The notes under the pieces were generated by a model. That model was not told the DNA's origin, ran no database searches, and worked only from the letters and a program-made list of their open reading frames with translations. Of a DNA stretch of 59,753 nt, positions 1 through 59,753 are shown in pieces. The DNA comes from a virus, in the UHGV virus genome UHGV-0209512; one strand, written 5' to 3'. Both the position numbers and the translations under genes were made by a program. Every line of letters begins with the position of its first letter. Positions within the stretch are counted from its first letter, which is position 1.

Positions 1-6
1 TTGATA

Positions 7-810
7 TTACAAGCCGTTCAGGGCTTCCGGTACTGGTACAGGTACGCGACCAGTCACACCATTAAATTTCTTCCAGCGTGCATACTGGGTCTTAACAGTA
101 TCTTCGTTCAGACCGTGACGACCAGCCAGGTTCAGAACATAAGAGATCGGGGCAGGCTGACCCAGCGTAGCGCTAATCTGGTCCATCAGAGCCCAGGCAC
201 GACCGCAGGAAGTTTCCGGTTGTGGACGACGAACACCGTTCTGTTCCGGCATACGATTAGCTTCTTTTTCTTTCTCGCGGAGCTCTTTAGCGCGCGCTTT
301 TTCCGCTTCTTTTTCTGCCTGTTTTGCAGCACGGATCTTGTCTTTGAAGCCTTTAATAGTAGCTTCCAGACCATCCACCAGACCCTGAGCAGAAGTTACA
401 GCACCAGACAGGTCTTCACCTTTAGACTTCTTAACGACAGCTTTCAGCTCTTTCAGAGCTTCTTTAATGGTCTTCAGGTTTGCAGATCCCTGAGTTTCTG
501 CTTCCGTGATCTGTTCAACAGTGCTTTCGTCGGTGACGGTAGCCAAAGAGTTTTTCAGAATTTCAGCAGCGTTAGCAATCGCATTAAATTTGTTTTCCGC
601 TTCAATGCGGATTTCAGCTTGTTTCTTTTCAGCGGCAGCTTTTTTCTCTGCTTCTTTTTTCTCTTTTGCTACGCGTGCAGCTTCAGCAGCAGCGGCTTTC
701 TTAGCTTCTGCATCATTCACAGTAGCTTCTTTCTTTGCAGGTTTAGCAGATTTTGCAGCGGCAGCAGCGGCAGCAGCGGCAGCGGCTTTTTTATCTTCAA
801 TGTTGCTCAT
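7..810 (-). CDS. Hypothetical protein with Ala/Lys/Glu-rich low-complexity N-terminal half and a C-terminal putative DNA-binding module
   Basis: ORF 7..819 trimmed to ATG at 808-810 preceded by GGAG; stop TAA at 7-9. Poly-Ala run encoded by a GCN repeat near 740-790. The last ~60 aa resemble the C-terminus of the 16228..16842 product. Confidence 0.55.
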   Translation of the reverse strand: MSNIEDKKAAAAAAAAAAAKSAKPAKKEATVNDAEAKKAAAAEAARVAKEKKEAEKKAAAEKKQAEIRIEAENKFNAIANAAEILKNSLATVTDESTVEQITEAETQGSANLKTIKEALKELKAVVKKSKGEDLSGAVTSAQGLVDGLEATIKGFKDKIRAAKQAEKEAEKARAKELREKEKEANRMPEQNGVRRPQPETSCGRAWALMDQISATLGQPAPISYVLNLAGRHGLNEDTVKTQYARWKKFNGVTGRVPVPVPEALNGL

Positions 811-937
811 TCTCTTCACTCCGAATTGTTATGGGTTCGTTTGTTACCAACGGGGTTAAATGTACCAAAGGATTTTGTGACACGCAACCCCTTATCTGAA
901 CATTTTTAAAAATATTTTTGATCAAGCTTAGAACTTA

Positions 938-1432
938 CTAGCTCTTTGCCCCTCTACCCGGCGTCCATGCAGCTTGCAATGCGGGTTGCTCACAAACGAC
1001 CCTGGCACCGGAAATAATACCACCCTCCCGTTCAGCATTGTATTTGACACGGGCAGGTTTCCAAAGTCCTTCATCCATTGACGGAACGTATTGCCCAATT
1101 TGAGGTGAGCAAAAGCCTTGGATATCGTATTCCACACAGAATTCGGCTTGTTCGCTGATTTGGGCGTGATCCAGGATTGTTTCTGGAAGTTGCGTAAAGT
1201 AATCAAACAAAATGCGCTCAACGATTTCCCGTTCATAAGGTGCAGCTCCTAAATTTTCTGTCAAGTTAATATAAAGCATTTGAAGATCAACATCTTCAAG
1301 ATCGTGTAAATCGTCTACTGGTGTTACCAGTGTTGACTCAGGGCAACAAATAATTCCAAGTTGGTGTAGTGTTAGCCAATTGGGATGCTTTGCCAAGAGT
1401 TCAAATTTATCTGTATCAATCAGGACGTACAT
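938..1432 (-). CDS. Hypothetical protein (164 aa)
   Basis: Intact ORF co-oriented with the replication operon; no motif recognised. Confidence 0.5.
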   Translation of the reverse strand: MYVLIDTDKFELLAKHPNWLTLHQLGIICCPESTLVTPVDDLHDLEDVDLQMLYINLTENLGAAPYEREIVERILFDYFTQLPETILDHAQISEQAEFCVEYDIQGFCSPQIGQYVPSMDEGLWKPARVKYNAEREGGIISGARVVCEQPALQAAWTPGRGAKS

Positions 1433-1491
1433 TGCAATCCCCTATAAATAAGTAATACCCCAATAGTAGGGGCATTAGATGTTGAAGTCAA

Positions 1492-3474
1492 TTAGAACGG
1501 AACGTAATCCGGATCATCTACTTGTACAGGATTAACCACATTGTTCACTGTTATACCTTGCGTATTCTGCGAAACAATATCATCCCAGCTCACATCATCA
1601 TTATAGCTTGGACCTTCTGTTGTTCCATCCTGCCCGTATACTTTAACCTGAATAGCTTCGTCGTCCTGTGGTGTTTCAAACTTACCGAAACACGTACCAT
1701 CATAATCATAGTTCAATATCTCAGGCCATTTCTTATTGGTATGAACTTTGATGTATTTCGGTGTTTTAAGCATTGCAGCAACATCAAGAGCTTCTTCAAT
1801 AGTTTGTGGTAAAGGAAGATGCGTCCTTTTCTTCCACCATGCAACCGCTTTACGACCTGCCCAGTCACCATGAAGCAGAGCTACCCATTCGCTGAATATT
1901 TTACTACCGCAATAATAAGTCACCTTCATTGTTGGAGGTTTAGAGCTGTCATTGCGTTTAGTGTGCTTCGCATAAGTAACATGCGTAACTTTAAAGTCTT
2001 CAACTACCGGAATGTCCTGCTTGATTAATGCTTCGGTACTTGCTGCCTTTTTAAGTTTTGTCTGGAACTTAAACTCATGACCGCAAAATCCTTCTTTAAC
2101 ATAATCCGTTCCACGTAGTCTGAATCCCTTCAAATACAATTGTTGAACTTGTTCCTGTGTAACGCTATCCATAGGAATTGGTGCAAAGCCACCGCAATAG
2201 CGAGCAGATGCATGATTATACGACCCGCACACATCGCATTCTTTAACCGGAGCAGTACCAGCACCTTTTTCGCCCGGGCGCTTAGGTTTAACAGGGTCGT
2301 TAATAGGCCCCAAACGGCGCGTATTACCGCTGAAATCCAGTACAAGGCAGTTCTGCTTAGGGCTTGCTGCAATAGCTTGCAAGCGGCCTTCCTGCGTGGA
2401 AAGATCAAAACCCTCCGCGTACACCGGACGCGTACCGCGACCTAACATCTGGACCCATAGCACCGCCGACGCAGTGGGGCGGAGCATGATAATTAGATCG
2501 AGCATTGGATGGTCGAAACCTGTGGTTAAGACGTTGTTGTTCGTTAACGCTCGAAACTCTCCCCGCTTGAACTTTTCAATAATTTCATCACGCTCTTTTG
2601 CATCAAGCTTTGAGTGAATACATCCGCAGCTAATACCCATATCGTTCAGCATATCACACGCATCTTTAGCGTGTTCAATACCAGAACAAAATATAAGCCA
2701 GCTTTGACGGTCTTCACCACATTCAATTGCTTCCTCAAGTGCGCGGAGTGTTGCGTCGTCGCGGTTCACCGCACTTTGCAGCTCACTTTGAATAAACTCA
2801 CCACCGCGTTTACCTACCCCGTTGAGGTCCAGTTCCATCTTTGTACGCTTTGGCACAACCGGAAGCAAATAACCTTGCTCCAGGAACCAGTTAAAGGCTT
2901 CAGGGGTAGTCGCATCAAACGTTACTTTATCAAATAAAGCATCATCATCTTCGTTTTCCTTAACAATTGAGCCGTAACCCAGTCGATAAGGTGTAGCGGT
3001 AAGACCGATAATTTTTAAATACGGGTTAACTTCACGCAATGCTGCAAAGAACTTCTTATACATTGTTGCATCACGCGGACTAATAAGGTGCGCTTCATCC
3101 ACAAAGATTAGATCAACCTTGCCGAACTTTTTAGGATGCTTAGCAACAGATGCAATCCCCGCAAATGTGATAAGATTATAGACTTCTTTACGCTTCAAAC
3201 CTGCGCTGTAAATACCTGCTGGCGCTTCAGGCCAGACTTTCATTAATTTATCATAGTTTTGTGCAATTAACTCTTTGACGTGAGTTAACATCATTACGCG
3301 CTGGTTTGGATACCATTTATAAAGCAGATCGAGGAACCCCGCGATAACGAGCGATTTTCCTGTCCCTGTTGGTAACAGGATCAAAGGGTTCCCCGCGTTA
3401 CCCTTTTCAGCATCAAAATAGCGGAATACGCTATAAACTGCTTCCTGTTGATAATCGCGGAGCTGCATAATCAA
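1492..3474 (-). CDS. Superfamily 2 DEAH-box helicase with C-terminal extension
   Basis: Walker A-like LLPTGTGKS, DEAH box in IFVDEAHLIS, TAT-like motif in GLTATPYR; C-terminal Cys cluster CDVCGSYNHASARYC. Confidence 0.75.
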   Translation of the reverse strand: MIMQLRDYQQEAVYSVFRYFDAEKGNAGNPLILLPTGTGKSLVIAGFLDLLYKWYPNQRVMMLTHVKELIAQNYDKLMKVWPEAPAGIYSAGLKRKEVYNLITFAGIASVAKHPKKFGKVDLIFVDEAHLISPRDATMYKKFFAALREVNPYLKIIGLTATPYRLGYGSIVKENEDDDALFDKVTFDATTPEAFNWFLEQGYLLPVVPKRTKMELDLNGVGKRGGEFIQSELQSAVNRDDATLRALEEAIECGEDRQSWLIFCSGIEHAKDACDMLNDMGISCGCIHSKLDAKERDEIIEKFKRGEFRALTNNNVLTTGFDHPMLDLIIMLRPTASAVLWVQMLGRGTRPVYAEGFDLSTQEGRLQAIAASPKQNCLVLDFSGNTRRLGPINDPVKPKRPGEKGAGTAPVKECDVCGSYNHASARYCGGFAPIPMDSVTQEQVQQLYLKGFRLRGTDYVKEGFCGHEFKFQTKLKKAASTEALIKQDIPVVEDFKVTHVTYAKHTKRNDSSKPPTMKVTYYCGSKIFSEWVALLHGDWAGRKAVAWWKKRTHLPLPQTIEEALDVAAMLKTPKYIKVHTNKKWPEILNYDYDGTCFGKFETPQDDEAIQVKVYGQDGTTEGPSYNDDVSWDDIVSQNTQGITVNNVVNPVQVDDPDYVPF

Positions 3475-4379
3475 TCTTTCCCGTAATAGTTAGCTACTTG
3501 ATAGTTTTGACAACCAACTTTTTGACCCTGCGTGTCCACTGACGCGGAATGAAAATTGCAATACCATGTTCCATCATCTTTTGGCTCAAGAAATTGACAT
3601 GTGCGACAGTTTACTTCCGGCATAGTTTTACGCCAGCACAATGAGGAGTGGTCGCACCATTTGCATTCGAAGAATGTAGAGTCTTTAAAAGCACGGTCAG
3701 GAATATCCGTAGCAATAGCAATCTGCACACCACGATCAATATACATGTCCGCAGTGACCGGATCAAATGGAATAATTTCTGCGTAAACTTCATCATCGTT
3801 CTTGTTTACAGCAAGATATAACGCTGCGCCAAGTCCAAGCTTTCGCATGTACACGTTCATCTGCACATAGTGCTCAGGTTTAGCTTCTTTAACACCTTTA
3901 GCTTTCAGCTTCTTGAAAGACTTATCGTTGTGGGTCTTCATCTCAGTAAGCACAGGCATCCCAGGCTGAACGTCCGGACAACCTATGACCACACCATCGC
4001 AGGAACCGCCAAAGTGTCCGCCAGCTTCGCTGATACGGAACTGGTGTCCGTTTTCATCCTGCTGGTAGACCTGCATACCTGCCGCAAGAAGCATAGCAAT
4101 GAAACGCGCTTCTTCCAGATGTCCGCGGTTAAATAAGCGGAGCTGGCGTCCATCAAACTCTTTACGCGTAGCCCAGCGATATCCGTAGAACAGCTTGCGA
4201 GCACATTGCTGTCCAATAAGGGAAGCGCCTAAGTGACTGCGATTTCCGCTTTCAGGACGATATGCATCTTCAATTGTGGGAATGACTACGCCAAGATATT
4301 TACGGTAAGTCCCACCCTGATCTTTTTGCACACCGTCATTAATCGCTTGAAGTGTTTTTTCTGCAATATAAATAGCCAT
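3471..4379 (-). CDS. Cas4-like / RecB-family PD-(D/E)xK exonuclease with Fe-S type cysteine motif
   Basis: Asp in GSCDGVV and E-x-K in TEMKTH; C-terminal C-x2-C-x5-C (CKWCDHSSLC) plus an N-terminal Cys; sits in the recombination module next to SSB and Sak4-like genes. Confidence 0.65.
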   Translation of the reverse strand: MAIYIAEKTLQAINDGVQKDQGGTYRKYLGVVIPTIEDAYRPESGNRSHLGASLIGQQCARKLFYGYRWATRKEFDGRQLRLFNRGHLEEARFIAMLLAAGMQVYQQDENGHQFRISEAGGHFGGSCDGVVIGCPDVQPGMPVLTEMKTHNDKSFKKLKAKGVKEAKPEHYVQMNVYMRKLGLGAALYLAVNKNDDEVYAEIIPFDPVTADMYIDRGVQIAIATDIPDRAFKDSTFFECKWCDHSSLCWRKTMPEVNCRTCQFLEPKDDGTWYCNFHSASVDTQGQKVGCQNYQVANYYGKD

Positions 4380-4444
4380 TGGAATACCTTAGAAAAATAA
4401 GCCGTCTTTCGACGGCTTATGGACACTACAGAGGGAGGGTTAAC

Positions 4445-5329
4445 TTACTGCTGCCACGGCGGGACTGCTGCTTGTGCCGGATGCGGTTCAGCTTGCTGCT
4501 GCGGCTGAGCTTGCTGCTGAGGTGCTGCTACCTGGCCCGGCTGTGCTACCTGCTGCGCCCACGGCTGCTGAGCTGCTTCCGGTGCTACTGGCTGTTGTAC
4601 CGGAGCTTGCTGCACTGGCTGCTGTGGTGCTGCGTTTTGAGCAGGATTATCCCACGGCTGCGGTGCGGCATTCTGCCACGGTTGTGCTGCTGCGCCCTGC
4701 TGTGGTGCTGGTTGCTGCACAGGCTGCTGAACTGGTTGCTGTTGCTGCACCGGAGCTTGCTGCTGTACAGGTGCTTGCTGTTGTTGTGCAAACGGGTTAG
4801 CTGCTGGTTGCTGAGGTGCTGCGCCCGGGAAAGCTGGCTGCTGTGCTGGCGCACCTGCACCGAACGGGTTAGCTACTGCCGCTTGAGCACCCATTGCTGG
4901 AGCACCTGCTTCTTTTTCTGCATACTTAACCGGATCGTTGATGTTAGCATAACCGTTAGGCTCGTTGCTGTCTTCATAACCTTCCTGAGAACGAACTTTC
5001 AGACGCAGGTTCAGCGGAATGTTATGCAGTTGAGCAGGAGTATCCCAGCGAATTACGCCAACCGCGTGGGAAAGCGCGCCCAGTTGCTCGTATGCGATAC
5101 GCACAGTGTCTTCGTTGTCGTTAATAACGTTGTAACGAGCGAAAATTTTACGACCTTTAGCAAAACCGTCAATGATACTGAACGTTACCTGGATTGCCAT
5201 ACCGCCATTTTTGGTCGGTTTAAATTCAGATTCTTGAATTACTGCTTTATACCAACCTTTCGGCAATGCGCCGTAAGAAGGTGCTTGATAGCTGCTCGCG
5301 TCAAAGTGGAAATTAGTTGGCATAGTCAT
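4445..5329 (-). CDS. Putative ssDNA-binding protein (DUF669-like N-terminal domain) with ~160-aa Gln/Pro/Ala-rich tail
   Basis: Globular N-terminal ~135 aa followed by a tail of PVQQ/AQQP-type repeats; position between Sak4-like ATPase and exonuclease. Family assignment is from recall. Confidence 0.45.
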   Translation of the reverse strand: MTMPTNFHFDASSYQAPSYGALPKGWYKAVIQESEFKPTKNGGMAIQVTFSIIDGFAKGRKIFARYNVINDNEDTVRIAYEQLGALSHAVGVIRWDTPAQLHNIPLNLRLKVRSQEGYEDSNEPNGYANINDPVKYAEKEAGAPAMGAQAAVANPFGAGAPAQQPAFPGAAPQQPAANPFAQQQQAPVQQQAPVQQQQPVQQPVQQPAPQQGAAAQPWQNAAPQPWDNPAQNAAPQQPVQQAPVQQPVAPEAAQQPWAQQVAQPGQVAAPQQQAQPQQQAEPHPAQAAVPPWQQ

Positions 5330-6057
5330 TAGTTGATACCTTTCATTTTGTTGATAACAGAACCTAAGTGTGGGACTTCAACCGCATCTAAACGTCCCGA
5401 ACGATCCTTAGCGATTGTATTAAAGTCCGGTTGAGTTTGCAAGTAACGATACGAGTTACCTTGCTGATCCTTATTTACATTCAGACGAAACACTTCGTCG
5501 AAGAAGTAAGGGAGCATTTGCCCCAATTTGGACCCAGGCATAGATGGAGCATACGCGGTAACACCGGAGACTTCATCTTTGTCTTTACCCATTTTAGCAG
5601 ACATGTAAACATGTTTGCCAGGAATATCGCGAAACTTACGGATCAGATCTTGCATCTTTTCAAGCAAAGTACCATAAGCTTGACGAGGATCTTTCGTTCC
5701 CTTTTTCGCGTTGTTTAAACATTGTTCAGCGATTTCGCTCAAGCTGTCAAGCGCAATAGAATCGAAATACTGCTGGTTAGCTGGAGTTACACACCACTGA
5801 TAAGCAGCTTCAACGTCCTCCAGACATTTAACTTCGATAACAGGAATGTCATAAACGATCGGTAATCCCATGTTACCATAAACGCGATTAAGGTTTTCCG
5901 CTGCAATAGATAACAGACCGGACTCTGCGCTGATCAAAATTGGTTTAGGCAGTGTGGCTACAAGGCTGGTTTTACCCATACCTGCTTCACCGTAAACCAG
6001 AATTTTAACGCCTGTGTCTTGCACTACTTGTGAAGACATTTTAATTTCAATGGCCAT
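5329..6057 (-). CDS. Sak4-like RecA-fold ATPase (phage recombination protein)
   Basis: Walker A in ILVYGEAGMGKTS; ~240 aa; AGAGAGG RBS; typical partner of SSB and Cas4-like nuclease. Confidence 0.6.
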   Translation of the reverse strand: MAIEIKMSSQVVQDTGVKILVYGEAGMGKTSLVATLPKPILISAESGLLSIAAENLNRVYGNMGLPIVYDIPVIEVKCLEDVEAAYQWCVTPANQQYFDSIALDSLSEIAEQCLNNAKKGTKDPRQAYGTLLEKMQDLIRKFRDIPGKHVYMSAKMGKDKDEVSGVTAYAPSMPGSKLGQMLPYFFDEVFRLNVNKDQQGNSYRYLQTQPDFNTIAKDRSGRLDAVEVPHLGSVINKMKGIN

Positions 6058-6122
6058 TTAACGCCTCTCTTTTAAGTTCGCGCTCATTGTAACGTAATAT
6101 ACTTTGAACCCTCAATTACTTT

Positions 6123-7049
6123 TTAATCTAAAGCCTGATCACTTTCATCGCGGAAATGCATAAAGTTTGCAAAACGCGGTTTATCTTTCACGCCATGAGG
6201 AAAGTGTTTATATGAAATAGTCCGACCTTTAATTTTGTCAGGGTTATTCCAATAATAAATCTTATCCTCTTGCGTTAGTTTACCAGGACTAACGTTGATT
6301 GTATTGCCCGTCTTAACGTCTTTACAAACCAACGTCCCGATCATACCGTTAGGAACTTTATTTTCCTGATGTGAAGATCGTGTAGTCCTGCCCAGCTCGT
6401 TAACAGTAGCTTCATTAAGGTTAGTTTCACCCTCAATAATATCAAGGACAATAGCGTCTTCCTGAATAAAGCGTTTAATACGAAGATATCCACCTTCACG
6501 AACTGTGCCGCGCCCATGTTTATAAGGCTTGTCAGGATCACGGATAATAATACCTTCATAGCCCATATCAAGCCAGATGTTTTCCCAGTAGAGCAGCTCT
6601 TGTAAAGACTTAACCACATGCATCTCTACCACTTTCAGGTCGAACAATTCACCCTTCGCGTGCTGTGTGGTTATAAAGTCTTTCATCATGTTGTAGCGAG
6701 CTTCATAGCCCAGCTCTGCTACACTTTCCGCACACAGATCAAAGATGTGCCATATTAGCAACGGCTCACCTTCAATTGTATTTACCGCACTGGTTGTTTT
6801 ACGACACAGGTCCGGATCTGTTTCCAACCCTGCCGCAAGTTCACCGTCATAGCCCATGTACTGCGGACCGCTGAAAATTGCGCTTGTATGGCGGTTTTTA
6901 AACAGCTTTAAGCTGCGCCCTACTATTTGCCCATCCGGATTTAAACCGCGCACACCGTCGATTTTAGGCAGTATGCAGCACGGAAACTTAATCTTTTCTT
7001 CAACCGCGTCAGTCGCTAAATGTGGTTTGAATGCCATTGTCAACCTCAT
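6123..7049 (-). CDS. ATP-dependent DNA ligase
   Basis: Adenylation motif KIDG in LPKIDGVRGL; ATGA overlap with upstream stop at 7046-7049. Alternative start at ATG 7035-7037 with a GAGG RBS. Confidence 0.7.
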   Translation of the reverse strand: MRLTMAFKPHLATDAVEEKIKFPCCILPKIDGVRGLNPDGQIVGRSLKLFKNRHTSAIFSGPQYMGYDGELAAGLETDPDLCRKTTSAVNTIEGEPLLIWHIFDLCAESVAELGYEARYNMMKDFITTQHAKGELFDLKVVEMHVVKSLQELLYWENIWLDMGYEGIIIRDPDKPYKHGRGTVREGGYLRIKRFIQEDAIVLDIIEGETNLNEATVNELGRTTRSSHQENKVPNGMIGTLVCKDVKTGNTINVSPGKLTQEDKIYYWNNPDKIKGRTISYKHFPHGVKDKPRFANFMHFRDESDQALD

Positions 7050-7669
7050 TCATAATAATCATGTTGATGGGAACTGCTGCGTATACCGCAACGTTCTAAA
7101 AGTATTGCAGCTTTTTGAGCTTTCTCTTTCATACGGGTATTACGGCGTAAATGTCCGCTACCCTTTTTAGGTCTATTTTCCTTTTTCTTTGCTTCGGAAA
7201 TAAGCTCTTTGCATTCCTGCAAACGGATCTTACTTCTTTCCAATCGCATAGCAGAACGCGCACGTTCATCGCAAAATCTTTGGGCTTTGCTACGCTGGTC
7301 CTGATTACTTGTATGACCTTTAACGTGGCGAAACTCAATAGTAAGGTTATATTTACGAAGTTGATCGTTCAACCATTTGAAAGCTGTACCTTCCTGTTCG
7401 CTTTTCCAGCTTGCCTCTTTATACACTTTAATAGCAGTTGAACAATCTGTTTGCACAATTAAATGATCACCCGATTGAATTAAATTAGCTTTCAATCCTT
7501 CCCAAATGACATTACAAATTGCCATTGTTTCAGCTGCATTGTTATCCGGAGCACCGCGTAATGGGCCACCATTAGCATTATTTCCACGGTTACAGACTAC
7601 CCATCCACCATATCCCGCGGCTTTTGTATTTGGGCAAAAACTTGCATCAGAAATAATTGTTACTCTCAT
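7046..7669 (-). CDS. RNase H-like nuclease with basic C-terminal tail
   Basis: RNase H-fold acidic residue pattern (SDASF, ETMAI, QTDC, HVKGH) by eye; Lys/Arg-rich C-terminus. Confidence 0.5.
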   Translation of the reverse strand: MRVTIISDASFCPNTKAAGYGGWVVCNRGNNANGGPLRGAPDNNAAETMAICNVIWEGLKANLIQSGDHLIVQTDCSTAIKVYKEASWKSEQEGTAFKWLNDQLRKYNLTIEFRHVKGHTSNQDQRSKAQRFCDERARSAMRLERSKIRLQECKELISEAKKKENRPKKGSGHLRRNTRMKEKAQKAAILLERCGIRSSSHQHDYYE

Positions 7670-7687
7670 TGTTTTTCCTTAATAAAC

Positions 7688-7707
7688 AGGGGGTCGAAAG
7701 ACCCCCT
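7688..7707 (-). terminator. Stem-loop AGGGGGTC-GAAA-GACCCCCT inside the leftward operon
   Basis: Perfect 8-bp stem with GAAA loop; on the minus strand followed by GUUUAUU. Possible attenuator or RNA-stabilising hairpin. Confidence 0.4.
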
Positions 7708-7713
7708 TGTAAG

Positions 7714-7944
7714 TTATGCAGGAATAGATTCTTCCGGTTCTTCAGGGATTACGATTTCAATCTCTTCTTCATTTTGGAAGGTTAGACGGAAACCATCCCC
7801 TGGGCGCCCGAAAGCAAAGGTAAGGGCTATCGTATTATCCTGCTCGTAATGACAGATACTTTCTACTTTCATTTCGTTACCGTAAAAGTCACGGTAAATC
7901 ATTCCAGGAAGCGCATCGGTCGCTTTGATCTTTCTTACAGCCAT
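7714..7944 (-). CDS. Hypothetical protein (76 aa)
   Basis: ORF with GGGGGAA RBS; acidic C-terminus. Confidence 0.45.
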   Translation of the reverse strand: MAVRKIKATDALPGMIYRDFYGNEMKVESICHYEQDNTIALTFAFGRPGDGFRLTFQNEEEIEIVIPEEPEESIPA

Positions 7945-7955
7945 TATTCCCCCGT

Positions 7956-8747
7956 TTACAGTTTGTCTTTGAACTCTTCGATATATTTCTCAATCGGGTA
8001 CTGTTTGCGTTTGAAACGATCAAACAAAATCTTAGCAGCTTTTACCTCCTCTTTATTCTCCTTATTTGCGCCCGGTGCCATAAAGTCATGCCATGTGAAA
8101 CCGTTCAGAGTATACATGTTTGCAATGTGTTTATTGTAACGGCTTTCCCAGTCTACACGCGGACCTTCCATTGTGCGTAAGCCGCGACCAAGCACCTGTA
8201 CATATAAATCTTTCTGACGTTGTACAGCTTCGCCATTATAAGGTCCGGTTTTAAACTCAACAACACTACCGTTAAGATCTGCACCATCTGCAAAATTTTG
8301 CAACAGAGTGTCAATAACGTCATTGAATGTCGGGGCCATTACTTTACCCTGAGCAATACCTGCCAAATAACCGACATTTTCTTCACCGTACAACTCGATC
8401 AGTTCTTTCTTGGTCGCTTCTGCTTCTTTGTTTGCGGACAAAGCCAACATCTGTTGTTCGAACATGTGTTCCTGTTCCAGGAACTGGGCATAGCGCTCTT
8501 CATCCACTTTGCAGACAATCCATTTGTATTCAACATCCTTACTGAAGTCCGGATATTGATCCACTTCTACTACTTCCGTAGTAAAGAACTTGCCGTTATA
8601 TTGAATAACAACTGTATCGCCCGGCTGCAATTCGTCGCTTTCCAGGGCACGGTAGGTATAAAGACGACCACCTGCTTCAAACTTAACTTTGACAGTCACA
8701 ACACCTTTCAGCAGGGCGTGATAAGCTTTCTGAAATTCTTTACGCAT
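7956..8747 (-). CDS. Hypothetical protein (263 aa)
   Basis: Intact ORF with AGAGGA RBS; no recognisable motif. Confidence 0.55.
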   Translation of the reverse strand: MRKEFQKAYHALLKGVVTVKVKFEAGGRLYTYRALESDELQPGDTVVIQYNGKFFTTEVVEVDQYPDFSKDVEYKWIVCKVDEERYAQFLEQEHMFEQQMLALSANKEAEATKKELIELYGEENVGYLAGIAQGKVMAPTFNDVIDTLLQNFADGADLNGSVVEFKTGPYNGEAVQRQKDLYVQVLGRGLRTMEGPRVDWESRYNKHIANMYTLNGFTWHDFMAPGANKENKEEVKAAKILFDRFKRKQYPIEKYIEEFKDKL

Positions 8748-8789
8748 TTTTAGTTTCCTCTTGGGCGGTTGATCCGCCCGTTAATGTGG

Positions 8790-9200
8790 TTAAGCTTTAT
8801 TTGGAACAATTTCCAGTGACGCAGATCCAACTTTAGATTCAACGCACTGGTTGAAGACTGCGGCTTGCTCCGCTGTAAGTTTACGCCAAGCCGCGACTTT
8901 CAATACAGGTTTATTTTCCACAAGCTGATCAACGTCAACACCAACTTTAATCAGATCGCCCAGGATTCCGTTAAGGCTTGGAAGATCAATCTTACGATCA
9001 ATCTTGTGGGTCATTTTCATAACCCCGCCAGTAATCTCAACTTTATTAGTCCCCTCAGACGGCGCTGGGAAATAGGACTTAATAATCTTATCACGGAGTG
9101 CTCGCTCACGAGCTTGCAGCTTCTGCAATTCCGCTTTAGTTTTATACCACTCAATTACATCTGCTTCTGTTGCTTGTACTGCTTTATCTGCGTCGAACAT
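8790..9200 (-). CDS. Hypothetical protein (136 aa)
   Basis: ORF 8790..9260 trimmed to ATG 9198-9200 preceded by GAGGA. Confidence 0.45.
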   Translation of the reverse strand: MFDADKAVQATEADVIEWYKTKAELQKLQARERALRDKIIKSYFPAPSEGTNKVEITGGVMKMTHKIDRKIDLPSLNGILGDLIKVGVDVDQLVENKPVLKVAAWRKLTAEQAAVFNQCVESKVGSASLEIVPNKA

Positions 9201-9263
9201 TTTTCTGTCCTCTGTTGTGTTTCGATGTATGTATAGTAACACATCCATGTGCTTAAGCAAGAC

Positions 9264-9848
9264 TTATTTTTTATCTAAATGACGTGAAGTCATGATCGGA
9301 TGCGTAGCAGCTTCTTCCTCTGCTGTAACCACATTAGCAGATGTACCAGTGGACCCGAAGCCATTAGCACCGCGCTCAGTAGTTTTGAGCTCGTCTACTT
9401 CTACCAGTTGCACGCAAGGCACCTTAATAAGCATAGCTTGCGCGACACGGCTACCGTGCTCAACAATGAAGCCTTCTTCACCATCAATGGTAAGCTTAAT
9501 CTTAACTTCCCCAGTGTAATCGCTGTCAATAACACCCACGCAGTTTGCCAAACGCACATCATTTTTGAACCCGTGACCGCTGCGGGAATAGATCATAAGC
9601 GCGTAGCCTTCAGGGATGTCAAATGCTAATCCTGTGCGAATAACTTCGCTTTCTCTGAAGTACACCTGATTATACCCATCCGCACGTAGATCCGCGTGCA
9701 GGTCAAAACAAGCTGCCCCGGCAGTGGCGAACGCTGGTAGAATTGCGGTGTCGGTTAAGCGCTTTACCCCAATTAACTTGGCTGGTTTACGAGAAAGGAT
9801 TTTATCCTGTAAGTTTATATTTCGTATCTCATTAATGATATCAGTCAT
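9264..9848 (-). CDS. dut: dUTP diphosphatase (dUTPase)
   Basis: Conserved dUTPase motifs GVIDSDYTGE and RGANGFGSTG; AAGGGG RBS. Confidence 0.8.
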   Translation of the reverse strand: MTDIINEIRNINLQDKILSRKPAKLIGVKRLTDTAILPAFATAGAACFDLHADLRADGYNQVYFRESEVIRTGLAFDIPEGYALMIYSRSGHGFKNDVRLANCVGVIDSDYTGEVKIKLTIDGEEGFIVEHGSRVAQAMLIKVPCVQLVEVDELKTTERGANGFGSTGTSANVVTAEEEAATHPIMTSRHLDKK

Positions 9849-9857
9849 GATTTCCCC

Positions 9858-10325
9858 TTATTGAATTGAACCGCGATCAATTAACCATTGTTTCGCGTGC
9901 GCTTTAAAAATAATGCGATAGTCATCAAGACTAATCTCCGCGCGGATGGAATCTTTAACTTCGTACCACTGCCACTCGCCATTGCTAAAGACAACTGGAT
10001 TGAGTGGTAGAACAACCTTCCATCCTTTACGTTCTATTTTATACATCAGAACTGGATATCTTCCAAGCTCTTTAGCCGATTGAACAGTCTGCTTCCACCA
10101 TGTGTTCACCTGTGGTGTAGCATGGTTTTTTACTTCAACCGCATGGTGGCATGTATTGCTAATGTCGCAACCACCGACCGCACTTTGATTCTGGTTACGC
10201 TGAGCAATAGGTTTCTCCGGTAACCGCATCCCCAAACACACCCAACACTCGGCATAAATTGCATTAAAGAAATCGCATACTTCCCGCTCACCGCGTTGAC
10301 CTTTAGCGCGAATATTTACTGCCAT
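9858..10325 (-). CDS. Hjc-like PD-(D/E)xK endonuclease (putative Holliday junction resolvase)
   Basis: ORF 9858..10415 trimmed to ATG 10323-10325 preceded by GGAGA; KGQRGEREV and GGCDI ... AVEVKNH resemble archaeal Hjc-type resolvase motifs. Confidence 0.45.
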   Translation of the reverse strand: MAVNIRAKGQRGEREVCDFFNAIYAECWVCLGMRLPEKPIAQRNQNQSAVGGCDISNTCHHAVEVKNHATPQVNTWWKQTVQSAKELGRYPVLMYKIERKGWKVVLPLNPVVFSNGEWQWYEVKDSIRAEISLDDYRIIFKAHAKQWLIDRGSIQ

Positions 10326-10367
10326 GTTTGTCTCCATAACTTTAATGTAAAACACTTCATAAAGAAT

Positions 10368-10394
10368 TTTATATTGAAGTTCTGTTGATCTCAA
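10368..10394 (-). promoter_or_regulatory. Candidate sigma70-like promoter (TTGAGA-15 nt-TATAAA) on the minus strand
   Basis: -35-like TTGAGA (complement of 10389-10394) and -10-like TATAAA (complement of 10368-10373), immediately downstream of the terminator and upstream of the resolvase gene. Spacer is short; by-eye only. Confidence 0.25.
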
Positions 10395-10397
10395 GGA

Positions 10398-10430
10398 ACA
10401 AAAAAGCCCAGGCATAAGGATTCCTGGGCT
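10398..10430 (-). terminator. Rho-independent terminator (minus strand)
   Basis: 8-bp stem AGCCCAGG/CCTGGGCT with 10-nt loop; on the minus strand followed by UUUUUUG. Confidence 0.55.
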
Positions 10431-10742
10431 CTCTTGATTGTCGGATAGCTTACTTTGACTGCCGTCTTCGTCTATCCTGGCCTACTTGTACAGCCTCGCC
10501 AAAGGCTGGTGACGGTTTGGTACATCTGGCGCCGTCGCGTTAAACATCGTTCACATCGTTCAGTAAGTTGCGGGTTTACCCTGTCCGCTCCAGGAAGCCC
10601 AGCGAAAGTAGTTGCTGTAAGGAGGTACAGCTACCGCTTTCAAGGGCTTGAGTTAAGCATCGTTCACTAAGTTAATGTTGTTAAATTGTTAAACCTCGTT
10701 AACTGTGGTTATCTTAAAGGATGCAGTCTTGAATGGCAAGCT

Positions 10743-11048
10743 TCAATTTTGCGCGGTTCCCTTTGCCGCTTTTGGTGCTAAAATGCCACCTCTTAGAAGT
10801 ATTTCAAAACCTTGTACTTCATAAGTTGGGACAATAGCATAGCCCATGATTGTAAGTACAATAGATTCATCCTCACGACGCGGATAATAAATATGACACC
10901 AATGAGGAAAAGCATTGTCGTGACGAATGTCCGCATAAGTTTTATGATCCACCAAAATCTTTTGGATTTGGTTATTGTCCTCATTATTTACATTTTCACG
11001 GATAAGCTCCGCATAAATTGCTTCACAGATAGTATTTACAATGCTCAT
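10743..11048 (-). CDS. Hypothetical protein (101 aa)
   Basis: Intact ORF in the early leftward operon; no motif recognised. Confidence 0.45.
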   Translation of the reverse strand: MSIVNTICEAIYAELIRENVNNEDNNQIQKILVDHKTYADIRHDNAFPHWCHIYYPRREDESIVLTIMGYAIVPTYEVQGFEILLRGGILAPKAAKGTAQN

Positions 11049-11135
11049 TTTAACACCTCCTGGAAAGTTAATAATCCATCAAAGCTGTGGGCCGTAACAG
11101 CTAATAACCAGCCTACAGCTACTCCCCAAATAAAC

Positions 11136-11324
11136 TTATTCATCTTTATCACCCTCATAAGAAATAACAACCAAAGAAGCTGAACCAATAGTGCAACTAA
11201 TACCATAAGCTATCACATAAAGTATTCCCAGGACAGTTGATTTATCAACATATACGATAAGAATAACTGTAATGATAGTCCAAACCGTCCAATATAAATT
11301 CTTTAATAGTTTAAGATTCATCAT
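11136..11324 (-). CDS. Small membrane protein (62 aa, two predicted hydrophobic helices)
   Basis: Hydrophobic stretches WTVWTIITVILIVYV and LGILYVIAYGISCTIGSASLVVI. Confidence 0.45.
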   Translation of the reverse strand: MMNLKLLKNLYWTVWTIITVILIVYVDKSTVLGILYVIAYGISCTIGSASLVVISYEGDKDE

Positions 11325-11518
11325 TTACCCCTTAAGTTTTGAATCATTCTATCGCAGGCAGCTTTTACGGATGAGTTCTGCCAGTCTTCTTCGATTTGTG
11401 AAGGTTCTTCAGGCGAATAAGCAGCACTAATTAGACATTGATTATAACCTTCAATATAAGCTTGCTTTGCGGTATCTACTATTGCTTGTAAAGCAATATT
11501 GAATAATTGTTGATCCAT
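11321..11518 (-). CDS. Hypothetical protein (65 aa)
   Basis: ORF 11321..11530 trimmed to ATG 11516-11518 preceded by GAGGT. Confidence 0.4.
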   Translation of the reverse strand: MDQQLFNIALQAIVDTAKQAYIEGYNQCLISAAYSPEEPSQIEEDWQNSSVKAACDRMIQNLRGK

Positions 11519-11526
11519 CTTACACC

Positions 11527-11601
11527 TCACAGAATATACATAAACCAGAAATAACCAGCTACGAAAATAGCACCCGCAAATAATTTTAAAAGCTCGAACA
11601 T
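11527..11601 (-). CDS. Candidate 24-aa hydrophobic peptide (MFELLKLFAGAIFVAGYFWFMYIL)
   Basis: ATG at 11599-11601 preceded by GGAGGG (4-nt spacer), TGA at 11527-11529; below the ORF-track size cut-off. Confidence 0.3.
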   Translation of the reverse strand: MFELLKLFAGAIFVAGYFWFMYIL

Positions 11602-11759
11602 TGTTCCCTCCGTTAACTTTATGCTGTAAGTATAGCAGGACTTACGATGTATGCAACAACTTTAGACATGAAATAAATCTATTAGACAGCACGATTTGCC
11701 TTTACCTTTGATCCGTCTAGTTGTACTATTAATGCATAAACAAAGCGGAGGATTACAAA

Positions 11760-11984
11760 ATGGTCATGTTAAATAAAGTATATAGCACAATGGGCGCGGA
11801 TTATAAAGTTGTACGTCACCCGCGTACTGGTAAATTTGAAGCATATATCCGTCCAATGGGTGAAGGTTGGATGTATTACGGTACTTATGACGACGCTGAG
11901 CAAGCTTATGAAGAAGCGGAAAGTGCGGCGGAAGCATCCGAAATTATGGCAAGGTACGACGTCGATGATTACTATCTCAACTAA
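11760..11984 (+). CDS. Small acidic protein with AP2-like DNA-binding domain pattern (74 aa)
   Basis: GGAGG RBS 8 nt upstream of ATG; RTGKFEAYIRPMGEGWMYYGTYDDAEQAYEEA fits the AP2 pattern; only rightward gene inside the leftward block, with its own terminator. Confidence 0.5.
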   Translation: MVMLNKVYSTMGADYKVVRHPRTGKFEAYIRPMGEGWMYYGTYDDAEQAYEEAESAAEASEIMARYDVDDYYLN

Positions 11985-11988
11985 CAAT

Positions 11989-12008
11989 AAAGGGCCGAAA
12001 GGCCCTTT
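11989..12008. terminator. Bidirectional rho-independent terminator AAAGGGCC-GAAA-GGCCCTTT
   Basis: Perfect 8-bp stem with GAAA tetraloop, flanked by A-run upstream and T-run downstream; lies between convergent genes 11760..11984 (+) and 12011..14347 (-). Confidence 0.6.
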
Positions 12009-12010
12009 AT

Positions 12011-14347
12011 TTATTTGCTTAAGTCTTTGAAAACACTCTCAATTGACTCGTCTATATACCATCCCAACCCCCTGAAATTACGCTTTAACGCATCCTCACG
12101 TGTGACTGGGACGAGTGCTCCCATATCTACAAGTTGTTTGATAGTGAGGTCTGTTGCAGTACCTGCTCCCATCCTGTGATTCTTGAATGCTGCTAACCCG
12201 TAGGTTCTGCGTGTGATAGTTGCCTTCGGAATAATACCGTCAACTCGCAGCTCCTTACGATCACATGCAATTTTACCGCCAAGATAGTCTTTGCAGACCT
12301 GACAGATAGCCTTCACACGCGTTTCATCATCGCCGCCAATAGTACCTTTTTCCCATGCATTGATCATGATGTCCTGTCCGTGCGTAACAAAATCTACCGC
12401 CCATTGCATGTGATTAGGCTGAACGACAGGATTGATCCAGTTTTCCCCAACTGCTAACAGGGATGCAAGACGCAGAGCTTTAAGGTGCGCACGGTTCCAC
12501 GGCTGACGAATAGCTTCGTCTTTAGTTGCGTTAATGTGTTCATCACATAACAAGTTAAACTCCCGTTCAATCCTTTCCGCTTCAGGGCTTAACTGGACAG
12601 TAACGGTCTGGAACTTTGCCATTGTCACCAACGTGTGGTTAACGAGATGGCAGACCATGTCCTTTAATTGTTGTGGCATTGTGATTTCAGGATTTTCGTT
12701 TGCAGGAACACGATCCCCTTCATATTGCACAATGTGGAAACGGGACAAGAAACCGTCTTCCATCATTTCACGGGTTAATGCTTCAAAGAATGTGTCCGGT
12801 GTTGTTTCGCCCAGCACGCTAAACGCCACCCCGTCCATCGTTTTGGTATTATTAGCCTTATCAGAATATCCGATACCGCCAACAACATCCATAGCACCAG
12901 ATTTTTGATACACATCTGTGATAGTTTGCTTCAGGGTGTAGTTTGCAGTGCCAGGTTGAGCTGTTGCCATACCTTTAATGGTTTTACCGAACTCGCCGTT
13001 AATATTCACAAACGAAGTGTGATCCGCAAAACTTTTACGCAAGGCAGGGCCGGAAGCATAGTTAGTCATGTCTACAAATTCATGCACTTGCGGTAATTGC
13101 TCGCCCACTTGCTTACAAATATAACTGGGCCCAGCGTGAAGCATTTCTTTACCCACACCTGATCGGGCAATAAGCACAAAGTAACCGTTTAACCCTGTGT
13201 TGGTGATAGTATTCCACACCTTGCCGCATACGCCGGATAAGAATGCTAAAGATGCAGTGATTGCAATTTCTTTTACCGGACGCTGCGAGGCCTTGTAGAT
13301 ATACTTCGCAAGCTCACCAGCAAGTCCCGGCGGCCATTCAATAGCTGTTGCATCAATGGACGTACTTTCTGCAACTACTATTTCACCGGACGGGCTGACT
13401 GTGGTTACAGGCGTTTCCGTTACCTGCTGCATTGCACTGTGTGCGGCTTGCATACGGGCAGCGTAATCCCGCGCCAGCGCCGCTACGTTTTCCTGGGCAA
13501 TGCGCTCACGCTCCATACGACCGCGGCACATGCGCAAACAACGGTCAATATGAACATTGTTCTTGTTAGCCTTCTCACGTTTGCCCAGTGCGCTGTAACG
13601 GAACAGACGACGACATTGCTCATTACTTTCTGTGTAGAATGCATACATAGAAATAAGGGCAAGGTCTGCTTCAGACTGGGAAGGGAATCCCATTTCAACC
13701 CATTCGCCATTGAAGAGGCGTGCATACTTATCGCCGTTGTCTGCTTCAAGGGCACGCTGGTGAATGGTTGCATCGTCTTCTACCGGATCTTTTTCTACCA
13801 GTTCAATTTCATATGTCTTGCGCTGAAGATCAATTTCATTCACAAGCATAGTAAGGTAATGATCACGCTCTGCAACTGGTTTGTTATAGACAGGATTACC
13901 CGTGCAGATAATAAAACGCTCCTGACTATAAACCTCGACACCATCACGTCGGCGTCCTTTACCGATATTTCCTCTTAACCACAGGTGGACACCCAAGCCT
14001 GACCGACTTACTTCAGTGTAAGTATCGAACGCAGTCATGATCTGTTCGAAGCGACGCAACTGTTCCGGCGTTGTGTGCTTCTTGGGATCCGGTTCATTGG
14101 TTGCGTTCTTCACATCCAGGTCGATGCAGGTGAACGGGTCTTGCGCAGTAAGCACAAAGCCAATATAAGGTTTGTTGAAATGAGCGGCACAACCTTTGGC
14201 AGCTTCAAACGTCATAAGCATATCCGGATCGGTAACATCCGCAGCCATCAGGCGCCCGATATCGTTGTCCCACACAAGCGGCTTTTTGTCCGCATCGGCG
14301 ACAGCCCATTGTGGGAAAGCTTTAATTTCAGCGGGAAACAATTCCAT
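12011..14347 (-). CDS. Replication protein with N-terminal primase-polymerase-like domain (778 aa)
   Basis: N-terminal region with GFVLTAQDPFTCIDLDVKN resembles prim-pol catalytic motifs; central P-loop-like ARSGVGKE is not a canonical Walker A; adjacent to the AT-rich repeat region. Confidence 0.5.
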   Translation of the reverse strand: MELFPAEIKAFPQWAVADADKKPLVWDNDIGRLMAADVTDPDMLMTFEAAKGCAAHFNKPYIGFVLTAQDPFTCIDLDVKNATNEPDPKKHTTPEQLRRFEQIMTAFDTYTEVSRSGLGVHLWLRGNIGKGRRRDGVEVYSQERFIICTGNPVYNKPVAERDHYLTMLVNEIDLQRKTYEIELVEKDPVEDDATIHQRALEADNGDKYARLFNGEWVEMGFPSQSEADLALISMYAFYTESNEQCRRLFRYSALGKREKANKNNVHIDRCLRMCRGRMERERIAQENVAALARDYAARMQAAHSAMQQVTETPVTTVSPSGEIVVAESTSIDATAIEWPPGLAGELAKYIYKASQRPVKEIAITASLAFLSGVCGKVWNTITNTGLNGYFVLIARSGVGKEMLHAGPSYICKQVGEQLPQVHEFVDMTNYASGPALRKSFADHTSFVNINGEFGKTIKGMATAQPGTANYTLKQTITDVYQKSGAMDVVGGIGYSDKANNTKTMDGVAFSVLGETTPDTFFEALTREMMEDGFLSRFHIVQYEGDRVPANENPEITMPQQLKDMVCHLVNHTLVTMAKFQTVTVQLSPEAERIEREFNLLCDEHINATKDEAIRQPWNRAHLKALRLASLLAVGENWINPVVQPNHMQWAVDFVTHGQDIMINAWEKGTIGGDDETRVKAICQVCKDYLGGKIACDRKELRVDGIIPKATITRRTYGLAAFKNHRMGAGTATDLTIKQLVDMGALVPVTREDALKRNFRGLGWYIDESIESVFKDLSK

Positions 14348-14368
14348 TATTTATCACCTCCAATCACT

Positions 14369-14650
14369 TTAGCCATAGATCTGTTTCCTCCGCCATTCTT
14401 CATATGCTGAATTATTTGCGTCATATACTTCGCAAGCGTCTTTCATGCTGTCGTACAGTCCAAGGAAGGTTCGCCTTGTTTCCCCGCCTGCATCTACCCA
14501 TGTTAATCGGGCAAGCCATTTACCCGTTTTGTAATCGAAAGTAACGCCCTCACGCCCGCTCACATTTTCCCGAGGTACTCGCGGTTTCCGGCGTGCAAGC
14601 CCGCGACCTTTGAAATTACTGCCCGGGACAGTCCTGCACTTACGACCCAC
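14369..14650 (-). CDS. AP2-domain DNA-binding protein (about 93 aa)
   Basis: GVTFDYKTGKWLARLTW ... FLGLYDSMKDACEVYD matches the AP2 pattern; no in-frame ATG, proposed GTG start at 14648-14650 preceded by GGAGG with 6-nt spacer (track ORF starts at TTG 14668). Confidence 0.45.
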   Translation of the reverse strand: MGRKCRTVPGSNFKGRGLARRKPRVPRENVSGREGVTFDYKTGKWLARLTWVDAGGETRRTFLGLYDSMKDACEVYDANNSAYEEWRRKQIYG

Positions 14651-14855
14651 GACCAACCTCCGACACAATCCGACCAGCGTGCAACATTAAGACGGGCTCT
14701 GCAACTTCGCGGACATAAACGTAAACGTTAGCAATTTTAACTTCGCCAGGCAGCTTACCGCGTAGCGAACATAATTTGCGACGGCTAAGACCGAAGCGCT
14801 TTTCGATTTCTGATGTGGTTATGTATTTAAGATCAAATTCTTTTTGATGGTCCAT
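14640..14855 (-). CDS. Helix-turn-helix DNA-binding protein (71 aa)
   Basis: ATG 14853-14855 preceded by GGAGG (5-nt spacer); ITTSEIEKRFGLSRRKLCSLRGK looks like an HTH; its stop overlaps the AP2 gene start. Confidence 0.5.
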   Translation of the reverse strand: MDHQKEFDLKYITTSEIEKRFGLSRRKLCSLRGKLPGEVKIANVYVYVREVAEPVLMLHAGRIVSEVGRGS

Positions 14856-15011
14856 ACCTACCTCCTAACAGCACTATACACAATACATACCGGCGCAGCC
14901 ACAATTATTCCACCTGAAGTTATGATGTGAGAGGATTGTTAATATATAACCACATGTGATGGAAAGTTTTGGGTAGGAATAGTTGGTGCTCCACAGTTTG
15001 CGCAATGTGAC

Positions 15012-15052
15012 CGAAAGTTTTGTGAGTTTTGCGAAGTTTTGCGAAGTTTTGT
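15012..15052. repeat. Tandem phased repeats (G/C)GA(A/G)GTTTTG, four copies at 9-10 bp spacing
   Basis: AGTTTT at 15016, 15025, 15035 and 15045 (a further copy at 14965); inverted copy CAAAACTCGCAAAA near 15450. Confidence 0.5.
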
Positions 15053-15242
15053 GGTGCCACTGTTGCTAAAAACTTTAATAAAAACAATAAGTTGGTGCAG
15101 TAAGTTTTTGCGTTTTACCCCAAAACGCATTTTTTACCCTAACACCCAAATCCCGACTGTTAGTAAAAAACGTATATAAATCAATAATATAGATACTAAA
15201 TGAATAGTGAATGGAATGGGTAGAAATCCAAATGATGGAAGT

Positions 15243-15257
15243 GGAATAAATTATTCC
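15243..15257. promoter_or_regulatory. Perfect 15-bp palindrome GGAATAA-A-TTATTCC (candidate operator)
   Basis: 7-bp arms around a single central base, read directly from sequence. Confidence 0.45.
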
Positions 15258-15525
15258 TACTTGATAGAATAATGGAATCGGTACTCCAGAGCGCAAAAAC
15301 CTAAAACTTTCAGTCAACAGACTAAAAACGGATAGAAACTAAAAGTTAATAAGTAATACCATAAATATATATAAAATAAGGATTTATTAGTAATGTATAT
15401 AGTACCTATTTGTATTATTTGAATGTTTTTGGGTCATTGTTAAAAAGTCCCAAAACTCGCAAAAAGTGAAAGAATACAATTCGTGACAGGATTGTTAATG
15501 GAATAAGGTGTATGGATATACAGTA

Positions 15526-15570
15526 TTATTCCAGATTCCGGAATAATTGGAATAATGGAATAAATTATTG
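15526..15570. promoter_or_regulatory. Second cluster of the GGAATAA/TTATTCC motif (inverted repeat plus near-palindrome)
   Basis: TTATTCC (15526-15532) and GGAATAA (15540-15546) around palindromic ATTCCGGAAT; then GGAATAA-A-TTATTG at 15557-15570. Confidence 0.45.
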
Positions 15571-15684
15571 AACTATTGTGATCGGAAGGTATATCAAGCT
15601 ATAATGCGCTTAATCGCGGGATATTGGAGGAGGACTTTATTGCGCGGTTAACCGGACCAGTAGGAGGACTGGCCCGGAAGTAGT

Positions 15685-16011
15685 TTAGAGCTGTACAGGT
15701 GTGAAGTGGGCTAGCGTATCGTCGGACATAATACCCGACAGTTTTTCGCATACCCAGTCGGACCAAATGCTGTCCGGTTCCTGGCGATGCACAAACCAGA
15801 TTTCGGATGTGCCTTCTTTGCGCATCGGTTGCACTTCTACAAGGAACTTGTCCTGCATAAGGCGGGTGAAGCATACGCTGGTCATTGGGACCGGCTTTTC
15901 GTGTTTATTGTAATAAGGAGTCAGTAATTTATTTCCGAAGTTGGCAACTTCATAAACTGTTCCTTTGCGAAGACCTCTGATGTCTGTGTAAGAGCGGATA
16001 AATGTTTTCAT
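15685..16011 (-). CDS. Hypothetical protein (108 aa)
   Basis: ATG at 16009-16011 with GGAG upstream; first gene downstream of the AT-rich region. Confidence 0.5.
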   Translation of the reverse strand: MKTFIRSYTDIRGLRKGTVYEVANFGNKLLTPYYNKHEKPVPMTSVCFTRLMQDKFLVEVQPMRKEGTSEIWFVHRQEPDSIWSDWVCEKLSGIMSDDTLAHFTPVQL

Positions 16012-16061
16012 TTTTCGTTACTCCTAGGGCTCCCGCAGAAGCCCGTCAGTGAACAGTGTGG

Positions 16062-16226
16062 TTATAGAAAATATAGATTGCCTTGTAGGTTGTATTTAAT
16101 TCTAACTTTATCGCGCCATTTTATATAAGCTACACGAGGACTATCAGCAGAGCTTGCCATTTCTTGCCCATTCCAGCAGAACCAAAGACCGCCTTCAAAA
16201 TATATCCGTGGTTTATTAAGTTTCAT
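16062..16226 (-). CDS. Candidate small protein (54 aa)
   Basis: ATG 16224-16226 preceded by GGAGG (6-nt spacer), open to TAA at 16062-16064; translation verified codon by codon; not in ORF track. Confidence 0.4.
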   Translation of the reverse strand: MKLNKPRIYFEGGLWFCWNGQEMASSADSPRVAYIKWRDKVRIKYNLQGNLYFL

Positions 16227-16227
16227 A

Positions 16228-16842
16228 TCAAGCCTCCAGTCCGTGGAACTTTCTCCAAGCGTAGAACTGAATGGCGACTGTTGTCCCGTTGTAAGAAGGC
16301 ATTGCTGCTTTCATTTCTTTCAGCTCCGGCGTGCGGCCCAGTTCAGCTAAAAGTTTGTCGCCCATTGCCCACACTTCGGCAGTTTTTCCTTTTAGAGGCT
16401 TGCGAGCGCCATTTTTGAAATCACAGCGAGCAGCTTTTGCATCTTGTTTTGGCGCGGCAGCTTTTGGCTCTTCAATTTTGATTTCAGAAACCTGCGTGAC
16501 AGCTTTTGCATGTTTCATATCTTTCTCTTCCTCCTGCTCCAGAGCTTCGAGGCAGCTTTTAACAATTTCCGGATTTACCATCGGGCGCAGTACCGAGACG
16601 CTGGCAGCTGGCGCGGCGGTCGGCGCCGGGACTTTCTGCTCCGGCTGTTGCGCTTTTTTATGGTCGCGCAGTACCTGAAGCACTTCCTTTTCGACGATGT
16701 AAAAACCGATCTCGTCCTGATGGATTAACTGCTCGTGTGCATCGCGTGCAACCTGCCCCCAGCGGGTCTTCAGAGCGCGGCGTGCATTGGTCTTCATGGT
16801 GTAGCGCATTTTATCCTGTTCGCGGTGAGTTACTTTAGACAT
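16228..16842 (-). CDS. Hypothetical protein with charged low-complexity linker and C-terminal putative DNA-binding module (204 aa)
   Basis: C-terminal VWAMGDKLLAELGRTPELKEMKAAMPSYNGTTVAIQFYAWRKFHG aligns with the C-terminus of the 7..810 product. Confidence 0.55.
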   Translation of the reverse strand: MSKVTHREQDKMRYTMKTNARRALKTRWGQVARDAHEQLIHQDEIGFYIVEKEVLQVLRDHKKAQQPEQKVPAPTAAPAASVSVLRPMVNPEIVKSCLEALEQEEEKDMKHAKAVTQVSEIKIEEPKAAAPKQDAKAARCDFKNGARKPLKGKTAEVWAMGDKLLAELGRTPELKEMKAAMPSYNGTTVAIQFYAWRKFHGLEA

Positions 16843-16910
16843 TTTGTAGTTCCTTTGTTTGGTCGATGTATCTTATTATCAATGTATTTCAGGACAAGCC
16901 AAGTATTATT

Positions 16911-17054
16911 TCAAACTTTTTCAATATGGAACTGAGCATCGAAATCGTTAGCGCTTACGTGCAGCTCTTCAATTGCAAGGGCTTCAGCTTCTACGAAATT
17001 TGAAGCTTCTACAAAAGCAACGATAACACCGTCAGCTCTGATTACTTCGTACAT
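16911..17054 (-). CDS. Small hypothetical protein (47 aa)
   Basis: ORF 16911..17099 trimmed to ATG 17052-17054 preceded by AAGGAG. Confidence 0.4.
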   Translation of the reverse strand: MYEVIRADGVIVAFVEASNFVEAEALAIEELHVSANDFDAQFHIEKV

Positions 17055-17127
17055 GATATAGCTCCTTTCGTTAATATTAGTTTGCTTATTACTGCCCACC
17101 GTAATGATGAGCAGTGTATAAGAAAAC

Positions 17128-17376
17128 TTATTGCACGATTGCTACGAAATCGGCGGTTGCGATATCCATGCTTGCGAAAGCAACGATGCCATAGTCGGTG
17201 TCGTTTTCGGCGTTAAACGCTTTGAGGAACTGCTGTACTGCTGCTTTATGGTTAAGCGTTACGTCGATGGCATAGTCCCAGCTATACACTTTGCGGCGAC
17301 CGAAACCTTTAACAGCAATGCGTGCGCTTTTAGTGTTAGTTGGTGCCAAAAATTTGGTGACGATAGAAGTAGCCAT
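17128..17376 (-). CDS. Hypothetical protein (82 aa)
   Basis: ATG 17374-17376 preceded by GAGGA. Confidence 0.5.
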   Translation of the reverse strand: MATSIVTKFLAPTNTKSARIAVKGFGRRKVYSWDYAIDVTLNHKAAVQQFLKAFNAENDTDYGIVAFASMDIATADFVAIVQ

Positions 17377-17444
17377 GATGTAATCCTCGTTTTGTTTAAG
17401 TTGACTTATTATTGCCCGGTCCGATCAACTGGGCAAGATATAAA

Positions 17445-17612
17445 TCAACTATTTTCGCTTACATAATCCAGTGCGGCGCTCAGGAACTCGAACTCACCGC
17501 GATTGTACATGCTGATAGCCCATTCGAGCTGGTCGCGGGTAAGGTGACGATATTCGTTACGAATGCTATAGCTGCGACCGAAGTACATAATAGCGAAGTA
17601 TGAGCTGGACAT
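17445..17612 (-). CDS. Candidate small protein (55 aa), first gene of the leftward early block
   Basis: ATG 17610-17612 preceded by GGAGG (6-nt spacer), TGA at 17445-17447; preferred over the overlapping low-complexity track ORF 17480..17833. Confidence 0.4.
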   Translation of the reverse strand: MSSSYFAIMYFGRSYSIRNEYRHLTRDQLEWAISMYNRGEFEFLSAALDYVSENS

Positions 17613-17639
17613 AACGCGCCTCCAAGTGTGGTTAAGAAG

Positions 17640-17940
17640 TAGTACCGTGTTGCTATGGGTACATAATAGCGATGCATTGTGATATTGAATAGGCCAAACG
17701 TGCTATTTTGATCTTGTTTTGCATCTAGTGAAAAATTATGCTTGCCATGCATGTTTAGCACTAATGGCCTAACTAACATCACATGAATTGCACTATACGC
17801 GCGGGCACGCACACATACATATAAAGCTGCCAAATATTTTTATAAAAAGATGCAAAAAGGTGTAGACATATGATCAATCTAACCCTACTATATACACATA
17901 CCGCAACGGTACTACAAATTAACTCAAAGGGGTTTACATC
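17640..17940. promoter_or_regulatory. Divergent intergenic region separating leftward and rightward gene blocks
   Basis: About 300 bp AT-rich gap between the first leftward gene and the first rightward gene; individual -35/-10 boxes not assigned with confidence. Confidence 0.4.
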
Positions 17941-18144
17941 ATGTCTATTCGTAACGTTATCTGTGTAATGGTTGCAAACAATAATTTTGGTTTCGTAGAA
18001 GGTGCAGAGTATAAAATGGATCTTAAAACTCGTTGCATTATTAAAGGTGAAGAGGAATGGCGTGCAGTAGTAGAAGATTGCGGAGATATCTACATCTATA
18101 GTTCTGATACAATGAAAACTATCGCTGTCTTCGAATTTAACTAA
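17941..18144 (+). CDS. Hypothetical protein (67 aa)
   Basis: First rightward ORF; AAGGGG upstream of ATG. Confidence 0.45.
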   Translation: MSIRNVICVMVANNNFGFVEGAEYKMDLKTRCIIKGEEEWRAVVEDCGDIYIYSSDTMKTIAVFEFN

Positions 18145-18212
18145 GCTAACTTATACAATGGGCATTAATACAGTGCCCATTAATAAGCTAACTAATTATA
18201 ACGAGGTGTATT

Positions 18213-18398
18213 ATGTCTACGGACACTGTGAAGTCTGTAAATAATAGCAACAGAACATTTAAAGTTATGTATTATGGTCAGGACGTTGGTCAGGTCAAGG
18301 CGCCCAGCCGTATCGTGGCGGAAGAGTTCGTCCGTACAGAGATGCAACTTGGAATCGCCGATTTTGGCGCCATCGTTAAACTGGTAGAGGTGTACTAA
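18213..18398 (+). CDS. Hypothetical protein (61 aa)
   Basis: ORF with GAGGTG RBS. Confidence 0.45.
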   Translation: MSTDTVKSVNNSNRTFKVMYYGQDVGQVKAPSRIVAEEFVRTEMQLGIADFGAIVKLVEVY

Positions 18399-18399
18399 T

Positions 18400-18543
18400 A
18401 TGCCACGCAAATACACGCTTACACGCGCACAGCACGCGCTATTATTGCAGGTTATGCGCATGGAGTACGAAGAGACTACATGGGCTCATGCTATGCAAAC
18501 TGGGCGCGAGTTCTACGCGCAATTAATAGCACAAAATGCCTAG
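18400..18543 (+). CDS. Candidate small protein (47 aa)
   Basis: ATG at 18400-18402 right after the upstream stop, GGTAGAGG upstream; below track cut-off. Confidence 0.3.
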   Translation: MPRKYTLTRAQHALLLQVMRMEYEETTWAHAMQTGREFYAQLIAQNA

Positions 18544-18601
18544 ACAACATGATCGGTCTAGTGGATACTACACACATCAACCAAACAACGGAGTAAACAA
18601 A

Positions 18602-18829
18602 ATGCGTAGTTTCAAATGTGTAAGCGTAAATGCTACTGGTAACGGTCTGTTCACAGCAGGTAATGTATATGACTTCAACATGGAAAGTTACAAAGACACA
18701 ACGCTTACAGGTGTGATGTTCGGTGGCGCTCGTGTCGTTCGCTGCCATTTAAACAAGAACACGGAAAATGAATATACCCTTATCAGTCGCTACACGGGCA
18801 AGCGGTTAGCTGTGTTCCATGCAGCTTAA
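18602..18829 (+). CDS. Hypothetical protein (75 aa)
   Basis: ORF 18536..18829 trimmed to ATG 18602 with GGAG upstream. Confidence 0.4.
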   Translation: MRSFKCVSVNATGNGLFTAGNVYDFNMESYKDTTLTGVMFGGARVVRCHLNKNTENEYTLISRYTGKRLAVFHAA

Positions 18830-18856
18830 GCTATAACGCACACAGCGCCACGCTAG

Positions 18857-18895
18857 CGAGCTAATGCACAAAGGCAATGGTAATGCATTAGCTCG
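18857..18895. other. Long perfect hairpin/palindrome (12-bp arms CGAGCTAATGCA / TGCATTAGCTCG, 15-nt loop)
   Basis: Read directly; not followed by a U-tract on either strand, so not a canonical terminator; sits in a ~430-bp gap with GC-rich CACAG repeats. Confidence 0.4.
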
Positions 18896-19264
18896 GGCGA
18901 AACAGGCACACAGCGTCGCGCACAGCTCGCACAGCGCACACAGACCCACGCAGGCCCAGCCGCGCGACCCGACCCATCCTTTTCCAGGTACTTGGAGCGC
19001 TGGGGCGTGCCCTGTCCATCCTGATAGTAAGTTCTTGCCTAAATCTCACCTATCACCTTACATATCCACCTACATCCATGACCCCACCTACCTTCTTTTT
19101 GAATATATTGCGCTCATCCTTTCTAAATATATGGATTTTGGTAGTAAATTCTGAGTCGTCAACGTATAATTCGTCTTGTAGCTGCTCCATAGCTACCATC
19201 TTTAAGCGGATGCAACCAATTTCTATCAATTCACACCTGTTTTTAGAGCATCAAGGAGGTATTT

Positions 19265-19516
19265 ATGTGCGACACCAGTGCAAGCGCTACACCCAGCACC
19301 TCCAGCAATGTGGTTACAGAGGTAAATGCAATGCGATTAGGTCCATATCGCGGCTATTATGGTCGTGCTACATGGAATGACGCTACTCAACGTTTTGAAG
19401 GCTGGATTATCTGCCCGGAACGTGTTAAATTTCACTCCGTAAAAGAGAAAAATATCGTTCTTAATTTTCAAAAATGTGTCACTAAATATGTAGAGGAGCA
19501 AGAAGAATGCGTGTAG
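19265..19516 (+). CDS. Hypothetical protein (83 aa)
   Basis: Strong RBS AAGGAGG before ATG. Confidence 0.5.
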   Translation: MCDTSASATPSTSSNVVTEVNAMRLGPYRGYYGRATWNDATQRFEGWIICPERVKFHSVKEKNIVLNFQKCVTKYVEEQEECV

Positions 19517-19785
19517 AAGAGATTGTTGTAGGTAAAGAGTATCGTTTGCTGACTGATATTGGCGGTGTTGGGTATAGTCCGGGCGATGGTGTTGAGTTCC
19601 GGGAACTGAAAGCTGGTTCTATTGTTACTGTTAATAAGGTGGTGTTTGATCTGCATATCCTTTTCGGGCAGTGGAACCATACTGTAATTGTTAGCCAGGG
19701 TAGCGATGGATACAATGAAGAAGAGGATGCTTACGAAATCAGTTATACTGGTCTTGTAGGCGCCAATTTTCTTGAAGAAGTATAA
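19507..19785 (+). CDS. Hypothetical protein (92 aa)
   Basis: ORF overlapping the upstream stop. Confidence 0.5.
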   Translation: MRVEEIVVGKEYRLLTDIGGVGYSPGDGVEFRELKAGSIVTVNKVVFDLHILFGQWNHTVIVSQGSDGYNEEEDAYEISYTGLVGANFLEEV

Positions 19786-19836
19786 TTATCAATCTATAAT
19801 GGGCTCTAAGGAGCCCTTAATTATCTGGAGGTTGTT

Positions 19837-20136
19837 ATGCTGTATTTAGGAATGGATTTAAATCGAGAAAAACCGGATATCCCTGCGGTAGATTCTAAAA
19901 CTGCAATCAAAGTCCTGTTTTTCGGTCAGGAAATCCCTGTGGCGCCTTGGGCTACTCACATTGCAGTGGACGCTAACGGTGTTGTCCACTGTTATAATAG
20001 TAAGCCTAAAGCATATGAACAACTTAAAGAATGGCTGCATGATGGTCATAAGAGTCGCTACTGCGGTGAAGTTGACCTTGAAGGTGCGGACTGGCGCGAT
20101 ACGTTGATGGAGATTACTACATATGTCTGTAGCTGA
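19837..20136 (+). CDS. Hypothetical protein (99 aa)
   Basis: GGAGG RBS before ATG. Confidence 0.5.
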   Translation: MLYLGMDLNREKPDIPAVDSKTAIKVLFFGQEIPVAPWATHIAVDANGVVHCYNSKPKAYEQLKEWLHDGHKSRYCGEVDLEGADWRDTLMEITTYVCS

Positions 20137-20212
20137 AGTTACCACATTCATAATAGCATTTGCGGTTGCTTTATTTCTTCTAGCTAAGTTAGATTTATTT
20201 ATTGGGTGATTT

Positions 20213-20404
20213 ATGCAAAGACTGTCAGATGAGCGTGTTGCTAAGCTTGCGGAATATGACTGTGCAAGCAATGACGAAGTTATGTCGTTGGCGCAAGAAG
20301 TAAAGGAACTTCGTGCTGTAGCAAAGGACTTCCTGCGTCGTAACGCTAACGGTCCTTTGTTCTATCGTGATTTGTATAACCGTTTTAAGGAGATTGTGAA
20401 ATGA
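20213..20404 (+). CDS. Hypothetical protein (63 aa)
   Basis: ORF in the small-gene array; no motif. Confidence 0.4.
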   Translation: MQRLSDERVAKLAEYDCASNDEVMSLAQEVKELRAVAKDFLRRNANGPLFYRDLYNRFKEIVK

Positions 20405-20670
20405 TTACTGCTCAAGAAGCTCGTGAATTAAGTGATAAGCTGGATATTAGCGAAGATATTGCAGTCATTAGTGATAGTATTCGCGCAGCTGCTACAAAGG
20501 GATACAATAAAGTATCACTTGTAACTAAATACGGATCTGTTGGCAATCCTGACACTCAAGACCCGACCACTATGAAGATTGCTAAATGGTTAGCAGATTC
20601 AGGTTTTACTGTCCTATACTATCCTTCAATGGACCAACGGGATAACGAGCGTACTGAGGTGGCATGGTGA
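20401..20670 (+). CDS. Hypothetical protein (89 aa)
   Basis: ORF with ATGA overlap to the upstream gene. Confidence 0.45.
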   Translation: MITAQEARELSDKLDISEDIAVISDSIRAAATKGYNKVSLVTKYGSVGNPDTQDPTTMKIAKWLADSGFTVLYYPSMDQRDNERTEVAW

Positions 20671-20737
20671 TTGAAGAAAATATCAAATATTGGAAAGAAT
20701 TCATTGACGAAATGTTGAAACCGATGGAGAAGAAATA

Positions 20738-21130
20738 ATGCTATTAGTCGTCACCGGAGGTCGAGATTTTAAGCATGTGGAGTATATTTACGCTCAATTG
20801 GATAAGCTGCATATGCAAAGAAGGATAACCACACTTCGCCACGGTGACGCTGACGGTGTTGACCGCATTTGCGCACATTGGGCAGAGCGCAACGGTATTA
20901 AGACAGAAGCGTTCCCTGCCCCGTGGGACAATCTTTCACTGCCAAATACTAAGATACGGTATAACGCCAGAGGTGCTTATAATGCACAAGCGGGCGCTTA
21001 CCGCAATCAATTAATGCTGGATACTGATCCTAAACCAGATCACGCTATTGTGTTTCCAGGCGGAGCTGGTACTATGGACATGTACAGACGGATTAAAGCA
21101 TCCGGTATTCCTTACACATTAGCGGAGTAA
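20738..21130 (+). CDS. DUF2493-like (SLOG-type Rossmann fold) protein
   Basis: LLVVTGGRDF ... HGDADGVDRICAHWA ... AFPAPW ... YRNQLM ... IVFPGGAGTMDM ... GIPY matches the DUF2493 consensus as recalled. Confidence 0.5.
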   Translation: MLLVVTGGRDFKHVEYIYAQLDKLHMQRRITTLRHGDADGVDRICAHWAERNGIKTEAFPAPWDNLSLPNTKIRYNARGAYNAQAGAYRNQLMLDTDPKPDHAIVFPGGAGTMDMYRRIKASGIPYTLAE

Positions 21131-21604
21131 ATGATGGCTGACGTTAAAACTATTGTTGATGCAATGGACGAATCCAAAGACTGCCAACTGAAGAAGTCTT
21201 TTGAAGTGAAACAAGTTACAGAAACGCAGTTGATAAGCAACTTTGCGCGTTATTGCGGATTGGGTCGCGGGAAGGACTGGAACGGTCTCATTGTTATGCC
21301 CACATCACAGATCCTGCTATACGTGCGCAACATTGTAGAAGATGTTCTGCGTCTTCAAATAGATATTGGTGACGTAGAAATTAACATGACCGCTAGTTCC
21401 ACCATTGTGGTTAAATGGCAGTCGGGCGAGACACTTCGTTTGGAAGCGTGTCATTGTGCTAAGAGCTTGCACCACCTGCGCGGTTGTCACTACCAGTTCG
21501 TTGGGTTTGTACATCCGCAAGGGTTAAGCGAGCGTACGGCGCTGGTAGCGCGTTTGCTGCTGCGTCCTTATAATAACGAGCCGGAAGTCATATACGAGGC
21601 GTAA
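21131..21604 (+). CDS. Hypothetical protein (157 aa)
   Basis: Intact ORF; no motif recognised. Confidence 0.5.
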   Translation: MMADVKTIVDAMDESKDCQLKKSFEVKQVTETQLISNFARYCGLGRGKDWNGLIVMPTSQILLYVRNIVEDVLRLQIDIGDVEINMTASSTIVVKWQSGETLRLEACHCAKSLHHLRGCHYQFVGFVHPQGLSERTALVARLLLRPYNNEPEVIYEA

Positions 21605-21605
21605 A

Positions 21606-22028
21606 ATGATTAAACACGTCAAGCAACCAACTTTAAATACATGCGTTTCTGCGTGTTTGGCAATGATCCTTAATAAACCTGTTGAGAAGGTGATTGAGGA
21701 ATTTCATGATCGATATTACAACAACTGGGAAATAACAATTTCCGAATATTTAGTACAAAACAATGTTGACCACATCCGTTCTGTAGGCGGTGGGCGTGAA
21801 ACTATATACATGGGCGGTTTGTTTTTGTGTACTGTCCCAAGTCTGAATGTTCCTGGAGCACTGCATCAGGTTGTGATCGATACAACTAATCACAAGTTTA
21901 TTGTACATGACCCAATTAAAGGTTGGGAAGGTAAAAAGTTCTATGTTGGTCCGGACCAAGATCCTGAACAGCCAGGAGCATTTATCATTCATACTTGGGT
22001 TAAAGACGTTGAGATTGTACTTAATTAA
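21606..22028 (+). CDS. Putative papain-like cysteine peptidase (C39-like)
   Basis: N-terminal QPTLNTCVSACLAMIL (Gln...Cys) and later HQVVIDTTNHKFIVHDP resemble the Cys/His arrangement of C39-type peptidase domains; by eye. Confidence 0.4.
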   Translation: MIKHVKQPTLNTCVSACLAMILNKPVEKVIEEFHDRYYNNWEITISEYLVQNNVDHIRSVGGGRETIYMGGLFLCTVPSLNVPGALHQVVIDTTNHKFIVHDPIKGWEGKKFYVGPDQDPEQPGAFIIHTWVKDVEIVLN

Positions 22029-22090
22029 AACCCTTGCTATCAGATAACCCTTCATTGTATTGTGTACCCATCGAATAAGAGGGGTACACA

Positions 22091-22276
22091 ATGACCAAAC
22101 TATACGCCGGATTGTTTTTATTTGCGACGTTAATGTTCGCTGGACTTTATACCTATACAGTAGTCGAACAACCTTCCACGGTTATCCGAATCTTTGCAAG
22201 TACAGGACTGTGCATCTGTCTTATTCTGTTTGTTTTATGTATTGTTATTATCCAAGACCAAAGGAAAATTAAATGA
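22091..22276 (+). CDS. Small membrane protein (61 aa, two hydrophobic helices)
   Basis: LYAGLFLFATLMFAGLY and GLCICLILFVLCIVII hydrophobic segments. Confidence 0.45.
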   Translation: MTKLYAGLFLFATLMFAGLYTYTVVEQPSTVIRIFASTGLCICLILFVLCIVIIQDQRKIK

Positions 22277-22737
22277 CAACCATTGCTTACGATGGAAAAG
22301 TATTAGCTGCGGACCGTGGAGTTATGCGCGGGGAAGTTGTGACTGCATATAAGAAAGTTCACAGCGTAAATGGGCATCGTGGACGCTTCTTGCTGGGCTT
22401 GTGCGGTCTGACTGCATTTACTGATCAGGTATTGCGTTATTTTAATAGCCCGGAACCTGTTAAGTTCCCTGATATTAAACTTTACAGCAAAGATGATGAT
22501 TACGGGCAAACTTGCGGTCTTGCGGTTACTCCGGAAGGCACTTGCCATTTTATTTACAATGATGGTACGTTGAGCGAGCCTATGCTGGACGGCTGGGGGT
22601 CGGATGGTAGCGGTTGTGTGTTTGCTGCGGGAGCTCTGGCTGCTGGTGCAAGCGCACGCGAAGCTATCGAGCTAGCAATCAAGCATACTACATGTGCATT
22701 TCTTGGCGTTGATACAATATCGTTTGAGGGTTTTTAA
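22273..22737 (+). CDS. HslV/proteasome beta-like N-terminal-nucleophile peptidase homolog
   Basis: Starts M-TTIAYDGKVLAAD (Thr right after Met, as in HslV TTIVSV); C-terminal GSDGSGCVFAAGALAAGASAREAIELAIKHTTCAFLGVDTISFE parallels HslV GSGGPYAQAAARALL...; AAGGAAA RBS. Confidence 0.5.
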   Translation: MTTIAYDGKVLAADRGVMRGEVVTAYKKVHSVNGHRGRFLLGLCGLTAFTDQVLRYFNSPEPVKFPDIKLYSKDDDYGQTCGLAVTPEGTCHFIYNDGTLSEPMLDGWGSDGSGCVFAAGALAAGASAREAIELAIKHTTCAFLGVDTISFEGF

Positions 22738-22998
22738 ATGACTACATTCAGTCACCTGATCCCACCTGCTTATCACAGCAAGGTAGTTGACCACGGGACG
22801 CATGTTGTAATTGGTGGCGAAATCTTTATCACCGATAACGAGGAAATCGCCATTGCAATTATTGACAGCACTCAGCATGACTTTATGGTTATCCTGCAAC
22901 ACGAACCCGATAACTTCACTTTTTACTCCAGCTACGGGGTCGATAAAGGTGGAAAAAGCCTTGTTAGCTGCTACATTAGCGAGTGGTTTGACGGGTAA
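22738..22998 (+). CDS. Hypothetical protein (86 aa)
   Basis: ORF in operon; no motif. Confidence 0.45.
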   Translation: MTTFSHLIPPAYHSKVVDHGTHVVIGGEIFITDNEEIAIAIIDSTQHDFMVILQHEPDNFTFYSSYGVDKGGKSLVSCYISEWFDG

Positions 22999-23080
22999 TC
23001 TTCTTAGATCAATTCTCCTTGCGCCGTATCAAGTTTCTCTGTTACCCTTGAGTGGTTCATGTCAAGCGGAGGAACTCGAT

Positions 23081-23518
23081 ATGGCGCTTCAACCTCGTGG
23101 TATTCGTAACAACAATCCAGGTAACATTCGCTGGGGTGATAATTGGCAGGGATTGGTCCCTGTTGATAAGCGGACCGACAAATCTTTTGCACAATTTACG
23201 CAACCGATCTACGGCATCCGCGCTCTGGCGAAAGTCCTGACAAACTACACCAAACGTGAAGGCTTGCCCAATGTGGGTAAGAAAAACATCGACACTGTAC
23301 GTGAAATTATCTCTCGCTGGGCCCCGCCTAACGAAAACGATACGGAAGCGTATATTCGTTCTGTTGCCAAAGCAATTGGTGTTGAACCTAACGATCCAAT
23401 CAATGTCTTCGACAAGACGATAATGTCAGGTTTGGTAAAAGCAATCATTCGTCATGAAAATGGCATGATGCCCTACACGGACGACGTAATCAACCGAGCT
23501 ATTGCAATGGTAATTTAA
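23081..23518 (+). CDS. Conserved phage protein with RNNNPGNIR motif; candidate endolysin by context only
   Basis: ORF 22811..23518 trimmed to ATG 23081 preceded by GGAGGA; lies directly upstream of holin-like and spanin genes; enzymatic family not recognised. Confidence 0.4.
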   Translation: MALQPRGIRNNNPGNIRWGDNWQGLVPVDKRTDKSFAQFTQPIYGIRALAKVLTNYTKREGLPNVGKKNIDTVREIISRWAPPNENDTEAYIRSVAKAIGVEPNDPINVFDKTIMSGLVKAIIRHENGMMPYTDDVINRAIAMVI

Positions 23519-23523
23519 CTGAT

Positions 23524-23545
23524 GGGGCGTCAGCCCCTTTTTATT
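23524..23545 (+). terminator. Short rho-independent terminator GGGGC-GTCA-GCCCC + TTTTT
   Basis: 5-bp GC stem, 4-nt loop, T-run; between the 145-aa gene and the holin-like gene. Confidence 0.45.
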
Positions 23546-23554
23546 GGAGGGAAC

Positions 23555-23899
23555 ATGTTCAACTCATCGAACGAACATTGGGCAGTTCTAGCGGGGTTTG
23601 CTCTGATTTCCCTCATTGGGGGATCTCTCGGTTACGTCATGCGTACAATTGACGCTGGTAAGAAGGTACGGATAAGCATTGCATGTCTTGAAGGCTTATC
23701 CGCCGCGTTCTTTGGCGTTATAATGTATGCAATCTACAGGGAGTTTAATATCAGCCTTTGGTTCGCTTTTGGCCTTGCTGGCCTATTCGCTTGGGCGGGT
23801 TCACGTGCTACGCTAAAAGCTCTAAAGTCGCTTCTAGCATCGCGGACAGGGATCAAACTCGACTCAGAGGACTGCAAACATGAAAATGATTCTAAATAA
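23555..23899 (+). CDS. Holin-like membrane protein (three predicted TM helices, charged C-terminus)
   Basis: ORF 23522..23899 trimmed to ATG 23555 after GGAGGG; three hydrophobic segments; directly upstream of spanin-like genes. Confidence 0.45.
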   Translation: MFNSSNEHWAVLAGFALISLIGGSLGYVMRTIDAGKKVRISIACLEGLSAAFFGVIMYAIYREFNISLWFAFGLAGLFAWAGSRATLKALKSLLASRTGIKLDSEDCKHENDSK

Positions 23900-24356
23900 C
23901 TTCTTCGGCTTTATAAAAGCTAAACCGCGTCTGTTTATCGAGTATTTGATGATCGGCGCGGTAGTGTTTTTATGCGGGGTGGCCGCCTACCTGTGGTCAC
24001 AGAACGAGCTTAACAAATCAAATTTAAGTTTGGCTGAAGAACGTTTAACCGTTGTGGAGAAAGACAATGCAAAGCTGGGCGAGGCTGTTGTATTTCTTGC
24101 TGCACAAAGGGAGAAGGACACGGACTCTTTCAAGAAACTAACTTCTGCAATTCAAGATGAACAACATAACCACAAGTTGCTTCAGGACAAGTTGCAGACA
24201 CTGGAGAAAAGCAATGCTGACGTCAAAGCTTATCTTAACGAGCGTATTCCTGATGATTTGCGCAGGTTGCTCGACGCAGACTCAACCTCCTCCAGCTCCA
24301 CAGATAGTGAAGGTAAGACTACCCGCACATCTACTGGTGGAATGTCGGGAAGTTGA
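23880..24356 (+). CDS. i-spanin-like protein (N-terminal TM helix + coiled coil)
   Basis: TM segment LFIEYLMIGAVVFLCGVAAYLW followed by a heptad-rich charged region. Confidence 0.5.
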   Translation: MKMILNNFFGFIKAKPRLFIEYLMIGAVVFLCGVAAYLWSQNELNKSNLSLAEERLTVVEKDNAKLGEAVVFLAAQREKDTDSFKKLTSAIQDEQHNHKLLQDKLQTLEKSNADVKAYLNERIPDDLRRLLDADSTSSSSTDSEGKTTRTSTGGMSGS

Positions 24357-24519
24357 GAAAATTCCTTTGGTTTACACAAGAGATATTATCCGACGTTTAC
24401 AGGATACAGAAACTGCTCTGACTGAATGTAAGCTAAGGGTTAAGGAAATCATACGCTATGAAGCTGAAAATGTTTCGCTTGATTTTGTAGGATCAAGCAA
24501 TTATATTCAGCCTAAATAG
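24214..24519 (+). CDS. o-spanin-like lipoprotein candidate, overlapping the i-spanin gene in another frame
   Basis: ORF 24157..24519 trimmed to ATG 24214; hydrophobic signal LILTSVFLMICAGCS with Cys, then Pro-rich QPPPAPQ; lipobox is not canonical. Confidence 0.4.
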   Translation: MLTSKLILTSVFLMICAGCSTQTQPPPAPQIVKVRLPAHLLVECREVEKIPLVYTRDIIRRLQDTETALTECKLRVKEIIRYEAENVSLDFVGSSNYIQPK

Positions 24520-24539
24520 CAATAAGAAGGGGAGCTTCC

Positions 24540-25097
24540 ATGAACGGGGCAAGTCAAGAGCAATATGATCGTGACTGGACGAACTATATCCAGTATGCAA
24601 ATAGCTTGTCCGCTGACGAGATGGCAATACGTGACAAAGTTGTTGCTGAGTATATGTTCGACTACAATTGGACTAACGCTTGCATGAGATGCGGGTTCAA
24701 TGCTATGTTTGCACAGGAGCTTGGCCAACGCTTTGCCACGGACTGTTACGTTCGATGGAAGCTCAAGGAGATTGAAAGATCCCGTGTTCAACGTACTTCT
24801 GAGCAAGCTAACATTGAAGCAGACCTAGAGCGTCAGCATATCATTGAAGCATTAAAACGTGAAGCTCATTATACAGGACCGGGATCTTCTCAAGCTGCTA
24901 GAGTAGCCGCATTGGGCAAGCTTGCACAAATTTATGATTTGGATGCGCCCAAGAAGGCTAAAATTGATGTTACTAACAGAGGCGGCGTAATGATAGTCCC
25001 TGCTGTAGCAAATATTGACGAATGGGAAAAAACTGCATCCGAGTCTCAACAACGACTAGTTAAAGAGACTGAAGATGGAGCTAAACCGACAACCTGA
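24540..25097 (+). CDS. Putative terminase small subunit
   Basis: 185-aa ORF immediately upstream of and overlapping the large terminase gene; assignment by position. Confidence 0.45.
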   Translation: MNGASQEQYDRDWTNYIQYANSLSADEMAIRDKVVAEYMFDYNWTNACMRCGFNAMFAQELGQRFATDCYVRWKLKEIERSRVQRTSEQANIEADLERQHIIEALKREAHYTGPGSSQAARVAALGKLAQIYDLDAPKKAKIDVTNRGGVMIVPAVANIDEWEKTASESQQRLVKETEDGAKPTT

Positions 25098-26634
25098 TAA
25101 CATGCCGCGAGTAGTCTGGAAGCCACATCCAGGTTCACAGACGCTCGCTTTATCCTGCCCTGCTGATATCATTTTATACCACGGTACTCGCGGTCCTGGA
25201 AAGACGGACTGCCAGCTTATGCGTTTCCGTAAGAATGTTGGCGTAGGGTACGGTAAATTCTGGAAGGGTATTATATTCGATCGTGAATATAAAAACCTTG
25301 ATGACCTTGTAACCAAATCACAGCGTTGGTTCCCTGAATTTAAAGATGGTGCTAAATTCCTTAGCTCTAAGTCTGATTATAAATGGGTTTGGCCCACTGG
25401 GGAAGAATTGCTGTTCCGTGTTGCTTGCAAAGAAAAGGATTATTGGTCCTATCATGGTCACGAATACCCGTTTATCGGATGGAACGAATTAACAAAGTAT
25501 CCGGACGGGCGTTTGTTTGAAGCAATGATGTCCTGTAACCGTTCATCATTCCTACCAGAAGATAATCCAATTATCAATCCGGACGGTACTGTTACATATT
25601 TACCAGACATTCCTCTGGAAGTGTTTGCTACCAGTAACCCGTTTGGTGCGGGTCATAACTGGGTTAAGAAACGCTTCATTGACGCTGCACCGATGGGTAA
25701 GATACTCAGGAAAACTACGCGAGTGTTTAACCCGCGGACGCAGAAAGAGGAAGATGTGGTTACGACGCAATGCCATATCTTCGGATCTTATCGTGAGAAC
25801 AAAAACCTAAGTCCGAAATATATTGCAGAACTTATGTCTATCACAGACCCGAATAAACGCGCCGCATGGTTGGGCGGTAGCTGGGACATCACCTCCGGTG
25901 GTATGTTCGATGATCTGTGGCGTAGCACTGTTCATAAAATACGCCCATTCCCAATTCCTTCAAGCTGGAAGATTACACGTTCTTTCGACTGGGGTTCTTC
26001 AAAACCATTCTCCGTTGGCTGGTGGGCTATTAGTGATGGTTCGGATGTTGTACGTGAGGATGGTACTACATTCTCTACTGTACGCGGTGACTTGTTCCGT
26101 ATTAACGAATGGTACGGCACTAACGGTAAAACAAACGAAGGTCTACATTTGCTGGACTCAGAGATTGCAAGCGGTATACTGGAGCGGGAATTGGCCTGGG
26201 GTATACACGACCGTGTAGTTCCTGGACCTGCGGATAACTCTATTTGGGATCTGGAGAACAATAACTCTACCGCCGCAACAATGGCGAAGAAAATCCGTCT
26301 TAACGGCAAGCTGTATAACGGTATCCATTGGAAGAGAAGTGATAAATCTGCTGGGTCGCGTAAACGCGGATGGCAGAAAATGCGTGAGTTTCTTAAAGCT
26401 GCATTGCGGGAAGATGCAAACGGTAAACCTTTGCCGGGACCACGTGAAAATCCAGCAATGTATGTTTTCGATAACTGCAATTATTTCTTTGAACTGGTTC
26501 CAAGTCTCCCGCGCGATGAAGTAGATCAGGATGACGTTGATACGGAATGTGAAGACCATATGGGCGATGAAGTACGTTATATGGTTCTGGATCAAGCTGT
26601 TTATACAGGTGTTGGTAAAACTATCGGTATTTAA
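25075..26634 (+). CDS. Terminase large subunit
   Basis: 519 aa; N-terminal ATPase P-loop-like HGTRGPGKT; C-terminal acidic nuclease-like region; followed by portal gene. Confidence 0.75.
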   Translation: MELNRQPDNMPRVVWKPHPGSQTLALSCPADIILYHGTRGPGKTDCQLMRFRKNVGVGYGKFWKGIIFDREYKNLDDLVTKSQRWFPEFKDGAKFLSSKSDYKWVWPTGEELLFRVACKEKDYWSYHGHEYPFIGWNELTKYPDGRLFEAMMSCNRSSFLPEDNPIINPDGTVTYLPDIPLEVFATSNPFGAGHNWVKKRFIDAAPMGKILRKTTRVFNPRTQKEEDVVTTQCHIFGSYRENKNLSPKYIAELMSITDPNKRAAWLGGSWDITSGGMFDDLWRSTVHKIRPFPIPSSWKITRSFDWGSSKPFSVGWWAISDGSDVVREDGTTFSTVRGDLFRINEWYGTNGKTNEGLHLLDSEIASGILERELAWGIHDRVVPGPADNSIWDLENNNSTAATMAKKIRLNGKLYNGIHWKRSDKSAGSRKRGWQKMREFLKAALREDANGKPLPGPRENPAMYVFDNCNYFFELVPSLPRDEVDQDDVDTECEDHMGDEVRYMVLDQAVYTGVGKTIGI

Positions 26635-26645
26635 CTGGAGGGTAT

Positions 26646-28142
26646 ATGGGTATTGATGCAACTCACCCGCTATATGACAAGTGGAAGGATGCATGGGTTA
26701 AGTGCAACGACTGCTATGAGGGTGAAGATAAAATTAAGGAAGAAGGTGTTAAATATCTACCACCTTTAGCTTCCATGATTATTGATGGGATGAATAACCC
26801 TAATGATTTGGGCTTTCAACGTTGGCTCGCTTATCGTTTGCGTGCTAACTTCCCTGACGATTATTCAAGTGCTGTCACAAATAATTTAGGTCTGTTGCAC
26901 CAGAAGCCGCCTACAATCCAGCTTCCTCCTGAAATGGAGTACATGCGGGAGCTGTGTACTGCGGATGGTGAAGACATTATTGCTCTGCTACGTCGCATCA
27001 ACGAAATGCAGTTAAAAAATGGACGTTTGGGCCTGCTGCTGGACTTGCCAAAAGGTGAGGATGTAAATAACAGACCGTATATTAGCGTTTATGATGCTTT
27101 ATCCATTATCAACTGGGATGATGGTAAAGATGAACTAGGTAATATCAACTTGAACATGGTTGTACTGGATGAAAGCGGTCCTGTACGTGTTAATCAGTTT
27201 GACTGGAAAGAAGAGAAGCGTTATCGAGTTCTGCAATTAGGTCCGATGGACACAGATGAAGTTGCAGGCGGGGCGGTCTACTCCCAGCATTTATTTATCA
27301 ACAATACCAATTATGATGAAGGGCAAATGATTGCTCCTTATTATAAAGGTAAGACTCTGGACGAAATACCTTTCCAGTTTGTTAATACAACAGATATTAC
27401 CCCAGCACCGGAAGCGCCTCCATTGTTGGGGCTAGCTAACATCTGCTTAAGCATGTACCGAAGTGACGCTGATTACCGTCAAAGTCTGCATATGCAAGGT
27501 CAGGACACGTTAGTTGTTGTTGGTGGCTCTGGCGAGAATGGGGATAAAGCCCCTCAACGTATTGGTCCTGGTGCGGTGATCAACGTTGCTCTTGGGGGTG
27601 ACGCTAAATATGTAGGCGTTAGCGGCGATGGTTTGTCCGAGCAACGCCTTGCATTGGCAGCGGATAAGCAGGAAGCTCAGATTAAAGCTGGGCAGATGGT
27701 AAACAACACCAAGAGCACGCAGGAATCAGGCGAAGCTATGAAAACGCGTATTGCTGCGCGTACCGCTAGCCTGATTCGAATTGCGTATACTGGTGCGGCA
27801 GGTTTGGAAAACTTGCTAAAGGTTTGCGCTAAATGGATGGGTGCTGATCCAGAGAAAGTTGTGGTTAAACCTAATCTTGAATTTACTAAGAGCATGTTTA
27901 ACGGTCAGGACTTTGTTCAAATTATTACTGCACGCAACCTTAAGGCTCCGATCAGTTTGCAGTCTATTCATGGCTGGCTTGTTGATCAGGGCTTAACCAC
28001 ACTAAGCTTTGAAGAAGAAATGGCAATTCTTGAAGAAGAGCTTAAGAAGTGGCCTCTGCCCGATGATGCCAAAGCTGATTTAAACGCAGAGCAGCAAGTA
28101 AACAAAGATCCTAAGGAAGACGACGCTTCCGATAAAGAATAG
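26646..28142 (+). CDS. Portal protein
   Basis: 498-aa ORF directly after terminase with GGAGGG RBS; acidic C-terminus; assignment by size and position. Confidence 0.65.
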   Translation: MGIDATHPLYDKWKDAWVKCNDCYEGEDKIKEEGVKYLPPLASMIIDGMNNPNDLGFQRWLAYRLRANFPDDYSSAVTNNLGLLHQKPPTIQLPPEMEYMRELCTADGEDIIALLRRINEMQLKNGRLGLLLDLPKGEDVNNRPYISVYDALSIINWDDGKDELGNINLNMVVLDESGPVRVNQFDWKEEKRYRVLQLGPMDTDEVAGGAVYSQHLFINNTNYDEGQMIAPYYKGKTLDEIPFQFVNTTDITPAPEAPPLLGLANICLSMYRSDADYRQSLHMQGQDTLVVVGGSGENGDKAPQRIGPGAVINVALGGDAKYVGVSGDGLSEQRLALAADKQEAQIKAGQMVNNTKSTQESGEAMKTRIAARTASLIRIAYTGAAGLENLLKVCAKWMGADPEKVVVKPNLEFTKSMFNGQDFVQIITARNLKAPISLQSIHGWLVDQGLTTLSFEEEMAILEEELKKWPLPDDAKADLNAEQQVNKDPKEDDASDKE

Positions 28143-28237
28143 TTGCAACTTGCAAGTTGATCGGTTTATATTAACGAACACGGGGCTGGGACGGCTCAGC
28201 CCCAAAAACGTCACACGGGTGACAACGGAGATAAGAA

Positions 28238-29110
28238 ATGAAAAAGAGTTCTGTAGCTATTAGTGTTGGTTTTGCTCTAATTGATCCACGCGCTCGCGGT
28301 GAAGGTGATGTGGAATTGCAATACGAGTACGCATCTGCGGAAGAAATCCCAGCGGAATTTGCAACTCTTTACGCAGAGCAGGGCGGTAAATACGTTCTTG
28401 CAAAAGTCAAAGGTGTGGCACCTGCTGATAGCGTTCGTCGTCTGGAAAGTGCGTTAGCAAAAGAGCGTAACGATCATCGTCAGGTGAAGCAACAAATTAG
28501 CGCACTGGGGCGTCCGGTTGAAGAAGTCTTGGCGGATTTGGATCGTATCCCTGAGCTGGAAGCTGCTGCTAACGGTAAAGGTAATCCGGAAGACATTGAG
28601 AAGATGGTCAAAGCCCGTCTTGCTCCGCTTGAGCGTCAATTGCAAACTGTCATCGCCGAGCGTGACACGGTTAAGCAGGAAATTGAAGGCTACCGCACTC
28701 GCGAAACTAAAGCGAAGATTAAAGATGCAGTTATTGCCGCTGCTTCTGGTGCTAAATTGCGTCCATCTGCTATCGAAGACGCTGTAACTTATGCGCAGTT
28801 GCAAATGACTGTCGACGAGAACGGCAATGTGGTTACGAAAGATGGGGCTGGTGTAACTCCTTACCTGACTCCGGCGGATTGGCTTAACGAGATCCTCCCG
28901 AAACGTCCGCATTGGGTTGAAGGATCTGCTGGTGGCGGTGCATCTGGTCCTGGCGCTGGCGGCCATCACGGTGAAGACCCATACAGTCACGACGGTTGGA
29001 ACATCTCTAAGCAGATGAATCTCTGGAAAACTAATCAATCTTTAGCTAAACGCTTAGCTGAAAAGAATGGCGTAGATCCGTTGAAGCCTGTACGTCCTGC
29101 TAAGAAATAA
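28238..29110 (+). CDS. Putative scaffolding protein
   Basis: 290 aa, charged helix-rich protein between portal and capsid genes. Confidence 0.45.
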   Translation: MKKSSVAISVGFALIDPRARGEGDVELQYEYASAEEIPAEFATLYAEQGGKYVLAKVKGVAPADSVRRLESALAKERNDHRQVKQQISALGRPVEEVLADLDRIPELEAAANGKGNPEDIEKMVKARLAPLERQLQTVIAERDTVKQEIEGYRTRETKAKIKDAVIAAASGAKLRPSAIEDAVTYAQLQMTVDENGNVVTKDGAGVTPYLTPADWLNEILPKRPHWVEGSAGGGASGPGAGGHHGEDPYSHDGWNISKQMNLWKTNQSLAKRLAEKNGVDPLKPVRPAKK

Positions 29111-29232
29111 GTTGACATCCCGACGTCCCTGATGTTAAGTTTCAACAAATCAGGGACACGGGTTCCTAAACAGCCTTCCACGGGGAAAGGCTACCAACAG
29201 TAAACAAATCAATCCTTTTCCTGGAGACAAGT

Positions 29233-30294
29233 ATGTCTAAATCTAAAATTATTCTACCATTTGGTCGTGGTGAAACTGACCTGACTCGTTTGAAGGATGT
29301 CATTGTCCCTGAGATCTTCACTGGTTATGTTCAGACGCAGACCGCTGAACTTTCTGCTCTGATCCAATCCGGTGCGGTTGTAATGGACGAGCGTTTATCT
29401 GCTAACCTTGCTGGTGCAGGTCTGACTTTTAACGAGCCGTTCTATAATGACCTGAAAGACGAAGACGAAGATATTGCGATCGATAAAGGTGCTCCGTCCA
29501 AACCGTCAAACATCACTACCGGATCTGAAGTTCAGGTTCGTATGAGCCGTTCGAAATCCTGGGGTTCTGCAGATCTGGTATCTGCTTTGATTGGTAACGA
29601 CCCAATGACCGCTATCGGCAACCGCGTGTCTGCGTGGTGGGTTCGCCGTCTGCAAGCTGCATACATCGCAACCTGGAAAGGTGTGTTTGCTAATGCCAAG
29701 AAATCCCATTCGGACGATCTGACGTTCGATATTTCCGGTTCTTCATTTGTAAACAACCAGACCAACTTTACCGCGTCTAACTTCATCAACGCAACTGCAA
29801 CGATGGGTGATGCTGCTCGCGGTCTGACCATGATTATGGTACACTCTACCGTTCGTAACCGTATGCGTCAGCTGAACCTGATTGACTTCATTCCGGATGC
29901 TCGCGGTGAAACTCAGTTTGAGTATTATCAGGGTCTGCGTATTATCGAAGACGACTCCATGCCGCACGATCCGTCTACTGGTATCTTTGAAAGCTGGCTG
30001 TTCGGCCCGGGCGCTACCGCAATGGGCGCTGGTTCACCGAAAGTTCCGACCGCCGTGGTTCGTGATGAAGCTGCTAACAATGGTGCTGGTGAAGAAGTTC
30101 TTCACAACCGTGTTGAATGGATTCTGCATCCTGTTGGTCATGCTTGGGCTGCTGCTCAAACTGCTAAAGGTGGTCCGTCTAACGCTGCAACCACTAACAA
30201 CCTGGCCCATGAAGATTCCTGGCGTCGTGCGTTCCCTGAGCGCAAGCAGCTTAAAGTTGCTCGCCTGATTACTCGTGAGTATCAGGGTTCCTAA
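29233..30294 (+). CDS. Major capsid protein
   Basis: 353 aa with GGAGA RBS, followed by a strong terminator; assignment by position and size. Confidence 0.6.
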   Translation: MSKSKIILPFGRGETDLTRLKDVIVPEIFTGYVQTQTAELSALIQSGAVVMDERLSANLAGAGLTFNEPFYNDLKDEDEDIAIDKGAPSKPSNITTGSEVQVRMSRSKSWGSADLVSALIGNDPMTAIGNRVSAWWVRRLQAAYIATWKGVFANAKKSHSDDLTFDISGSSFVNNQTNFTASNFINATATMGDAARGLTMIMVHSTVRNRMRQLNLIDFIPDARGETQFEYYQGLRIIEDDSMPHDPSTGIFESWLFGPGATAMGAGSPKVPTAVVRDEAANNGAGEEVLHNRVEWILHPVGHAWAAAQTAKGGPSNAATTNNLAHEDSWRRAFPERKQLKVARLITREYQGS

Positions 30295-30325
30295 GGCTTC
30301 ACTCAACGCCGCGCTGTAGTATTTT

Positions 30326-30351
30326 GGGGACATTTATGTCCCCTCTTTTTT
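30326..30351 (+). terminator. Rho-independent terminator after capsid gene (GGGGACA-TTTA-TGTCCCC + TCTTTTTT)
   Basis: 7-bp GC-rich stem with T-run, 32 nt after the capsid stop. Confidence 0.65.
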
Positions 30352-30363
30352 AGGAGAACAACC

Positions 30364-30687
30364 ATGCGTTATCAACGTTATGAACGACATGACTTGATGG
30401 AAAAATCGTTGCAGGTGGAGCCAATTTCGATTACTCTCGATCCTGCTACGATTGACACCACAACTTCAGAAGTAAAAACGGTTACTGTTAAAATAAACTT
30501 TGTCCCAGGCGGAACTACAAACAAAGCGTATAGCGCGTCAGTTGACGGTTCCTCTGCTACAATTAAAGACAACGGGGACGGTACAATTACTGTGACCACG
30601 ACCGAAAGCAGTGGTACTTCAAACTTGACAGTAACGTCCAAGGCAAAGGATAGTGTTACTGGTACATGTGTTATTAATGTGACCTAA
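30364..30687 (+). CDS. Ig-like (Big_2-type) domain protein, possible head decoration protein
   Basis: Thr/Ser/Val-rich beta-strand pattern (TVTVKINFVPGG ... TITVTTTESSGTSNLTVTSKAKDSVTGTCVINVT). Confidence 0.45.
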   Translation: MRYQRYERHDLMEKSLQVEPISITLDPATIDTTTSEVKTVTVKINFVPGGTTNKAYSASVDGSSATIKDNGDGTITVTTTESSGTSNLTVTSKAKDSVTGTCVINVT

Positions 30688-30704
30688 AAAATAAGGATTA
30701 AACA

Positions 30705-31358
30705 ATGAAGACATTAATTGAAGCATTGTTAGAACTTGATCCGGATAACCCGAATCATTGGACCAGCGATGGCTTACCTAAAGTTGACGCTCTGCGTTTC
30801 GCTACCGCTAACCCGTCTTTAACCCGCGACGATATTACAACTGCTGCTCCGCTGTTTACCCGCGATAACCGCGTGCTGGAAGAGCCCGAGCCAGTGGAAC
30901 CTGTTAAATCTGCTGATCCAGTTTTACATGAAGCTGTCAAACAGGAGAAAGCTCATGAAGAACAAAAGAAAGTCGCGGTTGCAACGATGCAAATCGAAGT
31001 TAAGATTAGCGAAGCACTGCGTGCTCTTCTGGAGCCGGAAAAAATCGGTGACACTTCCAGCTTAACCGATGAAGAGCTGAAAGCGAAGCGTGAAAAGCTT
31101 AGCAATGTGGTTAAAGAGATTGCTCACACTAAGCACGCGCTGGAGCTTGCTATTGCAGACGTTCAAGCAGATCTGGATAAGATTATCGTTGAGCAGGAAA
31201 GTCGTCGTCCTAAGTCCGGTCTTACTGCAACTCAGATGTATCTTGAAGCGCAGAAAAAACGTAAACCTGAAGACATGCTTTCTGACCATCGCTTCCAGAA
31301 CCCTATTGACGATCCGGTTGCCCGTATGGTTGCGCGTAATATGATGCGTCGAGGTTGA
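30705..31358 (+). CDS. Hypothetical virion-module protein (217 aa)
   Basis: ORF in structural operon; charged helical sequence. Confidence 0.5.
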   Translation: MKTLIEALLELDPDNPNHWTSDGLPKVDALRFATANPSLTRDDITTAAPLFTRDNRVLEEPEPVEPVKSADPVLHEAVKQEKAHEEQKKVAVATMQIEVKISEALRALLEPEKIGDTSSLTDEELKAKREKLSNVVKEIAHTKHALELAIADVQADLDKIIVEQESRRPKSGLTATQMYLEAQKKRKPEDMLSDHRFQNPIDDPVARMVARNMMRRG

Positions 31359-31412
31359 TCATGGAAATGAGCCATAGACAATATGTGTTGTGGCTCCTCC
31401 GACGTAATAGAA

Positions 31413-31440
31413 AACGGCGTCAAGAAGACGCCGTTTCTGT
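31413..31440 (+). terminator. Intra-operon stem-loop/attenuator AACGGCGTC-AAGAA-GACGCCGTT + TTCTGTT
   Basis: 9-bp perfect stem about 55 nt after the 30705..31358 stop. Confidence 0.45.
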
Positions 31441-31496
31441 TCCTGAAGAAGAGCTCCCGCCACTTATCCCTACAACCATCGCAATGAGGAAGAAAG

Positions 31497-32003
31497 ATGG
31501 AGATTCCACTGATAGTTGAAGATGGTACTGGTGTATCGGACGCCAACAGTTATGTGACCATTGAACAAGTCCGGATGTATGCCGCAATGCGAGGTATTGT
31601 ACTTCCAAGTGAAGATGAAGATCTAAAGACAAAGATCTTCGACGCTATGGATTTTGTGGAAGGATACGGTCAAAGGTTTAAGGGTTACAAAATGGACCCA
31701 CAGCAACCGCTAAATTGGCCACGCTACGGGGTGTTTGTGGATGGGTTCGAGCTACCCCAAAGCCCTTTACCAAAGGCGCTTATAAACGCGGTTTGCCAGC
31801 TTACAGCGGACTCAGCTACTGGCGGTCCCCTTAATGGGAAAACTACTGCATATGCAGTCAAAAGAACTAAAGTAGAAGGTCTTGAGATTGAATATGCAAC
31901 TGGTAGCACAGCACAGTCAGGTCCAGCAAAAACATATGATAAAGCTATGACGTTTTTATCACCTTTGCTTGGTTATCAAATGGGTAACAGATTAATACGG
32001 TGA
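31497..32003 (+). CDS. Putative head-tail connector/adaptor protein
   Basis: 168-aa ORF with GAGGA RBS; assigned by position. Confidence 0.4.
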   Translation: MEIPLIVEDGTGVSDANSYVTIEQVRMYAAMRGIVLPSEDEDLKTKIFDAMDFVEGYGQRFKGYKMDPQQPLNWPRYGVFVDGFELPQSPLPKALINAVCQLTADSATGGPLNGKTTAYAVKRTKVEGLEIEYATGSTAQSGPAKTYDKAMTFLSPLLGYQMGNRLIR

Positions 32004-32006
32004 TTT

Positions 32007-32387
32007 ATGAGCTTTCCTTATGAGCAGTTAGTTGAAGCTGCAAAGCAAATGATCAACGACGCTGGCGTGAACTGTACACTTGTGGTCATGGAAGAAGGAG
32101 AAGGTCAAGATGAGTGGGATGATCCAAGTGTTGAAAAACGCTACCCATTTATCGGAGCTTTTCTTTCTCCGAAGGAAAAAATGATCGGTGGGAGTCTTGT
32201 TGCTGCTGGCGAATTGAAAGTCTTAACCTATCCAATGACACCTCCGTTGACTCGCGATAAGGCAATGACTGCACGCATTGAGCGTATGTCACCGGATGGG
32301 GAACTGGAAGTGTGGACCATAAATGAGTTTGTTGATACACGACCAGCTAACGTTTCTGTTCTTTATACTTTCAAGGTGACGCGATAA
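32007..32387 (+). CDS. Putative head completion/head-tail joining protein
   Basis: 126-aa ORF in conserved position. Confidence 0.4.
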   Translation: MSFPYEQLVEAAKQMINDAGVNCTLVVMEEGEGQDEWDDPSVEKRYPFIGAFLSPKEKMIGGSLVAAGELKVLTYPMTPPLTRDKAMTARIERMSPDGELEVWTINEFVDTRPANVSVLYTFKVTR

Positions 32388-32794
32388 TGGGATTCGGGGC
32401 GGATATACGGCGTGCAAGTCAAAAGGTGCTTGTCCAGACTGGGGAGCAAGCCAAAAAGGTTGTTGTCAAGTTCACGGAGAATGTAATTCAGGATACTCCT
32501 GTTAAGACCGGACGTACAAAAGGCGGTTGGCGTTCATCCATTGGTACACCATATGCGACGGAAACTATCCGCCTCGACCCTACTGGGGAATTAGCTAAAG
32601 CGGAAGCTAGGGTTATCGTAAGACAGTTGCCGGATGATAAAGACTGGACTTTCTACTTTAGCAACTTAACCCCGTATGCTCCGAAACTTGAATATCTTGG
32701 TTGGTCGCAGCAAGCGCCAAATGGCATGGTGCGTATTAACGTAGCGAAGCTACCAATGTTGATACGCCAAGCTATTGTAGAAGGAAAACTATAA
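32387..32794 (+). CDS. Putative neck/tail-completion protein
   Basis: 135-aa ORF overlapping the upstream stop. Confidence 0.4.
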   Translation: MGFGADIRRASQKVLVQTGEQAKKVVVKFTENVIQDTPVKTGRTKGGWRSSIGTPYATETIRLDPTGELAKAEARVIVRQLPDDKDWTFYFSNLTPYAPKLEYLGWSQQAPNGMVRINVAKLPMLIRQAIVEGKL

Positions 32795-33243
32795 TGCTGG
32801 GATACGATTTTATCAATGACGCATTTAATAAGATGCTACGCGAAGCCGTTGGACCGGATATCGGTATAGCTTGGAAGAACAAGAAGTTTACACCCAAAGC
32901 GAATCAGATGTGGTTAAAGGCAATCAATGCACCTGCATCCACATACGCGGCAACGCTAGGTGACAACGGTCTGAATGAAATTCCAGGATTCTATCAAGTC
33001 ACAGTGTACAGTCCGTTAAACACTGGAACGTCTAAACAGAATCAAATCTTGGATTCCATTCGGAAAAAGTTTAAACTGGGCTTGCGTATCCCGTGCCCGG
33101 ATGACCACACGATACGAATTGTCAGCTTAGACTTTTCGCAGGGTGGACAAACTTCGCTGAATGATTTTACCAAAGGCGGGGTTGAAGACAACTGGGACGT
33201 TAACTTTATTACAATCTATTGGTCGGCTCGTGAGCCGAGGTAA
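32794..33243 (+). CDS. Putative tail terminator protein
   Basis: 149-aa ORF immediately upstream of the major tail protein gene. Confidence 0.4.
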   Translation: MLGYDFINDAFNKMLREAVGPDIGIAWKNKKFTPKANQMWLKAINAPASTYAATLGDNGLNEIPGFYQVTVYSPLNTGTSKQNQILDSIRKKFKLGLRIPCPDDHTIRIVSLDFSQGGQTSLNDFTKGGVEDNWDVNFITIYWSAREPR

Positions 33244-33257
33244 GTGAGGATCTAAAT

Positions 33258-34181
33258 ATGGCTACAGGTTCACGTTATTCGTGTTATTACGTCAAAGAAG
33301 ATGTGAGCAACACAACTCCAGCGAACGCAAAGTTTACCCCGTTTCGTGTGACGAGTTCCGGTCTGGATATTAACATCGCGACGCTGGAGTCTGAAGAACT
33401 GCGTGATGACGCAGAAACCGCAGACTTCCGTCTTGGCGCTCGAAGCGTTGAAGGTACGGTAACGGGCGAAATGTCCTTCGGTACGTTTGACGACCTCATT
33501 GCGGCAGCGCTGCGCGGTGAATGGCAGGAGAACGTCCTTAAAGGTGGTATTGTTCGCCAGTCATTTACTTTTGTAGACTATAACGCAGATCTGCCATCAG
33601 GTAAATACACAATCTATCGCGGTTGTGAAGTTAACAGCATGACTTTCGCATTGTCAGCTGAAAACATGACCACAGTAGAGTTTGGTATTGTTGGTCGCTC
33701 CATGGAAATTGCTGAATCACTTCCTGCCGGTGCTTCCATTAAAGCTCGTACAACTTCTTCACCGATGGACGGCTTCTCCGGTCGCTTGCTGGAAGGCGGT
33801 CAGGAAATTAGCGTTATTACGGAAATCGGTCTTACCGTTGAAAACGATATCTCCCCGCGCTTCGTTGTTGGCTCGAAGTTCTCCATTGAACCGTCTGCTG
33901 GTCGCCGTGCTGTAACTGGTACAGCTAACGTTTACTTCCTGGATAACAAACTGCGTAAGAAGTATCTGGATGAAGTGGAAACTTCAATCAAGTTTGATCT
34001 GATTGACCCAAGCAATCCGCAACAAAAATACACCGTGGAAATCCCTCGCGTGAAATTCACAGAGGCTCCGCGTCCTATTGACGGTGAAGGCGATATCATG
34101 CTTAATATGGGCTACCGCGGATTGCTGGACCCAACAACCGCAAGTTCCATCAAAATTACCCGCGTTTTAGCGGCAGCATAA
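33258..34181 (+). CDS. Major tail (tube) protein
   Basis: 307-aa ORF directly upstream of the chaperone/frameshift/tape-measure unit. Confidence 0.55.
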   Translation: MATGSRYSCYYVKEDVSNTTPANAKFTPFRVTSSGLDINIATLESEELRDDAETADFRLGARSVEGTVTGEMSFGTFDDLIAAALRGEWQENVLKGGIVRQSFTFVDYNADLPSGKYTIYRGCEVNSMTFALSAENMTTVEFGIVGRSMEIAESLPAGASIKARTTSSPMDGFSGRLLEGGQEISVITEIGLTVENDISPRFVVGSKFSIEPSAGRRAVTGTANVYFLDNKLRKKYLDEVETSIKFDLIDPSNPQQKYTVEIPRVKFTEAPRPIDGEGDIMLNMGYRGLLDPTTASSIKITRVLAAA

Positions 34182-34190
34182 GGATAAGAA

Positions 34191-34598
34191 ATGACCGACA
34201 CCAAAAAAGCCAAAGTTGCAGTAGCTAAAAGCTTCCGTGATTTTAAAACTGTGAGCCGGGCAAATGACCCGGCAAACACTAAGCCAATGAATGTGGTTAT
34301 TCCTGGTGTAGGCGACACTGGCGAAAAACTCTACATTCGTAGCCGCTACTGCACAGAGTATCGTGACGCAGAATTGAAAGCACAGCGTCAACTGTTGGCG
34401 CTTATGCAGGGTAAAGACGGTGAAGTAACGGATGCTATGAAGGAAGATATCCTTACCCGTTCACTGTGTAACCTTGTAGCAGGTTGGACTTTTGACGAGC
34501 CACCGACTGTTGATAACGTGTTTGAGTTCTTAACGGAGAACCCAACTGTCCGAGAAGACCTTAACGTATTTGCCGCTAAAGATAGTAATTTTTTCTAA
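34191..34598 (+). CDS. Tail assembly chaperone (G-like)
   Basis: 135-aa acidic protein immediately upstream of tape measure; ends in a slippery heptamer. Confidence 0.6.
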   Translation: MTDTKKAKVAVAKSFRDFKTVSRANDPANTKPMNVVIPGVGDTGEKLYIRSRYCTEYRDAELKAQRQLLALMQGKDGEVTDAMKEDILTRSLCNLVAGWTFDEPPTVDNVFEFLTENPTVREDLNVFAAKDSNFF

Positions 34599-34996
34599 AA
34601 GCGCGCAGACAGTTAATTGATAAGAAGATCCTCCAATGGGAACTAAATAGCAAAGTCCCCGGCGGGGGATCTTCTTTATTATCGCAACTGCAAAAGGTTG
34701 AGGAACAGTCTGGTAAGACGCCACCTAAGCTTAAAGAATATCGGGAAAAGGAAATACCGCTTTGCTTCGAATATCTATCTACTTTATTTGATGATATCTA
34801 CACTGGAGGAGATTTTAGTTATACAGAATTGCACAGCTATCAAGTGACAATGGGCTTACGTCTTCAACCGTACGAATGCGAAATACTGCGGCAGCTATGG
34901 CTTGAAAAGCGCGTGTCAGAAGCTGAACAAAATGCTAAACTCATGGAAAGTCAAATGCAAAATCAAAATAAAGGTAGAAGAAAAAGGAGAAGATAA
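34191..34996 (+). CDS. Tail assembly chaperone -1 frameshift fusion product (GT-like), predicted
   Basis: Joins 34191..34595 to the -1 frame 34595..34996; the -1 frame was translated codon by codon with no stop and ends next to the tape measure ATG. Confidence 0.5.
34589..34595 (+). other. Slippery heptamer T_TTT_TTC for programmed -1 ribosomal frameshift
   Basis: Zero-frame codons AAT TTT TTC TAA; after a -1 slip the frame stays open for 133 codons to TAA at 34994-34996. Confidence 0.55.
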
Positions 34997-37900
34997 TGGC
35001 CGAAACCGCTTCGCTAGTAATCAGAGTTGACGCGAGAGGGATTAGTACCGCGGACTCCATGTTGCGGAACTTAGCGCGTACAGGTGACACAGCGGAGCGG
35101 TCTGCTCAACGTGTTACCTCCAGCTATAAAACATTGTCTAACACATCTAACGAACTTGCAACTGTCACAAGTCGTTTGGATGCTGCAATTGTAGGAATGA
35201 TTAGCGTTGACACTATTAGCCGTGTTATTTCGCTATCGGACTCCTGGACTATCCTCACCAACAAACTTGAACTGGCTCGTACGGGTAATGAAACCGTTGC
35301 GGATGCGCAGCAACGCGTGTTTGATATTGCCCAGCGGTCACGTACAAGCTTGGAAGCGACTGCAACTCTGTACTCCCGTCTCCAGCGTGCGATGAAGAAT
35401 ACTGGTATGACTGGTATGGAGCTTGGACGTATCACGGAAACAATTAACAAAGCAATGATTGTTTCCGGTGCAACATCCCATGAAGCAAGTGCTGCTCTTA
35501 TTCAGTTTTCGCAAGCGATGGCATCCGGTGTTTTGCGCGGGGATGAATTCCGATCTGTTGCAGAACAGGCACCGCGCTTAACTCAAATCATGTCCGATTC
35601 GTTAGGCGTTACCATTGGACAATTGCGTGAGCTGGCGTACAGCGGAAAGTTAACATCAGATGTGGTTATCAAATCGTTGTCTGGTGCTGCGGATACAATT
35701 GATAAAGAATTTAGCCGCACTATGCCAACGTTCAACCAGCAATGGACAGTTGCAACAAACAACCTGACTAAGTTTATGGGTGAATCCCAAAAGACTCAAG
35801 GTGCGGTTGCTGCATTGGGACAGACGTTTGTTGCATTATCCGAAAACTTAGGAACGGTTGTAACGGTTGGTTCAGCTTTAGCCACAGTGATTACCGCCCG
35901 TATCATTACGGCAATGCTTGCTAAGACTAAAGCGTCTATAGCTGCTGCAAAAGCATCACGGATGGAAGCTGCACAAACGGCGGCAACTACGGCGGTGATG
36001 CAAAGCTCTATTGGCGTTACCGCACAGAAAGCGGCTGCGGATCGTGCTGCTTCGCTTGCATCGTTGCAGGTGGCACGCGGTGCATTAGCAGTTGCTAAAG
36101 GTACGGCAGCGGAAGCAGGCGCACGTCTTGCTCTTATTAACGCTACCCGTGCGCATTCTGCGGCAATTATGGCGGACGTACAAGCGCGGCAAGCGCTCAA
36201 TGCTGCGCTCAATGCAACCGTACCAGCCGCAAGCCGAGCCGCTACAGCAATGAGCGTGCTGCGCGGTGCTATGGGGTTAATTGGTGGTCCTGTTGGTGTA
36301 GCAATGCTGGCAGCGGGTGCAATTTACTCCTATAAAGCGTCGCTGGAAGCTGGTCGTGCGGAAAACAATCAGTTTGCAGATAGTGTTGATAGTGTACGCG
36401 AAAAACTAATGCAGATGACGGAAGCTCAGCTGGCAGCTAACGCTGTCAAAGCTCGCGCAATACTTCCTGAACTTGAAGAGCAAATGAAGCGGGAACAGAC
36501 CGCTCTAAAATCTGCAACAGAAACGCAAAAGTTCTACGAAGCACAATTAAAACGTCGAGCTGCATCCGGTCGAGATACTGCTAGTGCGGAAAAGAACTTA
36601 CAGATTGCTACGGATAACGTCAAGCTAGCTGCTGAACGCGCGGAAGACGCACAACGTCGATATAACAATGTGCTTGAAATGACAAGCCCCGCTATAGAGA
36701 AAATAATCCCTCTAGCACGTCAGCTTGCTGCGGATATGAAGGCTGTCCTTAGCATTAAATCCGGTCCGTTAATTGACGAAAAAGTATTGGATCGCTTTAA
36801 AGGTCAACTCGGGGACGTTAACCGTGAAATTGATGTTAACACGGTTAAGGGTGCTGGCAATGCTCGCCAAGCTGCAATCCTTAGCGGGCTGTATCAAACG
36901 CTGGGCAAGGATGCGGATACATACGGAAGTCTTATTCGCAAAGTAGCTATGGGTCAGGATGTTAGCTCAGAGGCAACAAGCGAATCCGCTAAAGAGCTTG
37001 TTAAATACGCTCAAGATTTAGCCCAAGCTCTTGGCAAAAACTACGATCTTGAAGAAGCAGAGCGAAACCGGACTAAAGCTACAAAAGACGGTATTAAAGC
37101 GGAGCAACAAAACGCCAAAGTTATTGAGGATTTGCGAAACAAGCTTGATGAGGTAACCACAGGGGTTAAGGAAAACGCCAAAGCTAAGGCGCAAGCAGTA
37201 GCGCTTAATAAGCTCAATGCATCTGCGACGGCTGCGGAAAAAGCAGAAGTTGTAAGTCTTGCTGCTGCAATCTACGATGCAGAAGAAGCTCAGAAGAAAC
37301 TGGATGAACGCAAGAAGAATCGTAAGTTTGCTCAAGGCTTGTTAGATGAAGGTATGACGGACTATGAAAAAATTGCGTATGAGCAGAACACTAAGATTGC
37401 AGAACTCAATGCTAAGCAACGAGCGGATGACCTAGCTTATTATCAACTTTACGAAGACGCTAAAACCCAAGTATTGAAAAAAGCAAGTATGGAAAGGGAA
37501 AATCTGGATAAAGTTCTTATGAACCGAATGATATCCTTTTCTCAGGAATCCTTGGGTATTATACTGTCTGGACTGGAAGAAGGTGTTAGTAAACAAAACT
37601 TTATTTATAAAGCGATGTTTGCTGCACAGAAAGCAATGCAAATTCCGTCAATATTGGCAAACACTGAAACCGCTGCATCTGCTGCCCTTGCATGGGGTAC
37701 TCAGCAAGGTGGTGCGACGATGGGCGCTGCAATGGCGGGTATTGTGAAAGCTATGGGTTATGCGTCGGCCGCTACTGTGGGTGGCTTAGCAATCGCTGGT
37801 ATGGCGCATGACGGTATTGATAATGTCCCACGCGAAGGTACATGGTTATTGGATAAAGGTGAACGTGTACTTAATGCCCCGTCTAATGACAAATTAAATC

Positions 37901-38112
37901 GATTCCTGGATAGCCAAGCTTCACAACAAGGTGGCGTGAATATGTCCGGTGGTGTTAGCATTGTTCAGTATATCACGGTGCAAGGAAATGGCGATGCTGC
38001 ACTCACGCAAGCCATGCAGCAAGCAGCTCGTGATGGTGCGGAGCAGGGATATAATAAAGTTCTTAGTGACTTTGCATCCCGAGGAACAATTCGTAGAACT
38101 GCAATGGGGTAA
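34996..38112 (+). CDS. Tail tape measure protein
   Basis: 1038 aa, Ala/Gln-rich helical protein downstream of the chaperone pair. Confidence 0.8.
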   Translation: MAETASLVIRVDARGISTADSMLRNLARTGDTAERSAQRVTSSYKTLSNTSNELATVTSRLDAAIVGMISVDTISRVISLSDSWTILTNKLELARTGNETVADAQQRVFDIAQRSRTSLEATATLYSRLQRAMKNTGMTGMELGRITETINKAMIVSGATSHEASAALIQFSQAMASGVLRGDEFRSVAEQAPRLTQIMSDSLGVTIGQLRELAYSGKLTSDVVIKSLSGAADTIDKEFSRTMPTFNQQWTVATNNLTKFMGESQKTQGAVAALGQTFVALSENLGTVVTVGSALATVITARIITAMLAKTKASIAAAKASRMEAAQTAATTAVMQSSIGVTAQKAAADRAASLASLQVARGALAVAKGTAAEAGARLALINATRAHSAAIMADVQARQALNAALNATVPAASRAATAMSVLRGAMGLIGGPVGVAMLAAGAIYSYKASLEAGRAENNQFADSVDSVREKLMQMTEAQLAANAVKARAILPELEEQMKREQTALKSATETQKFYEAQLKRRAASGRDTASAEKNLQIATDNVKLAAERAEDAQRRYNNVLEMTSPAIEKIIPLARQLAADMKAVLSIKSGPLIDEKVLDRFKGQLGDVNREIDVNTVKGAGNARQAAILSGLYQTLGKDADTYGSLIRKVAMGQDVSSEATSESAKELVKYAQDLAQALGKNYDLEEAERNRTKATKDGIKAEQQNAKVIEDLRNKLDEVTTGVKENAKAKAQAVALNKLNASATAAEKAEVVSLAAAIYDAEEAQKKLDERKKNRKFAQGLLDEGMTDYEKIAYEQNTKIAELNAKQRADDLAYYQLYEDAKTQVLKKASMERENLDKVLMNRMISFSQESLGIILSGLEEGVSKQNFIYKAMFAAQKAMQIPSILANTETAASAALAWGTQQGGATMGAAMAGIVKAMGYASAATVGGLAIAGMAHDGIDNVPREGTWLLDKGERVLNAPSNDKLNRFLDSQASQQGGVNMSGGVSIVQYITVQGNGDAALTQAMQQAARDGAEQGYNKVLSDFASRGTIRRTAMG

Positions 38113-38115
38113 TTT

Positions 38116-38700
38116 ATGCTCACTTGGCCCGAAGAGCTTAGACCATCAGAAATGGAATGGTATTTAGTCTCAAACGCTGTAGAATTTACAAGCCCCTTCA
38201 ATGGGGCTTCCCAAACTGTGTCCTATCCAGGATCACGATGGGAAGCAACATTAACTTTTAACAATTTAAATGACTGGCAATCAAGAAAGCTTGAATCAAC
38301 ATTAGCTAAGCTTGACGGTAAAGCTGGTCGAATTACGCTTCAAGATTTTGGTCGTTGGGGTCGTCCGCCAATGGGATCACCTGTGGTTAATGGTGCTAAC
38401 AATACGGGGACAACTTTATCCACTAAAGGCTGGACACCTAATAGAAAGGTCTTATGGGAAGGGGATTACATTGCAGTAAACAATGAATTAAAATTAATAA
38501 CGGAAGATGCTTGGAGTGATGATTCCGGTAACGTGATTCTAAATATAGCTCCTATGTTAAGAAGCATCCCTCCAAACGGGGCTAAGATTGAAACTCAGAA
38601 ACCACAAGGTGCTTTTCGCTTAGCAGAGAACACTAACGGGGTTAAACGTCAACCTGCATTCAATAACTCCTTTACTTTAAAATTTTCGGAGGCGTTTTAA
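38116..38700 (+). CDS. Minor tail protein (lambda M-like position)
   Basis: 194-aa ORF right after tape measure. Confidence 0.45.
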   Translation: MLTWPEELRPSEMEWYLVSNAVEFTSPFNGASQTVSYPGSRWEATLTFNNLNDWQSRKLESTLAKLDGKAGRITLQDFGRWGRPPMGSPVVNGANNTGTTLSTKGWTPNRKVLWEGDYIAVNNELKLITEDAWSDDSGNVILNIAPMLRSIPPNGAKIETQKPQGAFRLAENTNGVKRQPAFNNSFTLKFSEAF

Positions 38701-39284
38701 TGTTATTCAGTCCATTTAGCGACGAGCTTCTTTCTGCAATGGAGCAACCAAACGTCGGTTTGGTGTTAGCAGCGGAAATAAACTTCCCATCTGGTGTTAC
38801 TCGCGTTCATACAGGAACCGGAACCGTTATTATCAATGGTCAAACATTCCTGGGCGTAGGTACACTTGGGGATGTTGGATCTGTTACTGAAGAAAACAGC
38901 ACAAGCTCCAGCACAATGTCCATGGCGCTTAGCGGGCTGGATATGAGCCTTGTTGGTGAAACTTTAAACGAAGAAGTTATCGGATGTGATGTTGTGTGCT
39001 ATCTAGCTGTAATGAACGATCGAGGTGTTGTTACTGGTGCCAACGTATTATTTGAAGGGTTTATTACAGACACATCCTTACAAGCTGGTCAACAAAACGC
39101 ATTGAGCTATGTTATTGCCAACGTATTTGAACGTTGGTCGCAAGGTTTACCGGATCGTTACACGGATGAAAGCCAACAACGTTTACATCCAGGCGATCGC
39201 TTTTTTAGATATGTTGCGCAAATGGCGGAACGTTCAATCTTTTGGGGGAGTAAAAAAGATGCGCCAGGGTTCACCTATGAGTAA
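38700..39284 (+). CDS. Minor tail protein (lambda L-like position)
   Basis: 194-aa ORF; tail-tip module order. Confidence 0.45.
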   Translation: MLFSPFSDELLSAMEQPNVGLVLAAEINFPSGVTRVHTGTGTVIINGQTFLGVGTLGDVGSVTEENSTSSSTMSMALSGLDMSLVGETLNEEVIGCDVVCYLAVMNDRGVVTGANVLFEGFITDTSLQAGQQNALSYVIANVFERWSQGLPDRYTDESQQRLHPGDRFFRYVAQMAERSIFWGSKKDAPGFTYE

Positions 39285-39693
39285 GCTGCCGGGCTGGCAG
39301 ACACGTTTATTAACCACAGTAAAGGAGTTGTCATCGACTCCTTTTTCTTGGGGTGAAAATGATTGCTGCACGTTTGCGGCTAAATGTGTTGATGCTCAAT
39401 ACGGTACAACTATCTATGATGAGATAGCAGGTAAATATAGCACAGAGCTTGGAAGCAAGAGATTTTCAATTGAAAAAGTTGGAACAGCTTATCTTCCAAC
39501 TTTGCTGGATGCTTATTTGAGCGAACGGGTTGATAAAAATTATGCGCAAAGAGGCGATGTGGTTACATTTAAGGGAGCTTTAGGCTTAACTGCTGGCATA
39601 TTATGGACGGGATATGTATGGGCCATGGGCCCAAACGGTGTGGAAACGTTCCCGCTTAATAAGATCGAAATTACGGATATTTGGAGGGTCTAA
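39259..39693 (+). CDS. Tail assembly protein with NlpC/P60-like cysteine motif (lambda K-like position)
   Basis: ORF 39109..39693 trimmed to ATG 39259 after GGGGGAG; WGENDCCTFAA suggests a Cys active site. Confidence 0.45.
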   Translation: MRQGSPMSKLPGWQTRLLTTVKELSSTPFSWGENDCCTFAAKCVDAQYGTTIYDEIAGKYSTELGSKRFSIEKVGTAYLPTLLDAYLSERVDKNYAQRGDVVTFKGALGLTAGILWTGYVWAMGPNGVETFPLNKIEITDIWRV

Positions 39694-42344
39694 TGCCACC
39701 AGCAATAATTGGAGCAGCAATAGCTTTAGGTGCTTCCGCTGCCGCTGCGGCGGGGTGGATTGCTACGGGTGTAGCTTTAGCTATTGGTATGGCTGCAACC
39801 GCGGCAGGTGCTCTTCTAACTAAGACACCTAATACAAACTTTAATGCTTATAAAGGTCAACAAGAACGTAAGCAAGTTCTACGAGCAGCCGCAGCCCCGC
39901 GTACCGTAGTCTATGGAACAACCGTTGCTTCCGGTGTTATGGTGTTTGCGGAAGAGCAACCGGGCGATCAAGAAGAAGACGAATTGCTGCACATGGCTTT
40001 AGTTATAGCAGGACACCCTCTTGATGGTATTGGAGATATATGGCTTGGGGATGACCTTGTTCAAACGTTTGAGGATTATGTTACTTGGGAGTTTCATAAT
40101 GACCGTCAGACTGTAGACCCTTTCATGAAAAAGAATTGTCCTTCCTGGAAGGAAGATATGATTGGTAAAGGGATCGCATGGCTTCGCATTAGTTTTAAAT
40201 TTAATGCGGAGAAATTCCCGTCAGGTTTACCAAACGTCAAAATGCTGAAACGTGGTCGCCGTATATACGATCCACGTTCCGGACAAACTGTATTCAGCGA
40301 TAACGCTGCATTAGTCATACTCGATTATTTCCGTACTTACCTAAAACGTAAAGACGAGAATATTAACTGGGATCAGTTTAAAGAAGCAGCTAACATCTGC
40401 GATGAATACGTTCCTAATGCGGATGGTTCTACTGAACAGCGCTATAGAATTAATGGTGAGTTTGAAGTAGATGAAGCGCCTTCTAAAATCCTGGATGCAA
40501 TGCTACAGGCTTGCGGCGGTGAACTAACATATGTAGCTGGTAAACACGGTCTGCTGGTTGGTGCATATTATGGTCCCGCAACAATGACTTTGGATGAAAG
40601 CTGCATTGCTGGCGATATTAAAATTGTTCCGGAGACTTCTTACAAGGAGCGCACCAACACCATTACAGGGACATTTATCGACCCGAAGCAAAACTATGTT
40701 GAAGCCGACTTCCCTCCAGTTGTGGTTAAAGAATGGGTGGAAAAGGATGGCGGGGAAATAACTCAGGATATGGATTTCCGTTTTGTTGCTAGCGAGTATC
40801 AAGCTCAACGTCTAGCTAATATTGTTCTACGTCGTAAACGTGTTGGACGTACAATTGAAATCCCTTGTAACATGAAGGGTTATAAGTTCCGTCCAGGAAT
40901 GTATGTAAAAGTTATCATTACGCAGATTGGCATGAAGAATGTTGAAATGCGTGTTACCAAATGGTCGTTTAACCCTAAAGGCGGAGTTAACCTGACATTA
41001 CGCCAGGATTTCCTGGAGATGTGGGACGATGCTATTGGTAAACCTATGGAGCGCCCGGATCTTGTAGACCTACCTACGGGTGGCGTTGCCCAACCTCAGA
41101 ACCTTCAATATCAAATATTACAAATTAGCGATGTTGTACAGGGGGTTCTATCCTGGACCAATATGGGACAGGTTGCGTATAACCGCGTAGCCGTGCGACA
41201 GGGAGGTAAAACTATTTGGACCGCACAAGTCCCTGGCCAAAGTGTCCGCGTTACTGGGTTGCTGCGAGGCGCGTACACAGCGCATGTTCAAGCGGCATCC
41301 TATAGCGGCGCGGTGTCACCGGAAGCTTATCTAGAATTTAACATTCAAGCACCACCTCCGCCAACGTCTGTTGAGGTACAACAGGGTTATTTTGCAATAA
41401 GCTTGATTCCAAAGTCGGCGGACATTTCAAACGTTAGTACGCAATATGATTTCTGGACTTCTGGTGAAACAAGACTTTCTTCTGCATCTACGGATGTAGT
41501 AGAGCGCGATGCGACTCGTAAAGGTATGGGCACAACATGGACTTCCGAAGGTTTGAAGAATGACCACACTTATTACTGGTACATCCGCACTATCAATGCC
41601 TTTGGATCATCTGCATTTGTAGAGGTTGCTGCAACATGCTTCACAACTGCTACAGAACTAATGCCACAGATTGATGCAGAACTCAAAAAGACGGAGACGT
41701 TTAAAGAGCTTACTGCTGAAATTACTGGTGTTAAAGATGGTGTTACCCAGCTTAGTCAAACTGTAGTAGAAACCGAACAACGTTTAAGTCAAAGTATTAG
41801 CAGCGTTCAGGAAAGCTTAAATGATGTTAGCGCAACTGTACAGGAGACAAGTAAAGCAGTTGTTGATCTGGAAGGCAATGTTAACGCTCAATGGGGTGCT
41901 AAAGTACAGGTCGATAATAAGGGGCAAAAATACGTTGCTGGTATCCAGTTAGGTATGGAGGGCTCCGGTGGTGCTGTTCAATCTTACTTTATGGTGAGCG
42001 CAAACAACTTTGCTGTTTATAACCCGACAAACAGTGTAGCAGAATTAGCCTTTGTCGTTAAGAACGGTCAGGTGTTCATGAAAGCTGCATTTATTGAAAA
42101 TGGATCTATCGATAATGCTAAGATTGGTAACTATATTCAGTCCAACAACTATGTAGGCGGTTCTTCTGGCTGGAGGATTACTAAGGACGGGGCTTCAGAG
42201 TTTAATAATGTTATTGTCAGAGGCGAGATACATGCAGCGGTTGGTAAATTTGGATTCGACGGGAATGGAGGTATAACAATCAATAGCAACGGGATTACTG
42301 TTCCATTATCAGGTGGAGGTAAAGTTGTAGTTGGTAGATGGTAA
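39693..42344 (+). CDS. Tail tip / host specificity protein (lambda I+J-like)
   Basis: ORF 39681..42344 with ATG 39693 after GGAGGG; Ala/Gly-rich hydrophobic N-terminus then a large beta-rich body. Confidence 0.6.
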   Translation: MPPAIIGAAIALGASAAAAAGWIATGVALAIGMAATAAGALLTKTPNTNFNAYKGQQERKQVLRAAAAPRTVVYGTTVASGVMVFAEEQPGDQEEDELLHMALVIAGHPLDGIGDIWLGDDLVQTFEDYVTWEFHNDRQTVDPFMKKNCPSWKEDMIGKGIAWLRISFKFNAEKFPSGLPNVKMLKRGRRIYDPRSGQTVFSDNAALVILDYFRTYLKRKDENINWDQFKEAANICDEYVPNADGSTEQRYRINGEFEVDEAPSKILDAMLQACGGELTYVAGKHGLLVGAYYGPATMTLDESCIAGDIKIVPETSYKERTNTITGTFIDPKQNYVEADFPPVVVKEWVEKDGGEITQDMDFRFVASEYQAQRLANIVLRRKRVGRTIEIPCNMKGYKFRPGMYVKVIITQIGMKNVEMRVTKWSFNPKGGVNLTLRQDFLEMWDDAIGKPMERPDLVDLPTGGVAQPQNLQYQILQISDVVQGVLSWTNMGQVAYNRVAVRQGGKTIWTAQVPGQSVRVTGLLRGAYTAHVQAASYSGAVSPEAYLEFNIQAPPPPTSVEVQQGYFAISLIPKSADISNVSTQYDFWTSGETRLSSASTDVVERDATRKGMGTTWTSEGLKNDHTYYWYIRTINAFGSSAFVEVAATCFTTATELMPQIDAELKKTETFKELTAEITGVKDGVTQLSQTVVETEQRLSQSISSVQESLNDVSATVQETSKAVVDLEGNVNAQWGAKVQVDNKGQKYVAGIQLGMEGSGGAVQSYFMVSANNFAVYNPTNSVAELAFVVKNGQVFMKAAFIENGSIDNAKIGNYIQSNNYVGGSSGWRITKDGASEFNNVIVRGEIHAAVGKFGFDGNGGITINSNGITVPLSGGGKVVVGRW

Positions 42345-42347
42345 CAA

Positions 42348-42367
42348 AAAGGGGCGAAAGCCCCTTT
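42348..42367. terminator. Bidirectional terminator AAAGGGGC-GAAA-GCCCCTTT
   Basis: Perfect 8-bp stem with GAAA loop between convergent genes ending at 42344 (+) and 42366 (-). Confidence 0.6.
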
Positions 42368-43331
42368 AATACATATTTGGTAATGCGATAATTGGTGTTG
42401 GAATAACAATATTTCTTTCAGGTGCTGTTAAGGAGCCGAAGCTGTAGTTCCCTATCCTCTGATTTCTTTCAGCACGTACTTTATTGTTATACATATGAAC
42501 ACCATTATAACGCACATTGTGATAGCCGCCTGTATTAATTGACCTCATTCCGTAGAACCCAAGTTGAATTAATCTATCGCCAATATCCTGGTCACTTGGT
42601 GTCAAAGTTAAAGTTTTATCAAACAAGAAAGGTTTCTTTACTGTGGAGAACGTAACCTGACCAGCGTTATTTGTCATTGTAATACCGTCGCCCGGAGTTG
42701 GTGGGGTATTATTAAATATTACCAGTTCCATGGTAACACTAGCGGAAACATCATCTATCCCCGAATAGGAAGAGTTTCTAACAACTATATTAGTGCCATC
42801 AAATCCAACAGATATTCCGTTCGCATTCCATCTTGCAAAAGGGATTCCAGATACTGGAAGTCGCATACTCCCGTTAACTGTAACAGTACCAGCATACTGA
42901 CAAGTCATTAATTTTGCATTATTTGAAATAGCTGTAAAATCCGTAGAGTTTGACACATACAGACCCGTGTTATATGTAGAAGCAGGTAATACTTCCATGA
43001 TAGATCCTGCCCATTGTGGGAGTTTTCCAGTATACCCAAAAGGATTACCACCCCTTAAAATAATACCAGAATTCCCATTCCTGGAGATGGAGGAGATATA
43101 GAAAGGTGAAGGAACAACAAGACCTTGATCATACACCTCAATGATGTCAACAGGCTTAGTAGGAATTACAAAAACTTCAGAAGCTTGGGTAAGAGTGGTA
43201 TCGATTGTTAAAGTTTGGTCAGATTGACAACGCTGATTAAAGTTAGCACAAAAAGATAAAGCCCGTAGACCTGACGTTATTTGCATTGCAGGTCTTCCGT
43301 CATTGTAGTTTATGTAAATACCTTCAGGCAT
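42366..43331 (-). CDS. Hypothetical beta-rich protein (321 aa) on the opposite strand within the tail-fiber locus
   Basis: ORF 42366..43346 trimmed to ATG 43329-43331 after GGAG; Ser/Thr/Asn/Gly-rich; no signal peptide seen. Confidence 0.5.
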   Translation of the reverse strand: MPEGIYINYNDGRPAMQITSGLRALSFCANFNQRCQSDQTLTIDTTLTQASEVFVIPTKPVDIIEVYDQGLVVPSPFYISSISRNGNSGIILRGGNPFGYTGKLPQWAGSIMEVLPASTYNTGLYVSNSTDFTAISNNAKLMTCQYAGTVTVNGSMRLPVSGIPFARWNANGISVGFDGTNIVVRNSSYSGIDDVSASVTMELVIFNNTPPTPGDGITMTNNAGQVTFSTVKKPFLFDKTLTLTPSDQDIGDRLIQLGFYGMRSINTGGYHNVRYNGVHMYNNKVRAERNQRIGNYSFGSLTAPERNIVIPTPIIALPNMY

Positions 43332-43456
43332 TATGGACTCCAACAATGTGGTTAAAGATGATAGACAATATTGTTTTATATTCTAATTTAATTTACCATA
43401 TTTGTATGCCATAGTGCATCCATTAATTGATCAACTCTGCGAGACAAGAGGTAAAA

Positions 43457-46400
43457 ATGGCAACTCGTTTATATGGTGTTTTGCTTGATGGCTTAAAAAA
43501 ACCAATCGTTAATGCGACGGTTGTGCTCTTAGCAAAAGGGAACACAATAACCGTCCTTAACGGTAGCGAAGCAATTTTTAAGACTGACGCTCAGGGTGCT
43601 TATAATGTCACCGTACAGTCCGGCTATTATAAAGTGATTATAGGTCCACAAGGTATCGAACCTTATAAAGCTGGGGAAATTGCAATATATGCAGATAGCC
43701 CGGAAGGATCTCTTAACAGTTATTTAGTTAACTGGGCGGAAGAAGACTTAACGCCTGAAGTTATTAAACAAGTTAAAGAGCTGGTAGCAGTCTCAGAAGA
43801 GTACGCTCTCCAGGCTGGAAGATCCGCTGCTGCTGCTCAATCTGATGCTACCGATGCACGCAATAGTAAAGCTTCCGCTGCTCAATCCGCCTCGGACGCG
43901 CTTGTGTATAAAAACGACTCTAAAGCTAATGCTGACGCCGCTAAACAGGCACAAGCAGGGGCTGCGGGGTCTGCCAACACCGCCAATACAGCTTTAACCA
44001 CAATTCAGGGCATTCAAAAGGATGTTACAGCGTCCAAGGACCGCGCCGTGACTGCGGAAACCAATGCTAAATCCAGCGAGAATGTGGCTACGCAAGCTAA
44101 AACAGAGGCTGTGACTGCTAAAGATCAAGCTGTAGCGGCTAAGGACAAAGCCAAAGAATATGTAGATAGTATTCAACCTGCAAACTTTGTCGTCAAGTCT
44201 CAGAATTTAGCAGATTTACCTGATAAGACTAGATCGAGAAATAATCTCTCTGCAATGTTAGACTCTAAAGTAGGTCTTGATGCTACTACTGACCTAAACA
44301 GTCTCAACGGTGTAAAGGCTGGGTTTTACTATCAACCAATGTCAGCTAACGCTAAACCTGAACTGAACTACCCCATTGCTTTGGCTGGAGCACTTCTGGT
44401 AATCAAGACAGGTGCTAACACAGAATACTCCTGCAAGCAAGTTTATAGTCTCTATAACAATCCCAATGTAACATACTCAAGAGTTCTTAACGCATCTACT
44501 GGTCCGAATGCGCCTTGGTCTGAATGGAGAAAACATACAGCTTTGGAAAGGGTTGAAGAGGGTCTTTCTACAACTTACATGTACTCCATCTACTCTTTAG
44601 GCTCTCCTAGACTTCAAGTAAATACGGAGGGTTTATGGGGATGTAGTGATGGTACTAGATGGATCCCATTAGCTGTTGCACAAGGTGGTACTGGTGCAAC
44701 TACTATTGAGGATGCCAAAACGAATCTACAAATCCCTGAGGGTGGATTAACAAAAGCCATGTACTTGCAAGCGCCAAAAGGTGCCGAAGATGGTAAATAC
44801 TACCCTGTCATAATCGACGTCTCAGGAATTGAAGGTAACGGAAACCTTACGTGCCCTGTTGATATAAAAACAGCAGGACGTGTATCATCCGATCCGATGA
44901 ATAGCAATACATTTAGCGGGTATTTTAGATGTGGTGGCTGGACTGATACCAAAGATATAGCCTGCGGATCATTTATTGCCTATGATAAAAATGAGCTAGG
45001 GATACTCTGCCTTAAAGTTTCGCAGAAAGATTATCCGCAATATGTAGCGTTCTATATCCATAAAGCCGCTTTCCCGATATTATTGCAAACAGGCTATAAA
45101 GCGCGGGTTATTGTACCAACAGAAGATTATGCGATCGGCACAAACGGCGTCAAATATAAATTTGGTGTATCAACGTCAGAAGAGGGTAATGTCGAGAACG
45201 CAGTTAAAAATGCTCTCGATTTTACTGGCGGAGAAAGCGGGTTTTATAGCAACCTTCCGTTCAGACAAGGGGTGTCAGAAAGGATTGCATTAACAAATGG
45301 CCTGAGTTTTGATAAAAATTTTACCGTCACTATTCCTATATTTGTAAACAATGGTCAGATTAAAGCAACACAATCTTTCACCACGTATGGTACGGACGCT
45401 GCAAACAGAACATTTGTTTCTCAAAGATTACAATCCGAAGGAGGTCCGGTTGTCGATCAAACCGAACTAAGGGCTGCTAATGCTTCTGGTGAAATTGTTG
45501 TCAGAGATACAAATAATTCAAGTAATTCCAAGTGGTTTTCTTTTAAACTTGATGGAACATTTGATGCTTATCATGGGTTAACTCTCCGCACAGGGCATAA
45601 CTGGACTATCCAACATACAGATAACGTAAACAAGTTTAAGCCAATAGCAGGGAGCGCAGGCGGTCCTGACGGAACAATGGTTGTTGGCGGGTTCCATGCT
45701 CAATTTAGCGGTAATTACGTCACACAATTCGCCGGTCGCAACTCCAAATTTTGGGCAAGAAGCTTTGAGGCTGGTGTTGATAAGGGATGGAAACAACTAT
45801 TAACAGTAGACGATCTAAATTCAGCAACCGATCTTGCTGTCAGATCATTAACCACATCTAACCCGGTAAAATCCGGTGGAGGGCGAATTGATGTCCTTGG
45901 AAGCACGTCAGACTATAGCAAAATGGATTGCTTTGTACGTGGGTTTGATAGCACCGGTAATTCTCTCGCGTGGGCGTTGGGTTCATCAGTCGGCGTAAGT
46001 AAGATGCTATCGCTAAAAAATTTCTTTAGCGGAGCTGAGATACTGCTAAATGGCAGTGATGGAGCAGTTCAACTCAAAACAGGTACTGTTGGAGGAGCCG
46101 CTGCGCAAGCAATTACTATAAATAAAGATGAAGTTTATTCAACTGTCAATTTTTCTATTACAAAAGAAGGTAAACGGTTCTCTATAGAAAATAGTGCCAA
46201 CTCTGAGTTATCGTTTAATATGAGGGTATGGGGATCCAGTACCCGTCAAAACGTTTTTGAGGTTGGAACGTCTGCTGCGTATTTGTTCTATGCTCAAAAA
46301 ACATCACAGGGACAACTGTTTGATGTAAACGGTAATATTAACTGTGTAACACTTAACCAATCATCGGACCGAAGACTTAAAGAGAATATCAATGTCATTG

Positions 46401-54247: not shown

Positions 54248-55167
54248 CAGAACAACTCCATTACACGATCACGGAATGTGCCGTCATGGGTAGCGTTAAT
54301 GTTTGCAGCAATCACACCATACGCCCATAAGTTGAAGGCAGCACGTGATTCATAGATTGTTGATAAACGTTCGTAAGTGAAACCGTTTTGCTCAAGGTAT
54401 TTAAGGACAGCGTCTTGTTCAATTTCAGTTAATGTTGAAACATGCTTACCAAAATGATGGCGGTCCGGTGACTTATCTGATACGCGCATTGGTCCCCACG
54501 GAGGGGTAACCACACTTCCAAACGCTGCCGCTTGAATCCAGGAGGATGAGTCGCAGCTATACCACGGATAACGCTCCATAATGGTTGTTGACGTAATACC
54601 AAACGCATGAAGTTTAATCTTAGCACGTCCGCTACCATCGCAAATATATTTGTCCCACATGCGGTCCAGCCAAGTTTTAAGCGTGTCCGTTGAACGCCCT
54701 ACCATGCCACCAATCGTGATATATTCGTAGTTCTTCATGTAATATTCAAGATAGCGGAAGTCCTCACCAAAGTGGAAGCACGGTAACGGTTTAGCACCGC
54801 GTGCTTCCATTTCAAGCTGATTACGGTATGTTTGCAGTGGATCACCAATACCATCAAGCACCGAGGCCATTACAGCACCATCTTCTACCCGCAGAATATC
54901 TTTATTGCGTTTGATGTACTCACAGTATTCAACAATATCAATGTGAGCACCTAACGAGTGCGCGGAGAATGCACCAGAGTCGAGAAACACTTTAGCCCCA
55001 TCCGCACGCATTTGATCAACATACTTCTGACGTCCAACGTAGTGGTATGATTCCAAAATATGGGGCAGATTGCGCGTGATATTTTTCTCATGCTCCGACA
55101 GTTTTTCATAACGCTGCTGTCCAGGCATATATCCGTTCGTGTAAACTGCTGCCATAAAAACGTTCAT
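54247..55167 (-). CDS. dpdA: DpdA-like DNA-guanine transglycosylase (TGT-fold) for 7-deazaguanine insertion into DNA
   Basis: 306 aa; TGT-like features by eye (LDSGAF, HAFG); linked to folE-queD-queC-queE in the same operon. Confidence 0.6.
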   Translation of the reverse strand: MNVFMAAVYTNGYMPGQQRYEKLSEHEKNITRNLPHILESYHYVGRQKYVDQMRADGAKVFLDSGAFSAHSLGAHIDIVEYCEYIKRNKDILRVEDGAVMASVLDGIGDPLQTYRNQLEMEARGAKPLPCFHFGEDFRYLEYYMKNYEYITIGGMVGRSTDTLKTWLDRMWDKYICDGSGRAKIKLHAFGITSTTIMERYPWYSCDSSSWIQAAAFGSVVTPPWGPMRVSDKSPDRHHFGKHVSTLTEIEQDAVLKYLEQNGFTYERLSTIYESRAAFNLWAYGVIAANINATHDGTFRDRVMELF

Positions 55168-55370
55168 TTTTGGAATGGCCCTCCAAACTGATCAATTAAT
55201 TCTAAAGTACGCCACGCTTCATTAAATGCTTCGTCCGCGCGATGTTTAGCGTCAATAAGCTGCTGCTTTAAAACATCTGTAGGCGCATCATTCTGTATTG
55301 CAGAACAAGCATCCCCAGTACCTGCTTTAAGCTGGTAGAATGCTGTCTCTAAGATTAGTTGTCTTGACAT
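55164..55370 (-). CDS. Hypothetical protein (68 aa)
   Basis: ORF 55164..55397 trimmed to ATG 55368-55370 after GGAGG (4-nt spacer); ATGA overlap with dpdA start. Confidence 0.4.
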   Translation of the reverse strand: MSRQLILETAFYQLKAGTGDACSAIQNDAPTDVLKQQLIDAKHRADEAFNEAWRTLELIDQFGGPFQK

Positions 55371-55390
55371 ATTTCCTCCAATGACTAAAA

Positions 55391-55422
55391 AGCCCATACC
55401 AGTATTATGACCGATATGGGCT
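55391..55422 (-). terminator. Stem-loop AGCCCATA...TATGGGCT downstream of folE (minus strand)
   Basis: 8-bp stem with 16-nt loop; on the minus strand followed by UUUUAGUC; possible partial terminator between folE and dpdA. Confidence 0.35.
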
Positions 55423-55441
55423 TGATCTGTAAAGCTATCTA

Positions 55442-56068
55442 TTATTTACAAGCTTCAAGGAACTCCCGACGCCAAGCATCACCTTTAAACGATGCAGCAC
55501 CGCGGAAAGCTTTAGTAATGGTAGAGCTTCCGCATACCTGCTTAACCCCGCGCGATTCCATGCACATATGCTTAGCATCGATGTAAACGCACACAGCTTT
55601 CGGGTCTAAATGCTCCTGGATAGCATCTGCAATCTGGTTAGTAAGACGTTCCTGAACTTGCAGTCGACGACTAAAAGCATCCACAACGCGAGACAGCTTA
55701 CTAAGCCCAACGATCTTCCCATTGGGGACATAACCCACAACAGCACGCCCGATAATAGGAGCCATGTGATGCTCACAATGACTGTATACAGGAATATCAC
55801 GGACAATGACCATTTCATCCGTACCTTCCGCACCATCTTCAAAGGTTTTAAACAATCCAGCAATATCTGCATCGTAACCGCCGAACCACGTTGCATAAGC
55901 TTTCGCTACACGCTCCGGAGTTTCCTCCAGCCCTGGGCGCAGAACTGCGCTAACTTCAATTTGGGATAGCAAAGTACGCACAGCGTTAGCAATACGGAAT
56001 TGAACACCTTCACTATTAATACTATATTTAGACATGGTTTGCAGTTTCCTTGTTGTTAATGTGGTCAT
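55442..56068 (-). CDS. folE: GTP cyclohydrolase I
   Basis: Conserved FolE motifs CEHH (SHCEHHMAP), GLSKL and QVQERLT. Confidence 0.85.
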   Translation of the reverse strand: MTTLTTRKLQTMSKYSINSEGVQFRIANAVRTLLSQIEVSAVLRPGLEETPERVAKAYATWFGGYDADIAGLFKTFEDGAEGTDEMVIVRDIPVYSHCEHHMAPIIGRAVVGYVPNGKIVGLSKLSRVVDAFSRRLQVQERLTNQIADAIQEHLDPKAVCVYIDAKHMCMESRGVKQVCGSSTITKAFRGAASFKGDAWRREFLEACK

Positions 56069-56069
56069 A

Positions 56070-56603
56070 TTACAGGCTATAGTTTACGTGGCATTTCGAA
56101 GTTTCTTCGATGGTGCATTCTACAAGTTGAACACCATGTTCGTCAAGCAGTTGCGGTCCAATTACGTTAACCATATATGCAGCCAGATTTTCAGCTGTCG
56201 GGTTGAACGGTAAAGATACCAGCGAACCTAAGAAATGAAGGTTATCTTCCTGCTCTGTCATATCATAACCTTGAGCAGCATCACGACAAGTGAGATCTTT
56301 CAACCCTTGCATTAGCGAGTCTTTTTCCCAGTGCAGGAACTTATGATCCCAGTTATCTTCCAGCCACTGACAGAGCGTAGTTTTAACCACACTAAAATCG
56401 ATAACTCTCCCAACGTCGTCCAACTTACCTTCAACGGAGAAGCCTTTCGCGCTCGGGATGTAGTTTTCGCTTTCTATACGTTTCGGTGCAACCTTAAAAT
56501 GAAACTTATAGTTGTGACCGTGAAGATGACGACACTTGCTTTCGTGTCCTACAACACGATGTCCAGCACAAATTTCATGTGAACGAATTACTGTATAGCT
56601 CAT
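56070..56603 (-). CDS. queD: 6-carboxy-5,6,7,8-tetrahydropterin synthase (QueD-like, PTPS family)
   Basis: N-terminal EICAGHR ... HGHNY fits the PTPS/QueD metal-binding pattern; 177 aa, longer than typical QueD. Confidence 0.7.
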   Translation of the reverse strand: MSYTVIRSHEICAGHRVVGHESKCRHLHGHNYKFHFKVAPKRIESENYIPSAKGFSVEGKLDDVGRVIDFSVVKTTLCQWLEDNWDHKFLHWEKDSLMQGLKDLTCRDAAQGYDMTEQEDNLHFLGSLVSLPFNPTAENLAAYMVNVIGPQLLDEHGVQLVECTIEETSKCHVNYSL

Positions 56604-57190
56604 TTTAATACCTCTTTAGACTGTTCAATTTCTAACGCACGCTGTGCTGACGCAATAATGTCTTTCAAATCTTCTACCAGATTCTTATGACCGCGTTCAC
56701 CAGGCTGCAACGCCTTTTTAATCAAATGTTGTAAAGCTGGGTTAGTTGTCTTCCAAGCTTCCAAGACATCATACACGTCCACGATGCATTTTACAACATT
56801 CCCATTTTGATCTTTACCATAAATAACTTTCTGATATTTATTCATGGGAATTTTAGACGGTTCGTATTTCGTAAAAACCGCACCATTAAATGTATTACTT
56901 ATACTTATTCCAGAAGAAGGTTGATGGTACAATCCGGAGCGAGTGTTTTCGCTAGCCTGTTTGACGTAATCTTCCGTAACGATATATCGCCAAGCTATAA
57001 TATCTTGAACTTTATAAGGGCTATTCTCATCCATAGCTGAACGCCCTTCCATAGCCCAATCCCATCCATGTAATAGATTCTTAACGTGTGTGCCGTTGCG
57101 CAAACGAACTTCAAACTTCTCATTACGAAGAAAAATAGGCATTCCTTTACCGTCGTGTTGGTGCCAAATTTTATTCAAATTATCTTTCAT
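56600..57190 (-). CDS. Uncharacterised protein embedded in the 7-deazaguanine cluster (196-209 aa)
   Basis: ORF 56600..57229 (TTG start); alternative ATG 57188-57190; no recognisable motif; lies between queD and a membrane protein gene. Confidence 0.5.
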   Translation of the reverse strand: MKDNLNKIWHQHDGKGMPIFLRNEKFEVRLRNGTHVKNLLHGWDWAMEGRSAMDENSPYKVQDIIAWRYIVTEDYVKQASENTRSGLYHQPSSGISISNTFNGAVFTKYEPSKIPMNKYQKVIYGKDQNGNVVKCIVDVYDVLEAWKTTNPALQHLIKKALQPGERGHKNLVEDLKDIIASAQRALEIEQSKEVLK

Positions 57191-57191
57191 T

Positions 57192-57671
57192 TTACGCTCT
57201 CGCTGTACGTGAATGAACTTCGTAAACAACCCAAAGGATAGCGGACGCTGTGAACTTACTTAAGCTCATTGCCACCATAGATCCTGGATTAACAATACCT
57301 ATAATACTTAAGAACACAATGGAGTCAATCGGTACAGCTACTAAAGAGCTGATAAATACTCGTTGATGAAAAGGCTTCTTGGTGACCGTGTATACTACAT
57401 AATCAGCAAACTCACTAAGCGCAAAAGACGCAACGGATGCTACTACAACCGCAGGATCTCCGAACACCCAGCTAAGGACGCAACCAACAATCATTGCAGG
57501 GATGACGCCTTTGCCAGCGTTACGCTGTGCGTAATCACGCAAGACAAAGATAATGCCTACAAAGAAAGCCATCATTGGGACTACGCCGAGTGGCGTATTA
57601 AGCATTGGAAGGTAGGAAAAACCCAGGTTTACGAATGTAATTGCAGCCAGATAAGCAACAATAAATTTCAT
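57192..57671 (-). CDS. Polytopic membrane protein; candidate queuosine-precursor transporter
   Basis: ORF 57192..57761 trimmed to ATG 57669-57671 after GGAGAA; about five hydrophobic segments; transporter assignment is inferred from the neighbourhood only. Confidence 0.35.
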   Translation of the reverse strand: MKFIVAYLAAITFVNLGFSYLPMLNTPLGVVPMMAFFVGIIFVLRDYAQRNAGKGVIPAMIVGCVLSWVFGDPAVVVASVASFALSEFADYVVYTVTKKPFHQRVFISSLVAVPIDSIVFLSIIGIVNPGSMVAMSLSKFTASAILWVVYEVHSRTARA

Positions 57672-57791
57672 ACTTTTGTTCTCCAGTTTTAACAGCGTTA
57701 TTCGCTGGTTGTTGGGTTTAAAAGCTTTAGTAGTATAGTTGGGTTCCCGCACCCTAAACAATGCGCTAGCGGTGCGGTTTTCTCGGTAAGA

Positions 57792-58514
57792 TCAAACGTG
57801 TTTGCTGTAAGCTTTATCCATAAATTCGCTGTACCCTTTAGCACGCAGTTTACACGCCGGGCATTCCCCACAACCGTAACCCCAATCATGCAGAGTACGA
57901 CGGACGCCGTTATAGCAAGTATGCGACTGCTCAATTACTGTGGTTAAGAAACCGACCTTATCCGCCAGCTCAAACGTTTCTGCTTTATTTAAACGCATAA
58001 GCGGAGTGACAAAATGGATATCTGTTTCATATCCAACGTTTAACGTAGCTTCAAGCAGATCTACAAACTGCTGACGACAATCAGGATAACCGCTATAGTC
58101 CGTTTCACAAACGCCCGTAACCACATATCGGGCTCCAACCTTCTGCGCGTAAGCGTGCGCGGTAGTCAGGAAAAGGGCATTACGGTTTGGCACAAAGCTT
58201 GCCGGAAGGTTGTTGTGCTGTTCGTGATGTTCGTTAACATCACCTTCGTTCCCTATTAAAGCGCTATTACCAATCTGTTTCAAAGCAGGTAATTCGAAGA
58301 CAACAAACGGAACATCGTGCTCTTTACAAATTTGATTTGCACAAGCCAGCTCAATGTTATGACGTTGACCGTATGCAAAACCAATAGCGTAGACTTTATC
58401 GTAGTTATTCAGTGCAAGACCTAGACAAGTCACGCTGTCCTGGCCGCCAGACAGGACGACAACGGCGGAGTTATGATTTTTTACAGGGAATACCAGTTTA
58501 TCTAATTTATTCAT
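57792..58514 (-). CDS. queC: 7-cyano-7-deazaguanine synthase
   Basis: PP-loop SGGQDS near N-terminus and C-terminal Cys cluster CYNG ... CGECPAC; 240 aa, no fused amidotransferase domain. Confidence 0.85.
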   Translation of the reverse strand: MNKLDKLVFPVKNHNSAVVVLSGGQDSVTCLGLALNNYDKVYAIGFAYGQRHNIELACANQICKEHDVPFVVFELPALKQIGNSALIGNEGDVNEHHEQHNNLPASFVPNRNALFLTTAHAYAQKVGARYVVTGVCETDYSGYPDCRQQFVDLLEATLNVGYETDIHFVTPLMRLNKAETFELADKVGFLTTVIEQSHTCYNGVRRTLHDWGYGCGECPACKLRAKGYSEFMDKAYSKHV

Positions 58515-58778
58515 TTACTTCACCTCTTCATAAGTAATTTTAAAGATATCAGGTTTGCAAGGATAAATCTCACCTTTCACACCCTGAACAATATAATCAC
58601 CAACATTAGCAAGATGATCACCTTCTAGTGTTTTGATAGTAAAGCTACCATCTTTATTTTCAATAGCTGTGCCATTTAAACAAGCTTTACTAAACCATGT
58701 AGGCGTTGAACCAATTTCCATTGTTGTAGTTAGCAGGAATGCTTCAACTTCTACAGGCTTCTTTCTAAATTTAGCCAT
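58515..58778 (-). CDS. Hypothetical protein (87 aa) between queC and queE
   Basis: Intact ORF; no motif. Confidence 0.45.
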   Translation of the reverse strand: MAKFRKKPVEVEAFLLTTTMEIGSTPTWFSKACLNGTAIENKDGSFTIKTLEGDHLANVGDYIVQGVKGEIYPCKPDIFKITYEEVK

Positions 58779-58983
58779 TTACTTCACCTTTAATATCACA
58801 AGGGTTGATTGTTACGTTAGACATTACGATTGGATGATTGCGCGCTCCAATTGTACTAACGTGATTAATATCCAATTCTACATGCACGCCTTGCATAGTA
58901 GCGTGAGCAATTGAAGAATTAAGTTTTTCTACCAGCTCAGTGATCATTTCCTGATGCTGTTTTGCTTCTTCCAAAGTAATCAT
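58771..58983 (-). CDS. Hypothetical protein (70 aa) between queC and queE
   Basis: Intact ORF; no motif. Confidence 0.45.
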   Translation of the reverse strand: MITLEEAKQHQEMITELVEKLNSSIAHATMQGVHVELDINHVSTIGARNHPIVMSNVTINPCDIKGEVNG

Positions 58984-59690
58984 TATTCCACCCCGATATA
59001 TTTGTGGACCTGAAGCTGCAACGTGTACCCGTGTTTCATACAGCTTTGGACAACCGCTTGGATGTTACTGTGGTTAAGGTCTTCATCCTGCTCGTCCATT
59101 GGCTGTAAATATATCTTACCCTTGAACCCCTTCGGAGGTCTAGCGATAAATGGCGTAGCCTGATGATCTAATGCTTGAAGAGGTAAACCATCTTCCACGT
59201 TTACACAGCACGCTTTAAGCACATATTTAAATGCATTAGCGCGGTACAGCACAGAAGGATGAATTTTTGTAGTCTTGGGGCTACATACAATTACTGGTAT
59301 CTGGGAAAAGTTCTTAGGTAAAGGCATAGACCCATTCGTTTCAATCTGTACAAGATACCCGCGCGATAACAGTTGTTCGACAAACGGGTTAATTTGCTGG
59401 CGGAATGGTTCGCCCCCAGTAATAACCACAAGTGAGGTGCTATTACCTGACTCCAGTTTACGGCTTTCAATCAATCGCATAATATCCACAATGTGATAAA
59501 GAGAACGACCAACAGTATAATCGGTATCACAGCCAGGACATTGCAGATTACACCCAGCAAGACGCACAAATACAGCAGGTTGGCCGCAGAATGGACCTTC
59601 ACCCTGAATGGTAGAGAATACCGAATGCACGTCTAAATACATATCGTTTTCTTTAGAACGGGACTCGGGAGCTTGTTGATTAATATTCAT
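58983..59690 (-). CDS. queE: 7-carboxy-7-deazaguanine synthase (radical SAM)
   Basis: QGEGPFCGQP and radical-SAM CNLQCPGC (C-x3-C-x2-C); AGGA RBS 7 nt before ATG. Confidence 0.8.
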   Translation of the reverse strand: MNINQQAPESRSKENDMYLDVHSVFSTIQGEGPFCGQPAVFVRLAGCNLQCPGCDTDYTVGRSLYHIVDIMRLIESRKLESGNSTSLVVITGGEPFRQQINPFVEQLLSRGYLVQIETNGSMPLPKNFSQIPVIVCSPKTTKIHPSVLYRANAFKYVLKACCVNVEDGLPLQALDHQATPFIARPPKGFKGKIYLQPMDEQDEDLNHSNIQAVVQSCMKHGYTLQLQVHKYIGVE

Positions 59691-59712
59691 CTTAAATCCT
59701 CTAGTGAAAAAG

Positions 59713-59734
59713 AAAGCGCCTCATTGGGCGCTTT
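59713..59734 (-). terminator. Stem-loop AAAGCGCC-TCATTG-GGCGCTTT at the window edge (minus-strand terminator-like)
   Basis: 8-bp stem; on the minus strand followed by CUUUUUC, 22 nt upstream of queE ATG; a TATAAT-like hexamer (complement of 59736-59741) lies just beyond. Confidence 0.35.
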
Positions 59735-59753
59735 CATTATAACGTGATATGTT

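What the first reader, a model, noticed from the sequence alone, without database searches (positions are those of the whole stretch)
34589..34996. Programmed -1 frameshift joining the tail assembly chaperone to a 133-codon extension
Seen in sequence: the chaperone ORF ends AAT TTT TTC TAA, containing the slippery heptamer T_TTT_TTC. The -1 frame is open without any stop from 34595 to TAA at 34994-34996, which overlaps the tape measure ATG; the extension has no strong internal start. Established knowledge: long-tailed phages conserve a G/GT-type frameshift at exactly this position.
Basis: partly seen in the sequence, partly recalled or inferred. Interest (0 to 1): 0.45.

Follow-up and report, generated by a model that had tools for sequence, protein, structure and literature searches.

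The report
Tail chaperone −1 frameshift, already annotated
This is the ordinary lambda G/GT-type programmed −1 ribosomal frameshift that makes a long and a short tail-assembly chaperone in a Seurat-like E. coli phage; it is real on sequence evidence and strongly conserved, but already annotated in the type phage of the genus.

Summary
The 135-codon chaperone ORF (34191-34598) ends AAT TTT TTC TAA. The −1 frame has a stop at 34586-88, then stays open from 34589 to TAA 34994-96, which overlaps the tape-measure ATG at 34996. The two frames therefore overlap by exactly the 7-nt slippery heptamer T_TTT_TTC.

The window is a Seuratvirus (99.9% identical to phage phiG7). The extension is under purifying selection in the −1 frame, including its first 78 codons, which contain no start codon. 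It matches Pfam Phage_TAC_18. PHROG 569 covers both halves collinearly.

An in-phase T_TTT_TT[C/A] sits at the homologous junction in all 41 loci examined, from at least eight genus-level groups including GC-rich Pseudomonas and Xanthomonas phages.

GenBank records of phage Seurat and SA126VB already carry the joined CDS, Seurat's with "ribosomal slippage" noted at the same nucleotide, so the feature is already known. No experimental proof was found for this lineage.

One side observation is less ordinary. A very stable hairpin (34618-34685) lies 22 nt downstream. Synonymous variation is suppressed over the heptamer, its 3' flank and the hairpin arms, and the 9g group shows compensatory pairs. 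It is too far downstream to be a canonical stimulator, and its function is open.

The parts
33258..34181 (+). Tail tube (major tail) protein gene, the upstream neighbour that fixes the synteny
   Evidence: Pfam PF18906 Phage_tube_2, E 4.9e-43; PHROG 290
34191..34598 (+). G-like tail assembly (tape measure) chaperone ORF, 135 aa, 0 frame, ends TTT TTC TAA
   Evidence: PHROG 569 (E 2.8e-26, profile 11-126) and PHROG 313 'tail assembly chaperone' (3.2e-11). Pfam Phage_TAC_4 only E 0.048, below its cut-off. Annotated 'tape measure chaperone' in Seurat.
34586..34588 (+). TAA stop in the -1 frame directly before the heptamer; it limits the possible shift window to 7 nt
34589..34595 (+). Slippery heptamer T_TTT_TTC (X_XXY_YYZ phase)
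   Evidence: The only T6[C/A] in each of 41 related loci, and always in phase at the junction. Motif class efficient in E. coli (PMC4066793).
34596..34598 (+). 0-frame TAA stop of the chaperone, immediately 3' of the heptamer
   Evidence: The adjacency is kept in Seuratvirus, Nonagvirus and yong3. The stop lies 3-54 nt further downstream in Vid5, K4PH164, PSTCR4, PMBT28, Kokobel2 and the Pseudomonas/Xanthomonas phages.
34595..34996 (+). -1 frame extension (T-like domain), 133 codons plus TAA. There is no start codon before TTG 34829.
   Evidence: Pfam PF23812 Phage_TAC_18 E 2e-9, 37.9 bits against a cut-off of 27. PHROG 569 profile 129-256, E 2.3e-46. Third-position bias of substitutions in the -1 frame.
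34191..34996 (+). Predicted 268-aa GT-like fusion: 34191..34595 read in the 0 frame, then 34595..34993 in the -1 frame, with base 34595 read twice. The equivalent join at 34592 gives the same protein.
   Evidence: Identical join in GenBank KM236243 CPT_Seurat14, slippage at 10236 = window 34592, and in OL960573 SA126VB_14. The conceptual fusions from 15 phages align collinearly.
34618..34685 (+). Stable hairpin inside the extension, 22 nt 3' of the heptamer. Its tip and U-rich tail score as terminator-like.
   Evidence: dG -34.3 kcal/mol, z -4.4. Terminator-like site 34655-34670. Synonymous variation suppressed on both arms. Hairpins of different sequence at about the same place in 9g-like phages, with compensatory pairs.
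34984..34989 (+). AAGGAG Shine-Dalgarno sequence for the tape measure gene, embedded in the codons of the basic C-terminal tail (RRKRRR) of the extension
   Evidence: Read from the sequence; the ribosome_binding_site feature at the homologous place in Seurat
34996..38112 (+). Tape measure protein gene (1038 aa); its ATG overlaps the TAA of the extension (TAATG)
   Evidence: Pfam TMP_3 E 8.5e-60; PHROG 339 E 1.8e-178

Best explanation
This is a programmed -1 ribosomal frameshift of the lambda G/GT type.

Most ribosomes translating the chaperone gene read ...AAU UUU UUC and terminate at UAA 34596-98. That gives the 135-aa G-like tape measure chaperone.

A minority slip back one base on U_UUU_UUC. 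The two tRNA-Phe re-pair from UUU-UUC to UUU-UUU, or the P-site tRNA-Phe slips while the adjacent stop codon waits in the A site. These ribosomes then read CUA AAA GCG... for 133 more codons and stop at UAA 34994-96. The product is a 268-aa GT-like fusion.

The fusion's stop overlaps the tape measure ATG (UAAUG), and the tape measure Shine-Dalgarno sequence lies in the last codons of the extension.

By analogy with lambda (inference, not tested here), the shared N-terminal part coats the tape measure protein. The rarer T part recruits tail tube subunits, so the fixed slip frequency sets the G:GT ratio. Neither protein ends up in the virion.

Shown here: the frame architecture, the motif, selection in the -1 frame, homology of both halves to chaperone families, and conservation across relatives. 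Inferred: that slippage is ribosomal, its efficiency, and the protein functions.
For: - Architecture: the frames overlap by exactly the heptamer.
- Selection in the -1 frame: among 8 Seuratvirus sequences up to 13% divergent, 37 of 52 variable columns of the extension are third positions of the -1 frame. In the start-less first 78 codons the count is 22 of 28. Codon changes are 24-25 synonymous against 9 non-synonymous in the -1 frame, versus 1-2 against 33-35 in the other two frames.
- Homology: PHROG 569 covers G and the extension end to end, and Pfam Phage_TAC_18 hits the extension in all 13 aligned fusions.
- Conservation: fusions built by a -1 slip at the heptamer align without a gap at the junction (xFF motif) across Seuratvirus, Nonagvirus, Vidquintavirus, Craquatrovirus, Pamexvirus, Abidjanvirus and other Bradleyvirinae, plus unclassified Salmonella, Klebsiella and Providencia phages. 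Protein identity falls as low as about 21%.
- Motif: an in-phase T_TTT_TTC (T_TTT_TTA in one) is present in 41 of 41 loci, once per locus, even in GC-rich genomes.
- Called starts are unstable: gene callers place the 'start' of the downstream ORF at different internal TTG or ATG codons in different relatives, while the sequence upstream of those starts stays conserved in frame.
- Motif efficiency: U_UU.U_UU.C is in the efficient H_HH.U_UU.Y class in E. coli. It gives more than 0.1% shifting without a stimulator and is under-represented in E. coli genes (PMC4066793).
- Prior annotation: the joined CDS is already deposited for Seurat and SA126VB.
- G/GT biology: PMC5009743.
Against: - No protein-level evidence exists for this phage or, as far as I could find, for any Queuovirinae.
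- No canonical stimulator (a structure 5-9 nt downstream or an upstream SD-like element) is visible in the window. The strong hairpin starts 22 nt downstream.
- There is no detectable sequence similarity to lambda gpG or gpT.
- The G part reaches Pfam Phage_TAC_4 only below its cut-off.
- AlphaFold models were too poor to test the fold.
- Insertion of one U by RNA polymerase on the T6 run would give the same protein and cannot be excluded from sequence alone.
Confidence: 0.9

Rival explanations
1. The downstream ORF is a separate small gene translated from its own internal start (TTG 34829 or ATG 34850). This is how WildeMaa and CSP1C (48-aa ORF) and Skure (70-aa TTG ORF) annotate it. On this reading, 34599-34828 is untranslated spacer.
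For: Several GenBank records annotate it this way. Gene callers call T-like ORFs with their own starts in 9g, Vid5, yong3 and others.
Against: - The 78 codons before the first start codon evolve as coding sequence in the -1 frame (22 of 28 variable columns at third positions). They are conserved as protein down to about 20% overall identity.
- The Pfam PF23812 match begins about 43 codons upstream of TTG 34829, so an internal start would truncate the domain.
- The called starts fall at non-homologous positions in different relatives.
- No SD-like sequence precedes 34829 or 34850 in the sequence.
- This rival does not explain the universal in-phase heptamer.
Confidence: 0.03
2. The frame change is made on the mRNA. 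RNA polymerase stutters on the T6 run (T7 in 9g and the Pseudomonas phages) and inserts one extra U. A subset of transcripts then encodes GT in a single frame, and no ribosomal slippage is needed.
For: A homopolymeric T run is conserved in all 41 loci. One inserted U puts the ribosome in exactly the observed frame (reading). Transcriptional slippage is documented for some bacterial and IS genes (PMC5009743).
Against: - From my own knowledge, not tested here: efficient slippage by bacterial RNA polymerase needs runs of about 8-9 or more, and the run here is 6-7.
- The run is always in X_XXY_YYZ phase and always followed by C (or A). Ribosomal re-pairing requires that, and transcriptional stuttering does not.
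- The preceding codon always ends in T whatever amino acid it encodes (N, L, H or D).
Confidence: 0.05
3. The open -1 frame and the heptamer are a coincidence or a decayed remnant; only the 135-aa protein is made, and the 400-nt stretch is non-coding.
For: The closest record, phiG7 (99.9% identical), annotates nothing between the chaperone and the tape measure gene.
Against: - P(133 open codons) is about 1e-3.
- Selection acts in the -1 frame.
- There are significant Pfam and PHROG hits.
- The arrangement is conserved across distant phage genera.
Confidence: 0.01

Closest known systems
Phage lambda gpG / gpGT tail assembly chaperones (Levin, Hendrix & Casjens 1993; Xu, Hendrix & Duda 2004, 2013, 2014; summarised in PMC5009743)
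   Same: - Two overlapping ORFs lie between the major tail/tube gene and the tape measure gene.
- The second ORF is in the -1 frame and has no usable start of its own.
- The shift occurs on a heptamer at the very end of the first ORF.
- The short product is about 140 aa and the fusion about 270-280 aa.
- No canonically spaced stimulator is visible in the window (that lambda needs none is from my own knowledge of Levin et al. 1993).
   Different: - The slippery sequence is U_UUU_UUC, not lambda's G_GGA_AAG.
- The 0-frame stop directly abuts the heptamer.
- There is no detectable sequence similarity to lambda gpG or gpT (hhalign probability about 1% or less).
- The T part belongs to Pfam Phage_TAC_18.
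- A conserved strong hairpin lies 22 nt downstream.
Escherichia phage Seurat CPT_Seurat13/14 'tape measure chaperone' (GenBank KM236243; genome announcement PMC4342423) and SA126VB_14/15 (OL960573)
   Same: It is the same gene pair, 97% identical in DNA and 99% in protein. Both records hold the joined CDS; in Seurat the slip is noted at 10236, the base homologous to window 34592, so the deposited product equals the fusion derived here.
   Different: Nothing substantive. That annotation is a prediction too; the announcement mentions a tape measure chaperone but neither the frameshift nor any experiment.
-1 PRF on U_UUU_UUC-type heptamers in E. coli IS elements and reporters (Sharma et al. 2014, PMC4066793)
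   Same: The same motif class (H_HH.U_UU.Y) and the same tRNA-Phe re-pairing logic. The motif is avoided in ordinary genes, and it is under-represented in this window as well.
   Different: IS elements usually pair the motif with a hairpin or pseudoknot 5-9 nt downstream, or with an upstream SD. In this window the first strong structure begins 22 nt downstream.

Membership tests
G/GT-type frameshifted tail assembly chaperone pair (Xu et al. 2004 definition) | Two ORFs located between the major tail (tube) gene and the tape measure gene, on the same strand | tested here: met
   Tube PF18906 at 33258-34181, G at 34191-34598, extension to 34996, TMP PF20155 at 34996-38112
G/GT-type frameshifted tail assembly chaperone pair (Xu et al. 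2004 definition) | The second ORF overlaps the end of the first in another frame and lacks its own credible start | tested here: met
   -1 frame, 7-nt overlap, first start codon 80 codons into the open -1 frame
G/GT-type frameshifted tail assembly chaperone pair (Xu et al. 2004 definition) | A slippery sequence in the overlap, in the correct phase | tested here: met
   T_TTT_TTC at 34589-34595; conserved in 41 of 41 loci
G/GT-type frameshifted tail assembly chaperone pair (Xu et al. 2004 definition) | The arrangement is conserved in relatives although the protein sequences diverge | tested here: met
   15 phages from at least 8 genus-level groups, protein identity down to about 21%
G/GT-type frameshifted tail assembly chaperone pair (Xu et al. 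2004 definition) | Both G and GT proteins are made, at a fixed low GT:G ratio | not testable with these tools
   Needs a western blot, mass spectrometry or a reporter assay
G/GT-type frameshifted tail assembly chaperone pair (Xu et al. 2004 definition) | The G part binds the tape measure protein, the T part binds the major tail protein, and both are absent from virions | not testable with these tools
   Inferred from lambda only (PMC5009743)
Pfam PF23812 Phage_TAC_18 | Score above the curated gathering cut-off (27 bits) | tested here: met
   Extension alone 37.9 bits, E 2e-9; 13 of 13 aligned fusions match, best E 4.9e-22
Pfam PF08748 Phage_TAC_4 (for the G part) | Score above the curated gathering cut-off (21.1 bits) | tested here: not met
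   14.3 bits, E 0.048 for the window protein; 5 of 13 relatives match at E <= 0.01, best 4.4e-4. This suggests distant relatedness only.
PHROG 569 / PHROG 313 (tail assembly chaperone families) | Significant profile match, collinear over both halves | tested here: met
   G matches profile 11-126 (2.8e-26) and the extension 129-256 (2.3e-46) of the 256-position PHROG 569; G also matches PHROG 313 at 3.2e-11
Lambda gpG/gpT sequence family | Detectable sequence or profile similarity to lambda gpG or gpT | tested here: not met
   hhalign probability 1.2% and 0.1%. The pair is an analogue in position and mechanism, not a demonstrable sequence homologue.
Tail assembly chaperone fold (spiral TAC fold) | Predicted or solved structure matches known TAC structures | tested here: inconclusive
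   AlphaFold2 models have mean pLDDT 46 (G) and 57 (T), too low for a fold search. No PDB sequence hit.
Canonical -1 PRF cassette (heptamer plus stimulator) | An RNA structure 5-9 nt 3' of the heptamer, or an SD-like element 6-17 nt 5' of it | tested here: not met
   The strong stem starts 22 nt downstream (a weak outer helix at 11-14 nt), and no SD-like sequence is seen upstream. The GC-rich relatives phiH1 and DoCa5 do have a long hairpin with a 6-nt spacer.

The most novel reading that the evidence does not exclude
The hairpin at 34618-34685, conserved at the nucleotide level, may be a functional RNA element written into the T coding sequence. So may its differently sequenced counterparts 28 nt downstream in 9g-like phages.

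One possibility is a non-canonically spaced modulator of frameshifting or termination. It could act when the abutting stop codon is in the A site; a weak outer helix, 34607-14 paired with 34704-11, would then sit 8 nt from the stop.

The other is an attenuator, processing site or mRNA-stabilising hairpin. Most ribosomes have already terminated at that point, so it could form there and set the expression step-down from tube and G to T and the tape measure protein.
Probability: 0.3. Interest if true: 0.4.

Novelty: already known. Interest (0 to 1): 0.12.

Why it matters
It matters mainly for annotation. The closest deposited genome (phiG7) leaves these 400 nt unannotated. Many Queuovirinae, Vidquintavirus, Craquatrovirus, Pamexvirus and Bradleyvirinae records call a truncated 'hypothetical protein' from an arbitrary internal TTG or ATG instead of the fusion. 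The strictly conserved in-phase T_TTT_TTC gives a simple rule for correcting them. Biologically it is one more instance of the conserved G/GT ratio-setting device. The only open question it raises is what the conserved downstream hairpin does.

Tried and rejected
- **Structure prediction.** AlphaFold2 models of G (8-sequence alignment) and of the extension (4 sequences) came out at mean pLDDT 46 and 57. I ran no fold searches because the matches would be meaningless.
- **Similarity to lambda.** Profile comparison with lambda gpG and gpT found nothing. A PDB sequence search found nothing relevant.
- **Rfam.** Only two sub-threshold minus-strand hairpin matches in 34300-35100, taken as chance.
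- **Locus search with a divergent alignment.** The search for related loci failed on the T alignment because it had no conserved 7-mer. Single-protein queries returned only 4, 10 and 1 loci.
- **Word-indexed protein search.** It found only 3 relatives of the extension and 8 of G. That is itself consistent with the start-less ORF rarely being called as a gene.
- **Hairpin as an intrinsic terminator.** Plausible for the Seuratvirus sequence, but the 9g-group hairpin has no U tract, so I did not adopt it as the common explanation.
- **Strand of the hairpin.** Both strands fold about equally well (-34.3 against -34.6 kcal/mol), so energy does not settle which strand carries the element.
- **Literature.** No paper in the library discusses or tests this frameshift in Queuovirinae.

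Full report
**1. The observation**

The ORF 34191-34598 encodes a 135-aa protein and ends GAT AGT AAT TTT TTC TAA.

In the -1 frame there is a TAA at 34586-88, directly before the run of T. That frame is then open through TTT TTT CTA AAA GCG ... for 135 codons until TAA 34994-96. The last A of that stop is the A of the ATG of a 1038-aa ORF, 34996-38112.

The region where a ribosome could pass from one frame to the other is therefore exactly seven bases, 34589-34595. Those seven bases are T_TTT_TTC in X_XXY_YYZ phase.

The first ATG, GTG or TTG in the -1 frame is TTG 34829, 80 codons into the open frame, and the first ATG is 34850.

This is not a chance pattern:
- Stop trinucleotides are 5.0% of the + strand, so a 133-codon open stretch has a probability of about 1e-3.
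- TTTTTTC is under-represented in the window, with 10 matches on both strands against 21 +/- 4.6 expected, and only four on the + strand.

**2. What the window is**

The 1-kb stretch around the site is 99.9% identical to Escherichia phage phiG7. It is 96-99% identical to about 30 other members of Seuratvirus (Queuovirinae), including the type phage Seurat.

The gene order is the canonical siphovirus tail module:
- tail tube gene 33258-34181 (Pfam Phage_tube_2, E 4.9e-43)
- the chaperone ORF
- the extension
- the tape measure gene (Pfam TMP_3, E 8.5e-60)

A related contig (L032) also carries a tail terminator gene upstream of the tube gene.

**3. Is the extension a translated protein in the -1 frame?**

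Three independent lines say yes.

(a) Substitution pattern. I compared eight Seuratvirus sequences that differ by up to 13%.
- Of the 52 variable columns in the extension, 37 fall on the third position of -1-frame codons.
- In the first 78 codons, which have no start codon, the count is 22 of 28.
- Against the two most divergent sequences there are 24-25 synonymous and 9 non-synonymous codon changes in the -1 frame.
- In either other frame the same comparison gives 1-2 synonymous and 33-35 non-synonymous changes.

(b) Homology.
- The extension matches Pfam PF23812 Phage_TAC_18 above the curated cut-off (37.9 bits, E 2e-9).
- PHROG 569 is a 256-position profile. It matches the chaperone at positions 11-126 and the extension at 129-256, so the family's profile spans both halves in order, like a fused product.

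(c) Distant relatives. A tblastn search with the conceptual fusion finds two-piece matches in 121 phage records. I fetched 14 of them, spanning these groups:
- Seuratvirus (Skure, Hafnia yong3)
- Nonagvirus (9g)
- unclassified Klebsiella Queuovirinae
- Vidquintavirus (Vid5)
- Craquatrovirus (PSTCR4)
- Pamexvirus (phiH1)
- Abidjanvirus (PaMx11)
- a Xanthomonas Bradleyvirinae phage
- unclassified Salmonella, Klebsiella and Providencia phages

In every one the long downstream ORF is in the -1 frame relative to the chaperone. It ends at, within a few bases of, or overlapping the tape measure start.

**4. The slippery site is the conserved element**

All 14 relatives have an in-phase T_TTT_TTC (T_TTT_TTA in Klebsiella phage K4PH164) inside the frame-overlap window.

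The 0-frame stop is less fixed. It abuts the heptamer in Seuratvirus and Nonagvirus, but lies 3-54 nt downstream in the others.

Fusions built by a -1 slip at the heptamer align collinearly, with no gap at the junction, around an xFF motif. Overall identity falls to about 21%.

I then added IMG/VR and Logan contigs. A blind scan of all 41 loci (38 distinct sequences) gave the following:
- Each locus holds exactly one T6[C/A] in its 1.2-4 kb.
- That site is always the one with at least 90 open codons upstream in phase and at least 90 open codons downstream in the -1 frame.

The two Phe codons are always TTT TTC, and the preceding codon always ends in T whichever amino acid it encodes (N, L, H or D). 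This holds even in GC-rich Pseudomonas and Xanthomonas phages. That is selection on the nucleotides, and in the phase ribosomal re-pairing needs.

Sharma et al. (PMC4066793) place U_UU.U_UU.C in the efficient H_HH.U_UU.Y class in E. coli. It shifts at more than 0.1% without any stimulator, is avoided in ordinary genes, and is used by IS elements.

**5. Mechanism**

The best-supported reading is a lambda G/GT-type -1 programmed ribosomal frameshift. Most ribosomes terminate at UAA 34596-98 and give the 135-aa chaperone. A minority slip on U_UUU_UUC and add 133 residues (LKARRQLIDKK ... KGRRKRRR), giving a 268-aa fusion.

The fusion's stop overlaps the tape measure ATG (TAATG). The tape measure Shine-Dalgarno sequence, AAGGAG at 34984-89, lies in the codons of the basic C-terminal tail.

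The protein functions are inferred from lambda only (PMC5009743): G coats the tape measure, T recruits tube subunits, the ratio is fixed by slip frequency, and neither protein is in the virion.

Two details remain open:
- Whether the slip is a tandem P/A-site slip, or a P-site slip while the abutting stop is in the A site.
- Whether a little transcriptional stuttering on the T6 run contributes. The strict phase and the conserved seventh base argue for the ribosome.

**6. Rivals**

Independent initiation at TTG 34829 or ATG 34850 is how WildeMaa, CSP1C and Skure annotate the region. Several results contradict it:
- Coding-type selection acts upstream of those codons.
- The Pfam domain starts about 43 codons before them.
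- The called starts fall at non-homologous positions in different relatives.

The 'non-coding spacer' reading, as in phiG7, is contradicted.

**7. Comparison with what is known**

GenBank KM236243 (phage Seurat) carries CPT_Seurat14, a two-piece joined CDS named 'tape measure chaperone'. OL960573 (SA126VB) has the same join. The finding is therefore already known as an annotation.

The genome announcement does not discuss the frameshift. I found no experimental test in this lineage.

The pair works like lambda G/GT, but it shows no detectable sequence similarity to lambda gpG or gpT. It belongs to different chaperone families: Phage_TAC_18 and PHROG 569/313. The G part reaches Phage_TAC_4 only below its cut-off.

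A test of the chaperone fold failed because the AlphaFold models were of low confidence.

**8. Side observation: a conserved hairpin**

The RNA from 34596 to 34700 folds into a long hairpin at 34618-34685 (GAUAAGAAGAUCCUCC ... GGGGGAUCUUCUUUAUUAUC). Its free energy is -34.3 kcal/mol, z = -4.4, and 0 of 200 shuffles fold as well. Its GC tip plus U-rich tail also scores as terminator-like.

Evidence that it is under selection:
- Among the eight Seuratvirus sequences there is no variable column from 34561 to 34650, and only three up to 34701. Elsewhere there are 6-9 per 30 nt.
- In a wider set of nine sequences, whose G proteins are 71-81% identical for the most distant, I counted codons with an invariant amino acid. 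Only 15 of 36 such codons show synonymous variation from 10 codons before the heptamer to 32 codons after it. Outside that region it is 55 of 65 (Fisher p = 1.3e-5).
- The silent codons are NFF|LKARR (the heptamer and the 15 nt after it), KKILQ and PGGGSS. The last two sets are the two arms of the stem.
- The 9g group has a hairpin of different sequence, 28 nt after the heptamer, with compensatory CG to UA and AU to GC pairs.
- yong3, K9PH25C2 and Vid5 also fold unusually well there, with z from -3.6 to -6.
- In GC-rich relatives, where the 0-frame stop is about 50 nt away, a long hairpin starts 6 nt after the heptamer, which is the canonical spacing.

Limits on interpretation:
- A 22-28 nt spacer is too long for a classical stimulator.
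- The 9g hairpin lacks a U tract, so 'terminator' is not a common explanation.
- Both strands fold equally well in the window.
- Rfam has nothing matching.

The function is unresolved. It could be a modulator of frameshifting or termination, an attenuator or processing site, or a DNA-level element.

**9. Verdict**

On novelty it is already known: a textbook mechanism, already annotated in the genus type phage. Interest is low, at 0.12. Practical value lies in fixing inconsistent annotations across several phage genera, and the conserved downstream hairpin is the only point that might repay an experiment.

Noticed in passing
window 34618-34685 (+), with the flanking invariant stretch 34589-34609: A very stable hairpin (dG -34.3 kcal/mol, z -4.4) lies 22 nt 3' of the slippery heptamer, inside the -1 extension. 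Synonymous variation is suppressed on the heptamer, the 15 nt after it and both stem arms (15 of 36 against 55 of 65 codons vary, p = 1.3e-5). Hairpins of different sequence sit at about the same place in 9g-like phages, with compensatory pairs. The spacing is too long for a canonical stimulator, and the function is unknown.
   Followed up: partly
window 34655-34680 (+): The tip of the hairpin (GTCCCCGGCGGGGGAT) followed by CTTCTTTATT scores as an intrinsic-terminator-like site inside the T coding sequence, 57 nt after the chaperone stop. It could attenuate transcription into the tape measure gene. It is not conserved as a terminator in the 9g group, which has no U tract.
   Followed up: partly
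L003 (phiG7), L002 (WildeMaa), L040 (CSP1C), L004 (Skure), L006 (9g), L008 (Vid5), L010-L016: Annotation of this locus is inconsistent across GenBank. It appears as nothing, as a 48-aa ATG ORF, as a 70-aa TTG ORF, or as 55-117-aa 'hypothetical proteins' from arbitrary internal starts. Among the 19 phage records whose annotation I inspected, only Seurat and SA126VB carry the joined CDS. All of them have the in-phase T_TTT_TT[C/A], so the frameshift is under-annotated in at least eight genus-level groups.
   Followed up: yes
L012 (phiH1) 1190-1250, L016 (DoCa5) 932-992, L014 (PaMx11) 1115-1170, L015 (Kokobel2) 1151-1200: In relatives where the 0-frame stop lies 18-54 nt after the heptamer, a hairpin is predicted to start about 6 nt after it, which is canonical -1 PRF spacing. 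In Seuratvirus and Nonagvirus the stop abuts the heptamer and the hairpin is 22-28 nt away. This suggests two different stimulatory contexts for one conserved heptamer.
   Followed up: partly
window 34966-34998: The extension ends in a strongly basic tail (KGRRKRRR). Its purine-rich codons (AGA AGA AAA AGG AGA AGA TAA) contain the AAGGAG Shine-Dalgarno sequence of the tape measure gene, and the stop overlaps its ATG (TAATG). The arrangement looks dual-constrained, and variability is also low in 34881-34996.
   Followed up: no
whole window, both strands: TTTTTTC is about two-fold under-represented (10 found, 21 +/- 4.6 expected, all 100 shuffles at or above 10). This is consistent with avoidance of a shift-prone motif in coding sequence.
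   Followed up: no
one search hit list (MH230177 Aeromonas phage SD04, KY982929 Cronobacter phage CSP1): Phages recorded as infecting Aeromonas schubertii and Cronobacter sakazakii are 98.3% identical to this E. coli Seuratvirus over the 1-kb query. The host labels may deserve a check.
   Followed up: no
window 34569-34609 (+): In a longer fold (34560-34720), the sequence just upstream of the heptamer (UUUGCCGCU) pairs with the invariant AGCGCGCAG just downstream. That places the slippery site in a loop. The relevance is unclear, because the upstream arm is inside the ribosome at the time of the shift.
   Followed up: no

Follow-up and report, generated by a model that had tools for sequence, protein, structure and literature searches.

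The minus-strand gene between the tail-tip and tail-fibre genes of the phage genome UHGV-0209512 very probably encodes the phage's terminal receptor-binding protein (RBP), which is specific for LptD and carried on the tip of the J-like protein. The window, that is the whole stretch of 59,753 nucleotides analysed, comes from a Seuratvirus-like phage (Queuovirinae), and its first 25 kb are ~95% identical to KS_W4, RCIP0359 and PLYYY01. The RBP gene sits in the described hypervariable "RBP locus", directly downstream of gpJ. The preliminary description of this DNA had proposed a host-range accessory. A host-range determinant it appears to be, but in all likelihood as the terminal RBP itself, a homologue of the RBP of phage Oekolampad, and not as an accessory. 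Published work already covers the family, its locus and structure, and the coupling to the J terminus, and nothing here is new for the field. For annotation, the name "receptor-binding protein (LptD-type, DUF6453)" is preferable to "hypothetical" or "membrane protein", and with it the terminal receptor LptD becomes predictable from sequence alone. The features of the locus are listed in Table 1.

Table 1. Features of the J/RBP/lateral fibre locus, in window coordinates
Feature	Position	Strand	Basis and remarks
J-like central tail-tip protein, presumed RBP carrier	39681..42344	+	887 aa as listed, TTG start; phrog, Pfam and PDB matches
RBP-type-specific J C-terminal adaptor (putative)	42252..42341	+	last ~30 codons, residues 858-887, ...FDGNGGITINSNGITVPLSGGGKVVVGRW
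GC-rich 8-bp hairpin with tetraloop	42348..42367		between the convergent J and RBP stops; direct folding
CDS of the RBP (DUF6453 family, probable LptD type)	42366..43331	-	ORF, Pfam, phrog, PDB and Foldseek matches
Ribosome binding site GGAG	43338..43341	-	6 nt upstream of the RBP ATG, read from sequence
AT-rich 42-nt block	43367..43408		in the 125-nt divergent gap between RBP and lateral fibre genes; presumed promoter(s)

The gene and its product

The reading frame of the RBP opens with an ATG (43331-43329) and closes with a TAA (42368-42366), giving a product of 321 amino acids. The TTGGAGT motif at its ribosome binding site is kept in all five of the aligned LptD-type Queuovirinae. A version five codons longer (326 aa, TTG start) was rejected because the homologues are all 321 residues long and start with MPEGI or MGxGI. 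The AlphaFold2 model, computed with 59 homologues as input, has a mean pLDDT of 90.2 and consists of 24 β-strands with no helix of four or more residues. Serine, threonine and asparagine make up 26.5% of the protein versus 16.9% in the window's long ORFs. Thus the picture first drawn from the sequence, of a β-rich, Ser/Thr/Asn-rich protein of 321 residues encoded on the minus strand between tail-tip and tail-fibre genes, proved accurate in each of these respects.

The database labels point in a different direction. The protein matches phrog_1265 (E 3.5e-115), which is filed as "moron ... membrane protein", and gp23 of Sodalis phage SO-1 is labelled a membrane protein. Together with transcription against the structural operon, these labels would fit a non-structural product, either a factor for receptor masking or superinfection exclusion or a membrane protein of the "moron" kind in the infected cell. 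The properties of the protein make this reading most unlikely. A search for a signal peptide, a lipobox or a hydrophobic segment in the RBP gave none; the N-terminus, MPEGIYINYNDGRP..., is without a hydrophobic leader, and the maximum Kyte-Doolittle hydropathy over 19 residues (KD19) is 0.84. The Oekolampad homologue is soluble when purified and binds LptD from the cell exterior (PMC12685063). The "membrane protein" label was rejected on these two grounds, the hydropathy and the soluble, externally binding homologue. Lipoproteins of the Llp/Cor/Rtp45 type have a lipobox signal peptide and ~60-80 residues, features that the 321-residue RBP does not share. The real exclusion proteins of the module are separate lipoproteins of 73-76 aa belonging to phrog_4281. 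It is these that do the masking, and the receptor-masking role first suggested for the RBP was not upheld.

Family, fold and receptor

Against the Pfam family DUF6453 (PF20051) the RBP scores 407.6 bits, where the gathering cut-off is 25; its residues 4-297 align with positions 1-290 of the 291-position profile. A sequence search of the PDB with the RBP gave a single match, chain C of 9RPT/9RPW/9RQI (E 2.2e-132, residues 2-321). A Foldseek search with the RBP model found the same chain, 9rpt_C (E 6.5e-29, target-normalised TM-score 0.90, rmsd 2.3Å), and no other PDB fold match at E <= 0.001. Chain C of 9RPT is the RBP of the BASEL phage Oekolampad (Bas18), determined by cryo-EM with the LptDE LPS translocon (Dunbar et al., PNAS 2025, PMC12685063). 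It engages LptDE in the open state, from the extracellular side, and point mutants of LptD lose both binding and infection. The tail-proximal part of the RBP is disordered in the cryo-EM map (PMC12685063).

Close relatives of the window RBP are found in four BASEL phages. Identity is 87.9% to bas20_0020 of FritzHoffmann, 81.0% to bas25_0021 of VogelGryff, 65.1% to bas19_0020 of ChristophMerian and 62.6% to bas18_0025 of Oekolampad. Each of these proteins has 321 residues and aligns with the window RBP without indels; this exact length, free of indels, is kept across the RBPs of three lineages (Queuovirinae, Dhillonvirus and Drexlerviridae) whose sequences diverge by up to 37%. Spontaneous loop-deletion mutants of lptD are fully resistant to seven phages, including all four named above (Maffei et al. 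2021, PLoS Biol, PMC8594841). A screen of 255 coliphages distinguished four protein families at the hypervariable RBP locus, one of which is specific for LptD, and assigned RBPs to the LptD type at >30% identity over >99% coverage (bioRxiv 10.64898/2026.04.02.716166). The window RBP, at 62.6-87.9% identity over all 321 residues to the RBPs of the four LptD-dependent phages, falls well inside these limits. Binding to LptDE and dependence on lptD were demonstrated with the homologues, and the LptD specificity of the window's allele is transferred from these relatives. On this footing, outer-membrane LptD is most likely the target of the RBP in the window phage.

In the alignment, the N-terminal ~30 residues and a core of residues 121-235 are the most conserved parts of the RBP, and residues 31-110 and 241-310 the most variable. 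This pattern, with N-terminus and core kept and loops variable, agrees with the mapping of Black et al. (PMC13035648), who located the conserved RBP residues in the base next to the tail, the part that includes the N-terminus. The variable parts raise the question of receptor choice. Loops that correspond to receptor contacts in the homologue lie within them, and one residue known to make such a contact has changed: Gln299 of Oekolampad, which bonds Ser350 of LptD, is Gly299 in the window. An allele of the same tail-tip family might therefore have a different outer-membrane protein as its receptor, or need a second receptor besides LptD. There is a precedent for dual receptors in Bas01, which needs NupG as well as LptD, although its NupG specificity resides in J (255-phage screen). 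Such a shift is nonetheless improbable in the window phage. Its RBP shares 88% and 81% identity with those of lptD-dependent phages, and across the 255 phages the family at >30% identity is associated specifically with LptD. The window J carries no extra distal domain and ends 30 residues past the point where a J without a DUF6453 partner diverges. An LptD-specific RBP remains the favoured identification.

Gene order and strand

The J-like protein upstream of the RBP gene matches phrog_31 "central tail fiber J" (E 1.6e-187) and the Pfam families Phage_Tail_Tip and Ig_J_second; its PDB matches are the J proteins of lambda and Oekolampad. The stop codons of J and RBP are convergent and 21 nt apart. 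On the other side of the RBP gene is the lateral tail fibre gene (43457..46744, plus strand), whose product of 1095 aa has a prophage tail-fibre N-terminal domain and a C-terminal Peptidase_S74 chaperone domain. FritzHoffmann, VogelGryff and ChristophMerian have an identical layout, in which a lone RBP gene of opposite orientation separates J from the lateral fibre. In Oekolampad (Dhillonvirus) and Chapo (Drexlerviridae) the RBP gene is likewise convergent with J.

The strand is different in most other carriers. In a sample biased to near-identical prophages, the RBP gene abuts J in all 87 loci that hold both, 79 of them co-directional (gap 5-15 nt) and eight convergent. In the IMG/VR and bacterial-genome loci that were read, J and the RBP gene stand in this order on one strand, with a fibre gene next in line. 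Records naming RBP homologues come from Citrobacter, Salmonella, E. coli and Klebsiella. Opposite-strand placement is thus a lineage feature of virulent small siphoviruses and no property of the gene. The preliminary description had said that finding an ordinary conserved structural gene in all relatives, with normal timing, would speak against its account. This is largely what the relatives show, the RBP gene coming directly behind J and in the same orientation in 79 of the 87 loci of that biased sample. Its place in the late structural operon of these loci also argues against a masking or "moron" product.

Adjacency to the lateral fibre gene allows still another interpretation. The two genes are divergent and share a conserved intergenic block, and the product could serve the fibre as an accessory or in its assembly, for instance as a chaperone or an adaptor. 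The fibres, however, vary from phage to phage, with 1095 aa in the window, 633 in ChristophMerian, 606 in Oekolampad and unrelated fibres of 411-443 aa in prophages, whereas the RBP keeps its 321 aa and its gene invariably lies next to the 3' end of J. The window fibre also has its own intramolecular chaperone in the C-terminal Peptidase_S74 domain. A role in fibre assembly can be given very little credence. The RBP tracks the C-terminal motif of J while fibres differ between phages, and the proposal of a fibre-associated protein was not sustained.

The J terminus and its coupling to the RBP

The window J ends in ...NGITVPLSGGGKVVVGRW. The motif NG(I/V)xV(P/N)L(S/P)GGGxVxVG(R/T)W terminates all eight J proteins that were read beside a DUF6453 gene. 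These are the J proteins of the window (...GGGKVVVGRW), FritzHoffmann, VogelGryff, ChristophMerian, Oekolampad, Chapo and two prophages, and they represent four backgrounds (Queuovirinae, Dhillonvirus, Drexlerviridae and prophages). Two other Seuratvirus phages, SeppeHuegi and OddieOddie, have no DUF6453 partner. Their J proteins (1040 aa) are 81% identical to the window J up to residue 857 (residues 5-857 for SeppeHuegi) and then diverge, carrying a ~150-aa extension in place of the DUF6453-type end. Because the motif is present in every J read beside a DUF6453 gene and divergence in SeppeHuegi and OddieOddie sets in after residue 857, the terminal ~30 residues of J are part of the RBP module. 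From this co-occurrence we infer that they form the docking site for the conserved N-terminal base of the RBP; the variable tip of the RBP would then be the part that enters LptD. Homology, fold, locus and J motif were all established on the window itself.

PDB entry 23gd may bear on this docking. Its chain D is the full-length J-like tail tip protein gp24 of Oekolampad (1148 aa, one chain). No RBP sequence turned up from the entry, and a literature search on it found no paper.

At its other end (39681-39830, plus strand) the J-like protein has an Ala/Gly-rich hydrophobic stretch of ~45 residues (PPAIIGAAIALGASAAAAAGWIATGVALAIGMAATAAGALL), which is common to the short (906-aa) prophage homologues of J. 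The true start of J may be an ATG four codons past the listed TTG.

Transcription signals

The gap between the J and RBP stops is filled by a hairpin, AAAGGGGC-GAAA-GCCCCTTT. Its folding energy is -13.9 kcal/mol on the minus strand (z -3.1) and -20.3 kcal/mol on the plus strand (z -4.3). On the RBP strand the hairpin is followed by UUUUUGUU, on the J strand only by UUUAAU. The hairpin therefore qualifies as a canonical intrinsic terminator of RBP transcription, while for J it is weaker. This modifies the bidirectional terminator first described, in that the hairpin is present and canonical for the RBP strand but less effective for the other. A consensus terminator scan did not report the hairpin, which direct folding did show, since the stem takes up part of the U-run. 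A terminator is annotated at the matching place in phage Chapo, on both strands, and also in SA80RD, SA126VB and others.

Standing alone on the opposite strand at this locus, the RBP gene must have its own transcription start, which bears out the independent transcription suggested in the preliminary description. A fibre promoter region had also been named there. As stated it is unsupported: a search for sigma-70-like sites in 43332-43456 found none on either strand, and the regional count equals the shuffle expectation. Within this gap is the AT-rich block, which is 100% identical in the window, FritzHoffmann, VogelGryff, ChristophMerian and an IMG/VR locus (L003), phages whose RBPs are only 65-88% identical. 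It is the presumed site of the promoter(s) of the RBP gene, the fibre gene or both. The block was rejected as a repeated phage promoter motif, as it occurs once in the window even when three mismatches are allowed.

The missing exclusion lipoprotein

In Oekolampad and Chapo a lipoprotein of 73-76 aa (phrog_4281) is encoded immediately upstream of the RBP in the same minus-strand operon. The Oekolampad lipoprotein is treated as an exclusion factor, and the 35%-identical Rtp45 was solved at the periplasmic side of LptDE (Dunbar et al., PMC12685063). The cognate lipoprotein accompanies the RBP in Oekolampad, Chapo and Rtp; it was not found in the window. The 125-nt gap upstream of the window RBP is too short for such a gene. 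When the window was searched by tblastn with bas18_0026 of Oekolampad, no match rose above noise (best E 2.1), and an HMM of the Oekolampad and Chapo lipoproteins had a best E of 0.24 against 973 six-frame segments of the window. FritzHoffmann, VogelGryff, ChristophMerian and the IMG/VR locus likewise have no exclusion lipoprotein gene beside the RBP.

A lipobox scan over all start codons of the window gave two weak candidates. The better one (50543..50364, minus strand) encodes 59 aa with the N-terminus MIVALIFTVIGGC... and is 95-98% conserved in 36 phage records. It was rejected as the cognate exclusion factor, being conserved in Seuratvirus whatever the receptor type, including the non-LptD phage SeppeHuegi. 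In SeppeHuegi and OddieOddie the slot between J and lateral fibre holds only a 77-aa lipoprotein (phrog_12984), on the opposite strand.

The absence of the cognate lipoprotein from this lineage is a small residual point. One tentative and rather doubtful explanation is that LptD-targeting Queuovirinae use an unrecognised, non-homologous factor encoded elsewhere to keep infected cells and progeny from adsorbing futilely to LptD, or do without exclusion. If true, the LptD-type Queuovirinae would offer a natural test of the worth of receptor masking.

Proposed mechanism

The RBP would be a monomeric, all-β DUF6453 protein, made presumably late in infection. Its conserved N-terminal "base" would bind the trimeric J-like protein non-covalently, at the conserved C-terminus of the latter, probably with one RBP copy per tail. 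At infection the adjacent lateral tail fibre would make only the first, reversible contact with surface glycans. The variable, loop-bearing tip of the RBP would then insert into the extracellular face (EL3-5 and EL11) of open LptD, the essential outer-membrane LPS translocon, and this insertion would lead to irreversible adsorption and trigger DNA ejection.

At the level of the genome, the gene would form a host-recognition cassette that can be swapped and lies downstream of gpJ. Among the virulent small siphoviruses (Queuovirinae, Dhillonvirus and Drexlerviridae) the cassette would have been inserted tail-to-tail with J, closed by the shared hairpin terminator and provided with its own upstream control region. 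The RBP would lie on the opposite strand because of this orientation of insertion.

Comparison with known systems

Oekolampad bas18_0025 resembles the window RBP in its DUF6453 family, length of 321 aa, predicted fold, opposite-strand position at the 3' end of J and the J motif. The two systems differ in the gene for the 73-aa exclusion lipoprotein, bas18_0026, which is upstream in the Oekolampad operon only, in the length of J (1148 aa versus 887 aa in the window) and in the contact loops, of which residue 299 is an example.

FritzHoffmann, VogelGryff and ChristophMerian have the same layout and a divergent intergenic region of ~120 nt with the same 42-nt block, and for these phages lptD dependence has been shown. 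Their RBPs differ from that of the window only as alleles, mostly in residues 161-200 and 241-310; there are differences in the lateral fibre genes as well.

Phage Rtp (Drexlerviridae) also has a separate LptD-binding RBP, Rtp44, downstream of its J homologue. Its predicted fold is very similar to that of the Oekolampad RBP, at only ~33% identity (PMC12685063). Rtp44 is paired with Rtp45, which binds LptDE from the periplasmic side, whereas no such partner was found in the window.

The FhuA-binding RBP of T5, pb5, which goes with the lipoprotein Llp, is likewise a monomer dedicated to receptor binding, attached to the central fibre tip by non-covalent contacts, and its tail-proximal part is also disordered when bound to the receptor. 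It belongs to an unrelated family with another receptor and is absent from the sequence and fold matches of the window RBP.

The J proteins of lambda, SeppeHuegi and OddieOddie, which have their receptor-binding domain built in, share the tail-tip scaffold with the window J. In SeppeHuegi and OddieOddie the same opposite-strand slot between J and lateral fibre is in use, but the receptor-binding domain is built into J as its C-terminal extension and there is no separate RBP.

Additional observations

Seven phage records labelled "Campylobacter phage A1xx" (MG065663-MG065675) carry an RBP 79-80% identical to that of the window, and an RBP is also present on contigs of Nitratidesulfovibrio liaohensis and Dyella japonica assemblies (loci L090 and L092). 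All of these are probably enterobacterial phage sequences under a wrong label or present as contamination.

The next gene downstream of the lateral fibre gene, at 46916-47620 (plus strand), encodes a 234-aa protein of phrog_9288 (function unknown). The protein is Gly-rich at the N-terminus (GGDGFGGEAGAAGIGG..GWGGNGWGG), contains several Cys-Cys motifs and carries PTPPTPPTGCC at the C-terminus. The small ORF at 48889-49092 is likewise Cys-rich.

Follow-up and report, generated by a model that had tools for sequence, protein, structure and literature searches.

Organization of the queE-queC block

The window analysed here is the whole 59,753-nucleotide stretch of virus genome UHGV-0209512. It is a whole Seuratvirus genome (Queuovirinae) in circularly permuted form and is related to CAjan and Seurat; the genes that precede queE in relatives are found at the window start (Table 1). 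The 2-kb region round queE and queC matched 34 Seuratvirus records at 93–95% DNA identity, and the unmatched share of this region, about 12%, is orf87. The first-pass annotation had reported two intact ORFs of 87 and 70 aa with overlapping stop and start codons between queC and queE. Both are present as described, here named orf87 and orf70, and their coordinates were confirmed; the strand had to be corrected, both ORFs being encoded on the minus strand. The order in the minus-strand transcript is queE, orf70, orf87, queC.

Table 1. Features of the queE-queC block and of the genes that precede it in relatives.
Feature	Position	Strand	Match or content
queE, 7-carboxy-7-deazaguanine synthase, first of the four-gene block	58983-59690	-	phrog_2076, E 2.8e-68
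orf70, conserved 70-aa small protein	58771-58983	-	phrog_26258
orf87, acquired cassette, predicted 87-aa SH3/Tudor-like protein	58515-58778	-	phrog_419/4502
queC, 7-cyano-7-deazaguanine synthase, last of the block	57792-58514	-	Pfam QueC, E 8.6e-75
Direct repeat copy 1, AGGTGAAGTAAATG	58776-58789	-	orf70 3' end, SD motif, orf87 ATG
Direct repeat copy 2, AGGTGAAGTAAATG	58512-58525	-	orf87 3' end and stop, SD motif, queC ATG
Hairpin resembling an intrinsic terminator, before queE; upstream boundary of the queE-orf70-orf87-queC unit	59712-59735	-	
Gene preceding queE in relatives (267 aa there; 270-aa ORF here)	7-819	-	
164-aa gene, precedes queE in relatives	938-1432	-	
Helicase, precedes queE in relatives	1492-3474	-	

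The queE product matched the Radical_SAM and Fer4_12 Pfam families and showed 98% aa identity to Seuratvirus QueE. Along the block, the queE stop and the orf70 start have one base in common (TAATG, a 1-nt overlap), orf70 runs 8 nt into orf87 (ATGGCTAA), and the queC ATG abuts the orf87 stop with no gap (TAAATG, 0 nt). Shine–Dalgarno (SD)-like motifs (GGGGTGGA, AGGTGA and GAGGTGA) were located 5–7 nt upstream of each start. The annotation of phage Seurat carries a terminator at the position equivalent to the hairpin upstream of queE, and no minus-strand terminator-like site was detected inside the queE-queC block. A single weak promoter-like match on the minus strand (9/12) falls within orf87; promoter-like matches did not exceed the chance expectation.

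The gap between queC and yhhQ (57672-57791, about 120 nt) is the sole sizeable non-coding gap of the cluster. Its minus-strand sequence includes a hairpin (CCGCACC-N17-GGTGCGG) that precedes the preQ0-transporter gene. No preQ1 riboswitch or other RNA family was credibly identified by Rfam anywhere in the cluster, this gap included. The yhhQ ORF called mechanically from a TTG (57192-57761, minus strand) has 189 aa; in relatives, the annotated product has 159 aa and starts at the ATG at 57671, preceded by an SD-like GGAG; this shorter form is probably correct.

Two variable slots flank orf70

Gene order across the block is queE-84aa-orf70-queC in KS_A3, queE-orf70-62aa-queC in CAjan, queE-84aa-orf70-62aa-queC in Seurat, queE-88aa-orf70-queC in STP-SP5 and queE-orf70-queC in Hafnia phage yong3. 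Slot A (between queE and orf70) is empty in the window and in CAjan, and holds a gene of 84, 88, 99 or 148 aa in relatives, those of 99 and 148 aa coming from metagenomic Seuratvirus contigs. Slot B (between orf70 and queC) is empty in KS_A3, STP-SP5 and yong3, is occupied by orf87 in the window, and in CAjan (L002:1317-1505) and Seurat (gp40, L003:1302-1490) holds a 62-aa distant paralogue of orf70. This 62-aa gene has the helix motif of orf70 and is recovered by the orf70 profile; it probably arose from an old tandem duplication. The slot A genes of 84, 88 and 99 aa belong to phrog_1972, and the slot A occupants of KS_A3 and Seurat (84 aa) and of STP-SP5 (88 aa) were on this assignment rejected as relatives of orf87.

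In a four-way DNA alignment, each cassette starts at the ATG that serves the following gene where the slot is empty and is closed by a new SD-stop-ATG; therefore, stop/start coupling is retained in every variant. The queE-queC junction is a hot spot at which small genes are swapped with translational coupling intact.

Conservation and fold of orf70

The two ORFs differ in distribution. Comparison across related phages found orf70 in each of the 35 cultured Seuratvirus records, without exception between queE and queC, and orf87 in none of the 35, CAjan included. Altogether, orf70 was found in 39 phage records, 34 of them at 95–100% aa identity, and divergent relatives occupy the same position in STP-SP5 (67% aa identity), L019 (58%) and yong3 (45%). 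Against other Seuratviruses, orf70 showed 7–14 synonymous and 0–2 non-synonymous changes (dN/dS 0.00–0.03); dN/dS in the matching comparisons was 0.013–0.023 for queC and 0.02–0.07 for queE. Across genera, orf70 diverges much faster than QueC or QueE. Judged from these comparisons, orf70 is a genus-level core gene under strong purifying selection. Residues 1-69 align to profile positions 1-69 of 70 in phrog_26258 (E 1.1e-50), and the phrog_26258 proteins CAjan AJT60529 and Seurat gp41 are orthologues with 97–100% aa identity in the same position downstream of queE, with no substantive difference from orf70.

The AlphaFold model of orf70 was confident (pLDDT 82.5) and consists of a 27-residue helix (residues 4-30) and two strands (33-45 and 48-59), i.e., a helix followed by a long beta-hairpin. 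The best structural match was E. coli GnsA (PDB 4xo2; 57 residues aligned), a small prophage-associated protein that likewise combines a helix with a hairpin. We detected no conserved Cys/His pattern, no nucleotide-binding motif and no catalytic or cofactor motif in orf70, and its single Cys is unconserved outside the genus. Because the helix-plus-hairpin fold comes without a cofactor motif, the most likely role of orf70 is that of a small protein-binding factor in the early/DNA-metabolism programme.

Orthologues of orf70 carry the label "radical SAM domain-containing protein". A protein of this class would have a CxxxCxxC [4Fe-4S] motif inside a TIM barrel, partial or full, of about 200 aa or more; orf70 has neither, and no Radical_SAM Pfam match to it appeared even at E 10. 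The label is an error because orf70 has no conserved Cys/His pattern. It is attached to phrog_26258 and CAjan AJT60529 and is passing into new Seuratvirus annotations through PHROG-based pipelines.

The orf70 family beyond Seuratvirus

An exhaustive profile search of 1.84 billion representatives recovered about 62 clusters of orf70 relatives, nearly all of them stand-alone proteins of 47–82 aa. In Providencia phage PSTCR4, whose QueE shares only 49% identity with that of the window, a 66-aa gene between queE and gat-queC matched the orf70 profile (E 2.7e-7, from a search of a small local database); tblastn with this protein retrieved Providencia phages only. Relatives with 34–37% identity lie upstream of rdgC in Nonanavirus, and no dpdA, folE, queD, queE or queC was detectable in the 50 kb of Nonanavirus PJ16 searched. 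Deazaguanine genes were likewise not detectable in the searched stretches of the other contigs with orf70 relatives. Neighbourhoods of the orf70 family and of phrog_419 members were sampled in about eight contexts; the neighbours of distant orf70 relatives were small early genes, a terminase, or PDDEXK, SNF2 and thymidine-hypermodification genes. Conversely, no orf70 relative was found at the queE loci of 9g, K9PH25C2 and NP1 despite the presence of queE and gat-queC; between these genes lies a gene of 253 aa or of 112 aa, or the slot is empty.

One distant relative lies on an uncultured phage contig (L028:3501-3719) between a PDDEXK nuclease gene and SNF2, TAGT and HMUDK genes. It is a second case of the orf70 family near DNA-modification genes, here those of thymidine hypermodification.

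Both ORFs had been proposed in the first-pass annotation as candidate accessory components of the modification system. For orf70, its conservation and its synteny with queE and queC agree with this proposal, and the occurrence of the family in phages without deazaguanine genes does not. The proposal would make orf70 a dedicated deazaguanine accessory factor held between queE and queC by selection. Such a factor could be a small adaptor that links QueE with QueC for the transfer of CDG, or, since host QueF and Tgt divert preQ0, an inhibitor of these enzymes. The invariable position in all Seuratviruses examined and in divergent relatives, the profile-detectable homologue at the same place in PSTCR4, the translational coupling to both enzymes, a dN/dS as low as that of queC, and the persistence of orf70 while adjoining cassettes turn over all favor this reading. 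However, family members stand next to rdgC in Nonanavirus and on other contigs with no detectable deazaguanine genes, three phages have queE and gat-queC without orf70, a conserved Cys/His or nucleotide-binding motif is lacking, and the protein diverges across genera much faster than the enzymes it would serve. On balance, we consider a dedicated accessory factor rather unlikely. The constancy of the orf70 slot in Seuratvirus and PSTCR4, despite the turnover of its neighbours, could reflect selection for queE/queC linkage rather than inheritance alone.

Kot et al. (2020) described a 12-gene deazaguanine cluster in CAjan in which six genes are without assigned function, the orf70 orthologue AJT60529 among them, and the published CAjan deletions concern only folE, queC, dpdA and yhhQ (PMC7544227). 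Cui et al. (2023) set aside the roughly 60-aa unknown proteins of another deazaguanine cluster as enzyme candidates (PMC10516641), and the small ORFs are not discussed in the Seuratvirus comparative paper (PMC5758909). It is conceivable, but in our estimation improbable, that orf70 and its 62-aa paralogue represent a so far overlooked small protein with an accessory or regulatory role in phage deazaguanine pathways. If so, orf70 would be retained between queE and queC in Seuratvirus and Craquatrovirus through binding of QueE/QueC or through a block of preQ0-consuming host enzymes, and its relatives would do an equivalent job for other DNA-metabolism or modification modules, such as that of L028.

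Evidence that orf87 is a foreign cassette

The GC content of orf87 is 34.5% (GC3 21.6%) compared with 44.5% for the genome, which ranks it within the bottom 1.4% of 264-bp windows. The 14-mer AGGTGAAGTAAATG is present in exactly two copies in the 59.7-kb window, 264 bp apart (chance expectation 0.02). Removal of one copy together with the intervening sequence recovers the orf70/queC junction of KS_A3, in which orf70 directly overlaps queC. The two copies are read in different frames, copy 1 encoding the orf70 C-terminus G-E-V-N and copy 2 the orf87 ending E-V-K-stop, and the latter ending recurs in unrelated family members. We infer that the repeats fit recombination at chance microhomology better than a transposition-type duplication.

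Slot B of about 25 metagenomic contigs contains orf87, in one case identical and in about 24 with a 95%-identical protein. Between the window and P0010-type contigs, DNA identity was 97.3% for orf87 and 93–94% for queE, orf70 and queC; dS was 0.056 for orf87 and 0.28–0.37 for the flanks. This lower divergence of orf87, calculated from seven differences only, suggests that the cassette spread after the backbones had diverged. Taken together, these sequence features mark orf87 as a recent foreign AT-rich cassette of 264 bp.

The first-pass annotation had described both ORFs as inserted, which is borne out for orf87 and not for orf70, and had offered unrelated morons as the alternative to accessory components. 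Morons are an established concept for lambdoid phages (Hendrix, Juhala). Like them, orf87 deviates in base composition and adds a gene between two that are direct neighbours in relatives. Unlike them, it depends for expression on the host operon and on translational coupling, and no promoter or terminator of its own flanks the cassette on its strand; therefore, orf87 is not a classical moron. As an unrelated insertion, with no homologue in any of the 35 cultured Seuratvirus records, it does correspond to the second of the two proposals.

Family and possible role of orf87

The two ORFs had also been said to carry no recognisable motif. This holds for Pfam and NCBIfam, which, like PADLOC, gave nothing above threshold for either ORF; PHROG, however, gave strong full-length matches for both, those of orf87 being to phrog_419 (E 5.6e-30) and phrog_4502 (E 1.3e-26). 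Sequence searches with single sequences and profiles found no solved relative of either ORF, and no papers were found on PGDYG or on the PHROG identifiers of the two ORFs. Both families are already catalogued, and novelty is limited to the placement of orf87.

The orf87 family comprises 841 phage records and 1115 protein clusters (at E<=1e-5) from phages of Gram-positive and Gram-negative hosts (Bacillus, Clostridioides, Streptococcus, Mycobacterium, Gordonia, Klebsiella, Acinetobacter and Caulobacter), and its contexts vary among head-morphogenesis, replication and early regions. Proteins of phrog_419/phrog_4502, including SPP1 gene 5, SPO1 gp34.82 and the C-terminal part of Kmi2C UYE92022, match orf87 over its full length at 49–73% identity and have in common with it the motifs RKKPV, TLEG and GD.I..GVKGE.YPCKPDIF..TY. 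Among orf87 and 31 diverse homologues, 25 columns are invariant (RKKPV, TLEG, D61, GV.GE.YPCK.DIF..TY). Comparison with the closest cultured homologue, that of Klebsiella phage Kmi2C (73% aa identity), gave a dN/dS of 0.14. The location in a queE-queC operon is without parallel among cultured phage records. The match of orf87 to Pfam PGDYG (PF14083) covered residues 57-86 only and scored 14.4 bits (E 0.049), below the 27 bits of the gathering threshold. Of 32 family members, only 5 reached E 0.01 against PGDYG.

The AlphaFold model of orf87 was confident (pLDDT 88.3), and a fold search returned generic SH3/Tudor matches, with CarD/Mfd-like folds also among the matches; the product is predicted to be a single-domain SH3/Tudor-like beta-barrel. 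In other phages, the domain is fused to a MazG/PRA-PH pyrophosphohydrolase (Microbacterium phage Pajaza gp41, L029:1489-2238), to a membrane anchor (Curtobacterium phage AddiRose gp61; gp60-gp61 at L030:1239-2303) or to a Lar-like zinc ribbon (contig P0082), and in Kmi2C it is preceded by a P-loop-like N-terminal segment. AddiRose gp61 lies directly downstream of an Acb2/Tad1-like cyclic-nucleotide sponge gene, an arrangement that hints at a family function related to nucleotides or to counter-defence. Because the domain is fused to MazG and other domains, orf87 may be a stand-alone binding module for a target common to very different hosts; this target might be a nucleotide, a nucleic acid or core host machinery.

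In CAjan, about 32% of G is replaced by dPreQ0 (PMC6884629). CAjan is modified without orf87, indicating that orf87 is not needed for the modification; its absence from the cultured Seuratviruses, dPreQ0-carrying CAjan among them, speaks against the proposed role as a modification component. We also considered that orf87 alters or extends the modification chemistry, for example by binding preQ0/CDG or by shifting DpdA targeting, and gives its sub-lineage a variant modification. The position inside the queE-queC operon, the near-invariant charged and Cys residues of the family, which suggest a ligand site, and the fusion of some members to nucleotide-handling domains would suit such a function. 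Nevertheless, relatives occur in phages without deazaguanine genes (SPP1, SPO1 and C. difficile phages), fully modified CAjan is without the gene (PMC6884629), and composition and flanking repeats mark a recent arrival, so that we regard a variant modification as very unlikely.

Although the region is full of spurious 60–119 aa ORFs in other frames, the idea that one or both ORFs are unexpressed chance open frames in an intergenic spacer is effectively refuted by the strong purifying selection on both, their full-length family matches, the SD motifs with coupled starts and the confident folded models; on these criteria, orf70 and orf87 are both real genes.

A further candidate lies elsewhere in the cluster. 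The 209-aa ORF between yhhQ and queD (56600-57229, minus strand) has a C-terminal domain of approximately 80 aa in common with 9g gp07 (49% identity, E 2e-18). The latter (L020:3262-4023, 253 aa) occupies the queE/gat-queC slot of phage 9g. As a candidate accessory component, this domain, which is found in deazaguanine clusters from two genera, ranks above orf87.

Discussion

The explanation that we consider probable as a whole is that a fixed orf70 is flanked by two variable slots, that orf87 is a foreign cassette in one of them, and that neither gene is needed for dPreQ0. Under this explanation, orf70 would not be an enzyme but a small oligomeric factor that binds proteins within the early/DNA-metabolism programme. 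Its position between queE and queC would reflect the gene order of its ancestors, with a possible benefit from co-translation, but it would not be a requirement for dPreQ0 formation. The cassette would have entered an empty slot B by recombination at the 14-bp microhomology spanning SD, stop and ATG, and would then have spread among some Seuratviruses. Its product would stand outside preQ0 synthesis and insertion. Insertion at an SD-stop-start junction preserves translational coupling.

Neither orf70 nor orf87 appears to be required by the modification pathway. The current understanding of deazaguanine modification is unchanged by these findings, and orf87 can leave any model of the deazaguanine pathway, while orf70 is among the few unknown genes linked to queE/queC across genera. 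The locus is ordinary phage mosaicism, and it provides a clean example of the uptake of foreign genes into phage operons.
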